Origin: Thermofilaceae archaeon
GTDB lineage: Archaea; Thermoproteota; Thermoprotei; Thermofilales; Thermofilaceae
Assembly: GCA_038861545.1 (NCBI GenBank)
Contig: JAWCCZ010000003.1
Location: 189,444 to 253,443, forward strand
Length of the DNA stretch: 64,000 bases
Direction: 5' to 3'
A model generated the notes under the pieces. The model saw only the letters and a list, made by a program, of their open reading frames with translations, was not told where the DNA came from and made no database searches. The position numbers were made by a program, and so were the translations under genes. Below, piece after piece: positions 1 to 64,000 of this stretch (the stretch's first letter is position 1; every line of letters starts with the position of its first letter).

Positions 1-278
1 GCCCCTTCCCCACCCCCAATTATTAACACTTTTCTCGGGTTGGGATGTGTCACCATAGCCGGGTGGACTAGTGATTCGTGGTATACCCATTCGTCATATT
101 CGCTGCTTTGCAGCTTCCCGTCAAGGAACAGACATTTACCGAACGAGTAACTGTCTACTATATCCACTTGCTGGAACTTAGTCTTCCCAGTGTAAATAGT
201 CCTTTTAACTCCATGCAAATGCCCCTCATAGGGCATTTGCATCCATTCAATCACATACCTCCAAGAAACTTCAACCAT
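1..278 (-). CDS. speE: Spermidine synthase / polyamine aminopropyltransferase, 5' part (runs off window start)
   Basis: Not in the ORF track. Manual translation from ATG at 278: MVEVSWRYVIEW...GKTKFQQVDIVDSYSFGKCLFLDGKLQSSEYDEWVYHESLVHPAM..PNPRKVLIIGGGEG, with the SpeE hallmarks LDG..Q, DE..YHE.LVH and VLIIGGGEG. Confidence 0.95.
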   Translation of the reverse strand, partial: MVEVSWRYVIEWMQMPYEGHLHGVKRTIYTGKTKFQQVDIVDSYSFGKCLFLDGKLQSSEYDEWVYHESLVHPAMVTHPNPRKVLIIGGGEG

Positions 279-312
279 AAGAGTTATCCCATGGAGCCAG
301 TAAAAAGTTTTG

Positions 313-714
313 TTAATACTTGAAGAGCGGCGGCAGTAGCCTAGATTTTCTCCAAGCCTCTTCGACTTCCTCCAGCCTAGGTTGCTCGACCCCTAACTCC
401 GATGCTCTCCTAGCAACCACGGTCAGCACGTAATCCAGTGGCCTGAGTGCAAGCTCCAAGGGCGTATGGATACCAGCTTCTATTAACAGCTCCGCTAGCT
501 CAAGGCTAGCGACGCGACACATATCTGCAATTCTCACCAACTTTAGGAGCTCTCCCTCGCTAACTCCAACACTGCGAGCCAATGTTCTTCTATCTTGAGC
601 AGTTACTGTTAACTCCACTAACTCCCACAAGCTATGTAGCCCGTAAGCTCTTAATGCTTTTACTATGCGTTGATCAGCGAACTTTAGCCGGTCTATGCCG
701 ACTGGATCACTCAC
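313..714 (-). CDS. DUF4332-like helix-hairpin-helix protein
   Basis: R..LA...GVSE..LL..V..AD.CR...AELL..AGI.T..ELA pattern typical of DUF4332. Confidence 0.7.
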   Translation of the reverse strand: MSDPVGIDRLKFADQRIVKALRAYGLHSLWELVELTVTAQDRRTLARSVGVSEGELLKLVRIADMCRVASLELAELLIEAGIHTPLELALRPLDYVLTVVARRASELGVEQPRLEEVEEAWRKSRLLPPLFKY

Positions 715-807
715 AGTTTTCCAACAAATGACGGTTTAAACTTGCTACTCCCTGAAACCGTTGAGGAAAGCAAGAAGTTTATGAACTGGCTACATGCATA
801 AAGTATA

Positions 808-1410
808 GTGTCGCTCAAAGAGGAGTTCCTAAGGCTTTTAAAAGAAAACGAGGAGTTCAGGCTAGCAGTGGCAGTGTACCTAGACATCAAAGACTTAACA
901 CCGGTCCTCGATAGACTAGTACGGGCAGGCCACTCTCTCAGAAAGTCTATCGCTGCGCAAAGCGGGCAGCTGAAAAGCCAAACAGAGAGCATAAACTTAT
1001 TCTAAAGCGCTGTAAAGTACCAAGGAGAAAAAGTTGAAACGCTTTAAAAAGCTCTGAGAACCCATGGTGAAAAACTCGACTCGCCTGAAAGCGCCGTAAA
1101 AGGGCTTGTGAAGGCTGTAAAGGTGTTAAGGGAGGCGAGTGCAAAACATGAGGAGCGGCTTACTAGGATCGAGGGAGATGTCCGCTCGATTAAGTCTAAC
1201 CTTGACAAATACTTGATAAGCCTTGAAGAAGAGGCGAACGAGGTTATTGGTATCTCCTCAAGCAGAGAGGTTACCAATTATCCACGGATCCTGCAAGCTT
1301 TGACGCCAAGTATGAGTTAGATATCTGCGGAACAGACTGATACTTGACGGTTATCGGAGAGGCGAAGGTGAGAGCTGGTACGAGAACGATTAAATGGGTC
1401 TTTGAGAGAG
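808..1410 (+). pseudogene. Decayed crenarchaeal coiled-coil + PD-(D/E)XK nuclease-like gene
   Basis: N-terminus MSLKEEFLRLLKENEEFRLAVA; the same frame continues through in-frame TAA stops at 1003 and 1045 into coiled coil (KHEERLTRIEGDVRSIK); after a frameshift FDAKYELDICGTD*YLTVIGEAKVRAG (ELD...EAK motif, TGA at 1338). Confidence 0.7.
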
Positions 1411-1458
1411 CGGACATTGGGGGAAAGTATTTGTATCCCTCTCCAGCAAGCACTTCCA

Positions 1459-1755
1459 ATGACGCGGGATCAGGCTATCGGAGCCGGTTTAATGGTCGGA
1501 TCAATCGCCGGCATCGCCCTCTACGGTTGGCTGCTTACGACCCCGTACAGCTCCTTAGTCATTCATTTAACTGCCTTCATCGCCGTAGCGGGAGTCCTAG
1601 GCATCCTCGCGTGGATCGGCTACACACTAGCTACAACCCCACCTCCTAAACCAATCGAAGAAATCGAAAAGGAAATCGAAGAAGAGCTCAAAAAACTCGA
1701 GGAAGAAGCAAAGAAAGAGGGGGAAAGCAAGGAAGCTGCGGCGAGCACGGGATAG
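1459..1755 (+). CDS. Conserved small crenarchaeal two-TM protein with charged coiled-coil tail
   Basis: MTRDQAIG...GILAWIGYTLATTPPPKPIEEIEKEIEEELKKLEEE; ATG at 1459 preferred over TTG at 1402. Confidence 0.8.
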   Translation: MTRDQAIGAGLMVGSIAGIALYGWLLTTPYSSLVIHLTAFIAVAGVLGILAWIGYTLATTPPPKPIEEIEKEIEEELKKLEEEAKKEGESKEAAASTG

Positions 1756-1765
1756 CGGGGGGAAC

Positions 1766-3523
1766 GTGGGTATACGCATCATTTTTCTCTTAACCTTATT
1801 CGTATTTTCAACTCTATTGTTAGTATCAATCGCAACAGCGCAAGCGTGGCTTACAGTAACCACTGAATTTGAAACCTACGAGCAGGGCGACGTAGTGGAA
1901 ATCACCCTTCAAGGCCCCATTGGAGCAGAAGTCATGCTGGAGGTCAGGGATCCGCTAGGCGAATTAATAGATAGCAAGTACGTAGTGATATGGCCGGAAA
2001 GAACCGTTAATGTGAACTTACCGCTCAGCGAAGAGTGCACTGAAGGTGTTTACACAGTCACTGCCAGCTTCCTAACGTACACCGTTCAAACAAGGTTCAC
2101 TGTTCTGCGGAAACCATCTCCCATTCTCGTCCTAGCGCCCCCCGGCAGCGCTCAAACCGGTGAAGAGGTGACAGTAATCGGTTTTGTATACCCAGGGTTA
2201 AGCTTACCACTCGAAGCTTATATTAAGCTCCCCGGCGGCGAGTGGATCCATTTCGGAGAGATACAATCTAACGCTAGCGGTTGGCTGACGTTCTCGGTGA
2301 AGCCGGACGCGGAGGGTATCTATGAAGTTAAAGTCAGATACAGGGGCTCGCCCGAGCTCGCGCCCGTCATGACCATAGCTAACTTCACTGTTATGGTTTC
2401 CAAACCACCTGGATGCCGGGTGGAACCATTAGGCACCAAGCAGCTCAACGAAACCGCAAAGCTAGCCTGCAGGGAGTGCGAGGCAATAATTGCTAGAACT
2501 ATACGCGGGGATCGACTGTACAAGCCGGGGGAAACGGTAAAGCTAGATACCCCCGGTCCTTGGTTCATTTACCCCCTATGCAACGGTGCGCTGGGAACTC
2601 CGGTGCTCACACTGGTTAAGTCGAGCATCAGCATGCACCTTGAAACCCCTGAAGAAGTCGAGGCCGGTAAACCTTTTACGCTGAAAGTCCGTTTATCACC
2701 TCCAACTCCAATGCTGAGAGTAGAGGTTCTCGGAGAAGAAGGTCGAATACTCGCAGCTGCGAGTACGAGAGTAGATGGAGTATCTATTATGAGGCTCAAC
2801 CTTACGAGGATAGGCAAGCTCCGTATCCACGCAGAGCTTCAGCCCACAGGCGTGTTCGAAGCGAGCTTCAGTCAGCCAGTCTTAATCACTGTTCGGGGTA
2901 GGGAGATGCATGTATGGATAACTGTAACTGATGCTGAAGGGGAAAAACTGCACGGAGCAATTATAGCAGTAGACAGCCTAGCAGTTGAAGCCACAGAAGG
3001 CGTAGCGTGGGTTCCACTTAAAGCGGGGGAGTACAACCTAACAGTGCTATGGCATGGCTTCACGGTTTACAAGGGAGAGCAGCTTATTGAGAACTTCAGC
3101 ATAATAATACCTACATGGTTATACAGCATTAAAGTCAAGGTGATAGACTTCATCGGGGAGCCGGCTCAACTCGAGCAAGTAGAGCTACTCAATGGAAGCG
3201 TTCTCCTAGCAGCGGTGACAACCAACGAAGACGGAGAGGTAGCGTTCACCAGGCTCCCGCCGGGTACCTACACCGTGCGCGCGAGGGGTATAGCGGTCAC
3301 GCTTAAACTGCCGGACGAGCGCGAGGCAACACTACAATTACCGCTTCCAGCCTGGTTTGTAACGGCTGTAGCGTTAACCCTGCTTACAGCGATCTCGCTA
3401 ATAATCGTAGAGTGGCGCGCATCGGGAGAAAAAACCGGAGTAAAAATCATTAGGGAAAAGAGCCAGCCGACCAGCGAGCAAGCAGCAACCAAGGGTTTTA
3501 AAAGCTCAGCATCCAGCTCATAG
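1766..3523 (+). CDS. Secreted, C-terminally anchored multi-Ig/carboxypeptidase-regulatory-like surface protein (module copy 1, large gene)
   Basis: Signal peptide ending ATAQA, beta-rich repeats (Y.QGD.V.I, G.Y.V, TNEDGEVAFTRLPPGTYTV), C-terminal TM AWFVTAVALTLLTAISLIIV. Confidence 0.8.
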   Translation: MGIRIIFLLTLFVFSTLLLVSIATAQAWLTVTTEFETYEQGDVVEITLQGPIGAEVMLEVRDPLGELIDSKYVVIWPERTVNVNLPLSEECTEGVYTVTASFLTYTVQTRFTVLRKPSPILVLAPPGSAQTGEEVTVIGFVYPGLSLPLEAYIKLPGGEWIHFGEIQSNASGWLTFSVKPDAEGIYEVKVRYRGSPELAPVMTIANFTVMVSKPPGCRVEPLGTKQLNETAKLACRECEAIIARTIRGDRLYKPGETVKLDTPGPWFIYPLCNGALGTPVLTLVKSSISMHLETPEEVEAGKPFTLKVRLSPPTPMLRVEVLGEEGRILAAASTRVDGVSIMRLNLTRIGKLRIHAELQPTGVFEASFSQPVLITVRGREMHVWITVTDAEGEKLHGAIIAVDSLAVEATEGVAWVPLKAGEYNLTVLWHGFTVYKGEQLIENFSIIIPTWLYSIKVKVIDFIGEPAQLEQVELLNGSVLLAAVTTNEDGEVAFTRLPPGTYTVRARGIAVTLKLPDEREATLQLPLPAWFVTAVALTLLTAISLIIVEWRASGEKTGVKIIREKSQPTSEQAATKGFKSSASSS

Positions 3524-3524
3524 C

Positions 3525-3956
3525 GTGGAGGAAGAGATAACCGTAGAGGTAACGCTGACTTGGAGAGTATTAACGGCGCTGGCGGCACTGGCGGCGGCCG
3601 CAGCGATAATTACACAATATCAGCAGCTCAACCTCACTGTTAAAGAGCTTTCGGCAAGCCTCTCCACCCCTATTTTCAGAGAAACCGCGGCGGAAGTAAG
3701 CTTGGATAAGCAATCCTACAAACCCGGTGACCCAGTGAGACTAAGAATATGCCTCTCAACTAAAATCGAGAAGATCCTCACCGTAACCATCGAAGAACCA
3801 TCAGGACTTGCACACCTCATCCTCGCCAAACCGGAAGACACGTGTCTCCTAGCTACGGTAACCCTACCCGGCAATGCTTCACCAGGCGAGTATAAAATCA
3901 CTGTCAGAGGTGACGGAAAGCTGATCGCGATAAAGATGTTCAAAGTCTCGGAGTAG
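3525..3956 (+). CDS. Small N-terminally anchored single Ig-like (MG2-like) domain protein (module copy 1, small gene)
   Basis: N-terminal TM, then LDKQSYKPGDPVRLRI...LPGNASPGEYKITV; starts 1 nt after upstream stop. Confidence 0.75.
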   Translation: MEEEITVEVTLTWRVLTALAALAAAAAIITQYQQLNLTVKELSASLSTPIFRETAAEVSLDKQSYKPGDPVRLRICLSTKIEKILTVTIEEPSGLAHLILAKPEDTCLLATVTLPGNASPGEYKITVRGDGKLIAIKMFKVSE

Positions 3957-4057
3957 AGGTTAAAGCCAAAAGCATACAGCTGTAACCTCCACACAGGTTT
4001 TAAACCGGGTGGTAAAAGCGTCAAAAATATTTAGTCAACAATAAAGGGGATAAGACA

Positions 4058-4486
4058 ATGCCGGAAAATTATCTGTCCTCTCTCGGGGGGCTTCCGTCAA
4101 CTACGCAGATGCAAGTAACCCCATCACTGGTCTCCGCCGCCTACAAGCGAGCCCTACGGTACGGCACTTTCTGGAAGCTCCCCGCAGAGGAGCGCGCCAT
4201 TCTCCTTCTAGCTAGGAAATTAAAAGCAATTAAAAGCCCAACCCTCCTCGAGGCAATCCTCAGAATCCTCGGGAGAATATGGCCTGAAAAAGCTAAAGCC
4301 TTTCAAGCTTTCGAGCTTGGAGCTAAAGTACTAGCCCACAAGGTAAACACAGCCCTAAAAGTCGGGGCTAAAACCGTGGCTCAAGCACTCCTTAAAGCTG
4401 CTCCCACCTTAATACCACAGCTAGGCTACTCCTACATGAACACACCAGTATTCTATAGGCCAAAACTCGATGAAAGCATCAAGTAA
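4058..4486 (+). CDS. Hypothetical basic helical protein
   Basis: 142-aa ORF with AT-rich promoter-like sequence at ~4023-4032; no motif confidently recognised. Confidence 0.65.
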   Translation: MPENYLSSLGGLPSTTQMQVTPSLVSAAYKRALRYGTFWKLPAEERAILLLARKLKAIKSPTLLEAILRILGRIWPEKAKAFQAFELGAKVLAHKVNTALKVGAKTVAQALLKAAPTLIPQLGYSYMNTPVFYRPKLDESIK

Positions 4487-4570
4487 AGCGCGAAAATGAA
4501 AGGTGAAAACTGGGCTATGCGCGCTTACAAAGGCGGCTCTACGAATCCCCTCGAATCACATCAGAGATAA

Positions 4571-5722
4571 GTGTTGAGTGAGGATACCTTCGTCTCAGTG
4601 ATCATACCAACGAGAAACGAGCGCGAAAGCATAGCTGAGTGCGTTGAAAAAGCTAGGAAGACTCTCGAAGAGATGAAACTCACAGGCGAGATAATAGTCT
4701 CAGACAACTCCAGCGACGACACACCAGAAATAGCGAGAGGGAAAGGAGCCATAGTTGTGCATCCCGACAGGCTAGGATACGGCTACGCGTATATTTACGC
4801 TCTCCGCCATGCTAAAGGCAAGTACATCGTCATGGCCGATGGTGACTGCACCTACGACCTCAGCGAGATGTCTAAACACCTTGAACCCCTCCTTAAAGGA
4901 GAAGCCGATGTAGTCCTCGGCACCAGGATCAAAGGTAAAATAATGCCTGGAGCCATGCACTGGCTGCACAAGTACATCGGCAACCCACTCCTGACTCATA
5001 TTCTCAACCGGTTCTACGGCACGCGCGTCTCCGACGCCCATACCGGCTTTAGAGCTTTCACTAGGGAGGCGCTGGAGAAAATCGAGCCGACTGCTGCTGG
5101 TATGGAGTTCGCCAGCGAGCTCATCATAAAGGCGGCGTATGCGGGCCTCAGAATCAAGGAGGTCCCCATAACCTACTACCCCCGAAGAGGTGGAAAGTCG
5201 AAGCTCAGAAGCTTTAGGGACGGCTGGCGCCACCTAAAGCTGATGCTAACCTTCGCCCCCAAGTTCCTCTACTACATCCCCGGCGCAGCTATGATGCTAA
5301 CCGGGGTGACATTCATGCTAGCAGCTCTCCTCAGGGTCCACCTCGGCTACTCACCAGGCATCCACTCCTCTATCCTAGGAAGCATGCTCACGATACTCGG
5401 CTTCAACTTTGTAACTCTTGGGCTTGTCACTGATATCTATCTCACCAACCTTCTTGGCAGACCGACCAGCTCAATAACTACCGCCATCCTGAAGCACTTC
5501 AGCTCTGAAAAAGCGATGCTTCTCGGGGTGCTCCTCTCACTTGTTGGGCTAGCCTACCTGCTCCACATCTTCATCGCCTGGGTGGAAAGCGGATACCGAT
5601 ACATACCATTAAGAGGCGAGAACGTTGTAGCCTCAACACTTTTTATACTAGGCCTCCAAACTATCGTACAGACCTTCACGCTACATCTCATTTCAGTAGC
5701 AGTCAGTGAGCAGCGGCGCTAA
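4571..5722 (+). CDS. GT2 glycosyltransferase, dolichol-phosphate sugar synthase-like with C-terminal TM helices
   Basis: VIIPTRNE, DNSSDDT, MADGDCTY, DAHTGFRAF, GMEFASE, EVPITY, KLRSFRDGWRHL, several C-terminal TM segments. Confidence 0.9.
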   Translation: MLSEDTFVSVIIPTRNERESIAECVEKARKTLEEMKLTGEIIVSDNSSDDTPEIARGKGAIVVHPDRLGYGYAYIYALRHAKGKYIVMADGDCTYDLSEMSKHLEPLLKGEADVVLGTRIKGKIMPGAMHWLHKYIGNPLLTHILNRFYGTRVSDAHTGFRAFTREALEKIEPTAAGMEFASELIIKAAYAGLRIKEVPITYYPRRGGKSKLRSFRDGWRHLKLMLTFAPKFLYYIPGAAMMLTGVTFMLAALLRVHLGYSPGIHSSILGSMLTILGFNFVTLGLVTDIYLTNLLGRPTSSITTAILKHFSSEKAMLLGVLLSLVGLAYLLHIFIAWVESGYRYIPLRGENVVASTLFILGLQTIVQTFTLHLISVAVSEQRR

Positions 5723-5736
5723 GCAGTGCGGACAGA

Positions 5737-6741
5737 ATGGCTAACTACGACCTCCTCGTAATTGTTATCAACTATAACTCGAAATCCTTTGTCGGTATAG
5801 TCAAGAAACTGATGGAGGGCATCGCCGAGCTAACCAGATACCTCAACACAAAACTCCTCTTTGTGGACAACGCTAGCAGCGATGGTAGCTTCGAGGAAGC
5901 CGCCGAGCACGCGCGTAAAGCTGGGGCTGATGTCGAGGCAGTAAAATTAACTAAAAACTTTGGCTTCACGCGAGCTGTTAATATCGCCTGGCACTACGCC
6001 CGCAAAAAGTGGAGCTTCAAGTACCTAGCTCTTCTCAATAATGACCTTGTCATAATACCTCGAAACCTCGCAAAGTTAGCAAAGTATTTGGAAATCGGTA
6101 GAGTTGCCGGCGTCCAAGGCACAATCATGCAAATGCATAACCCCAGCCTCATTGACAACTGTGGCTTCATGATAGACCAAAACGGGCTAACATACCCAGT
6201 CTGCAGAGGATATCCGTTTGACTGCGCTGAGTTATACACACCAAGCTACCTCAGCGGAGCTTGTTCACTTTATCGCGCCGACGCTATAGCGGAACTCGGC
6301 CAACCCTTCGACAACCGCGTCGAAAGCTACTACGACGACAAACACCTAGGCCTCCGCCTCTGGAGTAAAGGTTATAGGTTGTTACATGTACCGATAATTG
6401 TCGCTTATCATTTAGGATCAGCTAGTTACTCATGTAATGGAAGAACAATAAAAGGGTCCAAATGGTTTGAAGGAATAGTATTTGCAGAGCTAGCCATCGC
6501 AGTTAATTATAGAAGATTCTCCTACCCTATCATGGCTTTATACATAGCTTCATCAGTACTCGCTTCAATTTTAACAATGAATAATTATGTTAAAAGTTAT
6601 ATAATAGCAGTAAAAAGAGTTAAAAATTTCATTGATGAAACTATTGCTATTAGGAACATACCTAAAATTGTCTATATTAAATCAATTGCTAAATTCAACA
6701 GATTATATAAAGGAATACAAATAAAAATTAATTACAAATGA
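5737..6741 (+). CDS. GT2 glycosyltransferase (rhamnosyltransferase-like)
   Basis: INYN, VDNASSDGS, NFGFTRAVN, LLNND, SGAC, YYDD..LG.R, AYHLGSAS. Confidence 0.85.
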   Translation: MANYDLLVIVINYNSKSFVGIVKKLMEGIAELTRYLNTKLLFVDNASSDGSFEEAAEHARKAGADVEAVKLTKNFGFTRAVNIAWHYARKKWSFKYLALLNNDLVIIPRNLAKLAKYLEIGRVAGVQGTIMQMHNPSLIDNCGFMIDQNGLTYPVCRGYPFDCAELYTPSYLSGACSLYRADAIAELGQPFDNRVESYYDDKHLGLRLWSKGYRLLHVPIIVAYHLGSASYSCNGRTIKGSKWFEGIVFAELAIAVNYRRFSYPIMALYIASSVLASILTMNNYVKSYIIAVKRVKNFIDETIAIRNIPKIVYIKSIAKFNRLYKGIQIKINYK

Positions 6742-6766
6742 AACGTTATTTAAATGGAAAACATAT

Positions 6767-7882
6767 ATGAAAGATAAAGTTATTCTACTTCGCTCTCGTA
6801 TAACAGATTCGAGCGTTTTTAAAATAGCAGAAGCACTATCAGAACGATATGATGTAACTCTGATCATTTGGAACAGAAGCTTAGAGAAGATTAAAACTAA
6901 CTTAAAATACAAATTATTTTTATTAAATCTTAAAGCACCTTATGATAATATTAAAGTAATAATATTTATACCTTTCTGGCTAATATATCAGTATATTATG
7001 TTAATGAGAATCAAACCAGATATTGTACATTCATTTGATATTGATACACTTATTCCAGCAATTTTTTATAAAATAACAAAATCAAAGAAACTTGTATATA
7101 CTATTTTAGATTTTTATGCTAATACTTTAATATATGTATTAAAACTTATTAAAAGTTTCTTTTCCTCATTGGAAAAATTTTTGCTAAGATTTTGTGATGT
7201 TGTAATAATTGTTGATCCTACAAGGTATTCTCAAATCAAAGGTGCACCTATTAGGAAAATAGGAATAATCTACAACACTCCTCCTGATATAATAGGTACA
7301 CATCAATTTTCTACACCGGCACAAATAACAAAGGACAAAGATTTCGTAATTTTTTATGCTGGTAATTTGCATAGAGAAAGGAATTTGATACGAATAATTA
7401 AAGCAGTATTGACCCTTGATAATACTAAATTTATAATTGCTGGAAGAGGAGAATTAGAAAATGTTATCATTAGAGTAGCTAAAAAGTTTGAAAGAAAAAT
7501 AACATATTTAGAATATATTACATACGATGAAGTACTTAGAAGAAGCTTGGCTGCAGATGTTTTAGTCGCATTCTATGATCCTAGTACTCCAAATAACCTG
7601 TATGCTAGTCCGAATAAACTCTTCGAAGCTATGATGTTGGGCAAGCCGATTATCACTAATGATGGTACTTTAACTGCAAAAATTGTGAAACAATTTGGAA
7701 TCGGCTTAGTAGTACCCTATGGTGATGATGATGCGATTAGAAAGGCACTTCTTATGTTAAAAGATAATCCAACTTTATCGTTTTCACTTGGTCTCAAAGG
7801 TCGGAAAATATACGAGAAATTGTTCTCATGGAATAAGATGCGAGAAAGGTTATTCAACATATATGAGAGTTTGTCTAATTAA
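6767..7882 (+). CDS. GT4 (GT-B) glycosyltransferase
   Basis: PDIVH, FYAG, ASPNKLFEAMMLGKPII, FSW C-terminal motif. Confidence 0.9.
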   Translation: MKDKVILLRSRITDSSVFKIAEALSERYDVTLIIWNRSLEKIKTNLKYKLFLLNLKAPYDNIKVIIFIPFWLIYQYIMLMRIKPDIVHSFDIDTLIPAIFYKITKSKKLVYTILDFYANTLIYVLKLIKSFFSSLEKFLLRFCDVVIIVDPTRYSQIKGAPIRKIGIIYNTPPDIIGTHQFSTPAQITKDKDFVIFYAGNLHRERNLIRIIKAVLTLDNTKFIIAGRGELENVIIRVAKKFERKITYLEYITYDEVLRRSLAADVLVAFYDPSTPNNLYASPNKLFEAMMLGKPIITNDGTLTAKIVKQFGIGLVVPYGDDDAIRKALLMLKDNPTLSFSLGLKGRKIYEKLFSWNKMRERLFNIYESLSN

Positions 7883-7891
7883 GTCATAAAA

Positions 7892-9055
7892 ATGATGAAG
7901 TTTAATTTACTTTTTATTACACCAGTCAACTTAGCTTATCCTGGAGGTGTAGAACGTTGGTTGAAAGAACTTTCACAACTTTTAAGGTCAAGGGGCAATT
8001 CGATTAGCATATTGCAGACCAAATGGATACCGCACACCACAAGTATCTTGGATCCCAAAAAGATTACAACTCAGAACACAACAATTCATAACTGCCGATA
8101 TTTAAAAGTACCCGGTGTAGAAACTGTTGTTATCGATCCAAACAATGTAATAAAAATACTGCAAGAATCATTAAATTTAAACAATATAGATTTGGTATAT
8201 CATTTGGTATATCCACCGAATGAAATCATACTTGGTTACATAGCAAAAGTTATTAAGATGACCGCGATAGCTGGAATTCACTTCAGTTTTTCTACTCTCA
8301 TCGAGAGAGCGAAATGGAAGCTGTATTTCCCTATATTTCTGCAGGGTCTTAGACAATATAAAGTCATACATGTCTTAAACCAACATGTCTATGATTATTT
8401 AGAAACATTAGGTTTTTCGAATGTTTACTTTATATCCAATGGTATTAATACATCAAAGTTTTACGTAGATAACGCGGACGTTTTCACGGTATATTGGTCA
8501 GGCCGATTTACATATGATAAGGGAGCGGATATTGCGATCGACATCGTACGGGCTTTCAATGATCATTACTCGCATGAAGTAGAAAAGAAGGAAGTGTTAT
8601 TTGTGTTTAGTGGTACTGGTGATAAAAAATATGAGAAGAAAATAAAAGAATTATCGAAAAAATACAACAACGTCAAATATTTAGGGTTCGTCCCAGATGC
8701 TCTGCTACCGCAGTGCTACGCGACATCTAACTTATTCTTAGTAACATCTCGTGTTGAGGGAATGCCCATAAGAGTATTAGAAGCAACCGCTTCAGGGCTA
8801 CCTGTTGTAAGTTCGAATATACCGGGAGTGATTGAAATCCTTCATACAACTAAAATAGGTAGTCTTGTGAAACCTAACAATGTTACTGCATTTATCAGAG
8901 CTATAAAAAAATTTTACAAACTATGGAAAGAAAATCCTTCCTATTATTTTTATATTAAGAAGATTATTAGAAATCGTACAATAATGAACTATGACTGGAA
9001 TGTAATCATACCTCGTTTTGAAAGTATGCTAGCTTATGCCATCAGGACTCTCTGA
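7892..9055 (+). CDS. GT4 (GT-B) glycosyltransferase
   Basis: GGVE, NGIN, GRF..DKG, EGMPIRVLEATASGLPVV (EX7E), YDW. Confidence 0.9.
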   Translation: MMKFNLLFITPVNLAYPGGVERWLKELSQLLRSRGNSISILQTKWIPHTTSILDPKKITTQNTTIHNCRYLKVPGVETVVIDPNNVIKILQESLNLNNIDLVYHLVYPPNEIILGYIAKVIKMTAIAGIHFSFSTLIERAKWKLYFPIFLQGLRQYKVIHVLNQHVYDYLETLGFSNVYFISNGINTSKFYVDNADVFTVYWSGRFTYDKGADIAIDIVRAFNDHYSHEVEKKEVLFVFSGTGDKKYEKKIKELSKKYNNVKYLGFVPDALLPQCYATSNLFLVTSRVEGMPIRVLEATASGLPVVSSNIPGVIEILHTTKIGSLVKPNNVTAFIRAIKKFYKLWKENPSYYFYIKKIIRNRTIMNYDWNVIIPRFESMLAYAIRTL

Positions 9056-9064
9056 ATGGTTGCT

Positions 9065-9625
9065 ATGCACTGGCCTGGCGCCGGTGTGGGTGAGCTCTGC
9101 TTGGCGAAGGATCACTACATGCTCGTGTCACTGATGGATCACTGAGGTGTCGAACTGATCAAGCTGGGGAGGAGGATTAACGGGTACATGCCCCACCACA
9201 TTGTTGGGCTGATAGAAAGGGTTGCGGATCTTGAGGGCTTCCAACTGCGCTCGGCTAAGGTGGTGGTTCTAGGTGTGGCGTACAAGGGTGGGGTTAACGA
9301 TGCACGCGATACTTCTGCGCGCGTCGTTGTCAGCGAATTGCTGGAGAGGGGTGTTCGCGTGGTGGTTTACGATCCCTACGTGCGCGGGTCTTTTGGTGTT
9401 ATGTACTCTGATTCGCTGGAGGAGGCTGTGAAGGATGCTGACGTGGTGGCTATCGTCACTGATCACCTGGAGTTTGGGGGATCGACTTGCAGCGCCTAGA
9501 GGTTTTAGTAAGGAGGGAAGATTATCGTGGATGGGAGGAGGGTTTTTGAGCCGCAGCAGGCCCTGTCGAGCGGTTTCCGGTACTACGGGATTGGCTACGG
9601 CATACCCTGGAGGGTGCAGGCATGA
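9065..9625 (+). pseudogene. C-terminal remnant of a nucleotide-sugar (UDP-glucose/GDP-mannose family) dehydrogenase
   Basis: MHWPGAGVGELCLAKD (degenerate PGxGVGGxCxxKD), in-frame TGA, then VLGVAYKGGVNDAR, YDPYV, VTDH.EF, frameshifted tail IVDGRRVF...YYGIGYG ending at 9625; N-terminal Rossmann domain absent. Confidence 0.85.
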
Positions 9626-10713
9626 GCGTGCTGGTTTTCACGGGGACGAGGCCGGAGATCATAAAGATGGCTCCCGTGCTTAAGGAGCTCGAGAGGCGGA
9701 GTGTTGACTTCCTCTACGTGCACACGGGCCAGCACTACGACTATGAGATGAGCCTAAGGTTCATAGAAGAGCTGGAGTTGCCGCACCCGCACTTCGAGTT
9801 TAAGCTCGAGAACAGTTCGCCCGCCGCTCAGATCGGGGAAATAATGATTAAGGTGGAGAGGGCGATTGGGTCAGCGAAGAAGCTCGGGATCGCACTGGTT
9901 CAGGGCGATACAAATAGCGTGCTTGCCGCAGCGTTAACGGCACTCAGGTTGAACATAAAGGTCGGGCACGTGGAAGCGGGTTTGAGGAGCTACGATTGGA
10001 GGATGCCGGAGGAGCATAATAGGAGGATGGTGGATCACATCTCGGACTACCTGTTTGCTCCAACAGAGTTAGCTAAGAGGAACCTGGAGGAGGAGAAGGT
10101 GCTGAGGCAGGTGTACGTGACTGGGAACACTGTGATTGACGCGCTCGATATGTACTTCAGCAAAGTCGCCGAAGTGGAGGACGAGGTGTTAAGCAAGGTC
10201 AAGTTTAGCGAGTACGTGCTGGTGACTTTCCACCGCGCTGAGAACGTTGATGATCCTAAGAATCTTAAGAGCTTCATCGAGATCCTGAGGAAGGCTCCTA
10301 TCCCAATAGTTTTCCCCGTGCATCCGAGAACGAGGAGGAGGCTTGAGGAGTGGGGCCTTCTCACGCAGTTGAGCGGTTTGGATCATGTGCAGCTGCTACC
10401 TCCACAAGGCTACTTCGAGTTCATAGCCCTCTTAAAGAATGCAGTGCTCGCCTTGACGGATTCTGGAGGGGTTCAGGAGGAGGCTACTCACCCTCGAGTT
10501 AGAAAGCCGGTGCTTGTGTTGAGGAATTCGACGGAGAGGCCTGAAGCTGTCAGCGCGGGTTTCGCCAGGGTTGTCGGTTTGAACCCGAACGTGGTGTTAG
10601 CTGAGCTTGAACGGTTGGTTTCGGTTACGCCGCAGCTCCCGGAGAGGTCGCCGTTCGGTGACGGCCGGGCGGCCGAGAAAATTGTGAACGTCATTGAGAG
10701 AGAGGTTCTCTAG
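9622..10713 (+). CDS. wecB: UDP-N-acetylglucosamine 2-epimerase (non-hydrolysing)
   Basis: GTRPEIIKMAP, HTGQH, QGDT, HVEAGLRS, PEE.NR, TFHRAEN, TDSGGVQEEA, TERPE, PFGDG. Confidence 0.95.
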   Translation: MSVLVFTGTRPEIIKMAPVLKELERRSVDFLYVHTGQHYDYEMSLRFIEELELPHPHFEFKLENSSPAAQIGEIMIKVERAIGSAKKLGIALVQGDTNSVLAAALTALRLNIKVGHVEAGLRSYDWRMPEEHNRRMVDHISDYLFAPTELAKRNLEEEKVLRQVYVTGNTVIDALDMYFSKVAEVEDEVLSKVKFSEYVLVTFHRAENVDDPKNLKSFIEILRKAPIPIVFPVHPRTRRRLEEWGLLTQLSGLDHVQLLPPQGYFEFIALLKNAVLALTDSGGVQEEATHPRVRKPVLVLRNSTERPEAVSAGFARVVGLNPNVVLAELERLVSVTPQLPERSPFGDGRAAEKIVNVIEREVL

Positions 10714-11394
10714 CTTACCCTCTCCTTTCTCAGCTCTAGCACGACTGTTCCCCCACTGGTGTGGGGTTTCCCGGGGTCTGGGCACTGCACTTACCCCACA
10801 TCGTTCCCCCTTCCTATCCCTAGGTCGCGGGCTGAAATGCCCTTTAGGAAGGGTACTAGCATGGTGGATACACCGATCAGCAAGTACAGACAGACCCTAT
10901 GCTGGTGCTCCCATATGTAGAACTCCTCCGCTTCGCTTCAAGCACGTTCCCAGGCTTATAGCCAAGAACACAGTTACTCAACCTCCTTCACGATCATCTT
11001 GACTCTGTAACCCGGCATCAAATGGTATGCATATCTGTTATCCGTACCTATAATTGTTCATAAGGCTGCTAGGCTTTAAGGTTGTTCTACATTAAGAATT
11101 GTAAGAATTGTCATGCCTCTTTTTCCATAAGGATCGTTAGTCCATACATTTTATACAACACATGATAAACTTATCTGTGAAGTTCGATGCCCCTCTTCGA
11201 AGAATTCTTTATTCATCTTTAATATCATTTATCGTAAGAATATCAGAATATTTACTCTTACTCCATACAATACTCTATGAATTAAGAAGAATCAGGTACA
11301 TGCCACATAAAAGATACTACCTTAAAATATTATCAAAAATTACCAATATTATAATCGATTGTTCATTGAAAATAAGCGCTACCTCATGGTTAAA

Positions 11395-11410
11395 GTGATA
11401 CATGTATCAC
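11395..11410. repeat. Perfect 16-bp palindrome GTGATACATGTATCAC upstream of a GT4 gene
   Basis: Self-complementary; ends 57 bp before ATG at 11468. Confidence 0.7.
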
Positions 11411-11467
11411 AGAAAAATAGTTCATGTGTATCCACTGGCCAATAGAAACTTTAGTTTTTAATAGTAA

Positions 11468-12700
11468 ATGTTAGATAAAAAAGTAACTATTATATTTTTC
11501 ACGCCGTATCTATTACCTATCCCTGGAGCAGTTTGGAGACGTATAGGGTATTTCTCAGAATATCTTAAGCAAAAAGGTTTTGATACCTACATAATTGGGG
11601 CTATTACTTTAGAAAGAGATATAGCAAAAATAATATCTCAAATTAAGAAATTAACCAAAGATTACTATTTTAAAGTATTTAATTTTCAACTTATGATACC
11701 TTTTTCTTTTTGGCCAATCCAAATTTTCAATGCAATCATAGGATCGTTTCCAAATATCATTCTTTTGCTTTTGCTTAAACCTAAAGTGGTTGTCATATCT
11801 ATTCCATACATTGAGTTTCTCCCCTTAACTTTTCTTGGTGCTAGGCTTACTGGTGCTAAAATCGTCATCGATGTTCGTGATCCGATGGAATATTGGGTTT
11901 CTTGGAACAAAGGTTTAACTAAAAAACTTTTCATACTAATTGCAAGACTCAATTATTTTTTGATGAAAAATGCTCACGTTATAATCACCGTGACTCCGGA
12001 GTTAGCTAGGTTTCTATCACGCAACGGAGTTTATGCACATGTTATTAGAAACGGTGCGGATATTAGGGCCTTCAAACCTTATAGGAAAGAGAATGCAAGA
12101 AGACATCTTGGATTAGCTGAGAACATGTTTATCATGGTTATGAATGGCTATTTGGGCGGATATTATGATGCTAAACCTCTTCTTAAGGCCATTGAACTAA
12201 TTCCATATAATTTTAAGAGAAGGATATTACTACTGGTTGTCGGTGGTTTTAGCGACCCTAACTACGCTCGAGAATTCGCAGTCTATGTAGTGAAAAAGCG
12301 CTTGAATGAAAACGTGAAAATACTGGGCAAAGTGATGGACGCTGACAAACTAACTAAGATACTGTCAGCCGCTGACATAGGTCTAGTACCCTATACCGAG
12401 GATCCTCTTCTCGATTTCGCGATTCCTGCAAAGTTCTACGAATATATAGCTTGCGGGATTCCTGTACTTGCTTTAACAAGAAAAGGCTCGGCCCTGTGGA
12501 ACATAGTTAACAGCTGGGGGGTTGGTTACGCTTTAGAACCGCACGATGTCAGCTCTATCGCGAATGCTTTACTTGATGCACTTAATACCAGCGGTCATTT
12601 CTTTAAGAGAGAAAAAATACTTAGACTGAGAAGCGTAATAGACAGAAGTCGCGAAGCAGAAAGACTGTTTCTCTTAGTCAGAAAGTTAGTAAACGAATAA
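11468..12700 (+). CDS. GT4 (GT-B) glycosyltransferase
   Basis: IDVRD, NGAD, ADIGLVP, AIPAKFYEYIACGIPV. Confidence 0.9.
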   Translation: MLDKKVTIIFFTPYLLPIPGAVWRRIGYFSEYLKQKGFDTYIIGAITLERDIAKIISQIKKLTKDYYFKVFNFQLMIPFSFWPIQIFNAIIGSFPNIILLLLLKPKVVVISIPYIEFLPLTFLGARLTGAKIVIDVRDPMEYWVSWNKGLTKKLFILIARLNYFLMKNAHVIITVTPELARFLSRNGVYAHVIRNGADIRAFKPYRKENARRHLGLAENMFIMVMNGYLGGYYDAKPLLKAIELIPYNFKRRILLLVVGGFSDPNYAREFAVYVVKKRLNENVKILGKVMDADKLTKILSAADIGLVPYTEDPLLDFAIPAKFYEYIACGIPVLALTRKGSALWNIVNSWGVGYALEPHDVSSIANALLDALNTSGHFFKREKILRLRSVIDRSREAERLFLLVRKLVNE

Positions 12701-12705
12701 GATCT

Positions 12706-15700
12706 ATGAGTATTCTATTCAGAATCAAACTTAGTATACTTTTAATTTTTCTTTCATTGATTACGACAGCTGTTTTCTCATACTTGCTTGCCATACGTAT
12801 CAAGTATCCCGATACGATGAGGTTCGTCGTAGCTAACACTATTTCATTGATCTCGTTATTCTTCTTGCTACACTCGCGTTCTAATTACCATAAACTTAAA
12901 TTATTAATTAAAAATGTAAAATATATTTCTGTAACATTTTTATTAATGATATTTTTATTATTACTATTTAATATAAATAGCTTTATAAATTTATTTTTGT
13001 CCCATATCCTTATCCTAATCAGTGGGATATCTATTGTTAATATATTAGGCAAAAAACATTTCAATTTCCTTGTAAAATTGATTATCAGTTATTTTTTAGG
13101 GGCTTTGGAATTTGGTCTTTTAGTCTTGATTATATCGACTTTGCTTTATCCTATGAATTACTTTTCATCAACCGCTATCTTCAGAATGTTCCTTATTACA
13201 GTAGCTATACTGCAAAATCTTCATTTGGTAAGAGTTACTAAAAACGAATTAATTGTAGAATTTAAACTGGGAATTTCATTGAAAAAGATGATTATGTATG
13301 CCGCACTGATTATGACATTATGGTTTTTTGTTATATATTATCCTTTAAAATATTTGATTTTAGCTCTTGCTGTAACTGATTTTTCGATTCATTTTAGGAT
13401 GGCCGTTAATATAATTCGAAATCCTTTGTTACTTATCAAAGTTTATTCTAGTGATTATCCACTTTACCATGCATACCTGGGGGCATCTATGATACTATCA
13501 AACAATTTTGATTTCGCCCATAATTTTATTATTTCCACAATGTTTCAGCAACTGTTACTCGTAGTTGCTGCTACTGTGTATATTCAAGCAGTATTAAGAA
13601 CTAGCAACTTTAGATCGGTTTTACTGACTCCTTTAGCTTTGCTAATTTTCACTCAAATGGGTTGGTCTTACTTAATAGTATATCCTCCTCCAACTCCGGA
13701 TAGATGGTTTGAGGTGTTAATTCAAGCTAATGAAAAAATATATAGAACCACTATGTATTGTCAGCTAACTTATTTCTGGCCGGCTCCCATTGGTCTTGGG
13801 ATAACCTTATATCTATTATTTTTATCAATGATCATAAAATCTGACAATTATGGAAGAATAATAACGGTATTGTTATCGTTTATGTTATCGACAACACATC
13901 TCCCCGAGAGTATTTTCCTCTGCATCGTCCTTGCGTCGTCAGTTTTTTTGAACTCGTCAAGTTTAATAAAAGGTTTTGTATTAGGCTCTTTGATTGGAGT
14001 TTCCCTGATGCTTGTTCTCGATATAATCCTACTAAGATCTATTCAAATACAAATAAATTGGGTAATTGTATATTTAATTATACTTCTACCATGTATTGCT
14101 TTATTACTTAATAAGATAAAATACGTGCGAATTTTCATATCACGCCTGCATTTCAAATTTACAAATCTTTTGAATAGTGAGTCAAATCAAGCAATAGTAT
14201 TTTTCATCTATATATTTTTCTTAGCTGGTTTGCTTGCAGCATTTGATCACTCGACTGAATTTGCAGTTAGTAAGGCTGATCCGGGAAATGTTGTCGGTTT
14301 AGTTCCCTGGTTTGCGTACTCTCTGATCATCGGTCCTGCACTACCCTTAGGTTTGACCGAATTATTACTCAATCGTTCTCTTGATGAAAAATCAAGGAAT
14401 TTAACTTTAATGATAATAATTACGGCTATTTTGATCGGTAAGTCTTCTTCGTATATTAACCTTAGCATACATTCTGGCTATTGGGGTGAGAAAAGGTTCC
14501 TAGTTTTCATCTACTTAGCGCTACTCCCATATTCGATATCGCTGATCGATCGCACTCTGGAGTACTTATTTAACGGTTTGAATCGCAAAAGAACATTTTT
14601 GCTCTATTTACTCATTCCCATTATTTTAGTGTTATCTTTTGGGAATATCCTTAATTATTCGGCTTACTGGGAGATTTTCTCGTACAGAACGCTGATGACC
14701 GATTCTGAACGAGTCTTAGTGCAGTACATGGCGGATACGTTGTGGCGGGATCCCGCAAGGTGGGTTCTTCCCTCCAGTTCCAGAATCCGTGCTGTAACTA
14801 TTCACGCAGCACCTATATATAATACTAACATCCTACTCCCTATTGATAAAATACATCAACCTGAGTACTTATTCTGGATGCTAAATGCTTATGATCTTGA
14901 TGCACCCTACTTTGTTACAAGTAAAGGAGGGAGTAACGAGTTGCTAAAAGCCGCTGGCAAGAAGCTCTTTGAGGTGGGGGATTTCGAGGTCTATGATATA
15001 CCCCGTTTGTCACCTATTATGAGGAAGAGCGAGAGTGTGCTTCTAAAGCCTTTGCCCGATGAGGGTACGGTCAGGGATTTCGCCTATACGGCTTTACTTC
15101 TCTCCAGGCTTGCTCTCAATTACACGGTTGCGAATATCTTTGATGCATTAGCTGAAAATTATTCCACTTGGTTATTGCCTTTCGACACGTGTGATCCGCT
15201 AATCCTAGAAGCTCTAAAGGGAGGTGTAGCTATTAATCCTCGTTCAGTGGTCGTGATTAACTTAGGACCTCATGCTTGCCTTTACGATATTGTGAAGTCG
15301 GACGCTGCTGTGAGAAGTTTTTCAAGAGTTGAACTTGAGGCCTTTGAGGGTTCTATGAACGGAAAAAGCATAGTTTACATAAAGATTAATAGTTCGATCA
15401 ATACTATATTGTGGGATAACGCAACTTTAAACGCTCTTCACGCTATGCTCTCGAAGTATTTGAGGAGTTTTGTGCAAGCACAGTGGAGTTGGTGGGAAGG
15501 AAGCGGTAATGTTGGTGCAACGACTTTAACCGCAAGGGATGCGGTTTTAAGCGCTAGATCTATAGTTGTCATGAGTGAAGAGACGCCGCTGTGCATTGGC
15601 GATGCATGCTTTTCAGATGCCAGGTTCGTTCAGATTCTACAGTTAGGCGATACCCCTCTCCTCAAAGTTGACTACATCGCGATAACGAGGGGTTACGGCT

Positions 15701-16167
15701 ACTACGTGGAGGCGAAGTGTGCGAACGCCACTTTACTGCCGCAGAGCATGATCCTTATTTATTCAAAGGAAGGGGTTTTGCATGCTCTTAGGTTAGATAA
15801 GCCCCTATCGCTTGCAAGGAATCTAACTCTGCTAGCGAGGGACCTCTCAATTACCTCGGCTGAAGCGGTCCTCAATACCTACTCTCAAAGGCTTGCAGGA
15901 CCGTTTTTACCCGGAGAGATGCTTATGAAAGGAGGCACTATAAACATCAAGTACTTACAAGGTAGTAGTAACTTTCATGTTCTAAATGTTTCAATTACTG
16001 GTTCAAGGGTTATTCTCTCCTCAGTTTCCAATGTATATGATGACTTTACTGCTATAACAAAAACATTTAAATATATATTACTCATAGTGATATTTTCAAC
16101 AATTTATTATTTTTATCTTCTCTATCGATTGCGCAAGGAAAAGCTCTCCAAATCGGGAGATGGTTAA
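12706..16167 (+). CDS. Giant polytopic membrane protein, GT-C-like, with extracellular C-terminal domain and final TM
   Basis: Many hydrophobic segments over ~650 aa, loop TDFSIH..YP.YH, soluble beta-rich domain with sequons, C-terminal TM; located among GTs. Confidence 0.7.
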   Translation: MSILFRIKLSILLIFLSLITTAVFSYLLAIRIKYPDTMRFVVANTISLISLFFLLHSRSNYHKLKLLIKNVKYISVTFLLMIFLLLLFNINSFINLFLSHILILISGISIVNILGKKHFNFLVKLIISYFLGALEFGLLVLIISTLLYPMNYFSSTAIFRMFLITVAILQNLHLVRVTKNELIVEFKLGISLKKMIMYAALIMTLWFFVIYYPLKYLILALAVTDFSIHFRMAVNIIRNPLLLIKVYSSDYPLYHAYLGASMILSNNFDFAHNFIISTMFQQLLLVVAATVYIQAVLRTSNFRSVLLTPLALLIFTQMGWSYLIVYPPPTPDRWFEVLIQANEKIYRTTMYCQLTYFWPAPIGLGITLYLLFLSMIIKSDNYGRIITVLLSFMLSTTHLPESIFLCIVLASSVFLNSSSLIKGFVLGSLIGVSLMLVLDIILLRSIQIQINWVIVYLIILLPCIALLLNKIKYVRIFISRLHFKFTNLLNSESNQAIVFFIYIFFLAGLLAAFDHSTEFAVSKADPGNVVGLVPWFAYSLIIGPALPLGLTELLLNRSLDEKSRNLTLMIIITAILIGKSSSYINLSIHSGYWGEKRFLVFIYLALLPYSISLIDRTLEYLFNGLNRKRTFLLYLLIPIILVLSFGNILNYSAYWEIFSYRTLMTDSERVLVQYMADTLWRDPARWVLPSSSRIRAVTIHAAPIYNTNILLPIDKIHQPEYLFWMLNAYDLDAPYFVTSKGGSNELLKAAGKKLFEVGDFEVYDIPRLSPIMRKSESVLLKPLPDEGTVRDFAYTALLLSRLALNYTVANIFDALAENYSTWLLPFDTCDPLILEALKGGVAINPRSVVVINLGPHACLYDIVKSDAAVRSFSRVELEAFEGSMNGKSIVYIKINSSINTILWDNATLNALHAMLSKYLRSFVQAQWSWWEGSGNVGATTLTARDAVLSARSIVVMSEETPLCIGDACFSDARFVQILQLGDTPLLKVDYIAITRGYGYYVEAKCANATLLPQSMILIYSKEGVLHALRLDKPLSLARNLTLLARDLSITSAEAVLNTYSQRLAGPFLPGEMLMKGGTINIKYLQGSSNFHVLNVSITGSRVILSSVSNVYDDFTAITKTFKYILLIVIFSTIYYFYLLYRLRKEKLSKSGDG

Positions 16168-16246
16168 GTTGTTCGTGACATAGATGAATATTCTGCTTGA
16201 AAAAGAGTCCTCGTGAACTAAAGTTGTTCTAACCGAAGCGTTTAGT

Positions 16247-17491
16247 ATGGGTCTGGTTGATCTTGGAGTATTGGTAGTTTCGGCTCGCGTCGGTACGTCT
16301 CCTGAAGCTATACCATACTCGTTTGTGTTTGATGAAGTGGTGAGGCTAGCTAAGAGGGGGGTAGAGGTTCATGTTGTTAGGTTAGACCCTGAAAAGTCCG
16401 GTGGGTACTGTCTATCTTATGGTGTTCATTTTCACAGTATAAAACCAAAAATGAATCTTAGAGTAATGGATACTTTAATTTGTAGTTTAATGAGAAGCCT
16501 TCCTTTAGGGGTTTTTAGGAATTTATCCAATATGTACCTGGAGAGTTATTACGCGATGCATGCCGCGGAGTTACTCCGGACTCTGGATCTTGTCCACGCG
16601 CATTTCGCCTATCCTGAGGGGTTGGTGGGCTATTTGGCAGCGGTTAAAGTTGGCAAGCCGCTAATTATTACGGTGCACGGCTACGATATTTTGACGGAGC
16701 CATCCATCGGATACGGGGTGAGGCTTAGTAAAAGGTATGATTTTCTCGTCAGGAAAGTGCTGAATGCGGCGGACGCTGTGATTTGCAATAGTAGAGCGCT
16801 GTACAGGGAAGTTAGAAGGATAGCGAAGAGTAAAGATAAGGTTCATCTGATATTCAATGGTGTTGATCTCAAACGATTCAATCCCAATATAGATCTTCTC
16901 GAAGCTCGAAGGAGGCTCGGCTTACTTTTAGATCACTTCTTAGTCTTTACAGTAAGGCCTCATGCACCTAAATACGGGATAGAGTACATGATCCGCGCCA
17001 TCCCTTACGTTGTCAGCCGTAGGGAGGACGTCCTCTTTGTGGTAGGTGGTGAGGGTCCGCAGAGACGGTACCACGAGGAGCTCGCTAAGGGGTTAGGTGT
17101 TGCTGATCGAATTATTTTTACTGGAGCTATACCGCAGGCCTTTCTTCACCTTTACTACGCTGCCTGCGATGTTGTAATTGTGCCATCGCTTCAGGAAGCT
17201 TGGGGTTTAGTCGTGACGGAGGCCCTTGCTTCGGAGAAGCCGGTGATCGGTTCGAACGTGGGTGGTATTAAGGATCAGATAATAGATGGCTTTAACGGTT
17301 TTCTCGTTCCTCCCCGCGACTCTCAGGCTATCGCCGAGAGGATTTTGTACTTTATTGATAACCCGAGTGAGGCGAGGAGGATGGGCATGAATGGTCGGCG
17401 GCTTGCTGAAGAGAGTTTTAATATCGAAAAGAGAATCTGTAAGATCATTCAATTGTACGAGAGGGTTTTATCGGAGCGTAAAGGCGGGTAA
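16247..17491 (+). CDS. GT4 (GT-B) glycosyltransferase
   Basis: HAHFAYP, TVHGYD, NGVD, PSLQEAWGLVVTEA, GGI.DQI.DG.NGFLVPP. Confidence 0.92.
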   Translation: MGLVDLGVLVVSARVGTSPEAIPYSFVFDEVVRLAKRGVEVHVVRLDPEKSGGYCLSYGVHFHSIKPKMNLRVMDTLICSLMRSLPLGVFRNLSNMYLESYYAMHAAELLRTLDLVHAHFAYPEGLVGYLAAVKVGKPLIITVHGYDILTEPSIGYGVRLSKRYDFLVRKVLNAADAVICNSRALYREVRRIAKSKDKVHLIFNGVDLKRFNPNIDLLEARRRLGLLLDHFLVFTVRPHAPKYGIEYMIRAIPYVVSRREDVLFVVGGEGPQRRYHEELAKGLGVADRIIFTGAIPQAFLHLYYAACDVVIVPSLQEAWGLVVTEALASEKPVIGSNVGGIKDQIIDGFNGFLVPPRDSQAIAERILYFIDNPSEARRMGMNGRRLAEESFNIEKRICKIIQLYERVLSERKGG

Positions 17492-17497
17492 GGCGTA

Positions 17498-18333
17498 ATG
17501 TCGCGCTTAATGCGTGCTCTCGCTAGGGCTTTTATCTGGCGTAGGATTATTCGCAGCTTTCGCGGTTTAACGCTCACCTCACAGTTAAATCTTTTTGTAA
17601 GCGCGCTTGCAGACATTCTTGCATCCTTAATTGTAAAACCGAGCAATCCCTTACTGCTTCTATCCGGCTTGTACTTGTCCTCTGAGGGGTTAACGGTGTA
17701 TGCGAGAGGTGGGACGGAGGATTTGTACCATTTGCTTCCTGGGAGGGAAGGGAGTGTTGATCTAGTGATCAGGCGCATGCTTCGCTCTGGTGACGTGTTT
17801 GTAGATGTAGGAGCTAACGTTGGTTACTACACGTTGCTGGCTGCAAGGAAGGGTTGCAAAGTCATAGCTGTGGAGCCAGTGCCTCAGACGCTGGCGGTTC
17901 TCAGGATAAACCTCCAGCTTAACCGGTTGGAGGATCTCGTGACTGTCGTTGGGAAGTGTGCGTGAGCTCAAGGGGGTATGTGAAGTTGGCTATTCCATGG
18001 GACAAGTTCTTTGGTTTAGCCTCTGCCGTCTTGAATAGGGGTAAGAGTGCTACTGTTGAGGTCGAGTGTGTTGATTTGGACAGTGTGCTTTGCAGCTACC
18101 CCGAGATCAGGTTGATGAAGATTTATGTAGAGGGAGCCGAGTACGAAGTACTTAAGGGAGCGGATAATGCACTGAGGAAGACCGACTTCATTGTTATCGA
18201 GCTTACTCGAGACATGAGAGACATTATTGGCTTGCTATTGAAGAAAGGGTACAGAATCAAGCATTTAGGATTCTCGACGTACATTCTAGCTTTCAACGCT
18301 ATTAAGATCGTTGAAGAAGGGCGAAGATGCTAA
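17498..18333 (+). pseudogene. FkbM-family SAM methyltransferase, frameshifted
   Basis: FVDVGANVGYY, AVEP in ORF1; LDS...MKIYVEGAEYEVLKG in ORF2; adding one G at 17964 joins them (GKCA-W-SSRG); canonical KIDVEG reads KIYVEG. Confidence 0.85.
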
Positions 18334-18943
18334 TTTTACGAGTGTTGCTTTCTCAAGTGTCTGAATACATTACTTTTTCCCGTGCACGATACGCTGATTT
18401 CAGAAGCGCTGTAGTGACTGATCGCGGCTCTAGAATAGTGATTTGCGAGGGGCTGATTCGACGAGCGCCCACTAGTTAGGGTGGGTGAAGCCGGCAGTGT
18501 AGTCAGTGTTCCCAGCTTGGTTGTGCGTGCAGAATTGAGAGGCCTGCTGATTCCTGAGCTGTTTCGTTCTTATGCAACAATATGTTCCGTTTTCCGGAAG
18601 ATAGCGTATAAAGAACGTTGCGATTAGTTACTACTAACTTGTCTCATGCATACAGAAAGCAATCTACTTCTACATTTACGTGGAGGTAGAGGGATGGGAG
18701 AATCAGGTAATATAACGGCAGTAATGTGTCATTCAGGGACATGTCAGCGTTTTTGGCGGCATTGTGATAAGGTATAAAAACAGCATTAACAAGAAGTGAG
18801 CCTCAGGCTCACACTTTTATTGGAAGATAGTGAGAGCGAGTATCAGATTGCTGCTAGGACTTACTCAGTTTATAGGTGGTGAATGTGACGTGACAGAAAA
18901 CGTCCAAAGTATTTTATACTAGGTGCATGGTTCTGCTTTTACA

Positions 18944-20008
18944 ATGAAGGGTGTTATTCTTCATGGGGGTGCTGGTACTCGTTTGAGGCCTTTGACGTTT
19001 TCGGGTCCGAAGCAGTTGATTGAGGTGGCGGGGAAGCCTGTTTCTCAGTGGGTGCTGGAGGATCTGGTGTCTGCTGGGGTTCGGGAGGTGGCTATCGTGC
19101 TGGGCGATGTATTTCCGGAGCTAGTGGTGCAGTACTACGGTGATGGGTCGCGCTTCGGAGCGAGGGTGAGTTACGTGCACCAGGGGAAGCCGCTAGGGAT
19201 TGCGCACGCTGTCGGTCTCTGCCGCGATTTCGTGGGGAGCGACAGCTTCGTCGTCTACTTGGGTGATAACCTTCTCCAGCACGGTATCAAGGAGTACGTG
19301 AGGAGCTTTGTGGGGGGTGGCTACGATGCGCTAGTGCTTTTGAAGGAGGTGGAGGATCCAACGCGCTTCGGCGTTGCGCAGCTCGACGAGAGGGGACGTT
19401 TGGTACGGCTAGTGGAGAAACCGAAGTCTCCTCCAAGCAACCTCGCGCTCGTTGGTGTCTACTTCTTTAAATCCATTATTTTCAAAGCTATCGACGAGAT
19501 CGAGCCGAGCTGGCGCAGTGAGCTGGAGATCACAGACGCGCTCCAAAAGCTAATCGATTGGGGCTGCAACGTGGGTTACCGGATTATAGAGGGCTGGTGG
19601 CTGGATACGGGGAAGAAGGATGACATCCTCACGGCGAACTATCTCCTCTTGGACGGGAAGGCTGAGCGGAAGATCGAGGGTGAGATGGTCAACTCGAGAG
19701 TCGAGGGTAGGGTTACCGTCTGCAAGGGAGCAAGGATCGTTGATAGTACAGTCCGAGGTCCCGCTTTCATTGGAGAGGGGACAATCGTCGAGCATTCGTT
19801 CATTGGTCCCTACACGAGCTTAAGTAAGAGCGTTAAAGTCGTCGAGAGCTCTCTCGAATACTGCGTCGTGTTAGAGGGAGCTTGGATTGAGAGCGTGGAG
19901 AGGATGGAGGAGAGCCTTGTCGGCCGTCACGCGAAGGTAGTGAAGAGGAGTAAGGATGGGAGAGCGCTGAGACTTAACATAGGGGATTACTCGGAAGTAT
20001 ATTTGTAG
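18944..20008 (+). CDS. rmlA: Glucose-1-phosphate thymidylyltransferase (long form)
   Basis: HGGAGTRLRPLT, PKQL, YLGDN, FGVA, LVEKP, ELEITDA, WLDTG, C-terminal hexapeptide region. Confidence 0.95.
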   Translation: MKGVILHGGAGTRLRPLTFSGPKQLIEVAGKPVSQWVLEDLVSAGVREVAIVLGDVFPELVVQYYGDGSRFGARVSYVHQGKPLGIAHAVGLCRDFVGSDSFVVYLGDNLLQHGIKEYVRSFVGGGYDALVLLKEVEDPTRFGVAQLDERGRLVRLVEKPKSPPSNLALVGVYFFKSIIFKAIDEIEPSWRSELEITDALQKLIDWGCNVGYRIIEGWWLDTGKKDDILTANYLLLDGKAERKIEGEMVNSRVEGRVTVCKGARIVDSTVRGPAFIGEGTIVEHSFIGPYTSLSKSVKVVESSLEYCVVLEGAWIESVERMEESLVGRHAKVVKRSKDGRALRLNIGDYSEVYL

Positions 20009-20055
20009 CTAGTTACTAAGATAAAGTATTTAGTACTAAAGTTTGAGAGAGGAGT

Positions 20056-20583
20056 ATGCCTCTCTTAGGTAGCGCACGGGAGCTGTCGCTCTTAGGCGTA
20101 AAGCTGGCGGATCTAGCGGTTATGCCGGATGAAAGAGGTTTTTTCGCCGAGATTTTCAGGAAGGATTGGCTGTTGTTCGAAGACGAAATCGTTCAGGCTA
20201 ACCTTTCCTTCACATACCCTGGCATGGTGAGGGCTTGGCATCGGCACTTGAGGGGTCAAGTGGACTACTTTCTCGTTGTCGTTGGCTCAATAAAGGTCTG
20301 CGCTTATGACGATGAGACAAAACAGCTAGTAGAAGTAATTCTATCCGATAGGAGGCCTCAGATCCTAAGGGTTCCAGGCCACTATTGGCACGGCTTCAAG
20401 GTAGTGGGAAACGGGTCGGCAATCCACGTGTACTTCGTAAATAAACTCTACAATTATACTAACCCGGATGAAGAGAGAAGGCCTTGGAACGACCCGGCCG
20501 TAGTACCCCTAGCTATTAACGGAAGGAAGGATGACCCACGCTGCGGGAAGCCGTGGGACTGGTTCTACCCACCGCACCGGTGA
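20056..20583 (+). CDS. rmlC: dTDP-4-dehydrorhamnose 3,5-epimerase
   Basis: DERGFFAE, QAN.S, VRAWH.H, VPG..WHGF, Y...DE...W.DP. Confidence 0.92.
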   Translation: MPLLGSARELSLLGVKLADLAVMPDERGFFAEIFRKDWLLFEDEIVQANLSFTYPGMVRAWHRHLRGQVDYFLVVVGSIKVCAYDDETKQLVEVILSDRRPQILRVPGHYWHGFKVVGNGSAIHVYFVNKLYNYTNPDEERRPWNDPAVVPLAINGRKDDPRCGKPWDWFYPPHR

Positions 20584-20587
20584 GAGC

Positions 20588-21496
20588 GTGAAGCTACTAC
20601 TCACGGGAGCGAGCAGCCTTCCTGGCTTCCGCACCGTTGAGGAAGCACTAGAAAGGAGGTTCGAGGTTGTTGCAGTTCACCACACAAACCCTGTACCGCT
20701 AGAGCATGAGCAGCTAAGGAAGATGCGAATCGATCTAACCGACTTCTCCGCTATGCGTGAGCTAGTCTTGAGGGAAAAGCCCAACACTGTAGTGCACATG
20801 GCGGCTTTAGGCGATGTTGACCTCTGCGAGAGGAATCGCGCCCTAGCTTGGAAGGTGAACGTTGAGGCGACAAGCGAGCTGGCAAGGGTGGCTGAGCGTA
20901 TTGGAGCTTATCTCCTTTACCTCTCGACTGATTACGTCTTTGATGGGGGAAGGGGGATGTACGCTGAGAGTGATCCGCCTAACCCGGTTAACTACTACGG
21001 TTTAACAAAGATGGCGGGTGAGGTTGCTGTAAAGACAGCTTGCAGCGAGTGGTGCATAGTTAGGACGAGCAGCATCTACGGGCTGGGCCCCGGTAGAGCC
21101 AATTTCGCTAAATTCCTAGCTGAGAGGCTGAGCAGGAGTGAGCCTGTTAAAGCGCTAATCGATCAATATACTTCTCCTGCTCATGCCCGCTTACTGGCCT
21201 GCTCCGTGTTAGAGCTTCTGGAGAAGCGGGCTACCGGTATTTACCACGTAGTGGGGGAAAGGATGAGCAGGTACGAGTTTGCATTGAGGGTAGCCGAGGC
21301 GCTCGGTTTTGATAGGAACCTAGTCGGGACTGCTGGGATGGAGGAATTTAAGTGGCTCGCGAGGAGGCCGAAAGACTCCAGTCTCTCCTTCGAGAATACG
21401 AAGAGGGTTCTCTCGACACGCTTCTACGATACTCAGCTCGCAATGCAAACCTTGAGGAAGGAGTGGGAGGGGATGCATCAATGCGCGTCGTCGTGA
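20588..21496 (+). CDS. rmlD: dTDP-4-dehydrorhamnose reductase
   Basis: GTG start at 20588; TGAS, HMAA..DVD.CE, LSTDYVFDG, P.NYYGLTK..GE, DQY.SP, A.RP..SSL. Confidence 0.92.
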   Translation: MKLLLTGASSLPGFRTVEEALERRFEVVAVHHTNPVPLEHEQLRKMRIDLTDFSAMRELVLREKPNTVVHMAALGDVDLCERNRALAWKVNVEATSELARVAERIGAYLLYLSTDYVFDGGRGMYAESDPPNPVNYYGLTKMAGEVAVKTACSEWCIVRTSSIYGLGPGRANFAKFLAERLSRSEPVKALIDQYTSPAHARLLACSVLELLEKRATGIYHVVGERMSRYEFALRVAEALGFDRNLVGTAGMEEFKWLARRPKDSSLSFENTKRVLSTRFYDTQLAMQTLRKEWEGMHQCASS

Positions 21497-22416
21497 CCGG
21501 TGGCTCGGGTTATATAGGCTCTCTTCTCATTCGAAGGCTCCCCTTCTCAAGTGGCTTTGAGGGTTGTACGGTGAGGATCTTCGACAGCATGGCGGGCGAC
21601 AAGTATTACTCGCTCTTCGACTTACCTGACGCTAGGTACGAGTTCCTGCTGGGCGACATTGGAAGGGAAGAGGATCTGAGAAGGGCCTTGAGTAACGCGG
21701 ATATAGTCTTCGATCTGGCCGGGATCACGAGCGTTCCCCTCTCGTACAGGTTAGAGGAGCGGACAATGAAGGTAAACGTAGAGGGGGCGAAGAGGCTGGC
21801 TGAAGTCGCTGCAGATACAGGGGTGGAGCGCATTATCTATGCATCCTCTGCTGCTGTTTATGGGAATGTGAATGGAATTGTGGCCGAGGATCACCCTTGT
21901 AATCCGGAGAGTCCCTATGCCAAGTCGAAATTTCTGGCTGAACAGGTTTACCTGCAAGTGTGGAAGGAAAGTGGGTTAAAGGTTTCAATACTACGGTTGG
22001 GGACTGTTTACGGCTATGCTCCTGGGATGCGATTTGACACTGTTGTGAACCGTTTCGCTTTCCTCGCCGCCATCGGTGAACCGTTCACCGTCTGGAGAGG
22101 TGCTGAGGAGGCCCTGAGACCTTACCTCTACGTTGGCGACGCTATCGAAGCATTCTTACTCGTTGCCGTAAACCCGGCAACAGTTGGCAGAGTGTTTAAC
22201 GTTACGACCGAGAATGCTAGTCTCTTACAGGTCATCGGTGCTATCAGGAAATGTATACCAGACGTGAAAGTGAAGGTGGTGGAACCACCTTATAAGCAGC
22301 AGACATCGTACGGCCTCAACGATAGCATGATCCGCGCGCTGGGCTACCAGCCGAAAGGGTCCCTTGAGAAGGGCGTGAAGGAGGTGGTAGAGCGCTTCAA
22401 AGCTTTCCTAAGATAA
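21481..22416 (+). CDS. Extended SDR, NAD-dependent nucleotide-sugar epimerase/dehydratase (not canonical RmlB)
   Basis: TGGSGYIG, ASSAAVYG, YAKSK, RLGTVYG, MRFDTVVN; lacks RmlB HVDRS and STDEVYG. Confidence 0.85.
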   Translation: MRVVVTGGSGYIGSLLIRRLPFSSGFEGCTVRIFDSMAGDKYYSLFDLPDARYEFLLGDIGREEDLRRALSNADIVFDLAGITSVPLSYRLEERTMKVNVEGAKRLAEVAADTGVERIIYASSAAVYGNVNGIVAEDHPCNPESPYAKSKFLAEQVYLQVWKESGLKVSILRLGTVYGYAPGMRFDTVVNRFAFLAAIGEPFTVWRGAEEALRPYLYVGDAIEAFLLVAVNPATVGRVFNVTTENASLLQVIGAIRKCIPDVKVKVVEPPYKQQTSYGLNDSMIRALGYQPKGSLEKGVKEVVERFKAFLR

Positions 22417-22657
22417 ATTTTCTATTTAATTTTCCTAGTTTTATGGGAGTTTATTGCTTTCCTCTTTTCCCCAACTCATCATATACAGTTTTTAAGCTGA
22501 GGTATCGCAAAACTCGACAAGTATAAACGAGACCTATCGATTGGTTAACTAGCTATGGAATGCGGTGCGATAGAGGTTCTTGCTGCTAGCGGGCTGTATT
22601 AATACGAGTGTCCGGATGTCAATGTTTAAATATCTTAATTCCTAGCTTTAGGAGCGC

Positions 22658-22960
22658 TTGGGCTTGAAGAAGAAGTTTCCAAAGCTTTTGAGGGGTAAGG
22701 AGGAATCCCGGTATACGATAGCTGGTTTACTCGGCTTTGAGGGGACTCTGAAGAAAACGAATCGGCGGGAGAGACAGATCGCTGGGGTCTGCAAGGAAGT
22801 GTTCGAGGTTTTCGAAAGGCTTGATGAAGCTCTAGCTAGATTAGCAGAGGCAGTAGCTAGGTATGAGGAAACCCTTCGGAGGCTCAAAAGATACTTCGCT
22901 ATGTACGAGGGAGTAGCCTTCACAGATTCTTTCGATTCCGTAGCCAGGAGAGATTCAAGC
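22658..22960 (+). pseudogene. Second remnant of the coiled-coil/PD-(D/E)XK family N-terminus (end approximate)
   Basis: MGLKKKFPKLLRGKEESRYTIAGLLG aligns with MSLKEEFLRLLKENEEFRLAVA at 808; coiled coil follows; no nuclease motif. Confidence 0.55.
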
Positions 22961-23125
22961 TACTGTGGTTTCAGCACAGTCGACGTTCTAGCATGGTCTA
23001 AATGTAGCCGGGGCTCAACTTTTTTGCTTAAACTGGTTGGAAAGAGGCCAAGGAAATCTAGGAGGACCAAAAATGAGGGTTATAAGAGCATAGGAAATCT
23101 AAGGTTAGAGCAAATAAATAAAATA

Positions 23126-24758
23126 ATGTTACTCTTCTCTATTCCTATAGCAATTATAGTAGTACCACCAACTTTCACGCAGCCCGAACTCGTTATTACT
23201 CTAGACCGTGGCATATACGAGTTAGGCAACACAGTCACCGCGACCATAATTGGGCCGCCTAATGCTGAGCTTCAACTAGAGCTCAGAGGTCCAGGAGGTG
23301 TATTAGTCGCTTTCAGGCCGGTAACGCTCAACTCTGAAGGCAGAGCTGTTTTAACGTTCACTCTAGGTCTCAAGTGGCTCACTGGCACATACATGATCCA
23401 TGTGTTCGATACAAGAGCCATGGCCAGCGCTACTTTCGAGGTTGTCGAAAGAGTGGCTCCCTTAATTCTCTTAGCACCACCAGGTCAAGTAAAGGCTGGG
23501 AGGTCGACAGAGGTCCTATGCTTCATCTATCCTGGATTGGAGACTGAGGTTTCCGTGTATATTAGACCATTGGGAGATAAATGGAGGCTGCTGGGCTTGT
23601 ACACGTCAAACGAGACTGGCTGGCTTGTCGTGTCTCTCCCTCAGCTAAATGAGGGTGTCTACGAGATTAGAGTTATGACTCATGAGACTTCCGAGTGCGA
23701 TTCAGCATCAGCAACTACGCAGTTCAGCGTAACTGGCATTCAATCCCAGTGGAGGGTTGAAGCTCCACCAGTGGAGCAGCTTGGAGAAGCAATCTTCTTA
23801 GTATGCCAGGGCTGCGACGCTGTTGTAGCTAGGACTGCGATTGGCGATAGGCTATACCCGTGCGGCGCGCGGGTGATATTGGACGTGCCTGGACCTTGGT
23901 TTCTCTACCCGGCGAGCGGAGGAGCATTGGGTACACCAACGATCATGCTAGTAAAGGCCAGACTGAACGTGACGTTAATGGGACCGAGTGAAGTCAGCAT
24001 CAATGAAAGCTTTCCGCTTTGGGCAGTACTTGACCCTCCAGCGCCAGCCGTTAAGATAAATTTTGTGGACTCCCGTGGCACAGTGATAGCAGAAACGCGA
24101 TCTCGGAAGGACGGAATAGCGCTAGCAGTTCTCCGGTTCAACAGTCTCGGCGAAGAGAAGGTTAGAGCCATTCCAGAGCCTACTAGCATCTTTGAAGTGG
24201 ACGAGTCGAAACCGCTAAGCATCAGAGTTCTACGCGAGTGGGTTAGTGTACGCCTTAAGGTACTCGACGCGAAGGAGAGACTATTGCCTGGCTCTGTCGT
24301 GGAGGTAGCAGATGCTAGTTATAAAGCCTGGAACGGCACGGCTTTAGTAAGAGCGAGGGCAGGTTTCTACGACGTGAGGGTTTTCTGGCGTGGAGTAGTA
24401 GTGTTCAGCAATAGGCTGATGCTGGGGGAAGGTGATCTAGTAATCAATACGCAAGTGTATGACCTTGAGGTGAGCGTAAATAGCTTCCTTGGAATCCCGG
24501 TCGCCGGCGAGCTAGTAGAGTTATTCAACGGTACTCAGCGAGTAGCAGCTGGTGTTACCGATAAAGGTGGACGGTTAACTCTATATAGGGTGCCCGCTGG
24601 AGCATTTCACAGTGCTGCCTTCCTCAATAGCTCCGCTAACGGTCTCCGTTGCTGTTACAGCGCTCACTGCTCTTTGTGCCCGTCGTTACATTCGGGTAAA
24701 GGTGCTGAAGCTGGAGGGCGGAGTAGATCGAGACTCTGTTAATCCTCTACCACCCTGA
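23126..24758 (+). pseudogene. Multi-Ig surface protein, module copy 2 large gene; C-terminal anchor frameshifted
   Basis: Colinear paralog of 1766-3523 (PLILLAPPG..IYPGL, SN.TGWL, ARTAIGDRLY, LD.PGPWF.YP...GALGTP); after LYRVPAG the TM-like tail SIAPLTVSVAVTALTALCARR lies in the +1 frame (24606-24758). Confidence 0.7.
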
Positions 24759-25155
24759 AACTAGAGGTTGCTATCACATCGCCCCTCCACTGAACGGCAA
24801 TCAGGTATAAGCCAGGTACCGCGTTACTCAAATTGAATGTTACTTGTGCGCACTCCTCTTCCAGAGTGATTGCAGAGATGGAGAGGGTTTCTCCGCTCAG
24901 GGCGATAATCTCAACCTTGACTTTTTTAAGTACCAACCACTCGTTCCTGCATACATTCAAGATCGCGATGCTACCTATCGCGTACTCCTCAGTATCAGGC
25001 TTCACTGTGATAAGAGGGGCACGTAATAGTTTCCCTAGGCTAATCACTACACTGTCGAGGCTGAGAACCAACCAGCACAACGAGATAACAAGGAATGTTA
25101 GAGCTAAGAGGAAGCGTCGATCTACTTCCACCTCAACTACATTTTCTTTGCCCAT
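24739..25155 (-). CDS. Small N-terminally anchored Ig-like protein (module copy 2, small gene)
   Basis: MGKENVVEVEVDRRFLLAL resembles MEEEITVEVTLTWRVLTAL; SNAVPGLYLIAV..GDVIATSSFRV resembles GNASPGEYKITV..GKLIAIKMFKV. Confidence 0.75.
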   Translation of the reverse strand: MGKENVVEVEVDRRFLLALTFLVISLCWLVLSLDSVVISLGKLLRAPLITVKPDTEEYAIGSIAILNVCRNEWLVLKKVKVEIIALSGETLSISAITLEEECAQVTFNLSNAVPGLYLIAVQWRGDVIATSSFRVVED

Positions 25156-25161
25156 TCCAGT

Positions 25162-25211
25162 TGCTTAACTTAGCATGGACATAAACGTTTATGTCCATGC
25201 TAAGTTAAGCA
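25162..25211. repeat. Perfect 50-bp palindrome (no spacer)
   Basis: TGCTTAACTTAGCATGGACATAAAC|GTTTATGTCCATGCTAAGTTAAGCA, centre 25186/25187. Confidence 0.97.
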
Positions 25212-25297
25212 CACGCAGATATTTTTTTAGACGTGATCTATCCGTATACTATGGCCTCTCCGGCACCGTATATGTCCTCGAATATTTTTAAGGGTGA

Positions 25298-27865
25298 ATG
25301 CTTATGCAGAGTATTCTAGCTGAGAAAGGCAAATCACTGGCGCTGTCTGTTGGACTCATTTGTATCGCTTTAACCGCTAGAGGTAGCCCTTACAGCGTAC
25401 CCCTGACCTTCATTGGCTTCGTGCTGTTCCCGTCTCACCTCCTAGCGAAATCCCTAGCTAAGGCAGCTAGGCTGGAGGCTACTGAAGCCAGCATAGTTTC
25501 CTCTACACTACTTCTGCTGGTTTTCTCAAGTGTGCCACTCGCATGCAAGGCTTTATCGCTACCTGAGCTAGCACCTTTTGTCGCAATGACTGTAATTGTG
25601 CTGGCTATAACTGCTCTCTGTGGTTTGAAAAGTGAGCGATCACCTGTGGACATGATGTTCTTACTCGCAGTGTGTGCAATGCTCATAGCTTTCACTGCAT
25701 ACGCTCCTATCGAAAGAACTTACAGCCCTGACGAAACTCTCTATATTCGCTCTGTCCAACTAACTGAGAGCTACGGCGTGGTGGTGGCAATTATAGGAGC
25801 GCGCAGCACTCCACAGCCCTTGCTGGTGGACGTCATTGAAAAGTACCTTTGGGGCAGGTTTCTCTGGACCAGTTTTCTCTACGCGGTGAGAATTCTTTCC
25901 GGGGTATCTCACGCGAGCTTGCATCTATCATCGCTTCTCTTCCTTTCTTTTCTCGCCTACGCTGTCAAGGGGTTGCTGAGCGACGTACTTAGGATACACC
26001 AAGCCAGCTATGTATTGCTCGCTGTACTTCTAACCATACTTCTACCAGCTTCTCTACCTTGGAGTGTAACTGCGTTTCTCGATCTTGCCCAGGCCTACTT
26101 TTTCCTGTCTTCCGCCGTCTTTCTCCTCAACTCAATCAACCTAAGCAATGGAGTACTGGACTTTGATCTAACTAAGGCTTTCATCTCCACGGTGATTCTG
26201 TTGCTGAGCGCAACCCTCAAACCCAACTTGGTGTTCAACGCTTTTCTTATCTTGCTCACTGCAGTGGTGCTCATTTGGAGCTCAAAAAAGTATAAGCTCA
26301 CCCACAATGCAAGAATAGCTCTCCATCTCTCGAAGATCACTATCCTGATCACTTTGGCATACATGGCGATAGATTTTATGTACTCCTACAGCGCCTTAGC
26401 CTTAGCTGACTATAACCTGGCAAGCTTCTTCAGAGGCCTCCTGATTCTACCATTCTCCACAACGGCATACCTCCTGAAACCTCTCCTGCAGTACCTTGGG
26501 AGTCCTAAGCCTTCCTTTACCCCCGATTCCCTAAAGAACTGGATTTATGACTTAACGTGCGTGCTGACACCTGAAGCTGTGGGCCTGCCAGCTAGCGCTC
26601 TACTGCCCACAGCATTCTTGCCGCTCTTACCTTGGCTCAAGGGTATGGATGAACTTCAGAGAATGAAAATCAAGGTCTTGGCAGTGGCTGTTTCTCTTTC
26701 CTTCTGGACATACTTCTTTTTACTCAGAACCTCTAGGCTTCTAATGGAAGTGAATAGGTATGGCATCTCTCTTTACGTGATTGCGGCGGCTCTCTCCTTT
26801 TATATGGTTCATCGGTTGGACGAGATGGGATGGAGGCACGAGCTGACGATGACATTCCTTTTGCTTTCCGCGTGTCCGCTCTTCCTAAAGAGTTGGTCTA
26901 TAGTGGAGTACGGGGCGACTGAGCCTTATTACGGCATCCCCAGGCATAAGGCTTCTGTGGTAATCCTATTTTTAGAGTACCTTGCGCTGCTGGCAGCGAT
27001 GCTTCCTGCCTCCCTCATGCAGAGACATTTACGAGTAAGGCTAAGGGTTGACGCAGAGAGAGCTACCCTAGTCGAGGAATTTTCGGCACATATTGTAGTA
27101 CTGACTCTCTTTCCCTTCATCATCATGTACAATTCCTTAATAGTTGAAGAGTCGTGGCTTCTCTTCTATGGGAGCCCGCTTGCGGAGATTACCTCGATTA
27201 TTGAGAGCATCTTGGACGGCAGAACAACAATAATAGTGTCAAATTTCCACCTATGGCTGCAGATACGCCTCGGTGATAGGTTCACTCTCGTAGCTGCGCC
27301 TCAGAGCGAACAGGAGCTAAAGGCATTTATTAGCGCCATACCATCAGGCTCCCTTATCGCGCTGACCGACGATCCCTATTTCATACGGTTTGGAACTGAG
27401 TATATGAAAGAGTACACCTATAACCCCTCTTTTCACTTAGAGAAGCTCACTGCACTCGACTGGCTTGGGTCGCACTACATCTTGTTCAGAAAGGTCAACG
27501 GAAGCTCAACCCTCGGCGGACACATCGAAGTCTTGGAGGCGGGGCTTGGGGCAAATGGAACTTGCGTGATCCGTGTGAATAGCAGCGAGCCGGGCCAAGT
27601 AATACTTAGCTCTTGGTTCATCTCTTTTCTCGTAAATATAACCCCTGCAAAGGAAATAGTGATCACTAGGAATCATCCTATAACTCATGCCGTCCTAGCA
27701 CCCTATATCTGCCGGCTCTCTGAGATAGTAAGTCTTAAAAGCTCCGAGCCTTTTGGGAGGAGCCTACTCGATACTCGACATGCTTTAATCTTTCTCATTA
27801 GTCTACTTGCTATCGTAGCTATCTCCCTGGCGTGTAGGAGATTAATAGAAGTTCAGATGAGTTGA
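25298..27865 (+). CDS. Polytopic membrane protein, GT-C (ArnT/PMT-like) candidate
   Basis: YSPDETLY (xDExxY first-loop motif), many TM segments, TLKPN, extracellular domain and final TM. Confidence 0.7.
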   Translation: MLMQSILAEKGKSLALSVGLICIALTARGSPYSVPLTFIGFVLFPSHLLAKSLAKAARLEATEASIVSSTLLLLVFSSVPLACKALSLPELAPFVAMTVIVLAITALCGLKSERSPVDMMFLLAVCAMLIAFTAYAPIERTYSPDETLYIRSVQLTESYGVVVAIIGARSTPQPLLVDVIEKYLWGRFLWTSFLYAVRILSGVSHASLHLSSLLFLSFLAYAVKGLLSDVLRIHQASYVLLAVLLTILLPASLPWSVTAFLDLAQAYFFLSSAVFLLNSINLSNGVLDFDLTKAFISTVILLLSATLKPNLVFNAFLILLTAVVLIWSSKKYKLTHNARIALHLSKITILITLAYMAIDFMYSYSALALADYNLASFFRGLLILPFSTTAYLLKPLLQYLGSPKPSFTPDSLKNWIYDLTCVLTPEAVGLPASALLPTAFLPLLPWLKGMDELQRMKIKVLAVAVSLSFWTYFFLLRTSRLLMEVNRYGISLYVIAAALSFYMVHRLDEMGWRHELTMTFLLLSACPLFLKSWSIVEYGATEPYYGIPRHKASVVILFLEYLALLAAMLPASLMQRHLRVRLRVDAERATLVEEFSAHIVVLTLFPFIIMYNSLIVEESWLLFYGSPLAEITSIIESILDGRTTIIVSNFHLWLQIRLGDRFTLVAAPQSEQELKAFISAIPSGSLIALTDDPYFIRFGTEYMKEYTYNPSFHLEKLTALDWLGSHYILFRKVNGSSTLGGHIEVLEAGLGANGTCVIRVNSSEPGQVILSSWFISFLVNITPAKEIVITRNHPITHAVLAPYICRLSEIVSLKSSEPFGRSLLDTRHALIFLISLLAIVAISLACRRLIEVQMS

Positions 27866-28289
27866 GGAAAATAATTGTGAACAGCATAGCGTTCTCGCCC
27901 AGTCAAGATAAGCACGCAAGTAGCATAAGAACTTGGAACCGTTATACTAGCCTTCGAAGTTGTAGAATAACTGGAAAGGGGTGCTGCAGCTGTATCTACG
28001 GTTGCTGGCTGGCGAAAGAATTGAAGAATAAGTGGTGCAGTATATTCGATAGGCTGAGAAGCTTAAAACATAAAGGTGAATATCAATGGAGTTATGGTCT
28101 CGAGCAGCATTATCAATAACTCCTTGTCTAAATAGAAGGAGCTAGAGGCTTTTTCCTTATAAATTTCAATTAGTCTAGGATAGGTACAATTTTTTATAAA
28201 CTTGGAAAAGTTATATAGGCTTAACATTAATAGGAGATTGAATATTATAGTACAGCAGGTTTGCGATTAGAGTAGATGAAGGTGAGGCG

Positions 28290-29399
28290 ATGTTAAGAAT
28301 AGCTTTCGTACTGGCCAATCCAATGTACCCGGATGTTGTTGGTGGAGCTGAAATCTTCACTTACACGATGGCGTATACCTTCGCAAAGAAAGGAATTGAA
28401 GCTCACGTGGTAGCCTTTGGTGGAAGTAAATTTAAAAGCTTTAGAAGTGGAAATCTTCACTGGCATGCTGTAAGGATTAATCTAAAAAGGTTGAGAACAA
28501 TTATTTTTACTATAAAAATTATAAAAATTTTATTCAAAATTAAACCTGATGTATGTCTGGCTATTATGGGGCAATCTTCAATACCTTGTCTAGTATACTC
28601 CAGGCTAACTGGTAAACCAACTTTTATCAGGCTGGCCGGGGGCGAATTTGCAGCAGCTTTCAAGGATATTAGGATATACAATTTATCAAGAAGAATTTAT
28701 AATAAATTAATTATAAAAATTCTTAAAAATTACTATATAATAGCATTAAATAAAGAAGTTTTCGAAGTTTTACGTAAAATAAGTAAGCATACTTATTTGA
28801 TACCAAATCCAATAGATAATATATTTTTTCAAGCGAATCCCGATATAACTGGCTACACAGTTATTTACGTTGGGGCATTTAGAAATGACAAGAACCTCCT
28901 TCTCTTAATTGAAGCTTTCAATGAAGTTACGAAGGAAGTTCCTGAGGCCAACCTGATCTTGGTAGGAGACGGGCCTCTAAGACCTGTGGTAGAGCAGAAA
29001 ATCAAGGAGTACAATTTAGTAGATAAAGTAATCATTACAGGCTTCCTACCTTATGTTAAGATCCCGGGTTTTCTAAGAAAAGCCACCGTGTTTGTGCTCC
29101 CCTCATACGTTGAGGGGTTATCTAACGCGCTACTGCAGGCTATGGCGGCGGGCTTGCCCTGCGTGGCATCGGACATTCCAGGCAATAGGGATATAATAGT
29201 TGACGGTTACAATGGCTTTCTCTGTGCGCCTGATGATAAGAAAGCCTTTGCAATTGCAATAGCTAAAATACTTAAGGATAAAGGAATGGCTCAACAGATG
29301 AGTTGTAATGCAAGAAACAGTGTTAGAATGCTGACTATGGATAACGTTATGAAAATGTACTTAAGCATTTTCCTAGATGCGCTAAGAGGTGAAGCATAG
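28290..29399 (+). CDS. GT4 (GT-B) glycosyltransferase
   Basis: GGAE, IPNPI, VLPSYVEGLSNALLQAMAAGLPCVASDIPG. Confidence 0.92.
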   Translation: MLRIAFVLANPMYPDVVGGAEIFTYTMAYTFAKKGIEAHVVAFGGSKFKSFRSGNLHWHAVRINLKRLRTIIFTIKIIKILFKIKPDVCLAIMGQSSIPCLVYSRLTGKPTFIRLAGGEFAAAFKDIRIYNLSRRIYNKLIIKILKNYYIIALNKEVFEVLRKISKHTYLIPNPIDNIFFQANPDITGYTVIYVGAFRNDKNLLLLIEAFNEVTKEVPEANLILVGDGPLRPVVEQKIKEYNLVDKVIITGFLPYVKIPGFLRKATVFVLPSYVEGLSNALLQAMAAGLPCVASDIPGNRDIIVDGYNGFLCAPDDKKAFAIAIAKILKDKGMAQQMSCNARNSVRMLTMDNVMKMYLSIFLDALRGEA

Positions 29400-31196
29400 T
29401 GCCTGGCGTATTTGGGGCTATCTGTAATAACAGTAGGTTAGCCGAAGATTTTACTGAAATAATTGATACAACCCGAGGCAATAGAGTTATAACTTTTAAT
29501 AACGGGAAGATAGTCGTTGGTTTTCAAAATTTTTACAACGGTGGGAGCAATACCATATCTATAGAATCTAATTCCTCTCTGCTTATTTACCATGGTAGCA
29601 TTGCATTAGATAATAATTGTTTAGAGCATTTTTTTAAAAATATACTCATCAGATGGAGAAGAAGGGCTTCTAGGCTACATGGCTACATCACTGCATAGCG
29701 ATTACGCCGTCGTGATTTTTGATAAAGTAAGAGATAGCGTGTTTATTAAAACAGATCCTATCGGGATAAGGAAAATCTATTACGCCAATATTTTTAGAAA
29801 TTTCATATTTTCATCCTCCCTGAGTCAAATAACAAAGGCATTAAAGAATCTCCTAGGAATAAAACCATCCGACATTCTCGACCCTAAGAATCTGTACGCT
29901 TTGCTAGCTAACGGCTACATCGATTTCCCAAGGACTTTGATGAAGAACATTTTTACCATTTCTCCCGGTTTTTTCGTAAAGGTTAGAAAGAGTGGTAGCG
30001 TGGCAGTTACTCGCGCAGACGAGCTTGATTATAGAGCAAGTAGCCACGCCTTTTCCAATAGGTATGCTGCTGTCATCGAAGAGACCCACTCGCTTCTGAA
30101 TGAAGCAGTAAATTGGTACACGAAAAATGTTGATAGGGTTTCTTTCCTTCTTAGTGGAGGCATCGACAGCAGTTTACTGGCTTCAATGTCCACCAAGAAG
30201 GGGATAAATATAGAGGCATATACTGTACGGTATGATGCCTATTCGGAGGTGGAGAAAATAATTGGATTAAAAAACTTTATAAATTTGAGCAAACTAAATA
30301 TCATGGACTTAACCTCTGCAATAGATCATGGTTCAATTATCAATGATTTTTCAAATGCTGTTAAGTTACTAGACGAGCCAAATTTGAAAGGGGCATTCCT
30401 ACTCAGATATAATGCTTTGAATGAAATTCTAAAGAGGAAGGGGTCTAAAGTTGTCATTGTCGGTGATGGAGCTGATGAAATCTTCTGTGGGTACTGGCCC
30501 CGCTACTGGTTTTTCATGGAAATGCCGCTACTAAAGACTCCCTTGAAGTTACCTAACAAGCTACTACGATTTCTTGGGGGTCTAGCTCTAAGGGGATCTC
30601 TTCCTAATTACCTTGCTATGATGTACTTCTGTAAGCGAGGCGACCTGAAGAACATTGTAACAGCGCGGTTCTCAGTTGATTCAAGGTTTCTTTTAGCTAT
30701 TAATGATGTCTCCGCTGAGAAAAACTGCCTGAGAGATGACTTAGTAAACTATATTTCGGTTGGTCTTTTGAGGTCTCTAACTAAGACTGATGTGTTGACA
30801 CTTGAAAACATGGCAGAAAGACTCAGGGTAAATATCAGGTTTCCTTATTTGTATATTCCCCTCGTAAAATACGTCATGAACATACCATCCAAATATAAAG
30901 TTACCCGGAATAACACTAAACTTATACTGAAGGCGATAGCACTCAAATATAATTACTTGCCGGCCCGTATATTGTTCGCCCCTAAGGAAGGTTTTAACCA
31001 GAGTCCACTGAATACTATCTTGGGAGAATTATTAATCGAAGAATTTAATAACTTATTGAAAGGGATTGATGATGAGAGGTTCAAAGAGCTTTTTGTGAGA
31101 ATTTATAGAAGCTTAGATAAGAAGAGAGCAGCATCCGTTATTCAATTCACAGGGGCTCTTCTCTGGTTTCGAGAGAATTTGCTAGGTTGTGATTGA
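29399..31196 (+). pseudogene. Asparagine synthetase-like amidotransferase split by a frameshift at a T7A5 tract
   Basis: ORF1 MPGVFG... (Ntn-like N-terminus); ORF2 TDPIG.R.IYY, LSGGIDSS, GDGADEIFCGY, RFPYL, K.ILK, K.GF; losing 1 nt in 29629-29640 fuses the frames. Confidence 0.8.
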
Positions 31197-31291
31197 CCCG
31201 GAGTAGAAAGATTCATTGAGAGCGCAAGTTGAGCATAAAAGGTAACAAGTAACGTATATTTACTCACTCTTTCGCACATATGTGAGAAGCT

Positions 31292-32292
31292 ATGGTTACA
31301 GTTGCTATTGTTGGTGGCGCCGTTTTCATTGGATCATGGATAGCACGCCGGATGCTGAACGAGTTCAGAGTTAAGGTTGTGGATATCGCAGAACCAAGGG
31401 TCAAAGGTGTTGAGTTCTGCTGTGCTGATGTGAGATTCTCGGAAGATGTTGTAAAAGCCCTTAAGGGAGTCGACATAGCAATCCATACATCAATTGTGCA
31501 GATCCCTAAGATTAACGATGAAAGGAGGTTAGGCTACGAAGTTAACGTTGTGGGCACTCAAAACATCTGCGAGTATATTGCCAGCGATCCAAATGTAAAG
31601 GGCTTAATTCTAGCCGGCTCATGGCATGTCATAGGAGAGTCCGGTTTAAGCGGAGTAGTTGATGAAGCGTTTGGTTATAGGCCAGACCGTGTGGAGGATC
31701 GAGCTAGACTCTACGTCCTCTCGAAAATCGCTCAGGAGCTCATAGTTCGTTACTATGATGAAATGATTGATAAAGTCTTTGGTGTGATTAGGCTTGGAAC
31801 AGTCCTAGGTAAGGGGATGCCGAAGAATACAGCTGCTAATATTTTCATCGAGAAGGGCTTGAGGGGTGAGCCGATCACTCCATTTAAGCATAGCATGTAT
31901 AGGCCGATGTTGTACGTTGATGTGAGGGATGTTGCTGAAGCTTTCTATAGGTATACGCTGAAGATACTCTCTGGCAACGTAGGAAAGGGGAAGAGTAGCC
32001 TGTCACATGTCATAAACCTATTTTACCCGAGCCGATAACGATTCTGGAACTGGCTCAAATAGTTAGAGAAGTCATTATAGAGCTCAGTAACGGTAAAGTT
32101 AAGCCGGAGATTCAGGTTGTTGACCAGAGTATTCCGCCGATTTTCACCGAAGATTCAAAGAAACTGTTTAAGGTGAGCATCTCAAAGGCTAAAGAGTTTT
32201 TAGGTCTTGAAAAGTTATTGAATCCAAGGGAATCAATAACAGAATTGGTTAAGATGGAATACATGGAGTATAGTAATAAGGTTTTAACTTAA
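31292..32292 (+). pseudogene. NAD-dependent epimerase/dehydratase, frameshifted
   Basis: GGAVFIG (canonical GGAGFIG), Y..SK, RLGTVLG, RPMLYVDVRDVA; 1-nt loss at ~32028, the other frame continues EPITILELAQIV...SKAKEFLG to TAA at 32292. Confidence 0.85.
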
Positions 32293-32518
32293 TGTAGCAG
32301 TAAAACGAAAATATTTTTCTTAAGATTTTTTACTTCAGGCTCTTTTCCATAAACTACTGTTAAGTATGGGAAGCAGAGGAGTCACAAACTTCAAGCGTAT
32401 GTAAGTATAATCACTACTCATATACAAGAATGTCCGGCATTACTACAGAGAAGATATCTAGAGGGTTAAATTAGTCATGCATATAGTACACATAATTTTA
32501 TGGAAACTCTTCTATATA

Positions 32519-33268
32519 CTAGCCCAGAAGGAATCCCTTATACATTTCAATGTACTGTTGAAGTAATTCGGGGAGCTCCTTAAATCGGTGCTTTTCTAGC
32601 AGGAACCACAGAATATTACGGAGGTGTAACTGAGCTCTAAGAAGAAAGCGTATGTCGTGATTGCGCCGCATATCGGCTCCCCATCTCCTAAATGCGTCAA
32701 ATTTTTCAGACCTGTCATGGTAGGCCAAATACGCGAGTAGGGGCACCACATAGTAACCCTTTTCCCTAACGAAACATGCATAGACTTTATCTTCTCCCAC
32801 GTGAGTGCTGAGGAGTTGCCTACATTGGAGCAGTAGATCTCTGGGTACAATAGTATTGCTAAACGCAGCGAAGCTGAATCTTTTATTTCTCCACTCATCG
32901 TATGCGCTATACCGTGGGCCGTCTAATGCTGCCATCACCATACCGATAGTTTTTACTGCGAACCTTTTCATTATATTCCACCAATTGGGATATAGGTAGA
33001 CGTCGCTGTCCACGTACACAATCCACTCTGTTTCGGCAAGCTCAGCTAATTTGTAGCGAATCCTCCCGATCATGTTGTCTCTGCCTGTAAAGAGGTATGT
33101 TTCCGCTCCATGCTTTTCTGCAATTTTAAGCGTAGAATCTGTGCTCCCTCCATCGCCTACAAGAATTCTGTTTATTGGCAGTGCATGCTTGATGCAATGC
33201 AGGCAGCGATTCAGCGTCCTGGCACTATTGTACGTAACTATTAGTACATCAACTTTAGAGGCCGCCAT
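32519..33268 (-). CDS. GT2 glycosyltransferase
   Basis: VTYNSA.TL..CL, DGGSTDST, YVDSDV, GED. Confidence 0.88.
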   Translation of the reverse strand: MAASKVDVLIVTYNSARTLNRCLHCIKHALPINRILVGDGGSTDSTLKIAEKHGAETYLFTGRDNMIGRIRYKLAELAETEWIVYVDSDVYLYPNWWNIMKRFAVKTIGMVMAALDGPRYSAYDEWRNKRFSFAAFSNTIVPRDLLLQCRQLLSTHVGEDKVYACFVREKGYYVVPLLAYLAYHDRSEKFDAFRRWGADMRRNHDIRFLLRAQLHLRNILWFLLEKHRFKELPELLQQYIEMYKGFLLG

Positions 33269-33737
33269 GGAATAACATTCTATATTTTGTCTCGAAGGTT
33301 TTATAAATTTTATTTAATGCAGCCTAGTAAAAATCTCTTTGCCAAGCTATTTAGGTTTGCCTTGGCAAACATTGCATGACGTTCGTCCACATTAAGAGGT
33401 TACCGCTCTCACCTAAACCTCCTCTTGGAAGGATGTAAACTGAATAAATGCGTGAACTTAGCCCTAAGGCAAGATGGGACATCTCCAACTACAAAAGCAG
33501 TTAAAAGAAGCTGATAGATTGATTTTCTGATAAACTGGTTCTAGAAGCTAGAGGAAGTATCCCAAATCAAAGGGTGCACCAGACTTTGGTTGGAATATAC
33601 GTAACGGCCCTGATTCTGCTAAAATAAAAGCTTCTCTTAGGTAAGCACATGCATGCTTCACAGTGTAGTTACGTAATCACCTGTAGCTAGGAAATAAAGA
33701 ATCATAGTTTTTAAAAGTATAAGATGTTTTCAATTGT

Positions 33738-35186
33738 GTGCAACTTAGTAGGCGTAAACTCTTTAGCCTAGTAACCGCTCTTGTAGTAGTGATATCTGTT
33801 ATGCTAGTTTTCGGTTTAAAAGGTCAGCGGGAATGTAGTGAGACTCAAGCTATGTTGAAGCTAGGTTTAGACCAGTACAACTTCTTCGGCGGGCGGAGAG
33901 GGATGTGCCAGTTTGAAGCTAAGGGTTTCTTCTACGTAGCTGAACGGGAGGGCGTGTGGTGGCTGGTAGATCCGCTGGGTTGCGCTTTTATATCGAAAGG
34001 CGTAAACCATGTAAGCCCGTACGGGGATTACTCGCCCGCGCTCGGGTACTCGCCTTACGAGAGATGGGTTAAAGCTAAGTATGAAAACATTGATTCATGG
34101 CTTGAGGCAACGGTGCTGCGCCTTCGATCTTGGGGCTTTAACACTATCGGTTCGTGGTCGTACGAGCAGTTATTCCTTCAGATGCCCTACACGGTTATCC
34201 TTGACGTAATGGCCAGTTACGGCTTTAACTGGGTTACCGGAGGCGTCCCTGATATTTTCGACGCAAAGTTCGAGGAGCACGCTGAGAGCGTCATCGCATC
34301 TAAGTGTGAACCTAGGGCTCACGATCCCCTGCTTTTAGGCTACTTTCTCGATAACGAGTTGAGATGGGGACCTGATTGGCGATCTCAAAAACACCTGCTA
34401 GACGATTTCATAAGGCTCCCAGCCGAGGCTCCTGGGAAGCGGGTTGCTGCTGAAGCCTTAGTCGAGGCTTACGGGGGAAGCCTTACAGAGCTCGGCAAAG
34501 AGTTAGGAATCAATCTAGAAAGCTTCGACGACCTACTCCGCTTCAGCGGCGAGATTCCAACGGGTGGCGTTTTCGATAAGGCGCGCAGTCTTTTCCTTAA
34601 GCGTTTCGCGGAGAGGTACTTTAGCGTAGCTGTTAACTCCGTGAAAAAGCATGACCCGAATCACTTGGTTTTAGGAGTTCGGTTCGCCGGACTACCTCCA
34701 TCGGAGGTGCTCGAAGCCGCTGGAAAGTACTTCGACATAGTAACGGTCAACTTCTACACTTACGGGTCCCATGAGCCACCTATTGATGCTTTGAAGCGTG
34801 TTTACGAGCTTACCGGTAAGCCCTTAATGGTCACCGAGTTCTCCTACAAGGCTATGGACTCTGGTTTACCTAACACAAGAGGGGCTAGCGAGCCAGTGAA
34901 AACCCAAAAGGAGAGGTCATACTTTACCGCTCGTTACGTGTTGAGAGTTATAGAGCTACCCTACACGGTTGGGTACCACTGGTTCCAGTACACAGATCAA
35001 CCTAAAGAGGGTAGGTTCGACGGAGAAAACAGTAATTATGGGCTAGTGAAAATAGACGACGAGCCTTGGGAGTTGCTGACTAAAGTTTTCTCCTATGTTA
35101 ATGGTAAGGCCGAGGAAGTTCACGCGGGTTTAGCAAAGGTCGACGAGTTGCTAAAACAGGTAGCAGAGATTGTGAAACAAGGTTAG
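33738..35186 (+). CDS. Membrane-anchored GH-A clan glycoside hydrolase, GH50 (beta-agarase)-like
   Basis: N-terminal TM; WWLVDPLG, LRSWGFNTIGSWS, GYFLDNEL.W, DPNHLVLG.RF, PLMVTEF, VGYHWFQY.DQP..GRFDGENSNYG. Confidence 0.85.
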   Translation: MQLSRRKLFSLVTALVVVISVMLVFGLKGQRECSETQAMLKLGLDQYNFFGGRRGMCQFEAKGFFYVAEREGVWWLVDPLGCAFISKGVNHVSPYGDYSPALGYSPYERWVKAKYENIDSWLEATVLRLRSWGFNTIGSWSYEQLFLQMPYTVILDVMASYGFNWVTGGVPDIFDAKFEEHAESVIASKCEPRAHDPLLLGYFLDNELRWGPDWRSQKHLLDDFIRLPAEAPGKRVAAEALVEAYGGSLTELGKELGINLESFDDLLRFSGEIPTGGVFDKARSLFLKRFAERYFSVAVNSVKKHDPNHLVLGVRFAGLPPSEVLEAAGKYFDIVTVNFYTYGSHEPPIDALKRVYELTGKPLMVTEFSYKAMDSGLPNTRGASEPVKTQKERSYFTARYVLRVIELPYTVGYHWFQYTDQPKEGRFDGENSNYGLVKIDDEPWELLTKVFSYVNGKAEEVHAGLAKVDELLKQVAEIVKQG

Positions 35187-35349
35187 TTTTCCAAAATAAT
35201 CGAGTCCAGATTTTCCCTTATGCTAAACAGGTTGAACTTCCATGACCGGCACAGGGTTATCGCCCTCTTCAGAGTGTAAAAGGCCGGCGTAAGGGTAATA
35301 GTTAAAGTTAAGCAGATGGGGCTAGCATCCGGTAAACAAGGGGTAAGGC

Positions 35350-38300
35350 ATGCCTATCAGGAGAGCTATACTAACCGGCTTAAGGGGGTATTTGAGAGGG
35401 GTGGTTAATGATGGGTGGAGTGTAATACTCAAAGGGTGTAGGGGTGCACTGTTTTTTCTCCTCTTACCATTGATTTACTTTTTCTCTTCATATATATCAA
35501 TGCTAAGCAATATAGAATCAATTTGCTTGTTTGATATAAGGTTATTCAATTTTTTACTTTCTTTGAGCATCACGACGGTATTTTTCCTGGTTGTCGAGGA
35601 TAAGGATTATTTTTTAAAAATACCATTACGTTTATGGAAAGCTATAGCTGTGCTATCCCTCTCGACGATTTTAGGCTGTATAACGTGTTTAAGCCTTTAC
35701 TTCCCGAATCTCGGTAAAAAAGCATTTGTGGAGTGGTATGAGTTACCCTTAGGTTTACCCGTATTCTTCGCGCTAGCTTACCTATGCGCGCTTTATACTC
35801 CGGCTTACGTACTGGATTTAGTTATCCTGAGAAGCCGATGGGTTTTCTTGGAGAAGCTTGTTTTCTACCCGGTGATCGGCTCAGCTGTTCTGGGCTTCCT
35901 GGCAGTGGTTAGTGACCTTACTGGAATCCAAGGTTTAGGTGGAGTGGTTCTTCTGTTGATGTTTTTTTTATCGCTACTATACTTATGCTCAGGAACTTGG
36001 GTTTCGAAAAAAACTTTCCCGAATACTCAAGAAATGCTGGAGATCGATGCTGTAAACTCGCTAGTGCTTTTAACAGTAATTACTTTTAACGTGTCTACCC
36101 TTTTCATAGCGCTAGGCGGTGAGGAGGCATTTCTAAGAGGCGATATGTACAGCGACGCGCACAGAGTAGCTTTCCTGAGCAAGTACGGGTTATCCCCGTA
36201 TTTCTCCTCACCCGCTGAAAGCTATCCCATAGCTTTCAGCCTCTCCTGGCTCTCCGCGATTAGGTTGCTACCTTTCCCCTACGTTAACGGTTTAGTGGTA
36301 ATCGCATTTTTCAATCAATTCTATTTTATCTTAGCGTTATACCTTGCTGCTAAAGTCTTCTTAGGGGATTCAAAGAGGGCGGCTCTAGCTGTAGTTATGT
36401 GGACGCTGCTCTCCGGGTTCTCTTGGATGTCTTTGCTTACGAAAACTCCAAGCTTACTGCGATCTAATGAAGGGTGGATGCAAGTGCTCGGCGATATTTT
36501 CCGCCGTTATGGACTCTATTCCGGCGCTATAGTCTCCCAAATATACGCCGATGGTCACGCCCTAACCCGCTTATGGGCTTTAGGCTTGCTTTTAGCAGTT
36601 CTAACGCTGCTACTGAAGTTGCACATGTGTAATGGGGGCGTTCGAGGAAATACTGTAGCGTTAATCCTAGCGACCGCTCAACTATCGCTCGGCCACGTGG
36701 TTGAAGTTCTCGTGGTAGCTGAAGCCTCTTTCATCTTAGCGTTAGTTCTAAAAGAGTACCCCATGAGCAGAATAGCTCGTACAGGGATATTACTCCTTCT
36801 CGTTAATCTACCTCTCTCTATTGCTTCCTTCCGCAATGTTTTCTGGATATTAACTACCATGCTCCCCCCGTTCGCTTCTTTTATTGCAGTGGCTTTGCGG
36901 GCTGTAACTGGAAGGCTAAGCTGCAAAACCTTTCACACTAGGCTCCGTTCGCGGAGCTTAGGTACTGCTTTGCTGATCTTAATATTATATGTATACGGTT
37001 TAGCTTTACTGGCGTTCTTCATTTATAGGCCTCAACTGGATCCGCCCATCGTTACACTATGGTACACGCCAGCTATTGAATGGGGTTTTTTAGGCTTAGG
37101 CGCGTTCACCGCCTTAGCCTGTATCCTTGCACGTAAGGAAAGCCTTTCCCTCGGATTGGAATTTTCAATATATATTATAATTATTCAAATTTTTATTATT
37201 GTTTTCCTAAACATATTTAACGTCAACTTTTTCTACTTAATAGAACCATATCCGATGGAACCTATATTCTTCCGCCCTTTTCTCGCGTTGATTGCTTCAC
37301 ACGTAATGCCCCCTCGGGGGCATTCACCCTGTAAATGGAGAAGATTGCTACTAGTTTTTCTATTGATGGAATTCCTCGCTTTTGGAGCCTTGAATCACGT
37401 GCTTTCTGCAAGCCACTGGAAGTGGAACGATGCTAGGAATCCGCTGGTACATTTGGGTTTAACTAAAGAAGATCGCGAACTGATAAATGTTATCTACGAG
37501 CAGCCTCGAACCTACGCGTACGAGTACGTAGCATCAATATACAGCTGGGCAGCTCCATCCGCTCAGCTGGTTTACGCAAGCGGGGCAGCCTTGTTCCCAG
37601 GCTCGCTGGGTACTCTTCTTAACGAGATAAATAGTAAGGAGGAGCTAGCCATTATCGTGAGAGTTCTTCCCACCCCCTTCATTTTAGTTCCATTGGAGGA
37701 GCTGCACCCCAACTCCACTCTCATTAATGTTACTAAGGGTCTCGAGGTAGTTTCCTTTAATGGTAAGTATGTTCTTGTTTCTTCATCCCAGTTGATCTCA
37801 TCGAGTTTAACTTACAACTTAACGGAGTTTGTAGTGGTCTCTAGTATAAACTTTGACGGGGGTGTTAGCATCAAAGACGGGCAAAGTACGATAACGTTGC
37901 TCAACGTCGTCAACGGAGCTTTACTCCCCAGAGAAGGCGGTTACGTTGAGGTGGTAACTCCCTTGAACGTGACAACTCTCTTAAACCCATTAGTGGAAAT
38001 TAAAGGCAACATAACTCTCCACAGCTTCAGGTCAACACGAGGTTACGCCAGCGTTCTCGGGTCCTCGAGGGCTGAAAAGTTGGAGTTAAAAATGGAGGAA
38101 GTAGAGTTCAAGGTTTACGCGTCCTTTGAAGGGAAAAGAATGTACATCGGAGATTTTAGCATCAAGAGGGGTTACACGACGTCCTGGTTTGCAGTACGCC
38201 CGGTATACTCGAGATGGGTGTTAGAAGCGTACATTAATCGTAGCTACGTAGATCCGCTTACAGTGATTATGTCAACGCCGGGTAAAACTATCACTCTATT

Positions 38301-38379
38301 GTTTACCACGTGGATGCTGCTAACGTATCGGAAACATTTCGGTAAGCTGCTCTCCGGTTTGCTACTAAAACTCTTCTAG
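35350..38379 (+). CDS. Giant polytopic membrane protein, GT-C-like, probable paralog of 12706-16167
   Basis: Many TM segments, loop RGDMYSDAH..SYP, extracellular beta-rich domain, C-terminal TM; start uncertain. Confidence 0.7.
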   Translation: MPIRRAILTGLRGYLRGVVNDGWSVILKGCRGALFFLLLPLIYFFSSYISMLSNIESICLFDIRLFNFLLSLSITTVFFLVVEDKDYFLKIPLRLWKAIAVLSLSTILGCITCLSLYFPNLGKKAFVEWYELPLGLPVFFALAYLCALYTPAYVLDLVILRSRWVFLEKLVFYPVIGSAVLGFLAVVSDLTGIQGLGGVVLLLMFFLSLLYLCSGTWVSKKTFPNTQEMLEIDAVNSLVLLTVITFNVSTLFIALGGEEAFLRGDMYSDAHRVAFLSKYGLSPYFSSPAESYPIAFSLSWLSAIRLLPFPYVNGLVVIAFFNQFYFILALYLAAKVFLGDSKRAALAVVMWTLLSGFSWMSLLTKTPSLLRSNEGWMQVLGDIFRRYGLYSGAIVSQIYADGHALTRLWALGLLLAVLTLLLKLHMCNGGVRGNTVALILATAQLSLGHVVEVLVVAEASFILALVLKEYPMSRIARTGILLLLVNLPLSIASFRNVFWILTTMLPPFASFIAVALRAVTGRLSCKTFHTRLRSRSLGTALLILILYVYGLALLAFFIYRPQLDPPIVTLWYTPAIEWGFLGLGAFTALACILARKESLSLGLEFSIYIIIIQIFIIVFLNIFNVNFFYLIEPYPMEPIFFRPFLALIASHVMPPRGHSPCKWRRLLLVFLLMEFLAFGALNHVLSASHWKWNDARNPLVHLGLTKEDRELINVIYEQPRTYAYEYVASIYSWAAPSAQLVYASGAALFPGSLGTLLNEINSKEELAIIVRVLPTPFILVPLEELHPNSTLINVTKGLEVVSFNGKYVLVSSSQLISSSLTYNLTEFVVVSSINFDGGVSIKDGQSTITLLNVVNGALLPREGGYVEVVTPLNVTTLLNPLVEIKGNITLHSFRSTRGYASVLGSSRAEKLELKMEEVEFKVYASFEGKRMYIGDFSIKRGYTTSWFAVRPVYSRWVLEAYINRSYVDPLTVIMSTPGKTITLLFTTWMLLTYRKHFGKLLSGLLLKLF

Positions 38380-38433
38380 CCTTTAGTTTCAGCTACTTCT
38401 CGGTATTTTTCTTTAACATTTTCTGCACAGGCT

Positions 38434-38886
38434 TCATGTCTCGGTTGTTTTTCTCTTAAGTTTCTTTATACCTCTCTTGTCTGCAGCTCGAGTTAGCCCG
38501 GATGCCTCGAACCCGGCTATGGCGATTTCTGCGAGGTAGAGTACCCTGCACCCCTCTTCCAGATGACCCGCGTAGGCTTTTTCGGTATCCGAGACCACGG
38601 CGTGGAGATGTGGTTCACCGTCCGCTATGATCCCCGATAGGGATACCAGCTCCAGCGGCTCTCCATCCCACCTTCTGTAGTACTCTTTAGGCGGATAGCC
38701 CGTAGTCGTCACCATGTGAAGTACACATTTATCAAGTGTCCCGATACCCGAGATCACTACCGCGTCATTTAACTCCTCTTTTCTGACCAGTTCCCGTAGG
38801 CTTTCCAGTATGAAATCCCCTGGATCCAACCTTACTACCAATACGTTACCAGTAATTTTTACCTTAAAGTACTCCATCTTAAACAC
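38434..38886 (-). CDS. PPC/DUF296 domain protein
   Basis: VRLDPGD, SGIGTL, ELVSLSG, PHLHAVVSD, GHL..G. Confidence 0.88.
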   Translation of the reverse strand: MFKMEYFKVKITGNVLVVRLDPGDFILESLRELVRKEELNDAVVISGIGTLDKCVLHMVTTTGYPPKEYYRRWDGEPLELVSLSGIIADGEPHLHAVVSDTEKAYAGHLEEGCRVLYLAEIAIAGFEASGLTRAADKRGIKKLKRKTTET

Positions 38887-38887
38887 C

Positions 38888-39580
38888 CTATGTGAGCCGT
38901 AAACCCAGTTTTTCTAAAAGGGGTTTCTGCGATGCTCTATCGGCTTCAAGCTGCCTTTCCGCCCTCTCAGCTACTTTGCCCGCGATGCTTCTCGGTACTA
39001 CAACAAGCCCGTCATCGTCACCTACCACAATGTCGCCGGGGTAAACCGTTACCCCTCCTATCGTCACCGGTATATTTACGCCGTCGGGAGGTATTTCAAG
39101 CCGGCCGACAACTTCTGTTCTGCCGCGAGTCTTGCAGAAGACCGGTATCCTCAGCAGCTGGATCTCCCAGGTATCCCTGCACCCTCCGTCTATCACCACC
39201 CCCTCAACGCCCTTAGCTTTTGCCTGTAAACCCACATTCGAACCCCAGAAGCCGACGTCCGGGCATTCAGCTGCGTTAACCGCGATCACGATTCCAGGGC
39301 CAGCATGCTTCATGAAAAGCTCGTAGTTAGCCTTCTTGCTGTACCATTCCCCGGTGAACTTCTCCCATTCCTCTTGAGTCATTGATGGAACCTCTTCCCT
39401 TACTCTCCTAGTTTGGACGGTTAAGGCGTGGCCAGCTATTCTGATCCCGGAATAAAGAGGTCGTATTTCTCTCGAGATAAGGATTTTATCATGGTACCCA
39501 TAGCGGTCGAGCGCGTCGACGACGTCAGCCACTCTAACATTCTTAAACTTCTCAACCAACATAAGATCTACTTGGAACAT
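38888..39580 (-). CDS. RraA-like / HMG aldolase family protein
   Basis: V.DALD, WG..VG, GVVIDGGCRD, IPVF, V.IGGV.V.PGD.VVGDDDG.VVVP. Confidence 0.88.
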   Translation of the reverse strand: MFQVDLMLVEKFKNVRVADVVDALDRYGYHDKILISREIRPLYSGIRIAGHALTVQTRRVREEVPSMTQEEWEKFTGEWYSKKANYELFMKHAGPGIVIAVNAAECPDVGFWGSNVGLQAKAKGVEGVVIDGGCRDTWEIQLLRIPVFCKTRGRTEVVGRLEIPPDGVNIPVTIGGVTVYPGDIVVGDDDGLVVVPRSIAGKVAERAERQLEADRASQKPLLEKLGLRLT

Positions 39581-39744
39581 TCTCTCCGAGAGACCGGGAA
39601 ACAGGAGGTATAAGCCTTTAGCGCTCCAGCGTTTGGAGTATCAGGGGCTAGGTTGTGCTGTTAGAACGTAGTTAACGCTATTCAATGTAACACGGAGGAT
39701 TGGAGGGAAAAGCAGTGGGTAACTTTCTTTCAGCAACACTTCTA

Positions 39745-40797
39745 TTATATCTGGTTAGTCTTTTCCGTCAGCAATTCCTCGTACAGTTTCACGTATTCTT
39801 CGGCTATCACATCCCAGTTAAACTTTTCTTTAACCCTGGTATACGCTCTTTCAAGCATTTCTCTAGGGTAGTCTTCGACAAACCTATTGATTGCCTTTGC
39901 TAACGCGGCCGGCTCTCCCAGCTCTACTAGAGCAGCGCAGCTCTCGTCTAAAACATCGGTGACCCCAGGTATTCTACTAGCTAGAATAGGAACTTTCAGT
40001 GCCATGGCTTCTAGTATCACTGTTGGAAGCCCTTCGGCTCTTGAAGGAAGGACTAGGAGGTCGCTGCCGGCGATAATCTTAAGGGTTTCCTCATGAGACC
40101 TGTAGCCGAGGTAGTGGAAGTTCAGCAATTTTTCCGACAACACATGCGCCCGCTCTTCCAGCTTTTTAAGCCCGGATCCTAGAACAACTACGTGAACACG
40201 CGGGTCCAAAAACTCGGCTGCTTCAAGAAGCATGTCGAACCCTTTCTCATAGCTTAGCCTTCCCGCGTATACTACCTGCTTTTCAAACAACCTGAGCTTC
40301 TCACCTGGTAGCTCTTGAAAGTCTATGGCATTGGGAATAAAGCGTGCTCGGGCGCCCATTTCCTTGTAATACTTGTATACAGGACCGGAGACGCAGGTTA
40401 ACGCGTTCATTCTCTTGACGGCGGCCAGCTCTAAGCGCTTAGCAACACTACCGGCGAGGTTGCCGTAGAGTAACTGAATACTTTCAGAGTAAATGCCATG
40501 CTGCGTGAGGATTTTTACGCTAGCGGGAGCCAGTTTAACGCCCAGCCATGTGGGGAGATTGTGGCCGTGGGCTACATCGTAGTGTTTACCTCTAAGGCAC
40601 CACCGTAGAGTTTTCAAAGTTGATGTAGCAGAGAAGCTGAGATTATACAGCCCTTTCACTGGTAAATGCAGTGTATTTTCTGTAGAAATGATATCGACTA
40701 GGAAACCCTTTTTTCTCAATCTTTTAATAAGTGCCGTGACGTGGCGAGCTACGCCCCCTATACCTGAGACTTTAGGACTTATCATTAAGATATCCAT
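39745..40797 (-). CDS. GT4 (GT-B) glycosyltransferase
   Basis: Start MDILMIS at 40797; GGVARHV, T.HG, IPNAI, GRLSYEKG, PSRAEGLPTVILEAMA. Confidence 0.92.
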   Translation of the reverse strand: MDILMISPKVSGIGGVARHVTALIKRLRKKGFLVDIISTENTLHLPVKGLYNLSFSATSTLKTLRWCLRGKHYDVAHGHNLPTWLGVKLAPASVKILTQHGIYSESIQLLYGNLAGSVAKRLELAAVKRMNALTCVSGPVYKYYKEMGARARFIPNAIDFQELPGEKLRLFEKQVVYAGRLSYEKGFDMLLEAAEFLDPRVHVVVLGSGLKKLEERAHVLSEKLLNFHYLGYRSHEETLKIIAGSDLLVLPSRAEGLPTVILEAMALKVPILASRIPGVTDVLDESCAALVELGEPAALAKAINRFVEDYPREMLERAYTRVKEKFNWDVIAEEYVKLYEELLTEKTNQI

Positions 40798-40994
40798 GAT
40801 TGGCTTATTCCCTCTAAAGCGTCCATAAGTTTTTCCCCCGCAATGCAAGGGCACGCCTCGAACGATATTGTTCAGATAGCGACTGCGTACGGTCAAACCA
40901 CACATCAGTAAACCAAAACTTAGGTTTTACGCTTAGTAGAGTAACCTGTTAGGGTAAAACGCCCCTCTTTCATCGCATCGAAGTTGATGCTGGC

Positions 40995-41984
40995 CTAAGG
41001 CAAGCTTGTAGCGTTCGAAGCTTTATTCCCAATGCCAGCGTCGCTTTGAGATATGAATGCTCTCCGTAATTCTGTTAGCATGCCTAAGAGGAAGGCGTAC
41101 CGGCGTAGTACCCAGTAAGGTAGTAACTGCCAGTTGCTTAGCCGGAAAGCTAGAAGTAGCCCTTTGATCGGCGCTAACATGGCTGCCAATATGGGATACA
41201 GGTATACTAAGTCGTTGAACAGCAGGTACACGCTCCTGCTCCATCTGTAGCACTTCCAGAAGGACTTCTCATTCCTATACCTTGCGATTACGTGCGCATA
41301 ACCTTTCCCCCAACCGATCTGCTGCTTTACTAGTTCCTTAATACTTCTCCTGAACCTACTGTAAGTGCCTGGGGAGTCGACGACTTTAATCTTAAAGCCA
41401 GCCCTGTATGCTCTATAGCTGAAATCTAGATCATCGCCGCCGTAGGGTGGGTGAAGCCAGAAACCCTTTACTCTTTCAAACACTTCCCTTCTAAAGGATA
41501 TGAAAGCCCCTCCAGCGAAACATCGATTTTTCTTCAACTCTTCGGAATAGGCTCGCCCTTTAGTCCATATGATGCTTTCCAATTCCTCTAAAAATGTCTC
41601 TGAAGGTCCGCTGCACCCTTTAACATCAACTATGTCTACCCCCTCCTCAATCGCCTGAATAACCTTCACGAAGTGCTCGGGACCGACAACGCAGTCAGCG
41701 TCTACAAAACAGATCACATCACCCTTAGCTGAAACTACGCCAAGGTTCCTAGCTATGCCAATCCCTTTACCCTCGTCGTATACCACCTTAATGTACCCCT
41801 TGAAACGCGACAGAATTACAGGGGTATTGTCGCTGCTGCGGGCATCCACCACGACGATTTCTCTATACCAACCCGGCGGGATTCTTGACTTGAGAATGCT
41901 AAGCAGAGTTCGTCCAAGAGTTCCCCCGTTGTTCTTTGACAAGATTAAGACGCTTACCGTACGCATGCCTTTCCAGAGGGTCAC
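40995..41984 (-). CDS. GT2 glycosyltransferase
   Basis: VVDARSSDNT, ARNLG, FVDADC, GGDDLD, Q..GWGKG. Confidence 0.9.
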   Translation of the reverse strand: MTLWKGMRTVSVLILSKNNGGTLGRTLLSILKSRIPPGWYREIVVVDARSSDNTPVILSRFKGYIKVVYDEGKGIGIARNLGVVSAKGDVICFVDADCVVGPEHFVKVIQAIEEGVDIVDVKGCSGPSETFLEELESIIWTKGRAYSEELKKNRCFAGGAFISFRREVFERVKGFWLHPPYGGDDLDFSYRAYRAGFKIKVVDSPGTYSRFRRSIKELVKQQIGWGKGYAHVIARYRNEKSFWKCYRWSRSVYLLFNDLVYLYPILAAMLAPIKGLLLAFRLSNWQLLPYWVLRRYAFLLGMLTELRRAFISQSDAGIGNKASNATSLP

Positions 41985-41997
41985 AGAAAGGGGACAC

Positions 41998-43167
41998 TTA
42001 TCTGTTTACCGTGGAAAGTACGAAATCCCTGTAGACCGGCGCCAGTTTTTCCCACTCAAAAAGCTTAGCTCGCTCCCTGGCCCTAACGCTCAACTCACCC
42101 CTTAATTCTTTATTAAAGTAAAGCTCCACCATGGAGTCAGCTAATCCCTCTACATCGTCCAGGTTTACGTATAATGCGGAACCCCCGAGAGCGCTTAAAG
42201 CACCTGGCGATCGCTCGGCGATTATCGCTTTGCTTGCAGCCATATACTGAAAAAGTTTTATTCGCTCAGCGTAGTACGCGACTGGGTGCCTACTGGTAGG
42301 TGCCAGTAATACGTCAGCCGCAGCGAAAGCGCTTTGTCTCTCAAAACTAGCGTAAGGTAAAGCACCAATCAATTTAATTTTGCCGTGAACCTTCAGCTTG
42401 TGAATTAGCCTATAGGTTTGCGTATCTATCCTCGATATCTGGAGGACAAGCACGGCCTTCTGTACTTTATTATTAGCATAAGCGAAGGCTTTCAGCATCT
42501 TATCGGTTCCCTGTAAATCTATCCCCTCAACCCTCCATAAACCACCGCTGTAGAAGAAAATGAAGCGACCGTTAAGACTATTTTTCCTTTTAAAATAATC
42601 CGGTTTTCCAAACTTTGATGGATTGAAGCTCGAGAAATCAATTCCATGCGGAACGTAAACTGAACGCCTAATTTTAATCCTTCGCGATATAACCTCCATC
42701 ATCGGTCTGCTCCAGAAGATTACCCCCTCAGCTTCTTCGACGGCCCGAATGTCAAGCGGGTTAATCTCATCCCACGGCCACATCCATACATCCATCCAAT
42801 CAATAATCACAGCATGGTCATCCCATATGCGCTTTGACCCCAAGTACGGGTTCAAAGCTATTACCGCATCTGCGGCAACACTCCCTAGGTACGTGGAGTT
42901 TAGCGCGTCGTGGAGTAAAGCGGTAATGTAATAGTCTCCGCCGCTTCTGCTTCTCTTGGAAAATATACTTTCAACTTTTGCAAGCTTAAATACTGGAGAC
43001 ACTACTATTGGGTACAGCGCTTTTACACGCTTTAGAGCGTCTGGAGAAGCATACACTTTTAAAAACGGAATAGCTTTTTTAGCGAAAAGCGGCCTCCTAT
43101 AGCTAAAAGGGTTAAATCCCGTTACATATGCTATGCTAAGCTCTCTGCCTGTTGCTGACCACGGCAC
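41998..43167 (-). CDS. GT4-like (GT-B) glycosyltransferase
   Basis: DWMD, VPHGID, YSGG, ADVLLAP, IKLFQYMAA.KAII, FEWEK. Confidence 0.82.
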   Translation of the reverse strand: MPWSATGRELSIAYVTGFNPFSYRRPLFAKKAIPFLKVYASPDALKRVKALYPIVVSPVFKLAKVESIFSKRSRSGGDYYITALLHDALNSTYLGSVAADAVIALNPYLGSKRIWDDHAVIIDWMDVWMWPWDEINPLDIRAVEEAEGVIFWSRPMMEVISRRIKIRRSVYVPHGIDFSSFNPSKFGKPDYFKRKNSLNGRFIFFYSGGLWRVEGIDLQGTDKMLKAFAYANNKVQKAVLVLQISRIDTQTYRLIHKLKVHGKIKLIGALPYASFERQSAFAAADVLLAPTSRHPVAYYAERIKLFQYMAASKAIIAERSPGALSALGGSALYVNLDDVEGLADSMVELYFNKELRGELSVRARERAKLFEWEKLAPVYRDFVLSTVNR

Positions 43168-43327
43168 GTTTTTAGGATTACGCTATCCAAATTATAAAAC
43201 CTGTACTCTTGTATCCAAAGATGCAGGAGTACTTAAAAGTATCCCCATGGTAAATACTGGAGGTGAAGAGGAAAACGTTTTCCCAGCCTAGCAGTAGATT
43301 TCGAATGGTAGTGTACCTTTTCCCACC

Positions 43328-44443
43328 TTATCGCTGAGCCCCTTCGGCTGCCTGCGCTACGCAACTGGATATATATTGTAGATCCTCTGGAGTTAAAGCC
43401 GGGTGAACTGGTAGGCTGAGAACTCTCCTACCGGCTTCAACGGCATTAGGGCATATGTCCTGGGGGTAACCCAGTTTCCTGTACAAGGGTTGCTGGAAAA
43501 CCGTCAAGGGATAGTGAACAGCCGTGCCGACGCCTTTGCCTTTAAGATACTCTTTGAGCTCATCCCTGGTGAGGGGGTATTCATCGTTTACGCGTATTAC
43601 GTACTGGTGGTAGACGTGCTTTACTCGGGAATCTTCGTAGGGGACTTCTATTCCAGGTACCTTGGATAACTGCTCGCTCAGCTTCCTAGCGTTCTCCCTC
43701 CTAGCCTCGTTAAACCGATCAAGCTTTTTCAGCTGTACGCGCCCGATCGCAGCCTGCATGCTGGTCATCCGCAGGTTGTACCCGAGCTCGACGTGAAGGT
43801 ACTTCTCCGCCTGTCCATGATCTCTGAGCAGCTTAACTCGCTCCGCCACCCTCCTATCGTTTGTTACAACTATACCCCCTTCCCCGGTCGTCATATTTTT
43901 CGTAGCGTAGAAGCTGAATACAGAAGCGTCGCCAAGCGCGCCGGCTTTAACGCCCATGAACTCCGCGCCGTGAGCTTGAGCAGCATCTTCAATTAATACA
44001 AGCTTGTGATCGTCTGCGATCTCCTTTAACGCTCTCATGTCCGCAGGCTGGCCATAAAGGTGTACAACTATCATAGCTTTAGTCTTGGGGGTTATAGCCT
44101 CTAGTACGCTGTTCGGGTCTATGTTGAACGTCCTAGGATCTATATCGGCAAAAAGGGGTTTAGCGCCTTGGTAGAGTACAGCGTTAGCAGTCGCTATGAA
44201 CGTGAACGGCGTGGTTACTACTTCATCCCCGCTGGAGATGCCATAGGCTTTAAGCACGAGGTCCAACGCAGCCGTGCCGTTAGCCACGGAAACAGCGTAG
44301 TTAACGCCTAGGTACTCCGCAAACTCTCTCTCAAATTCCTCTACCTCGGGGCCGTGAGCGATCATACCGCTTTCGAGTACCCTTTTTACAGCTCTGAGTT
44401 CCTCCTCGCCCAGAATGGGTTTAGCTATCGGTATGCTCCGCAT
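43328..44443 (-). CDS. DegT/DnrJ/EryC1/StrS PLP-dependent sugar aminotransferase (WbpE-like)
   Basis: NGTAAL, TFIATAN, VHLYGQ, EDAAQAHG, FSFYATKNMTTGEGG, GYNLRM, LSLPVHP. Confidence 0.95.
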   Translation of the reverse strand: MRSIPIAKPILGEEELRAVKRVLESGMIAHGPEVEEFEREFAEYLGVNYAVSVANGTAALDLVLKAYGISSGDEVVTTPFTFIATANAVLYQGAKPLFADIDPRTFNIDPNSVLEAITPKTKAMIVVHLYGQPADMRALKEIADDHKLVLIEDAAQAHGAEFMGVKAGALGDASVFSFYATKNMTTGEGGIVVTNDRRVAERVKLLRDHGQAEKYLHVELGYNLRMTSMQAAIGRVQLKKLDRFNEARRENARKLSEQLSKVPGIEVPYEDSRVKHVYHQYVIRVNDEYPLTRDELKEYLKGKGVGTAVHYPLTVFQQPLYRKLGYPQDICPNAVEAGRRVLSLPVHPALTPEDLQYISSCVAQAAEGAQR

Positions 44444-44519
44444 CCGGAATCTCCTCGCCTAACTACACGATCTAGGGCGTATTAACTTTGCCGGCTGCGT
44501 TAAACTAAAATCGTTCCCC

Positions 44520-45200
44520 TTGGAAAAGTATTCTGGGGGTTGTTTGGTCGAAATGACGTCAGAGCCGGGTAGCGAAGTCGTGTTCTCCTATCGAGGTGGG
44601 GCATGCGTCATAGTTTCAACTCAGGGTTGCACGCTAGTGTTCGACCCAGGTGACCTGCTTTCAGACGAGGAAATTGCAACGCTTTCCGGAGCTGTCGCGG
44701 TGCTGTTTACACAGTCTCTAGACGATCATTTCCACGCGAGAACCACGATGAAGCTGGTTAGCATGAAAGGTGCCTTAGTTATAGGGACAAGTGACGTATG
44801 CAAAGAGGTGGCGGATTTCGTTCCCTCAAGCAAGCTTGTAGAGTTGTTGCCGCGAAGAGGGGTTAGAGTCGGTCCGCTTAGAGTATTCGCTATTGAAGGG
44901 AAGCACGAGGTTCCTGTTAACCTCTACTACGTAACTTGGGGGCCTTCGCTTTTCTTCGCGGGAGACACGGGTTACGTACCACTTTCGAAATTGAAGGCGC
45001 AGTTAGCTTTCCTTCCAACGGGGGGATCCCCCTTCGCTAGCCCTGAGTCCTCTGTACGCATGGCATTAGACTTGGAAGCCCGATACGTTGTTCCAATCCA
45101 TGGTAGCGGTGAGGAAGCTAAGCAGGTTGAGGAATTGTTGAGCGGTAAAGCTAAGGTCATAGTTCCAGTTCCGCGCAGGGAGTACGTGGTTAAGTTCTAA
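44520..45200 (+). CDS. Metallo-beta-lactamase fold protein with degenerate metal motif
   Basis: FDP, TQSLDDH (for THxHxDH), GKH, FAGDTG, VVPIH; start may be the ATG at 44553. Confidence 0.75.
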   Translation: MEKYSGGCLVEMTSEPGSEVVFSYRGGACVIVSTQGCTLVFDPGDLLSDEEIATLSGAVAVLFTQSLDDHFHARTTMKLVSMKGALVIGTSDVCKEVADFVPSSKLVELLPRRGVRVGPLRVFAIEGKHEVPVNLYYVTWGPSLFFAGDTGYVPLSKLKAQLAFLPTGGSPFASPESSVRMALDLEARYVVPIHGSGEEAKQVEELLSGKAKVIVPVPRREYVVKF

Positions 45201-45395
45201 AGAGGGGTCTATACAGTATAGCGACTTACCAACTTTTTTCAACCGAGTTTCACGCTTTATCATTTAGGCATTCGTAAACCTTCTCTAAACTTCTACCTTC
45301 TCCATACCCTAAACGATATTGCATGTGCTCACGCCACATCGACCCAGCATGGCCGGTAACACATCTTATAAATACGGATTAACCTTAACGCGATT

Positions 45396-46739
45396 GTGGT
45401 GAGTAGAGACTACTCGCTAGCCGTGTACGGATTGGGTTATGTAGGTAAGGCTATAGCATCAGTAATGTTGAGGGCTGGGTTCAGTGTTATAGGAGTTGAT
45501 TCCTCGGAGAACGTGGTCCGCGAGGTTAAAGCGGGGATAGTGAAGCATGTTGAAGGAAATGTAAGAGAGACTTTACTGCAGGGTTTGCGTGCCGGGCTTT
45601 TCGATGTTACTATGGATGGAGTAGCCGCTTCACGGCGATGCAGGGTTAAGCTTGTTACAGTACCGGTTTACTTAACTTCTCTCTACGAACCGGATTTTTC
45701 GAGGCTTAAAGCTGCCGCGGAAGCTATCGGTATGGGGGCTGAAGAGGGCGATCTAGTAATCGTCGAGTCATCTGTACCGCCCGGTACCACAATGGAGGTT
45801 ATTAAACCAGCTTTAGAGGAGGCCAGTGGTCTACGCGTTGAAGAGGAGCTACTCTTAGCTTATAGCCCCGAGAGAATCTATATTGGAAGGTCGGTACAGG
45901 ATATCGAGGAGCGTTACCCGAAAATAGTAGCGGGGGTGGGTCCTAGAAGTACTGAAGCTGCAAAAAATCTCTACTTGAAAATCGCTAAAAGAGGGGTGAT
46001 TGAGCTCAGCAGCCCTACCGCGGCGGAGCTGGAGAAACTCGCGGAGGGTGTATACCGCGACGTAAACATTGCTTTAACTAATGAGTTAGCTAAGCTCTGC
46101 ACGAAGCTTGGCATTGATTACCGGGAAGTTAGGGAAGCAGCTAACAGTCAGCCCTACTGTCACTTACACGTGCCAGGTGTAGGTGTCGGCGGGTACTGTA
46201 TCCCAGTCTATCCCCGCTTCCTCATGTACGTCGGCAGAAAGCTGAACGTGGGTTTGCCTTTAATAGAACTAGCCAGGGAAACCAACTTAACCATGCCGAG
46301 TTACACAGCAGGCTTAGTCGATTTAGTAGTAAAAGAGTTAGGGTTAAAGGAGCCTAAAATCGTTATCTTGGGGCTAGCCTTCAGGGGCGGGGTGGACGAC
46401 ACAAGATTCTCGCCAACGTACGATCTAATCGATAGCTTATTGAAGAAGGGCTACTCTATTGAACGAGTTCACGACCCCTACGTTGAGCGGGACGAAACGC
46501 TAGCTTCTCTCAATATACTACTCAGTAGGAAAATGGAAGAAGCAGTAAAGGGCACCGACGTACTAGTAATCGCAACGGATCATCCTGAATATTCCAGCCT
46601 TACGCTAGCCATGCTTAAAGAGTTATCCGGGGCAGGGAAGCTTGGAGTAGTTGACGGGCGGTTAGTTCTAAAAGGATGGAGAGAGCCGCCACCTGGTGTA
46701 GCTTACGTAGGTATCGGGAGACCCTTAATCAAGGGCTAA
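45396..46739 (+). CDS. Nucleotide-sugar dehydrogenase (WecC/WbpA-like)
   Basis: GLGYVG, ESSVPPGTT, YSPER, KL.EG.YRDVNIA, PGVGVGGYCIP, GLAFRGGVDD.R, DP.V, TDH. Confidence 0.93.
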   Translation: MVSRDYSLAVYGLGYVGKAIASVMLRAGFSVIGVDSSENVVREVKAGIVKHVEGNVRETLLQGLRAGLFDVTMDGVAASRRCRVKLVTVPVYLTSLYEPDFSRLKAAAEAIGMGAEEGDLVIVESSVPPGTTMEVIKPALEEASGLRVEEELLLAYSPERIYIGRSVQDIEERYPKIVAGVGPRSTEAAKNLYLKIAKRGVIELSSPTAAELEKLAEGVYRDVNIALTNELAKLCTKLGIDYREVREAANSQPYCHLHVPGVGVGGYCIPVYPRFLMYVGRKLNVGLPLIELARETNLTMPSYTAGLVDLVVKELGLKEPKIVILGLAFRGGVDDTRFSPTYDLIDSLLKKGYSIERVHDPYVERDETLASLNILLSRKMEEAVKGTDVLVIATDHPEYSSLTLAMLKELSGAGKLGVVDGRLVLKGWREPPPGVAYVGIGRPLIKG

Positions 46740-46743
46740 TAAG

Positions 46744-47121
46744 TCAGCTTCTGAACGAGACTATATTCAGGTTTCTTGCGGCTTCCAGGGACCATCCAGC
46801 TAGTATCTCGGCTATCCCTCTTTGGGCTTCTTGTCTAGTGAAGTTGAAACCTAAACGCTTGTAGGCTTCCTCTGCGACCTCTGGGTTCACACGGGGGATG
46901 AACTTTTTTACAAGTTTTTCCCTGACTTCCAGTAGACGAAGTCTGCCGGTGCTTTCAACCAACTCTTTGATAAATTCTATATCATCCCTGGTTATGATCG
47001 CTTCCTCAATTCCTCTTTCTTTTGCAAGCTCCCAATAGCTGTAAAGGGGCTTGTAGCTGCCAACTATACTCCCATCAGCTAGGAGCGGTTTCCTTTCCAC
47101 TATTATCTCCTTCATTTTCAC
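46744..47121 (-). CDS. Hypothetical protein
   Basis: 125-aa ORF with host-like composition filling the gap between neighbours. Confidence 0.65.
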   Translation of the reverse strand: MKMKEIIVERKPLLADGSIVGSYKPLYSYWELAKERGIEEAIITRDDIEFIKELVESTGRLRLLEVREKLVKKFIPRVNPEVAEEAYKRLGFNFTRQEAQRGIAEILAGWSLEAARNLNIVSFRS

Positions 47122-47193
47122 GGGAAAAACTTTACTGAAAAAGGGTGTTACATTAATTAACGTTAAAATACATGGGATACGTAGTGCGCTTTA

Positions 47194-48267
47194 GTGCCGA
47201 GGGTAAGCGGTAAAGCAGGCTATATGCTAGGTTTAGTTATCGGAATAGCTATACTGGCCATCATAGTTATCTTAAGCGACCCCGCAACTGTTGCTTGGAG
47301 GATTGCCAAGGCGAAGCTTGTATACGTTGCATTAGCATGTATCTTCGACTTTGCATCAATCATATTTTACTCGTTAGCTTGGGTTTTAGCAGCGCGCGCG
47401 GTTGAAGTCGGCATCAACTTAACAGATGGTTTAATTGCCTCGATACTCGGGCTTTTCGCTGACAAGCTCGTAGCCTCCGCTTCAGCTTCTGGAGAAATTG
47501 TACGTTTAGCTTACATTAAGAGCAGGAACAGCGAAGTCAACTACACAGACCTTCTGGCCACTATAATGATTCACAGGTTCCTTTACAACATAGCCTTTAT
47601 AGCGCTTTTAGCCATCGCATCAACGGATCTGGTGTTAAGAGGGGATCTCCCTCATATGTTAATTTTTCTAGTAATACTGGCTATCATAAGCACTTTAATT
47701 GCATCCTACTTAACTTTGAAACCCGAAACCTTAAAGGGAGTTGCGCGCGCGACCGGGTCATTCGCTGAGCGTATAGCGGTGCGCTTTCTCAGCGAAAGAA
47801 AGCTTAACTTAGCAGCTAAAGCAGAGGAGTTGGTAGAAGGGCTTTCAATCTCCGTGAAAAAAGCGGCTGGAAGGAAAATCTATATGTCTTTAGCAGCGAT
47901 GCTTATGCTGGCCCAATGGATAGCAGGAGCTTTCGAGTTCAGCGTTCTCTTTACTGCTATCGGTCAGGGTATTAGCTTCTGGGTATCGCTGGTAATTTTC
48001 CCCCTTCACTGTTTTTTGACGGCTTTACCGGTCGGCTTACCAGCAGCGGTCGGAGTTACCGAAGCAGGGACTCTACTTGGCTTGATAGCTTTTGGTGTGG
48101 ACAGGCCGAGCGCAATGGCTGTAACGCTCCTAGTTAGGTTCGTGGAAGTCTGGTTTGAGACGCTTCTAGGGGTTACGGTCGCCACTCTCGTGGGGGTTTT
48201 CCAGTATGAAGCGCGAGTATTTGAGTGGATAAGGAGATTAACCTCGAGCGGTGATTCAAGTGGGTAA
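47194..48267 (+). CDS. Lysylphosphatidylglycerol synthase TM-domain (UPF0104) flippase-like membrane protein
   Basis: SGE..R..Y, P...GVTEAG, LLVRF...W, about 8 TM segments. Confidence 0.85.
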   Translation: MPRVSGKAGYMLGLVIGIAILAIIVILSDPATVAWRIAKAKLVYVALACIFDFASIIFYSLAWVLAARAVEVGINLTDGLIASILGLFADKLVASASASGEIVRLAYIKSRNSEVNYTDLLATIMIHRFLYNIAFIALLAIASTDLVLRGDLPHMLIFLVILAIISTLIASYLTLKPETLKGVARATGSFAERIAVRFLSERKLNLAAKAEELVEGLSISVKKAAGRKIYMSLAAMLMLAQWIAGAFEFSVLFTAIGQGISFWVSLVIFPLHCFLTALPVGLPAAVGVTEAGTLLGLIAFGVDRPSAMAVTLLVRFVEVWFETLLGVTVATLVGVFQYEARVFEWIRRLTSSGDSSG

Positions 48268-48805
48268 AATAGAGGTGGAAGTTAAGGCGAAGGCAAACTT
48301 AGACCGCGCTAGGAGAGCGTTATCAACGCTGGGAGCTAACCTAGTGAAAATCGAAGTCCAGGAGGATATATATTTCAACCATCCTTGCAGGGATCTACTG
48401 AAGCTAGATGAGGCTCTAAGGTTGCGGTTAAAGGAAGAGGGCGCAGAGCTTACTTACAAGGGCCCTCGCCAATCCGGTAATGAGAAAGCCAGAATAGAGG
48501 TTACCGTTAAGGTGAGCGATGCAGTTGAAATGTTAAGCCTTCTCGCGAACCTAGGTTTCAAGGAGGCCCTTAAGGTGAGGAAGCTTCGTGAAACTTACAT
48601 GCTAAATGATATCGAGGTAGCGCTTGATAAAGTCGAGGGTTTAGGAGAGTTCGTGGAGATCGAGGTCGGCGAACACGATTTAAGCAAGGCTTTCAATATC
48701 CTGGAGAAGCTGGGCGCGGGGGAGATCGTGAAAGAAACGTACGCTGAGCTGCTTCTCAAAGGCGAAAGGTTAGACAGTGGAGGCGGATGTTCGCCAACCG
48801 CCTGA
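48251..48805 (+). CDS. cyaB: CYTH-domain protein, class IV adenylate cyclase-like
   Basis: EVEVK, QEDIYF.HP.RD, DEALRLR, TYKGP, V.K.R, LD.V.GLG.FVEIE, Y.ELL. Confidence 0.88.
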   Translation: MIQVGKIEVEVKAKANLDRARRALSTLGANLVKIEVQEDIYFNHPCRDLLKLDEALRLRLKEEGAELTYKGPRQSGNEKARIEVTVKVSDAVEMLSLLANLGFKEALKVRKLRETYMLNDIEVALDKVEGLGEFVEIEVGEHDLSKAFNILEKLGAGEIVKETYAELLLKGERLDSGGGCSPTA

Positions 48806-49141
48806 GCGAGCAGCCTTTTCCACGACGTCCAGTACCTGTCCCAGAAGCCCCTTTTCCTGGAGGGAATTACAGAGTTCGCACATCGAAACTGTTCCCCCCT
48901 CTATGAGCTTCGCAACGGTTTCGTCTAGAAGATCCTTTATACCGGGGACGTTTTCAACTAACGAGCGATAGAGACCGCGCTCCATGTGGACGTACCTGCT
49001 TACCGCGCTTTGGCTAACGCCTACAAGCTTAGCGATATTTAGCTGCTTCATGCGCTTTTCTCTGTACATGTGAGTTATAAGCGCGCCCCGCATTGCCGGT
49101 AACACGTACTTAGCAAGTTTTTCGCACGGGCTTTTTAACAT
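48770..49141 (-). CDS. Archaeal HTH transcriptional regulator (PCE..AK.VLP family)
   Basis: SPCEKLAKYVLPAMR, Q..IA.L.GVSQSAVSRY...RG, C..C. Confidence 0.85.
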   Translation of the reverse strand: MLKSPCEKLAKYVLPAMRGALITHMYREKRMKQLNIAKLVGVSQSAVSRYVHMERGLYRSLVENVPGIKDLLDETVAKLIEGGTVSMCELCNSLQEKGLLGQVLDVVEKAARSGGWRTSASTV

Positions 49142-49179
49142 ACGGGTAATTTATGACATTGGAAATATAAGTTTATCGT

Positions 49180-49404
49180 TTACCTAGATCTTAACTTTCT
49201 CTTCAGGAAGATCCTTAGTAGCTCTCTCTTACCGTTCTTCACCTTAACAGATCCGATAATTTCCATTTCCTGTAAGCGTCGCGCTATCCTCCAAGCGGAA
49301 GTATGAGGCATGCTAAGCGCACGCCGCACCTCGTAGAGATACGCGCTGCCGCCGCGCTCGGCGAGATAAGTTACAAACTTTTTCTCGTCCTCGTTTAACC
49401 TCAT
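49180..49404 (-). CDS. Small winged-helix DNA-binding protein
   Basis: L.EDE...V..L...GG...Y.VR..L.MP.TSAWR...RL...EII. Confidence 0.75.
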   Translation of the reverse strand: MRLNEDEKKFVTYLAERGGSAYLYEVRRALSMPHTSAWRIARRLQEMEIIGSVKVKNGKRELLRIFLKRKLRSR

Positions 49405-49456
49405 CGAATCCCTATACCTTGGAAGGTTTGGGTAAAAAGCGTTTTTCTAATCGACG

Positions 49457-49894
49457 TTAGACAGTTAAAACGTCGTGCACAGTTTGAAGGGCATCTGCCT
49501 TACCAACCTTAGCCGCCTCGGCGAGCGCTCTCGCAGCGTGCTCTTTTAGTACCTGCTCCACGTTAAAGCCCATCCTAGCGTACCTCTTCGCTTGCAGAAC
49601 CACTGCGAGCTCGTGAGCTAGGTTAGCTAAACAGTTTTCTAGCGAATCTTCCTCAACCTTGTTTGACGAGGTAGCGAGCTCCGGAGATGTTTTTCCCAGT
49701 TCACGAGCAACTGTAGTGTAAACAACTTTGCCGACGTCGCATCCGCTGAATGCGGCTAACTTAACCGCTATGAGGATCTCCTCGATCAAATGGGCGCCTA
49801 ACGGCTCTAACAGGCTGAACGGGATACCGAGATCAAGCCATAGATCATTAACCTTAAACTTTGAGACTTCAAGCAGCTTAGTAAATGCTTCCAC
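49457..49894 (-). CDS. Hypothetical protein
   Basis: 145-aa helical ORF downstream of tRNA-Leu on the same strand. Confidence 0.55.
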   Translation of the reverse strand: MEAFTKLLEVSKFKVNDLWLDLGIPFSLLEPLGAHLIEEILIAVKLAAFSGCDVGKVVYTTVARELGKTSPELATSSNKVEEDSLENCLANLAHELAVVLQAKRYARMGFNVEQVLKEHAARALAEAAKVGKADALQTVHDVLTV

Positions 49895-49935
49895 AACTCC
49901 TCTTCTCTAAGGGGGAAAAATGCTTACCGGAGTAA

Positions 49936-50059
49936 TGGTGCGGGGGCCGGGATTCGAACCCGGGCAGGCCTCCGCCAGCGGATTTCTCAGCATAGAGCCC
50001 TTAAGTTTAGGCCCGGACGCGCCGGTCCGCCCCCTTTGTCCAGGCTCGGGCACCCCCGC
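49936..50059 (-). tRNA. tRNA-Leu(TAA) with two introns (30/31, 20 nt, 50007-50026; 37/38, 16 nt, 49984-49999), CCA encoded
   Basis: Acceptor GCGGGGG/CCCCCGC, long variable arm, T-loop TTCGAAT; removing both BHB introns gives GCGGA-CT-TAA-GA-TCCGC. Confidence 0.9.
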
Positions 50060-50136
50060 GCCTAAAACGTAAAGATGGTGGTGGGTTTAAGGCTTTCGAT
50101 GGAGTTTAACCGTCTGTTTTCTCGTGAAGCTTTATT

Positions 50137-51111
50137 TCACTCGCTTCTCTCGTAGAAAGTTTGCCTAGCGTTTCTCAGAGTAACCACTTTTCTAACTAAA
50201 CCCCTGCGCAATAGCTCTGAAAGAGCATATCTCACCGTCCTCTCGGGTAGCATAGTTTCATCCGCGAGCTCTTTAACGCTCATCGGGCCTTTAATCTCAA
50301 GTATTTTCAGCACGAACTTGGCACTGGGCGGCATCTCAAGAAGATCGGAGGGGAACTTCTCCTTGAGTGTTTCCTTTACAGAAGGGGTTGAAAAAATTCT
50401 GACTAACCTTAGGGGTGTATCAGCCTTCCTAACTTCGACGTTGCTTTTAACGCGAGCCCGCATACCCCCATCAGCTATAGCCTCGCATGGATGCTTGCTC
50501 GATATACCACTAATTTCAATCAGGGAGGAATCGGGAACTATCAAAGGCCTCTTGGATGGATCAATGCTGTTCACGGGCAGGAGTTCTAGGACCTGCGCCC
50601 CCTCGAAAACCACTGCTCCGCCAGCTGAGAGGGCATACGCGGTAGAGCCTATGGGGGTTGCCGCTAAGACACCGTCAGCCCTATCCCTCCATACTAAATC
50701 CCCGTCCACGTAGAGCTCATAGCTCATCAGGGTAGCGCTTTTCGAAGGGAAGACCGCTATCTCATTAAGAGCATGCAGCAGGGTCTCCCCGTCAACTATA
50801 CCTTCTAGTTTGGTGTATTCAGCTATCTCGTATTCCCCCTTCTCGAGAGCCTCAAGCGCGCTGCCAAGGTCATCAACTGTAGTGGATGTGAGGTAGCTTG
50901 CTCCTCCGGAGCTCACGCCGAGTATAGGTGTACTTCGTTTTCCTAAGACTTGGATAGCGTCGAGCACATCCCTATCGTCGCCCACCACTACTACGAAGTC
51001 AGCCGAGTCCAAATTCTCAGATCTACCCATGCCGTGGGCGGTTAAAGTATCCTCTACTTCCTCAGCAGGGATAACCCCTTTACCGAACAGCACGTAGACC
51101 TTAAGCTGCAA
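50137..51111 (-). CDS. NAD kinase-like protein fused to a C-terminal winged-helix domain
   Basis: LNEIAV, ADGVLAATPIGSTAYALSAGG retained; GGDGT reads GDDRD; C-terminal MPPSAKFVLKILE..GPMSVKELA.ET.LPERTVRYAL..L...GLV; RBS GGAGGTGA. Confidence 0.88.
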   Translation of the reverse strand: MQLKVYVLFGKGVIPAEEVEDTLTAHGMGRSENLDSADFVVVVGDDRDVLDAIQVLGKRSTPILGVSSGGASYLTSTTVDDLGSALEALEKGEYEIAEYTKLEGIVDGETLLHALNEIAVFPSKSATLMSYELYVDGDLVWRDRADGVLAATPIGSTAYALSAGGAVVFEGAQVLELLPVNSIDPSKRPLIVPDSSLIEISGISSKHPCEAIADGGMRARVKSNVEVRKADTPLRLVRIFSTPSVKETLKEKFPSDLLEMPPSAKFVLKILEIKGPMSVKELADETMLPERTVRYALSELLRRGLVRKVVTLRNARQTFYERSE

Positions 51112-51154
51112 TCCTTGCTCACCTCCACAACTCGACTATGCAGTTATTGCCGGT

Positions 51155-51170
51155 AAAAGGGACTTTTTAA
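51155..51170 (+). promoter_or_regulatory. Putative BRE/TATA of the nadACX operon
   Basis: AAAAGGGAC-TTTTTAA ending about 25 nt before ATG 51195. Confidence 0.5.
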
Positions 51171-51194
51171 CTCTGGTGGCAAACCCCTTGACCG

Positions 51195-52121
51195 ATGACG
51201 GCGATCGAGAAGGTTAGAAAATTATTGGAGGGCAGGGACGCGGTACTTCTAGCTCACAACTATCAGCGCCCAGAAGTCCAAGATGCCGCTGACTACGTGG
51301 GCGATAGCCTAGAATTAACATTAAAGGCGCTCGAGTCCAAGGCCAGCATCGTAGTTTTCGCTGGCGTAGACTTCATGGCAGAGCAAGCCGCTGTGCTATG
51401 CCCCAACAAAACAGTTCTCACTCCTGAACCAACTGCGAAGTGTCCTATGGCCGCAATGCTGACCCCCGAACTAGTGAAGAAATACAGGAAGAGGTATCCA
51501 CGGGCTCCTTTCATAGTCTACGTTAATACCCTTGCCCGCGTTAAAGCTTTAGCTGACTACGTGGTGACCAGTGCGAACGCAGTTAAACTAATTTCATCTC
51601 TCGACTCGGAAATTATTCTTTTTGGTCCAGATAAAAACCTAGCTGGGTATGTTGCTGAAGTTACGGGAAAGAACATTGTGCCAGTCCCTAAGTATGGTCA
51701 TTGCCCTGTACACGAAATAATAACGCTTGAGTGCCTACTGGCCAATAAATCTGAGCACCCGAACGCGAAAATACTGGTTCACCCGGAGTGTCCACGAGAA
51801 GCGAGGCGGTTAGCCGATTTCATCGGTAGTACTGGCCAGATGGTGAAGGCAGTCTCGGAGCTAGGCGGGAGGGAGTACGTAGTAGCCACAGAGGTGGGAC
51901 TTCTCCATAGGATGCGCAAGACGGGCATAGCTGCTTACTCAGCGAGTCCTTATGCGGTTTGTGTGGAAATGAAGAAAACAACGTTGGGTAAGGTTACCGC
52001 CTCACTGCTCGAGGGCAAGAGCATAGTACGGGTACAGCCTAAAGTAGCGGAGCGCGTCAGGGGCGCGCTCGAAAGATCGTTCGAGATCTTGGGGGTAGAT
52101 ATACCATGGTTGAAGAGATAA
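51195..52121 (+). CDS. nadA: Quinolinate synthase
   Basis: LAHNYQ, GDSL, GV.FMAE, C.MA, YVNT, TS.NA, PD.NL, C.VH, HPEC, GST, TE.G, C..MK. Confidence 0.96.
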   Translation: MTAIEKVRKLLEGRDAVLLAHNYQRPEVQDAADYVGDSLELTLKALESKASIVVFAGVDFMAEQAAVLCPNKTVLTPEPTAKCPMAAMLTPELVKKYRKRYPRAPFIVYVNTLARVKALADYVVTSANAVKLISSLDSEIILFGPDKNLAGYVAEVTGKNIVPVPKYGHCPVHEIITLECLLANKSEHPNAKILVHPECPREARRLADFIGSTGQMVKAVSELGGREYVVATEVGLLHRMRKTGIAAYSASPYAVCVEMKKTTLGKVTASLLEGKSIVRVQPKVAERVRGALERSFEILGVDIPWLKR

Positions 52122-52963
52122 TATACCGGAGGATGCTGGATTGGCTGGAGGAGGATATCCCGTTCTGGGATGTTACTTCACAACTTATACCACCTGGCTG
52201 CGAAGCCCTAGCAGTCGTACTAGCTAAAGAGCCCGGAGTTTCGGCATGCATAGAAGAAGTAGCTTGCTTCCTAGAGAAGTTGGGCTTCCGAGTTAAGGTG
52301 AACGTCTACAGCGGGGAAAGTTTCGAGCGCGGCTCTACGCTGCTCGAAGTACGAGGGGATCTTAGTAAGCTGCTTCAAGTGGAGAGACTTGTCCTGAATC
52401 TCCTTGCGCACGCGTGCGGAGTGGCCACGCTCACCAGAAAATTCGTCGAGGCTGTTAGAGAAGTTAACCCTAAGGTGAGGGTCGCGGCTACTAGGAAAAC
52501 TTTACCCGGGTTAAGGTATTTCGAAAAGCGAGCCGTTGTAGCGGGCGGCGGCGACCCGCATAGGTTATCTCTCTCCGACATGATAATGATAAAGGACAAC
52601 CATCTTAAATGCTTCAGCTCCGTTAGCGAGGCTGTTAAAATGGCAAGGAAAATGGTCAGTTTCTCGGGGAAAATAGAGGTTGAAGTAACTTCCCCTGAAG
52701 AAGCCGTTGAAGCAGTTAAAGCGGGAGCCGATGTGGTTATGCTCGACAACTTCACTGTAGGGGAAGTGGTTAAAGCTCTAGGGTACCTGAGAAGGGAAGG
52801 TCTTAGAGATAGAGTGGTGGTGGAGGCTTCAGGAGGTATAACCTTGGAGAACGTGGCCGAGTACGCAAAAACTGGGGTCGATGTAATAAGCATCGGAGCA
52901 CTCACCCATTCAGCGCGCGCGCTCGACATCTCGCTTGAAGTTGTAGAGGTGAAAACTCCATGA
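52106..52963 (+). CDS. nadC: Nicotinate-nucleotide diphosphorylase (quinolinate phosphoribosyltransferase)
   Basis: EED.P..DVT, ER..LN, TRKT.PG, HR..LSD..MIKDNH, EVEV, MLDNF, EASGGI, IGALTHS. Confidence 0.96.
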   Translation: MVEEIIYRRMLDWLEEDIPFWDVTSQLIPPGCEALAVVLAKEPGVSACIEEVACFLEKLGFRVKVNVYSGESFERGSTLLEVRGDLSKLLQVERLVLNLLAHACGVATLTRKFVEAVREVNPKVRVAATRKTLPGLRYFEKRAVVAGGGDPHRLSLSDMIMIKDNHLKCFSSVSEAVKMARKMVSFSGKIEVEVTSPEEAVEAVKAGADVVMLDNFTVGEVVKALGYLRREGLRDRVVVEASGGITLENVAEYAKTGVDVISIGALTHSARALDISLEVVEVKTP

Positions 52964-53751
52964 AGGGTTTAGCGATCATTGGCTGCGGAGCCATTGGCGG
53001 GATCATCGCTAAAGCGGTAGATGACGGGCTTATTGAAGCTGAGCTATTATACCTCTTCGACGTAGATTGCCAGAAGGCGGAGCGTCTTGTTGCCAGTCTG
53101 CGCCGCCAGAAACCACGCGTCGCGTCGAGCGTCATCGAAGTAGCTGAAGACCCTAGGATCGATACCGTGGTTGAAGCTGCTAGCCAGGAGGCTGTTACCC
53201 GGTACGCTGAACAGTTGCTTAAGGCCGGAAAAGAACTGGTAGTGCTCAGTGTCGGTGCGTTGCTAAAAACCGAGATTAAGCCCTTGTTGGATAAATATTG
53301 GAGTCGCATTCATGTACCATCAGGTGCTTTAGCAGGGTTCGATGCAGTTAAAGCGTTAGCGTTAGTGGGGGTGGATAGAATCGAGCTGACAACCCGCAAG
53401 CATCCTTCAAAACTGTCTGATACACCTTACGTGAAAAGCAGGGGGCTGGATTTAAACAGCTTAGAAAAACCTACTTTGATCTTCGAGGGCACCGCTACCG
53501 AAGCCGTTGAAGCTTTCCCTCACAGTTTAAACGTCGCGGCGGCTCTAGCCCTAGTCTCGAACGCGCCGGTTCACGTTAAGGTGATCGCCGATCCGCGCGC
53601 GGAGCGGAATATTCATGAAGTAATGGTTCATTCGAAAGCCAGTACTCTGCTCATCAAGGTTGAAAACGTGCCGCATCCAGATAACCCGAGGACTAGTTAT
53701 TTAGCGGCTCTTTCCACAATCTCGCTGCTGCGTGATCTCTGTGGGCGCTGA
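52960..53751 (+). CDS. nadX: L-aspartate dehydrogenase
   Basis: GCGAIG, VEAAS, SVGAL, PSGA..G.D, TTRK.P, FP...NVAA, N.HE, NPRTS.LAALS; in operon with nadA and nadC. Confidence 0.93.
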   Translation: MKGLAIIGCGAIGGIIAKAVDDGLIEAELLYLFDVDCQKAERLVASLRRQKPRVASSVIEVAEDPRIDTVVEAASQEAVTRYAEQLLKAGKELVVLSVGALLKTEIKPLLDKYWSRIHVPSGALAGFDAVKALALVGVDRIELTTRKHPSKLSDTPYVKSRGLDLNSLEKPTLIFEGTATEAVEAFPHSLNVAAALALVSNAPVHVKVIADPRAERNIHEVMVHSKASTLLIKVENVPHPDNPRTSYLAALSTISLLRDLCGR

Positions 53752-53912
53752 ACGTTTAATCTTTCTTCACAGAGTGTTTTCAAGCGTCGTCTATAGCAGC
53801 CTCACAAGCCTCGACACTCTATCTCGCTGGGCTGAGTAAACTTTACCTCCACTGACTGGCGACACGCTATTCGATTTCGCTCGGGATCTGATGCTTAGGT
53901 TTAATGTAAAGA

Positions 53913-55070
53913 TTAGCTATGCTTCAGCTCGCTCCTAAATACCTTCCTCCCTTCCAAGCTTTTCTCGTAAACCTTTTTCACTTCCACTGGTTCCGGTACT
54001 ACCGGTCCATTCTCCAAGTTCCTACGATACTGTAATGCATCATTGACCATTTCATCCAGCTCGTCGGGGCTAACGCCGATTGCCGCTAAACTGTCCGGGA
54101 TTCCTGTTTCCTCCTCCAGTTTGATGATTTCAAGTACTAAGCTGTGCCAATCCCTAAACCCTAGAGCGTTAGCCAGCGTTTCAACTTTGCCGCTTTTCTC
54201 CGCGTAGTACTCAAGGACATAAGGTAGGAGAAGGGCGTTCGCCATGCCGTGATGTACACGATGCTTAGCAGTTAAATAGTAGCCGAGGCCGTGCACCATT
54301 GTCGACCCAGCTTGATTAATTGCAACTCCAGCTAGCATGCTTGCATACATCATCGCCTCCCTAGCGGCGCGGTCTCCTCTCGCGGCGCTGCCCAGCTCGC
54401 GCAGGATTATGGTAGCCGCCTCCCTTGCGAATAGGTCAGAAAGGGGTGATGCACGCCTACTTAGGAAGGCTTCCAGCGCGTGGGAAAGCGCGTCAAACCC
54501 TGTGCCGGCTACCAAGCGGCCGGGCATGTAATCTGTGACGTCGGGGTCGAGAAGGGCTACCCTGGGGATTATTGCCGCGCCTTGCATAACGACCTTCCTC
54601 CCAATGAAGGGGTCGAGGAGCACCGAATACTGCGTGACTTCGCTGCCAGTACCGGTGGTCGTCGGCGCCGCTACGATGGGCAAGGCTTCTTCAACCGTTT
54701 TCGGGTAAAGGTGGTCCCCCGCTGAACCTCCCAGCTTGGCTGCTGCAGCTATCGCCTTCGCCGCATCCAGAGCGCTCCCGCCCCCGAACCCCACCACGAC
54801 GTCGATGTTCTCCTTTTCAGCTAAGCGGGAACCCCTATCCACGGTGCTTATCGAGGGGTCTGGCTCAACCTCCGCGAAAACCGTGACCGCTAAGCCGGCA
54901 TCTTTCAGTGAGTTAACCAGCTTACTTAAGTAGCCACTGCCTGTCGCGAAATTCCTACCAGTTACTAAAAGAGCCCCGCTACCCAGCTTAGCGACAATTT
55001 CCCCGACTTTGCTTAATGAACCGCGCCCGAACACCATTTTACCTGGCTGCTCGAATACGAACGTGGTCAT
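53913..55070 (-). CDS. Iron-containing alcohol dehydrogenase
   Basis: VEPDP, GGGSALDAAK, PTTTGTGSE, DALSHALE, VHG, HG.AN. Confidence 0.93.
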   Translation of the reverse strand: MTTFVFEQPGKMVFGRGSLSKVGEIVAKLGSGALLVTGRNFATGSGYLSKLVNSLKDAGLAVTVFAEVEPDPSISTVDRGSRLAEKENIDVVVGFGGGSALDAAKAIAAAAKLGGSAGDHLYPKTVEEALPIVAAPTTTGTGSEVTQYSVLLDPFIGRKVVMQGAAIIPRVALLDPDVTDYMPGRLVAGTGFDALSHALEAFLSRRASPLSDLFAREAATIILRELGSAARGDRAAREAMMYASMLAGVAINQAGSTMVHGLGYYLTAKHRVHHGMANALLLPYVLEYYAEKSGKVETLANALGFRDWHSLVLEIIKLEEETGIPDSLAAIGVSPDELDEMVNDALQYRRNLENGPVVPEPVEVKKVYEKSLEGRKVFRSELKHS

Positions 55071-55147
55071 AAGTAACCTGTTTTTCTCAGCTTAAAACTC
55101 AACCGTTATACGACAAGTTTAACTGTAGCTGAAGCCCGTAACCTCGG

Positions 55148-55549
55148 ATGACGCTTAGAGAGGAGGTTTTAAACTACGTGAGAGAGTACTACGCGGCGAA
55201 CGGGTTACCCCCCAGTATAAGGGATATCGCCAAGAACCTGAAAGTTTCCACCAGAACTCTATACTCCCTCTTCCCGGGTGGAGTGGAGCAAGTCTACGAG
55301 ACTGCTGGATTAAACCCCCAGCTTGGAAAAGCGAGCAGGTACGCTGAGCTATTTTCCCTTTACCGAGAGTACTTATATGTGAAGGGTTGTGAGGAAAACA
55401 TCCTTACGCTTATCGAGTTCATCGAAAGCGTAAGGGAATTTGTACGGGCAAGGCTGGGGGCAAGCGCAGCGGAAAGGCTGGAGAAAGCTCCCCTCAACAC
55501 GTTTAATAAAGTAGCTAGAATTTACCTCAAGAAAATGAAGAGGAACTAG
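55148..55549 (+). CDS. Protein with N-terminal HTH (LexA-like PSIRDIA motif)
   Basis: Y...NGLPPSIRDIAKNLKVSTRTLYSLFPGG. Confidence 0.7.
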   Translation: MTLREEVLNYVREYYAANGLPPSIRDIAKNLKVSTRTLYSLFPGGVEQVYETAGLNPQLGKASRYAELFSLYREYLYVKGCEENILTLIEFIESVREFVRARLGASAAERLEKAPLNTFNKVARIYLKKMKRN

Positions 55550-55743
55550 GCTTAAAGGTAGAGTTATGCCTCTATACTTCACGTGCCCAGAGCATTGGAG
55601 CTAGCATCCCCTGCTGAGCATTACCTACCGTAAAGCTGAAGTATGTCCACGACATATTAAATTATGCAAAGGACATATTCGGGATTCTTAGAAAGAGATA
55701 TAATGAATGCCGTGAACATGCAAACTTCTGAGTTACACCAGCA

Positions 55744-56523
55744 TTAACCCTCCTTTGAAGCGAACTTGCGAATCCTTTCTACAACATCTGAAGGTAAAGT
55801 TTCATCTTCAACTCTTCTAGCGAGAGGCTTCTTTAAAACGAGTCCCTGACCATCAAGTATATTTAGCTCCCAAGCTCTTAAATCATGAGCTGTCTGCCTC
55901 ATCTTCTCCACAAGAAGGTACCTCTTTAAAATTCCGTTTGCAACTACACGCTTGAAGTGAATGATGCCGTCAGCTACATGCTCAACCCCCCATCCAAAAG
56001 CGTACCCGGTGGTTATAGCGTACTGGCTGGTCGCGAATATAGTGAAACCCCAGCGGTTTAGAACTCTCTTTACTGTATAGCTCTGCTCCCTAGCCCGCAC
56101 GGGTGCGCGCAGCCAGAAGGCGCTCATCGAGTCGATGACTAGCCGCTTGCAGCCTCTACCCAGCGCTTTCTTCGCCGAGATCACCTTATCCAGCATCTCC
56201 TCAATGGTAACATCCCTAAGGCTCCACTCATCCTCTTTCTCCCTCATCAAAGCGTCAACGACCACCAGCCTATCCTCTCTAACCATGGACTGGAAATCCA
56301 TTTTGAACTGCGAAGCCTGCCTTACTATACTTTCCCTGCTCTCCTCTGTGGTCACATAGATGCAGCTCTCCCCCTGCTTCAACCCAGCCCAAGCGAAGTG
56401 CAGGCAAGCAACTGTCTTCCCCGTCCCCGGCATACCGACGAGCGCCACGAGGAACCCCTTCGGGACACCCCCGCCCAGCAGCTCATCCAGCTTCGCTACA
56501 CCGGTCGACAACCGAGCGCTCAT
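55744..56523 (-). CDS. KaiC-domain / RAD55-family ATPase
   Basis: LSTGV..LD.LL.GG.P, GMPGTGKT, TEES, VIDSMS, EH.ADGII, VEKMR.T.H. Confidence 0.9.
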   Translation of the reverse strand: MSARLSTGVAKLDELLGGGVPKGFLVALVGMPGTGKTVACLHFAWAGLKQGESCIYVTTEESRESIVRQASQFKMDFQSMVREDRLVVVDALMREKEDEWSLRDVTIEEMLDKVISAKKALGRGCKRLVIDSMSAFWLRAPVRAREQSYTVKRVLNRWGFTIFATSQYAITTGYAFGWGVEHVADGIIHFKRVVANGILKRYLLVEKMRQTAHDLRAWELNILDGQGLVLKKPLARRVEDETLPSDVVERIRKFASKEG

Positions 56524-56833
56524 CCCAAGCTAAGAGCATTCGGAGCCTTTAAAACCATCTCTGCTCGCTGAACGGGGGATCTAGCCCGCGACTCTCTTTA
56601 AAAACACTGTTCTCAAGCAATGCTTGGGTAAGCGCCCGTAATCCTTAGAGTCAACCTATGCGCGCTTGTTAAAGCTCAGTAAACGCCGCTAAGACTGCGT
56701 GAAGCCGACTTATCCGTTTACTATCGCCGACGCGCTGGCGGTTTTCAATGCGCAGACGGCGTGAACAGCCTGCATACCGATGCTGCCTAGAACCGAGACA
56801 GCATGCTTCCCCTCGATAAACCGATATTTTAAA

Positions 56834-56934
56834 TGGTAGCCCGGCGGGGATTCGAACCCCGGTTCTCGGGGGCGTGCTCTCCGAATCTATGCCGGAACAG
56901 AGCCCCGCGTGCTTGACCGCTACACCACCGGGCT
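56834..56934 (-). tRNA. tRNA-Gln(CTG) with a 24-nt intron at 36/37 (56874-56897), CCA encoded
   Basis: Acceptor AGCCCGG/CCGGGCT (A1-U72), T-loop TTCGAAT; BHB GCTC-TG^T ... GAGC-AC^G; spliced arm CGGGG-CT-CTG-GC-CCCCG. Confidence 0.9.
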
Positions 56935-57780
56935 CGCCCCCTCTTACCATGGACACGCCTTTAACCCTTTCGCCCCAGCTAAGCGTAGCCTGCGTTAGAA
57001 AAGCTTTGAGTTTACGCGTAGCGAGCTGGAAGCGTTTAGGGGGAATATCTCTCGACAAATACGTACGTCCTTTTTCGCTCGTTTCCTAGCACCAATGCAT
57101 GTTAACCCTCCTCGACTTTTCCAGCCTGCTAGCTTTAACTGGCGTTCACAGGGCTCCTCGAAAACTCTCAGCGTGAAAGGTCCTCTCGCGTTTAAGGTAA
57201 ATACGTGTACAGTAAAGTAGATGAACTACGCTGCACTTCAACGCTATTTATCTAGCAAAACGCGTGAAATAAACGCGAGATTCACGGGCAGAAGACCAAA
57301 GCGGTAACAAGTAGTTTAGCCCTTTTCTATACTTCCCTGCACGCGGACCCTAAAGCCCCGCAAAACTGTTCGCTTCCACACTGACTTTTTACTCGCGTCT
57401 CCTGCGGTTCACGTATCATGTTGATAGCGTCTAGGCAAGCACGGTTCTTTTACACGTTATTCAATGTTCTTCTCTACATTACCGTTTACACATTTTTACA
57501 TTCCCGTAAACGTTTTCATTACTGCATTATTATTCAACTTTACTGTCAACGCGCTTCTGCTTCCCTTACTGTAGAAGAAATTTTAGGTGTGAAAACTTCG
57601 GCGGCGAGCTTTTCGCTGAAGCCGATGCAGTACGCTGAGCTTAACTTTTCCGCAGCCTCCTTTACCGGCGCCCGCTCGTCTCTGCCGTAGACAAGTTTAT
57701 CCACCATAAGCTGCGGATATTATTGGAAACGCCTATTTTTTACACGTGTTTGCAGCCTAGCTGCCTTGAGTTTCCACGCT

Positions 57781-57811
57781 AGAAAAAGTGTAGAAATTCT
57801 ACACTTTTTCT
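57781..57811. repeat. Inverted repeat, 15-bp perfect arms, 1-nt spacer
   Basis: AGAAAAAGTGTAGAA-A-TTCTACACTTTTTCT. Confidence 0.95.
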
Positions 57812-57937
57812 CCACTCCGTTTCTACACTTCCCGTAAAGCATAAAAGGAGTTTCCAGGAGGTTTATGAATGTTAATTGGGATAGCTTGGGGATGAGTAGG
57901 CTTGAATGGGCGCGCACCAGGTAGCTTCCGCGGGGCT

Positions 57938-58435
57938 CTACATGGCCGGTTTGCCGCATAGGATAGCTAGGTCCTTCAGCTCGGGGTAATCGAAGACCTG
58001 GACGTTTTCCAGCTTGCCGGCGATCTGGGGCAGCAGCTCGAGCTTCTTCCTAAGTAGAGTAGCGGCGAGTAAACCCCCTGTTTTCAGCACTGTTAAAGCT
58101 TCGCCCAGGAGGGCTGGAGCCTCGTGCAGCACTGTAACGGAGTACACCGCCGCGAACGAGCAGCTCCTGAAAGGCATTTTCTCCGCGTCGGCTTGAACAA
58201 GGTCTACGAGCCTGCCTGTAAGCCTGCGCTTAGCTACCTGCAGCATCCCCTTGGAGGAGTCTAACCCTACCCCGTACACCTCCAGCGCCTCCAACAGCAT
58301 CCCCGTCCCGCATCCCGCGTCTAAAACCGGTTCAACGGGGGGCGCTAAGCTTAGAACAACCCGATGCTTCGCGAGCTGCTCGCTAGAGTAAAGCTCATCG
58401 TAGCGCTCCGCGATCAAGTCGTAGCTTAAGCTCAC
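57938..58435 (-). CDS. Class I SAM-dependent methyltransferase
   Basis: YD..A..YD.LY..EQ..K, VLDAGCGTG, GLD.S..ML, ADAE.MPF. Confidence 0.9.
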   Translation of the reverse strand: MSLSYDLIAERYDELYSSEQLAKHRVVLSLAPPVEPVLDAGCGTGMLLEALEVYGVGLDSSKGMLQVAKRRLTGRLVDLVQADAEKMPFRSCSFAAVYSVTVLHEAPALLGEALTVLKTGGLLAATLLRKKLELLPQIAGKLENVQVFDYPELKDLAILCGKPAM

Positions 58436-58532
58436 GGCGTTAAGCTACTAAATGTTAGCTTAAAAACGATTTCTAAAACCTAGAACTACACTGCCCATAT
58501 ATACCCCGCGCGGAGAAGGGTAATGACCCCAA

Positions 58533-61500
58533 ATGAAGGGGGAAACATATAGGAGTAAGGTATTAGCGCTAGCTTTAGGAACCCTAATAGCTTTAACTGC
58601 TTTAACGTTATTAGCGCCACCCGCTCAAGCAGCACCGGGCGAGTATAAGGCAATCCATATGATCTTAAAGGACTGGGATGGCAAACCTTTCGCGAACGAG
58701 AGAGTTAGAGTAGCTGTATGGAACAGTACAACTTCAACTAAGTACCCTGGAGGCTATCCACTCGCCTATTTCGACGGGACAACGGATGAGAACGGCCGTA
58801 TTCAGCTGACTTTAACCGGGATAACACCCATACCCGATATGGATCCCGGATACTCAGGTACCAGCTACAACATAACTATTGCTATACAGAAGTACGGGAG
58901 ATGGTTCCTCCTCAACCAGAGAACCGATTTAGGGTTTTCAGTTCTCCTCAACTTCTTTTTCAACAAGACAGTACTAGCTGACCACTGGTGGAGCTTTAGA
59001 TTTTACGCCGAGGATTACCTTTACGGCAGTGGATTGTACTCTGAGAGCTTTTACGGCGGCGAGTTCGCCAGCTTCAAAGTATTCCTCGGTGGAACCCTGC
59101 TAACCGAGATTTGGGCTGATGAGAATGGCGTAGCTAAGGAGTTATTCAATATCTCTGACACAGAGGTTACCTTCAAAATACCGAGAACAGGCTGGATACT
59201 AATCTCCGGTAAAAGCAACGTAACGTTAACGAAGGAGGTCTACTGGAACCTCCTTAAAAATAGGGATGACATTGTACCAGTAAAAGTTGGCAAAGACCTC
59301 CTAATAATAGGGAGGACAGAGGGTGACACGGCCTTCTATAATATGACAGACTTAATAGACGGTTCTTCCACTGGTCTAGTTACACTATTTAATTACCCAA
59401 CAGATCTCACTAACTACGCGTATACGAGGATGCTTGGTATAACAATCGTGGATCCGTGCGGCGGCGATTTAACGCTAGGGGATCCTACGTTTTGGGCTGT
59501 TACAGTGCAGGCCGACCTTGACGGTAAGAAAGTTATACTGAGGAGCGCGAAGCCGGATTATTATGGGGGAACTGAGCTGTTCTACGTACCTGATATTTCA
59601 AGCGTTTACGGGAGGAATGTTACAATTATCGTAACATTCTATAATGTGCCAGTATTTACTCTCTCCCTAAACATTACCGCCCTGGAGGATATTGAATACG
59701 ACTTCGACCCCTATGTAGATGGCAGTGAAGTAACGACGGATGACGGTATAATTAGTATTACTGCACCTGTTTCAGTGGTGCCAGTCAGAATAATGGTATT
59801 TGATTTGCAGCCTAATCCTCAACCCCTCGCCGGGGCTAGGATAATAATTGAGGCTGCTATTGCTGACCCGATTTACACTGCGACCGCCTATAATGGTTAC
59901 GTGCAAATGCCGCCTTTCGATATAATAGGGATTGCTGATACCTCGAACGGCGGCGGCGAAGCCTACTGGGGCTTAGTACTACGGCCAGTCTACGGAGAGT
60001 ATGGGTACCTGCCGGTGCCGTACGAGTACAGGAGGAGTACCGACTTAGTTTTCGAGTATAGGGTTAGAGTGTTCTGGAGACTACCTGGAGGCATGAAGTG
60101 GGTTGAAGTAACTGACCCTGAGAATTCGACGATCAGCTTGAATTTCGCAGAGCTATTAGAGGCAGGCGAGCAGTGTGAGATCCAGGACTTCGGGATTTAC
60201 GCTAAGGTGTTCGAGGCTAAGGTGAAGCTGCAGGATCTATGCGGGAGAGATATTTCACCGTCCGCCTTCCCTGGAGCGATGGCTGTCGTCTTCCTCGATG
60301 ATACGGAGATCGGCGGCGTAACGCCGGGTCCGGACGGCACTGTTACGCTGAAGTACGTTCCCGGAGGAAACCTAAAGGTTCGGTTAACGTGGAAGGGTAT
60401 CTTGATGAGGGCTAACGTGACTCAGCCGGAGCCTGTGATAGCTGTTGAGAAGAACGTAGCTATCGCACCGACGCTCGTGTTCCCGATCGGCGACCTGAAT
60501 TTAACGTTGACGATGTGGGACGTTAACTACCCGATCGAGGGACTTAACGTCACGCTCCAATACTTTAAAGATGGTAAGCTTGCGTTCAAAGAGAAGTGGG
60601 CTAGAACAGACTGTAATGGCTTGGTCACGTTTGAGCGAGTACCATTGATGCCGCTTGAGCCGGCCCGCTACGAGGTAAGAGCCATAGCTTACACTCATGA
60701 GACTCCATATACGAGAGATGTGGACGGCAACTTACTCGTAGCTAACTCGACTATTAGCTGGAGCCTGCTAGCGAAGGGAGGCGTCCCTGTATGCAAGAAC
60801 GAGTTAACTCTACCTACTTGGATCTACAGCTTCACTTTAATGGCTGCTGATCATTTAGGCAACGTGTTAAGGAGTTTGAGAACAAGCGCGGGCACTTACC
60901 CGGTAGCTGTTCTACTGAACGATGGAAGTTACGAGGAGAGGCCGAGCTGCTGCGAGTGCGATCTACCGCTCGCATGGGTGACCGTTGATTTCAGGATCTT
61001 CAACAAGACTACCACCGCCGCGCCGGACGCGGTGTTCAAGTACATATCGCAGCAGTACTACGAGAGCGACCCTGAAGCCGAGGAGTGGGGCTTTAAGCCG
61101 CACATGTTCATCGCCGGCGCCAAGTACTGGTTCGCGGTATTCCACGGTGGAGTCCTCGTCTACAACTACACGATCACTCTGCCGAGGCCTGATGAGACTA
61201 CTACTGAAACGGTCAATGAGAGCGGTATAGTGCACCCAATCTTTGAGTTCACTGGAGCCCCGAGCCACCTAGCCGGCGGCGGTAGGGCTCAAGCTGCGCT
61301 GAAGCTGATCACTTGGGTGCAGCATATCAAGGTTACTACGATGAGCAACGCCGCCACCTACGCGGTGCCGAGGCTCAACTTAACTCTAGTGAGGACTGAC
61401 GCACTCAACTGGACCCTCGCAGGCGATTACGATACGCTGACCGCTGGGCTCACAGACCCAACCGCGTGGGAGGATCTGTGGACTGGCTACGCCTGGAGCG

Positions 61501-63557
61501 CTGTAGGCGACGATAAGGGCGTAATATCAATACAAATACCGGTATGGCAGCCAACTCTAAGTGACCCATGGCTGAATAAAATTAAGTTCGGCAGCGAGAT
61601 AACCAGGGTATACGTCTTAGCCGGTAAGAAGTGGAATAGCCCAGGCGTACCCGACACGCCGAAATCCACCGACTTAACAATAACTAACGCCTCCGAAATT
61701 GACTTAACCTACGGTATCTACGGCTACATTGTTAACTGGAACCACACAGCAGGTAAGGTAACCTTTGATCCAGAGGAGTTCTTCAAGCCGTGGAACATTA
61801 CCACTTGGTGTGGCGTCGATAAAACCGTGAGGACTCTCGCAATGGACGGCTTCTGCGTTGACGTGCTGGCTCCACCGCCTTGCCCAGGCGGCGAGAAAAC
61901 CGGCTTAGCGAACCAACTGGTCTGGGTTGACGTCGTAGGTGCTACTGATGCTATAATTGAGAAGTACGCTAGCGGGGTAACAGATGCAACTGGCAGGGTT
62001 ACCTTCAAAGCTCCGCCTGTAATCACTTACAAGTTCTGCGTTGAAGGCGCTGAAGACTTCCCGAGAATTGAATACACTGTTAAGACTAAGCAGAACTTCG
62101 AAGAACTGTTGAAGCCGTACGGTTTAACTGAGGAGACAGCTGGGCTCTGCCCGGAGATTCAGAGCGTAACTGTATGTTTCACCGAGGACCACAACGCCGG
62201 CAAGGAGTGCGTTGAGCTGACGTGGGAGGCCGTCTACTTAACAATTGAGGACTGGAGTGGTAGGCCGCTGAAGAATATGATGGTAGCTGCAAGCAAGATG
62301 TACCCGGAGGTTGCAGGAGGTATATCGACTCTAGCGTTTAGCGGCGATGGCGGAGTTACTAGACTACTAGTATCCACTGAGAGCGCTTACTCGGTGAAGG
62401 TCTTCTGGCGCGACAGTTACCTACTCTTCAAAGCCGGCAAGATACCCGCTTTCATCGACATCTACGATAGCATAGCTGACGAGTGGCCAAAGATGTTGTT
62501 CGCTCACCAGGTAATGGAAGTTACAGGCTTCACTGTATCGCCTGGCGCTACAATTAAGACGTTCGTGTACGTTGGGCAACTACAGTTGTTGACAAAGGAT
62601 GGTAAACAGCTGAGCCCAGAAGCGCTCAGCAAGTTAACTGTAACGATAACTTGGCCGGACATGGTTAAGACGAAGCACAAGCCGGAGAGCGACGGTAGTG
62701 TACCAATACTCTTAAACAAGAATACCGTGACGAGCTGGCCGTTCGATGCCAGCAAGGCTTACAGCCCAGAATCCGCGTTCCCGCAATCTCCACCGGGCAG
62801 CTACAACGTTGTTGTTGAGTGGGAGGGTGTCGGCAAGATAGGCGAGAAGACGTTCAGGATACAGAGGGCTAAGATGGATACGCCGGAGTTCAGAGAGGTC
62901 GTAACTATTGATGTAGCTGATGTAACGTTTACGCTGAGAACTCCGTTCGGTACACCCATGGCTGGTGCCTCTGTAACGGCTGCCAGGCTTGACGGTACAA
63001 CTCTGAAGCTAACCGCTGACAGCGAGGGTAAAGTAACAGTGCCTGAAGCCCCACTAAGCGTCGCTACTGTTACCGTCGAGAATTGGAACGGTCAACCAAT
63101 CAACTTCAAGGCTGAGAGAGCTGCTGCTGGAGCCCTTACCGTCAACACTATTGGCAGGCTTGTAGTTACAGTCGTTGGCGCTAGAGGCCAAGGCCTCGAA
63201 GGTGCTAGGGTGAAGATATCCGGAGCAGGAGCAGCCGTCGTAGGTACAACGGATTCAGCAGGCAAGTTTGCAGCCGAGCTACCTTCAGGTAGCTATACAG
63301 TAGAGGCCGAGAAGGGAGGTAGAACTGCATCGACCACCGCATCCGTAACCGGTGGCCAGACCGCTGAAGCTACTCTGAGAGTAGACGTCTTCATGACTGT
63401 CGCCGGCTGGGAGATGAGCTTCGCTGAGTTCGCCGGCTTACTACTGCTCATCGCAGTGCTAGTGATCGTGCTGTTCATCCTCGCCCACGAATACGCTGTC
63501 TGGAGACGCAGGAGAATCGCTAAAGCCATTGTACCAGCGAAGGCTGAAGGAGCTTAA
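58533..63557 (+). CDS. S-layer-like glycoprotein (1674 aa), signal peptide and C-terminal TM anchor
   Basis: Signal ending PAQA, beta-rich Thr/Val/Tyr composition, ~21 N-X-S/T sequons, carboxypeptidase-regulatory-like repeats, TM followed by RRRR. Confidence 0.82.
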   Translation: MKGETYRSKVLALALGTLIALTALTLLAPPAQAAPGEYKAIHMILKDWDGKPFANERVRVAVWNSTTSTKYPGGYPLAYFDGTTDENGRIQLTLTGITPIPDMDPGYSGTSYNITIAIQKYGRWFLLNQRTDLGFSVLLNFFFNKTVLADHWWSFRFYAEDYLYGSGLYSESFYGGEFASFKVFLGGTLLTEIWADENGVAKELFNISDTEVTFKIPRTGWILISGKSNVTLTKEVYWNLLKNRDDIVPVKVGKDLLIIGRTEGDTAFYNMTDLIDGSSTGLVTLFNYPTDLTNYAYTRMLGITIVDPCGGDLTLGDPTFWAVTVQADLDGKKVILRSAKPDYYGGTELFYVPDISSVYGRNVTIIVTFYNVPVFTLSLNITALEDIEYDFDPYVDGSEVTTDDGIISITAPVSVVPVRIMVFDLQPNPQPLAGARIIIEAAIADPIYTATAYNGYVQMPPFDIIGIADTSNGGGEAYWGLVLRPVYGEYGYLPVPYEYRRSTDLVFEYRVRVFWRLPGGMKWVEVTDPENSTISLNFAELLEAGEQCEIQDFGIYAKVFEAKVKLQDLCGRDISPSAFPGAMAVVFLDDTEIGGVTPGPDGTVTLKYVPGGNLKVRLTWKGILMRANVTQPEPVIAVEKNVAIAPTLVFPIGDLNLTLTMWDVNYPIEGLNVTLQYFKDGKLAFKEKWARTDCNGLVTFERVPLMPLEPARYEVRAIAYTHETPYTRDVDGNLLVANSTISWSLLAKGGVPVCKNELTLPTWIYSFTLMAADHLGNVLRSLRTSAGTYPVAVLLNDGSYEERPSCCECDLPLAWVTVDFRIFNKTTTAAPDAVFKYISQQYYESDPEAEEWGFKPHMFIAGAKYWFAVFHGGVLVYNYTITLPRPDETTTETVNESGIVHPIFEFTGAPSHLAGGGRAQAALKLITWVQHIKVTTMSNAATYAVPRLNLTLVRTDALNWTLAGDYDTLTAGLTDPTAWEDLWTGYAWSAVGDDKGVISIQIPVWQPTLSDPWLNKIKFGSEITRVYVLAGKKWNSPGVPDTPKSTDLTITNASEIDLTYGIYGYIVNWNHTAGKVTFDPEEFFKPWNITTWCGVDKTVRTLAMDGFCVDVLAPPPCPGGEKTGLANQLVWVDVVGATDAIIEKYASGVTDATGRVTFKAPPVITYKFCVEGAEDFPRIEYTVKTKQNFEELLKPYGLTEETAGLCPEIQSVTVCFTEDHNAGKECVELTWEAVYLTIEDWSGRPLKNMMVAASKMYPEVAGGISTLAFSGDGGVTRLLVSTESAYSVKVFWRDSYLLFKAGKIPAFIDIYDSIADEWPKMLFAHQVMEVTGFTVSPGATIKTFVYVGQLQLLTKDGKQLSPEALSKLTVTITWPDMVKTKHKPESDGSVPILLNKNTVTSWPFDASKAYSPESAFPQSPPGSYNVVVEWEGVGKIGEKTFRIQRAKMDTPEFREVVTIDVADVTFTLRTPFGTPMAGASVTAARLDGTTLKLTADSEGKVTVPEAPLSVATVTVENWNGQPINFKAERAAAGALTVNTIGRLVVTVVGARGQGLEGARVKISGAGAAVVGTTDSAGKFAAELPSGSYTVEAEKGGRTASTTASVTGGQTAEATLRVDVFMTVAGWEMSFAEFAGLLLLIAVLVIVLFILAHEYAVWRRRRIAKAIVPAKAEGA

Positions 63558-63579
63558 AGCAGTTTAAAATAAATTCCAC

Positions 63580-63586
63580 TTTTTTT
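63580..63586 (+). terminator. Putative oligo-T terminator of the S-layer gene
   Basis: T7 run 22 nt after the stop codon in pyrimidine-rich context. Confidence 0.5.
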
Positions 63587-63624
63587 ACCTTCCCTCATAT
63601 TTTTATTGCAGTGTATTTTATCAT

Positions 63625-64000
63625 GTGAAAGTTTACCTCAGCAGGGGTGCTCGCTCTAAACTGGTGAAGCTCGGTGCCCGCAGAGCCTTGGATGCCGCTC
63701 TACTGGATCCTGATCTTGCGCGGTTTATCGGTAAGATGAGGGTTACGGCTAATCCACCCGTGTCCACCGGCTTAGACGTTCTCACCCGTAGAATACAAAT
63801 TGAGCTGTTGAGTACTGGGGTTCGCGGCCTTGACTCCTTACTCGGTGGAGGCCTTGAACCCGGTTATGTGACGGAGCTTATAGGGGAGTTTGGGGCTGGT
63901 AAGACTCAGCTTTGTCATCAGCTTGCTGTTATGGTTCAGCTTCCCCGTGAGCGGGGTGGTTTATCAGGTAAAGCTCTCTACATTGACGCTGAAGGAACTT
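63625..64000 (+). CDS. RadA-like recombinase, 5' part (runs off window end)
   Basis: Not in the ORF track. Manual translation from GTG 63625: ...[64 protein letters not shown]. Confidence 0.9.

Follow-up and report, generated by a model that had tools for sequence, protein, structure and literature searches.

RbkR, BirA and NadR are enzymes that also bind DNA. NadR, the enterobacterial HTH-NMNAT-RNK repressor, controls nadA and niacin salvage or transport genes according to the NAD pool. To our knowledge, the known NAD regulators (NadR, NiaR and NrtR) are all bacterial, and the regulation of NAD synthesis in archaea appears to be undescribed. NrtR and NiaR join an enzyme-like or ligand-binding effector domain (Nudix-like in NrtR, 3H in NiaR, with ADP-ribose or niacin as ligands) to a helix-turn-helix (HTH), and their regulons combine nadABC with NiaP; neither is described in archaea in PMC2330246 and PMC2330245. 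RbkR is an archaeal riboflavin kinase/winged HTH (wHTH) regulator, present in Crenarchaeota and Thaumarchaeota, with a CTP-dependent riboflavin kinase fold and an N-terminal wHTH (Rodionova et al., 2017; PMC5397151). Its regulon was inferred by the same comparative logic as used here. As 96 of 119 genomes contain no RibK other than RbkR, the protein is truly bifunctional; the same paper mentions NadR (PMC5397151).

The window (the whole stretch of 64,000 nt of Thermofilaceae archaeon DNA that was analyzed) contains, at 50137–51111 on the minus strand, a gene with a TTG start for a 324-aa NAD kinase (NADK)-like/wHTH fusion, the candidate NAD regulator (ORF list, Pfam and NCBIfam). Its relatives at 95, 87 and 86% identity are of equal or nearly equal length. 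The NADK-like, putative sensor domain (aa 1–241; 50389–51111, minus strand) matched both Pfam domains of the two-domain NADK fold, PF01513 and PF20143, above their gathering thresholds: the C-terminal half of the NAD_kinase N domain at aa 31–94 (2e-10) and NAD_kinase_C at aa 115–238 (E 1.7e-22). The C-terminal wHTH (aa 260–322; 50146–50334, minus strand) was recognized at aa 260–316 by HTH_20 (3.5e-6; 27.3 bits vs. a cut-off of 27) and more weakly by the MarR_2, IclR, ArsR and TrmB profiles; HTH_IclR reached 23.2 bits vs. a cut-off of 22, and MarR_2, HTH_5 and TrmB scored slightly under theirs. In the AlphaFold model (pLDDT 88.7) a NADK fold is followed by a disordered linker at 242–253 and a wHTH at 262–322, with three helices (262–274, 279–286 and 290–302) and two strands (306–310 and 318–322). 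The closest structural matches of the model in Foldseek were NAD kinases (7qvs, 1u0t and 1suw), with TM-scores of 0.7–0.79 normalized to the target. A linker connects the NAD-kinase fold of the protein to the winged helix at its C-terminus.

The fusion, as a candidate regulator of a cofactor pathway in archaea, resembles RbkR in combining a kinase-type domain with a MarR-like wHTH and in its putative operators; those of RbkR are palindromic, sometimes paired, and lie upstream of biosynthesis and transporter genes (PMC5397151). The fusion differs in having the NADK fold, a C-terminal wHTH, an altered catalytic loop and a canonical NADK kept alongside; it has neither the RibK domain nor the N-terminal wHTH, and is not a sole RibK, so that the resemblance is one of design only. 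Like NadR, it unites an enzyme-type protein of NAD metabolism with a DNA-binding domain, but NadR is built from unrelated folds (NMN adenylyltransferase and ribosylnicotinamide kinase), carries its HTH at the N-terminus and is bacterial only. The effector-plus-HTH plan is shared with NrtR and NiaR, whose nadABC-plus-NiaP regulons parallel the nadA and major facilitator superfamily (MFS) transporter targets inferred below (PMC2330246, PMC2330245). No Pfam or NCBIfam match to Nudix-like, 3H or NMNAT plus RNK domains was found in the fusion, placing it outside the NrtR, NiaR and NadR types. With canonical NAD kinases (Archaeoglobus fulgidus Afnk, 1SUW; Mycobacterium tuberculosis Ppnk, 1U0T; and the 276-aa NADK of the same genome) the fusion shares its two-domain fold, its NE motif and conserved region II, and its predicted dimer interface likewise runs through the C-domain; it differs from them in its GDDRD loop, the extra linker and wHTH, and its own long branch. 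A literature search found no paper describing a NADK-based regulator, in line with the earlier statement that no characterized NAD regulator is known to be built on this fold.

All NAD kinases conserve the glycine-rich GGDG(T/S/N) loop, to which a role in catalysis is attributed (PMC8553519). In the fusion the loop reads GDDRD (aa 44–48; 50968–50982, minus strand) and aligns with the GGDGT of the canonical NAD kinase of the same genome. G44 and D46 do not vary within the family; 44 of 44 genomic members show GxD[RKSGC]x and none of them has GGDGT. A few family members keep GGDG (GGDGD, GSDGD). Other NADK signatures are retained: N116-E117, D146-G147 and T152-P-x-G-S-T-A-Y159 through S162-A-G-G165 are mostly invariant in 25 relatives, and in the 25-sequence alignment N116, D146 and Y159 show no variation, while E alternates with D at position 117 and T with S at position 157. 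The NE/D motif and conserved region II are thus both present. The M. tuberculosis Ppnk residues D85, N159, E160, T200 and Y202 are essential by mutagenesis (PMC8553519), and their fusion counterparts D46, N116, E117, T157 and Y159 are all kept. Each of the 18 NCBIfam NADK models scored under its equivalog cut-off on the fusion, the best being NF002984 (135.7 bits vs. a cut-off of 326).

These results uphold most of the sequence-only reading of the protein, namely a 324-aa NADK-like/wHTH fusion (Pfam domains and AlphaFold model) with kept NE and DG...TPxGSTAY.LSAGG signatures and a GGDGT loop turned into GDDRD (alignment to the canonical paralogue). Two of its proposals fared otherwise. The label of a weak or dead kinase went too far, since none of the five positions that mutagenesis proved essential has been lost; with the catalytic Asp and the others in place the fusion may still be a kinase, and a loss of kinase activity is presumed at most. 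The suggestion that loss of GGDGT co-varies with linkage to nad genes failed, since the altered loop is family-wide.

One alternative is that the fusion is both enzyme and regulator, like RbkR, BirA and NadR: it would bind DNA while active as a NAD (or NADH/polyphosphate) kinase, and turnover of substrate or product would set promoter occupancy in place of plain ligand sensing. Its essential residues, the few members with GGDG, and the phosphate contact that Arg or Lys might still make from the fourth position of the loop speak for this, but a loop universal in NAD kinases (PMC8553519) is altered in 44 of 44 fusions, the fusion scores far under all NADK equivalog cut-offs, and complete genomes retain a canonical NADK beside it, whereas RbkR is usually the sole RibK. 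We consider such bifunctionality unlikely.

The canonical paralogue (276 aa, VVVGGDGTLL) is encoded elsewhere on the same contig, which settles in the affirmative the earlier question of a second NAD kinase with an intact GGDGT. Identity between the fusion and canonical NAD kinases is ∼25–31%. Across 401 sampled genomes of the phylum, in which related genomes are not independent observations, ∼145 carry the fusion, and a second NADK-type match is listed in every single-contig genome that does. In G352 and G143 the fusion was the only NADK seen; this is not decisive because both are incomplete drafts (95 and 89% complete). In a quick tree, 25 fusions grouped together, with a branch length of 1.15 and an SH-aLRT of 100, and in their alignment the wHTH is among the best-conserved parts, with a nearly invariant recognition helix region. 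The fusion is a distinct, widespread family. Public annotation names its relatives 'NAD(+)/NADH kinase' or 'sugar kinase', and many members lie in housekeeping contexts such as enolase-prefoldin-ftsY.

Head-to-head with the fusion gene, across an 83-bp divergent control region (51112–51194, unstranded; ORF list and sequence), lie three plus-strand genes: nadA, quinolinate synthase (51195–52121; PF02445, 2.8e-98; NF006878, 351 bits vs. a cut-off of 294), nadC, quinolinate phosphoribosyltransferase (52106–52963; TIGR00078, 321.8 bits vs. 198.4), and nadX, L-aspartate dehydrogenase, which replaces nadB (52960–53751; TIGR03855, 223.8 bits vs. 206.55; Asp_DH_C). The arrangement is as first described, each nad gene scoring above its equivalog cut-off. 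The fusion adjoins nadA, divergently or co-directionally, in six family-level lineages (8 of 8 genomes in f1, and in f4, f6, f14, f17 and f52), and within f1 nadA is present in 8 of 8 fusion-bearing genomes and absent from 5 of 5 fusion-less ones. This adjacency and co-occurrence, together with a shared palindrome upstream of nadA, bear out the anticipated conserved link to nad genes.

The palindrome, GGCAA-N3-TTGCC, was searched for within ∼400 nt upstream of nadA with at most one mismatch. It was present in 34 of 52 fusion-bearing genomes vs. 0 of 25 fusion-less genomes that carry nadA; chance would give ∼0.012 per region. The 34 include lineages in which the two genes are unlinked, with 19 of 19 genomes of f12 (Nitrosopumilaceae-like, with the fusion and nadA far apart), 3 of 3 of f7, 2 of 2 of f59 and 1 of 1 of f57. 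In G275 the sole exact copy in 1.5 Mb lies upstream of nadA. Co-occurrence with its presumed factor, as expected of a conserved operator, is thus seen both in these counts and in the unique G275 site. Only a weak palindrome or none at all was seen in f6, in f26 and in genus g2 of f1, though the genes sometimes adjoin each other there.

In the window two sites were called from orthologous conservation rather than from a strong match, each with two mismatches. Candidate operator 1, TGCAGTTATTGCC (51139–51151, unstranded), contributes to TTGCCG at 51147–51152, the only invariant block across seven orthologous spacers. Its end is separated by 11 nt from the nadA TATA-like box CTTTTTAA (51163–51170, plus strand; 12 nt from the TTGCC end to TTTTTAA), and a spacing of 11–12 nt recurs in other linked lineages. 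The box has equivalents in orthologous spacers and stands ∼25 nt before the ATG, so the nadA mRNA is probably leaderless. Possible operator 2, TGCAATCCTTGCT (51107–51119, unstranded), overlaps the start codon of the regulator 32 nt from operator 1; a site with one or two mismatches occupies this position in 9 of 10 loci with a ∼85-bp spacer, and the coding sequence and Shine-Dalgarno spacing may contribute part of that conservation. The degeneracy of the left half-site in this spacer explains why a repeat finder reported no inverted repeats there. No Rfam family matched 50900–51500, so this search gave no sign of a riboswitch or another RNA element.

These associations bear on two further explanations. 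In the first, the fusion is an ordinary second NAD kinase isozyme, its wHTH serving a purpose other than operator recognition (protein contacts or non-specific DNA binding, for example) and its place beside nadA reflecting metabolic clustering. The public annotations and the housekeeping contexts would suit an isozyme, but the nadA palindrome goes with the fusion even across hundreds of kilobases between the two genes and is missing in the 25 fusion-less genomes, the recognition helix region is nearly invariant and the GGDGT loop is altered; we regard this explanation as very improbable. In the second, the palindrome belongs to another transcription factor of the same phyletic distribution, and the role or target of the fusion differs. 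The pairing of palindrome and fusion was drawn from sequence, and the site is weak or missing in some lineages where the fusion adjoins nadA (f6, g2 of f1); yet the association spans distant classes (Thermofilaceae-like, Nitrosopumilaceae-like, f7 and f59), the palindrome also occurs in divergent spacers shared directly with the fusion gene, and its 13 bp suit a dimeric wHTH protein. There is, in our judgment, very little chance that another factor is responsible.

A dimer was indeed predicted. The homodimer model scored 0.43 vs. 0.00 for the best control, passing a mark reached by 20 of 30 solved homodimers and 1 of 23 solved single chains, and the runs showed at least 63% contact agreement with a partner pLDDT of at least 79. 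The predicted interface comprises residues 156–196; in solved NADK dimers this region makes up the NAD site, and the pass may therefore reflect likeness to those structures. On this model, a dimeric wHTH protein would fit the 13-bp palindrome.

Many fusion-bearing genomes have no nadA (f3, f8, f9, f26, f37 and part of f29). The family therefore extends beyond the proposed link to nadACX, several nadA-less genomes pairing the fusion with a transporter instead. There the fusion gene is divergent from, or shares the palindrome with, a gene for an aromatic-acid/SV2-type MFS transporter (G316, G327, G075, G035, G292 and a korarchaeal contig). NiaP, a niacin transporter that belongs to bacterial NAD regulons, is an MFS protein and a homologue of SVOP (PMC2330245), and the transporter paired with the fusion may import niacin. 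Its orthologue in the genome of the window (C7:4524-5771) has just a two-mismatch site. No targets were found in nadA-less f8, f26 and f29 genomes, and genome-wide palindrome counts in nadA-less genomes showed no enrichment over a reversed control. Archaeal-type NAPRTase (NF006415), to which PF04095 is insensitive, is present in G298, G274, G292, G217 and G035; pncB was rejected as a target in nadA-less genomes, being unlinked to the fusion and without a palindrome upstream.

In the genome of the window, only three intergenic sites with at most one mismatch were found (one in the spacer that separates a MatE gene from a Lon-like one, and one each upstream of a 560-aa ORF and a GT2 gene); none has an obvious NAD link, and they gave no grounds for a wider regulon. 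No site was seen by eye upstream of nadE and of one of three PF01467 (CTP_transf_like) NMNAT candidates, and no autoregulatory sites were found upstream of unlinked fusion genes in Nitrososphaerales.

We consider it likely that the fusion is a transcription factor for NAD supply, derived from a NAD kinase paralogue, dimeric or tetrameric and sensing NAD(P). In this mechanism the NADK-like body, which keeps the dinucleotide pocket found at the dimer interface in NAD kinases, would sense NAD(P)(H), and the C-terminal winged helices would read palindromes of the type GGCAA-N3-TTGCC. Operator 1 would act from a place immediately upstream of the TATA/BRE region of nadA and within the divergent promoter of the regulator, perhaps with the second site over the start codon. 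Ligand occupancy would alter DNA binding and so match transcription of nadA-nadC-nadX, and probably that of the regulator itself, to the NAD(P) pool. We favor NAD(P)-dependent repression as the sign; in f12 the palindrome precedes the TATA box by ∼45 nt, which would fit activation better.

A more far-reaching version is possible but doubtful. The family would be an ancient archaeal NAD homeostat and, among transcription factors of NAD metabolism, the first to be proposed for Archaea: a NADK-derived tetramer with four winged helices on two operators about three helical turns apart, reading the NAD/NADP (or oxidized/reduced) balance at the former active site. In prototrophs it would control de novo synthesis through nadA-nadC-nadX, and in auxotrophs a NiaP-like niacin importer, throughout Thermoproteota and thus also in ammonia-oxidizing archaea.

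Members of the fusion family are found in archaea that are abundant and environmentally important, ammonia oxidizers among them, and as a concrete candidate with a predicted operator, targets and ligand pocket the family makes archaeal NAD regulation directly testable. If the proposal is true, thousands of public 'NAD(+)/NADH kinase' annotations would need correcting, and the family would be a clear case of an essential enzyme that was duplicated and then turned into a sensor of its own substrate.

The fusion ORF (50137-51111, minus strand, TTG start) encodes 324 aa and is separated by 83 bp from nadA (51195-52121), which is followed by nadC (52106-52963) and nadX/aspartate dehydrogenase (52960-53751), all three on the opposite (plus) strand. 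Pfam placed NAD_kinase_C at aa 115-238 (E = 1.7e-22), the C-terminal half only of the NAD kinase (NADK) N-domain at aa 31-94, and a winged helix matching HTH_20, MarR_2, IclR, ArsR and TrmB at aa 260-316. An AlphaFold model built with 25 relatives as input (pLDDT 88.7) showed an NADK fold, a disordered linker (242-253) and a canonical winged helix-turn-helix (wHTH, 262-322). NAD kinases (7qvs, 1u0t and 1suw) were its top structural matches, and the NADK + wHTH architecture was not found among solved structures. The GGDGT loop reads GDDRD (aa 44-48), and the NE motif and region II (DG...TPxGSTAY..SAGG) are complete. Every detail of the observation made in the sequence-only reading (the NADK-like/wHTH fusion, GDDRD, the 83-bp spacer and the nad operon) was thus borne out by the ORFs, Pfam, the alignments and the AlphaFold model.

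Downstream of the regulator lie minus-strand ORFs of 145 aa (49457-49894, no Pfam match) and 74 aa (49180-49404, no Pfam match at E <= 0.01), whose order beside the fusion gene is kept across Thermofilaceae-like genomes (37-87% identity; loci L005 and L086-L090). Further on, a gene for a CYTH-domain protein (triphosphate tunnel metalloenzyme; 48251-48805, plus strand) converges with a 123-aa HTH-like ORF (48770-49141, minus strand), with a 36-nt overlap.

The fusion is a paralogue, not the cell's NAD kinase. A second, canonical NADK, the presence of which the sequence-only reading had proposed checking, is encoded on the window's own contig outside the window (276 aa, VVVGGDGTLL; G000:C3, about 9894-10724; G000 is the window's genome). 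About 145 of the 401 sampled genomes of the phylum carry the fusion, and a second NADK-type match was listed in every single-contig fusion-bearing genome of that sample; the fusion without another NADK was observed in two draft genomes, both incomplete. Against the NCBIfam NADK equivalogs the fusion scored far under every cut-off (135.7 vs. 326 bits). When NADK domains were placed in a quick maximum-likelihood tree, the 25 fusions grouped together on a long branch (length 1.15; SH-aLRT 100), separate from archaeal and bacterial NADKs. A protein search gave >2,000 matches. The best 120 all combine NADK and HTH domains in about 306-363 aa; their sources are Thermofilaceae, Thermoproteales, Nitrososphaerales/Nitrosopumilus, 'Aigarchaeota' and Methanodesulfokora, and their annotations range over NAD kinase, sugar kinase and MarR regulator. 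A contig labeled 'uncultured Methanomassiliicoccales archaeon' (CAYFYB010000002.1, L040) also encodes the fusion at full length (46% identity over aa 30-324); lateral transfer or a binning artefact might account for this. A third NAD_kinase_C homologue, present in three genomes (G191:C17:15166-15543, G272:C8:29383-29787 and G373:C31:20934-21320) in open frames of about 370-390 aa, gave no match to the NADK domain of the fusion at E 1e-8 and may represent another NADK-derived architecture.

The loop reads GxD[R/K/S/G/C]x in all 44 genomic fusion members irrespective of neighboring genes, so that GGDGT loss does not co-vary with nad linkage. G44, D46, N116, D146 and Y159 are invariant, with E/D at position 117 and T/S at position 157. 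In Mycobacterium tuberculosis Ppnk, D85, N159, E160, T200 and Y202 are essential by mutagenesis, and an Asp of the NADK NAD site comes from the adjacent subunit (PMC8553519). Since counterparts of all five essential residues and of the adjacent-subunit Asp are kept, the dinucleotide pocket of the fusion is, as judged from its sequence, intact; a 'dead kinase' is a possible reading, drawn from the changed glycine loop. A homodimer model passed its controls, with a score of 0.43 (best control, 0.00); 20 of 30 homodimers with solved structures attained that mark, as against 1 of 23 proteins solved as single chains. Contact agreement between runs was at least 63%, and partner pLDDT at least 79. 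The modeled interface (residues 156-196) coincides with the part of solved NADK dimers that forms the NAD site, and the pass may therefore only reflect likeness to those dimers.

Among family-level lineages (f numbers), the fusion is divergent from nadA in 8/8 fusion-bearing genomes of the window's family (f1), where nadA is present in all eight and in none of the five fusion-less genomes. Divergence was also observed in f14, f17, f52 and f4, and in some f6 genomes, with the fusion directly upstream of nadA on the same strand in others. Outside f1 the association is partial: 56 Nitrosopumilaceae-like genomes (f12) have both genes far apart, f22 has nadA without the fusion, and the fusion occurs in the absence of nadA in f3, f8, f9 and f37, in most of f26 and in one genus of f29.

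The single invariant block common to orthologous divergent spacers is TTGCCG. It makes up the right half of GGCAA-N3-TTGCC, an imperfect palindrome that becomes perfect in locus L091 (GGCAATTATTGCC); the conserved block sits at a constant 11-12 nt from the nadA TATA-like box. The strongest operator result came from nadA upstream regions of genomes in which the fusion is unlinked. The palindrome, with at most one mismatch, was found in 19/19 f12 genomes (e.g., GGCAATAATTGCC, between nadX and nadA), 3/3 in f7, 2/2 in f59 and 1/1 in f57. G340 (f4) has two sites at a 33-nt spacing; its nadA and fusion genes diverge, with 1.5 kb between them. Overall, the palindrome lies upstream of nadA in 34/52 fusion-bearing vs. 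0/25 nadA-bearing fusion-less genomes, one f6 member among the latter (chance, ~0.012 per 400-nt region), counts that overstate the statistical weight, since relatives cannot be treated as independent. G275 has a single copy of the exact pattern in its 1.5 Mb, upstream of nadA; in four further f12 genomes most extra copies examined fall within genes or a repeated element.

Lineages f6 and f26 and genus g2 of f1 have a weak or different motif. In two g2 genomes (G238 and G214; L227 and L228) the fusion is divergent from nadA and the spacer has no GGCAA-N3-TTGCC; TAATTGCAGAGAATA and ATGCAA-N3-TGGCAG are common to both spacers and may represent an operator that has diverged. The palindrome count of G020 is inflated by a repeated coding element, probably a mobile-element gene, that carries GGCAAAAGTTGCC (contig C1, positions 50971, 302255, 487430 and 550764; L147, L152 and L160). 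Its flanks are identical in the three copies compared, one reversed, and 550764 is a fourth site with the same 13-mer. In the window's genome the sole exact intergenic GGCAATACTTGCC is outside the window (C1:263684-263696, L163), flanked by a divergent MatE efflux gene and a Lon-protease-like gene, and may be chance or an additional target. A one-mismatch copy in the window (GGCAAACATTGCA, 33364-33376), which precedes a GT2 glycosyltransferase gene (32519-33268, minus strand) by ~95 nt, is probably chance.

Promoter positions in the window are all predicted. Between candidate operator 1 (51139-51151) and the nadA TATA-like box (51163-51170, plus strand) there are 11 nt, and the position of this box, ~25 nt before the ATG, suggests a leaderless nadA mRNA. 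A conserved A-rich tract, GGTAAAAG (51153-51160), follows operator 1; on the other strand it would be the regulator's own TATA box, which would place operator 1 between that box and the regulator's transcription start. The Shine-Dalgarno spacer and start codon of the regulator overlap with a possible operator 2 (51107-51119), at a distance of 32 nt, about three helical turns, from operator 1. A dimer, or a tetramer like many NADKs, would bind one or two palindromes, and NAD(P)(H) in the dimer-interface pocket would alter how the two wHTHs are positioned relative to each other. Both the window and the logic of bacterial NAD regulators would fit a repressor for which NAD(P) is the co-repressor. 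In f12, however, the site is far upstream, ~45 nt before the TATA box, a position that would suit activation better than repression.

The nearest design is RbkR, the archaeal riboflavin kinase (RibK)/wHTH regulator, although RbkR is usually the sole RibK of its genome and has an N-terminal wHTH (PMC5397151). NadR, NrtR and NiaR are analogous in function, but their effector domains are unrelated. Neither an NADK-derived regulator nor any archaeal NAD regulon was described in the literature searched. The fusion is a new family within a known design principle, an enzyme-derived sensor joined to a wHTH. The proposal of an NADK-fold regulator of nad genes is supported by linkage, co-occurrence and a palindrome that tracks the fusion, but not by co-variation with GGDGT loss, and catalytic death is what the loop would suggest.

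In genomes without nadA, pncB was considered as a target; it is present in five, but is unlinked to the fusion and has no site. An MFS transporter gene has an exact GGCAATACTTGCC 86 nt upstream in G292. Its orthologues are divergent from the fusion in G316, G327, G075 and G035, with sites of at most one mismatch or a common TTGCCGG element, and a korarchaeal contig has one immediately downstream of the fusion. The window's genome has a 54%-identity orthologue (C7:4524-5771, minus strand, L259), with only a two-mismatch site, GGCTATACTTGCA, upstream. The transporter is of the aromatic-acid:H+ symporter type and also matched the SV2 family; niacin transporters of the NiaP type, which belong to bacterial NAD regulons, are MFS proteins with homology to SVOP (PMC2330245). 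The transporter may be a niacin importer. If this identity is right, the regulon would serve de novo synthesis in prototrophs and, in auxotrophs, the uptake of precursors.
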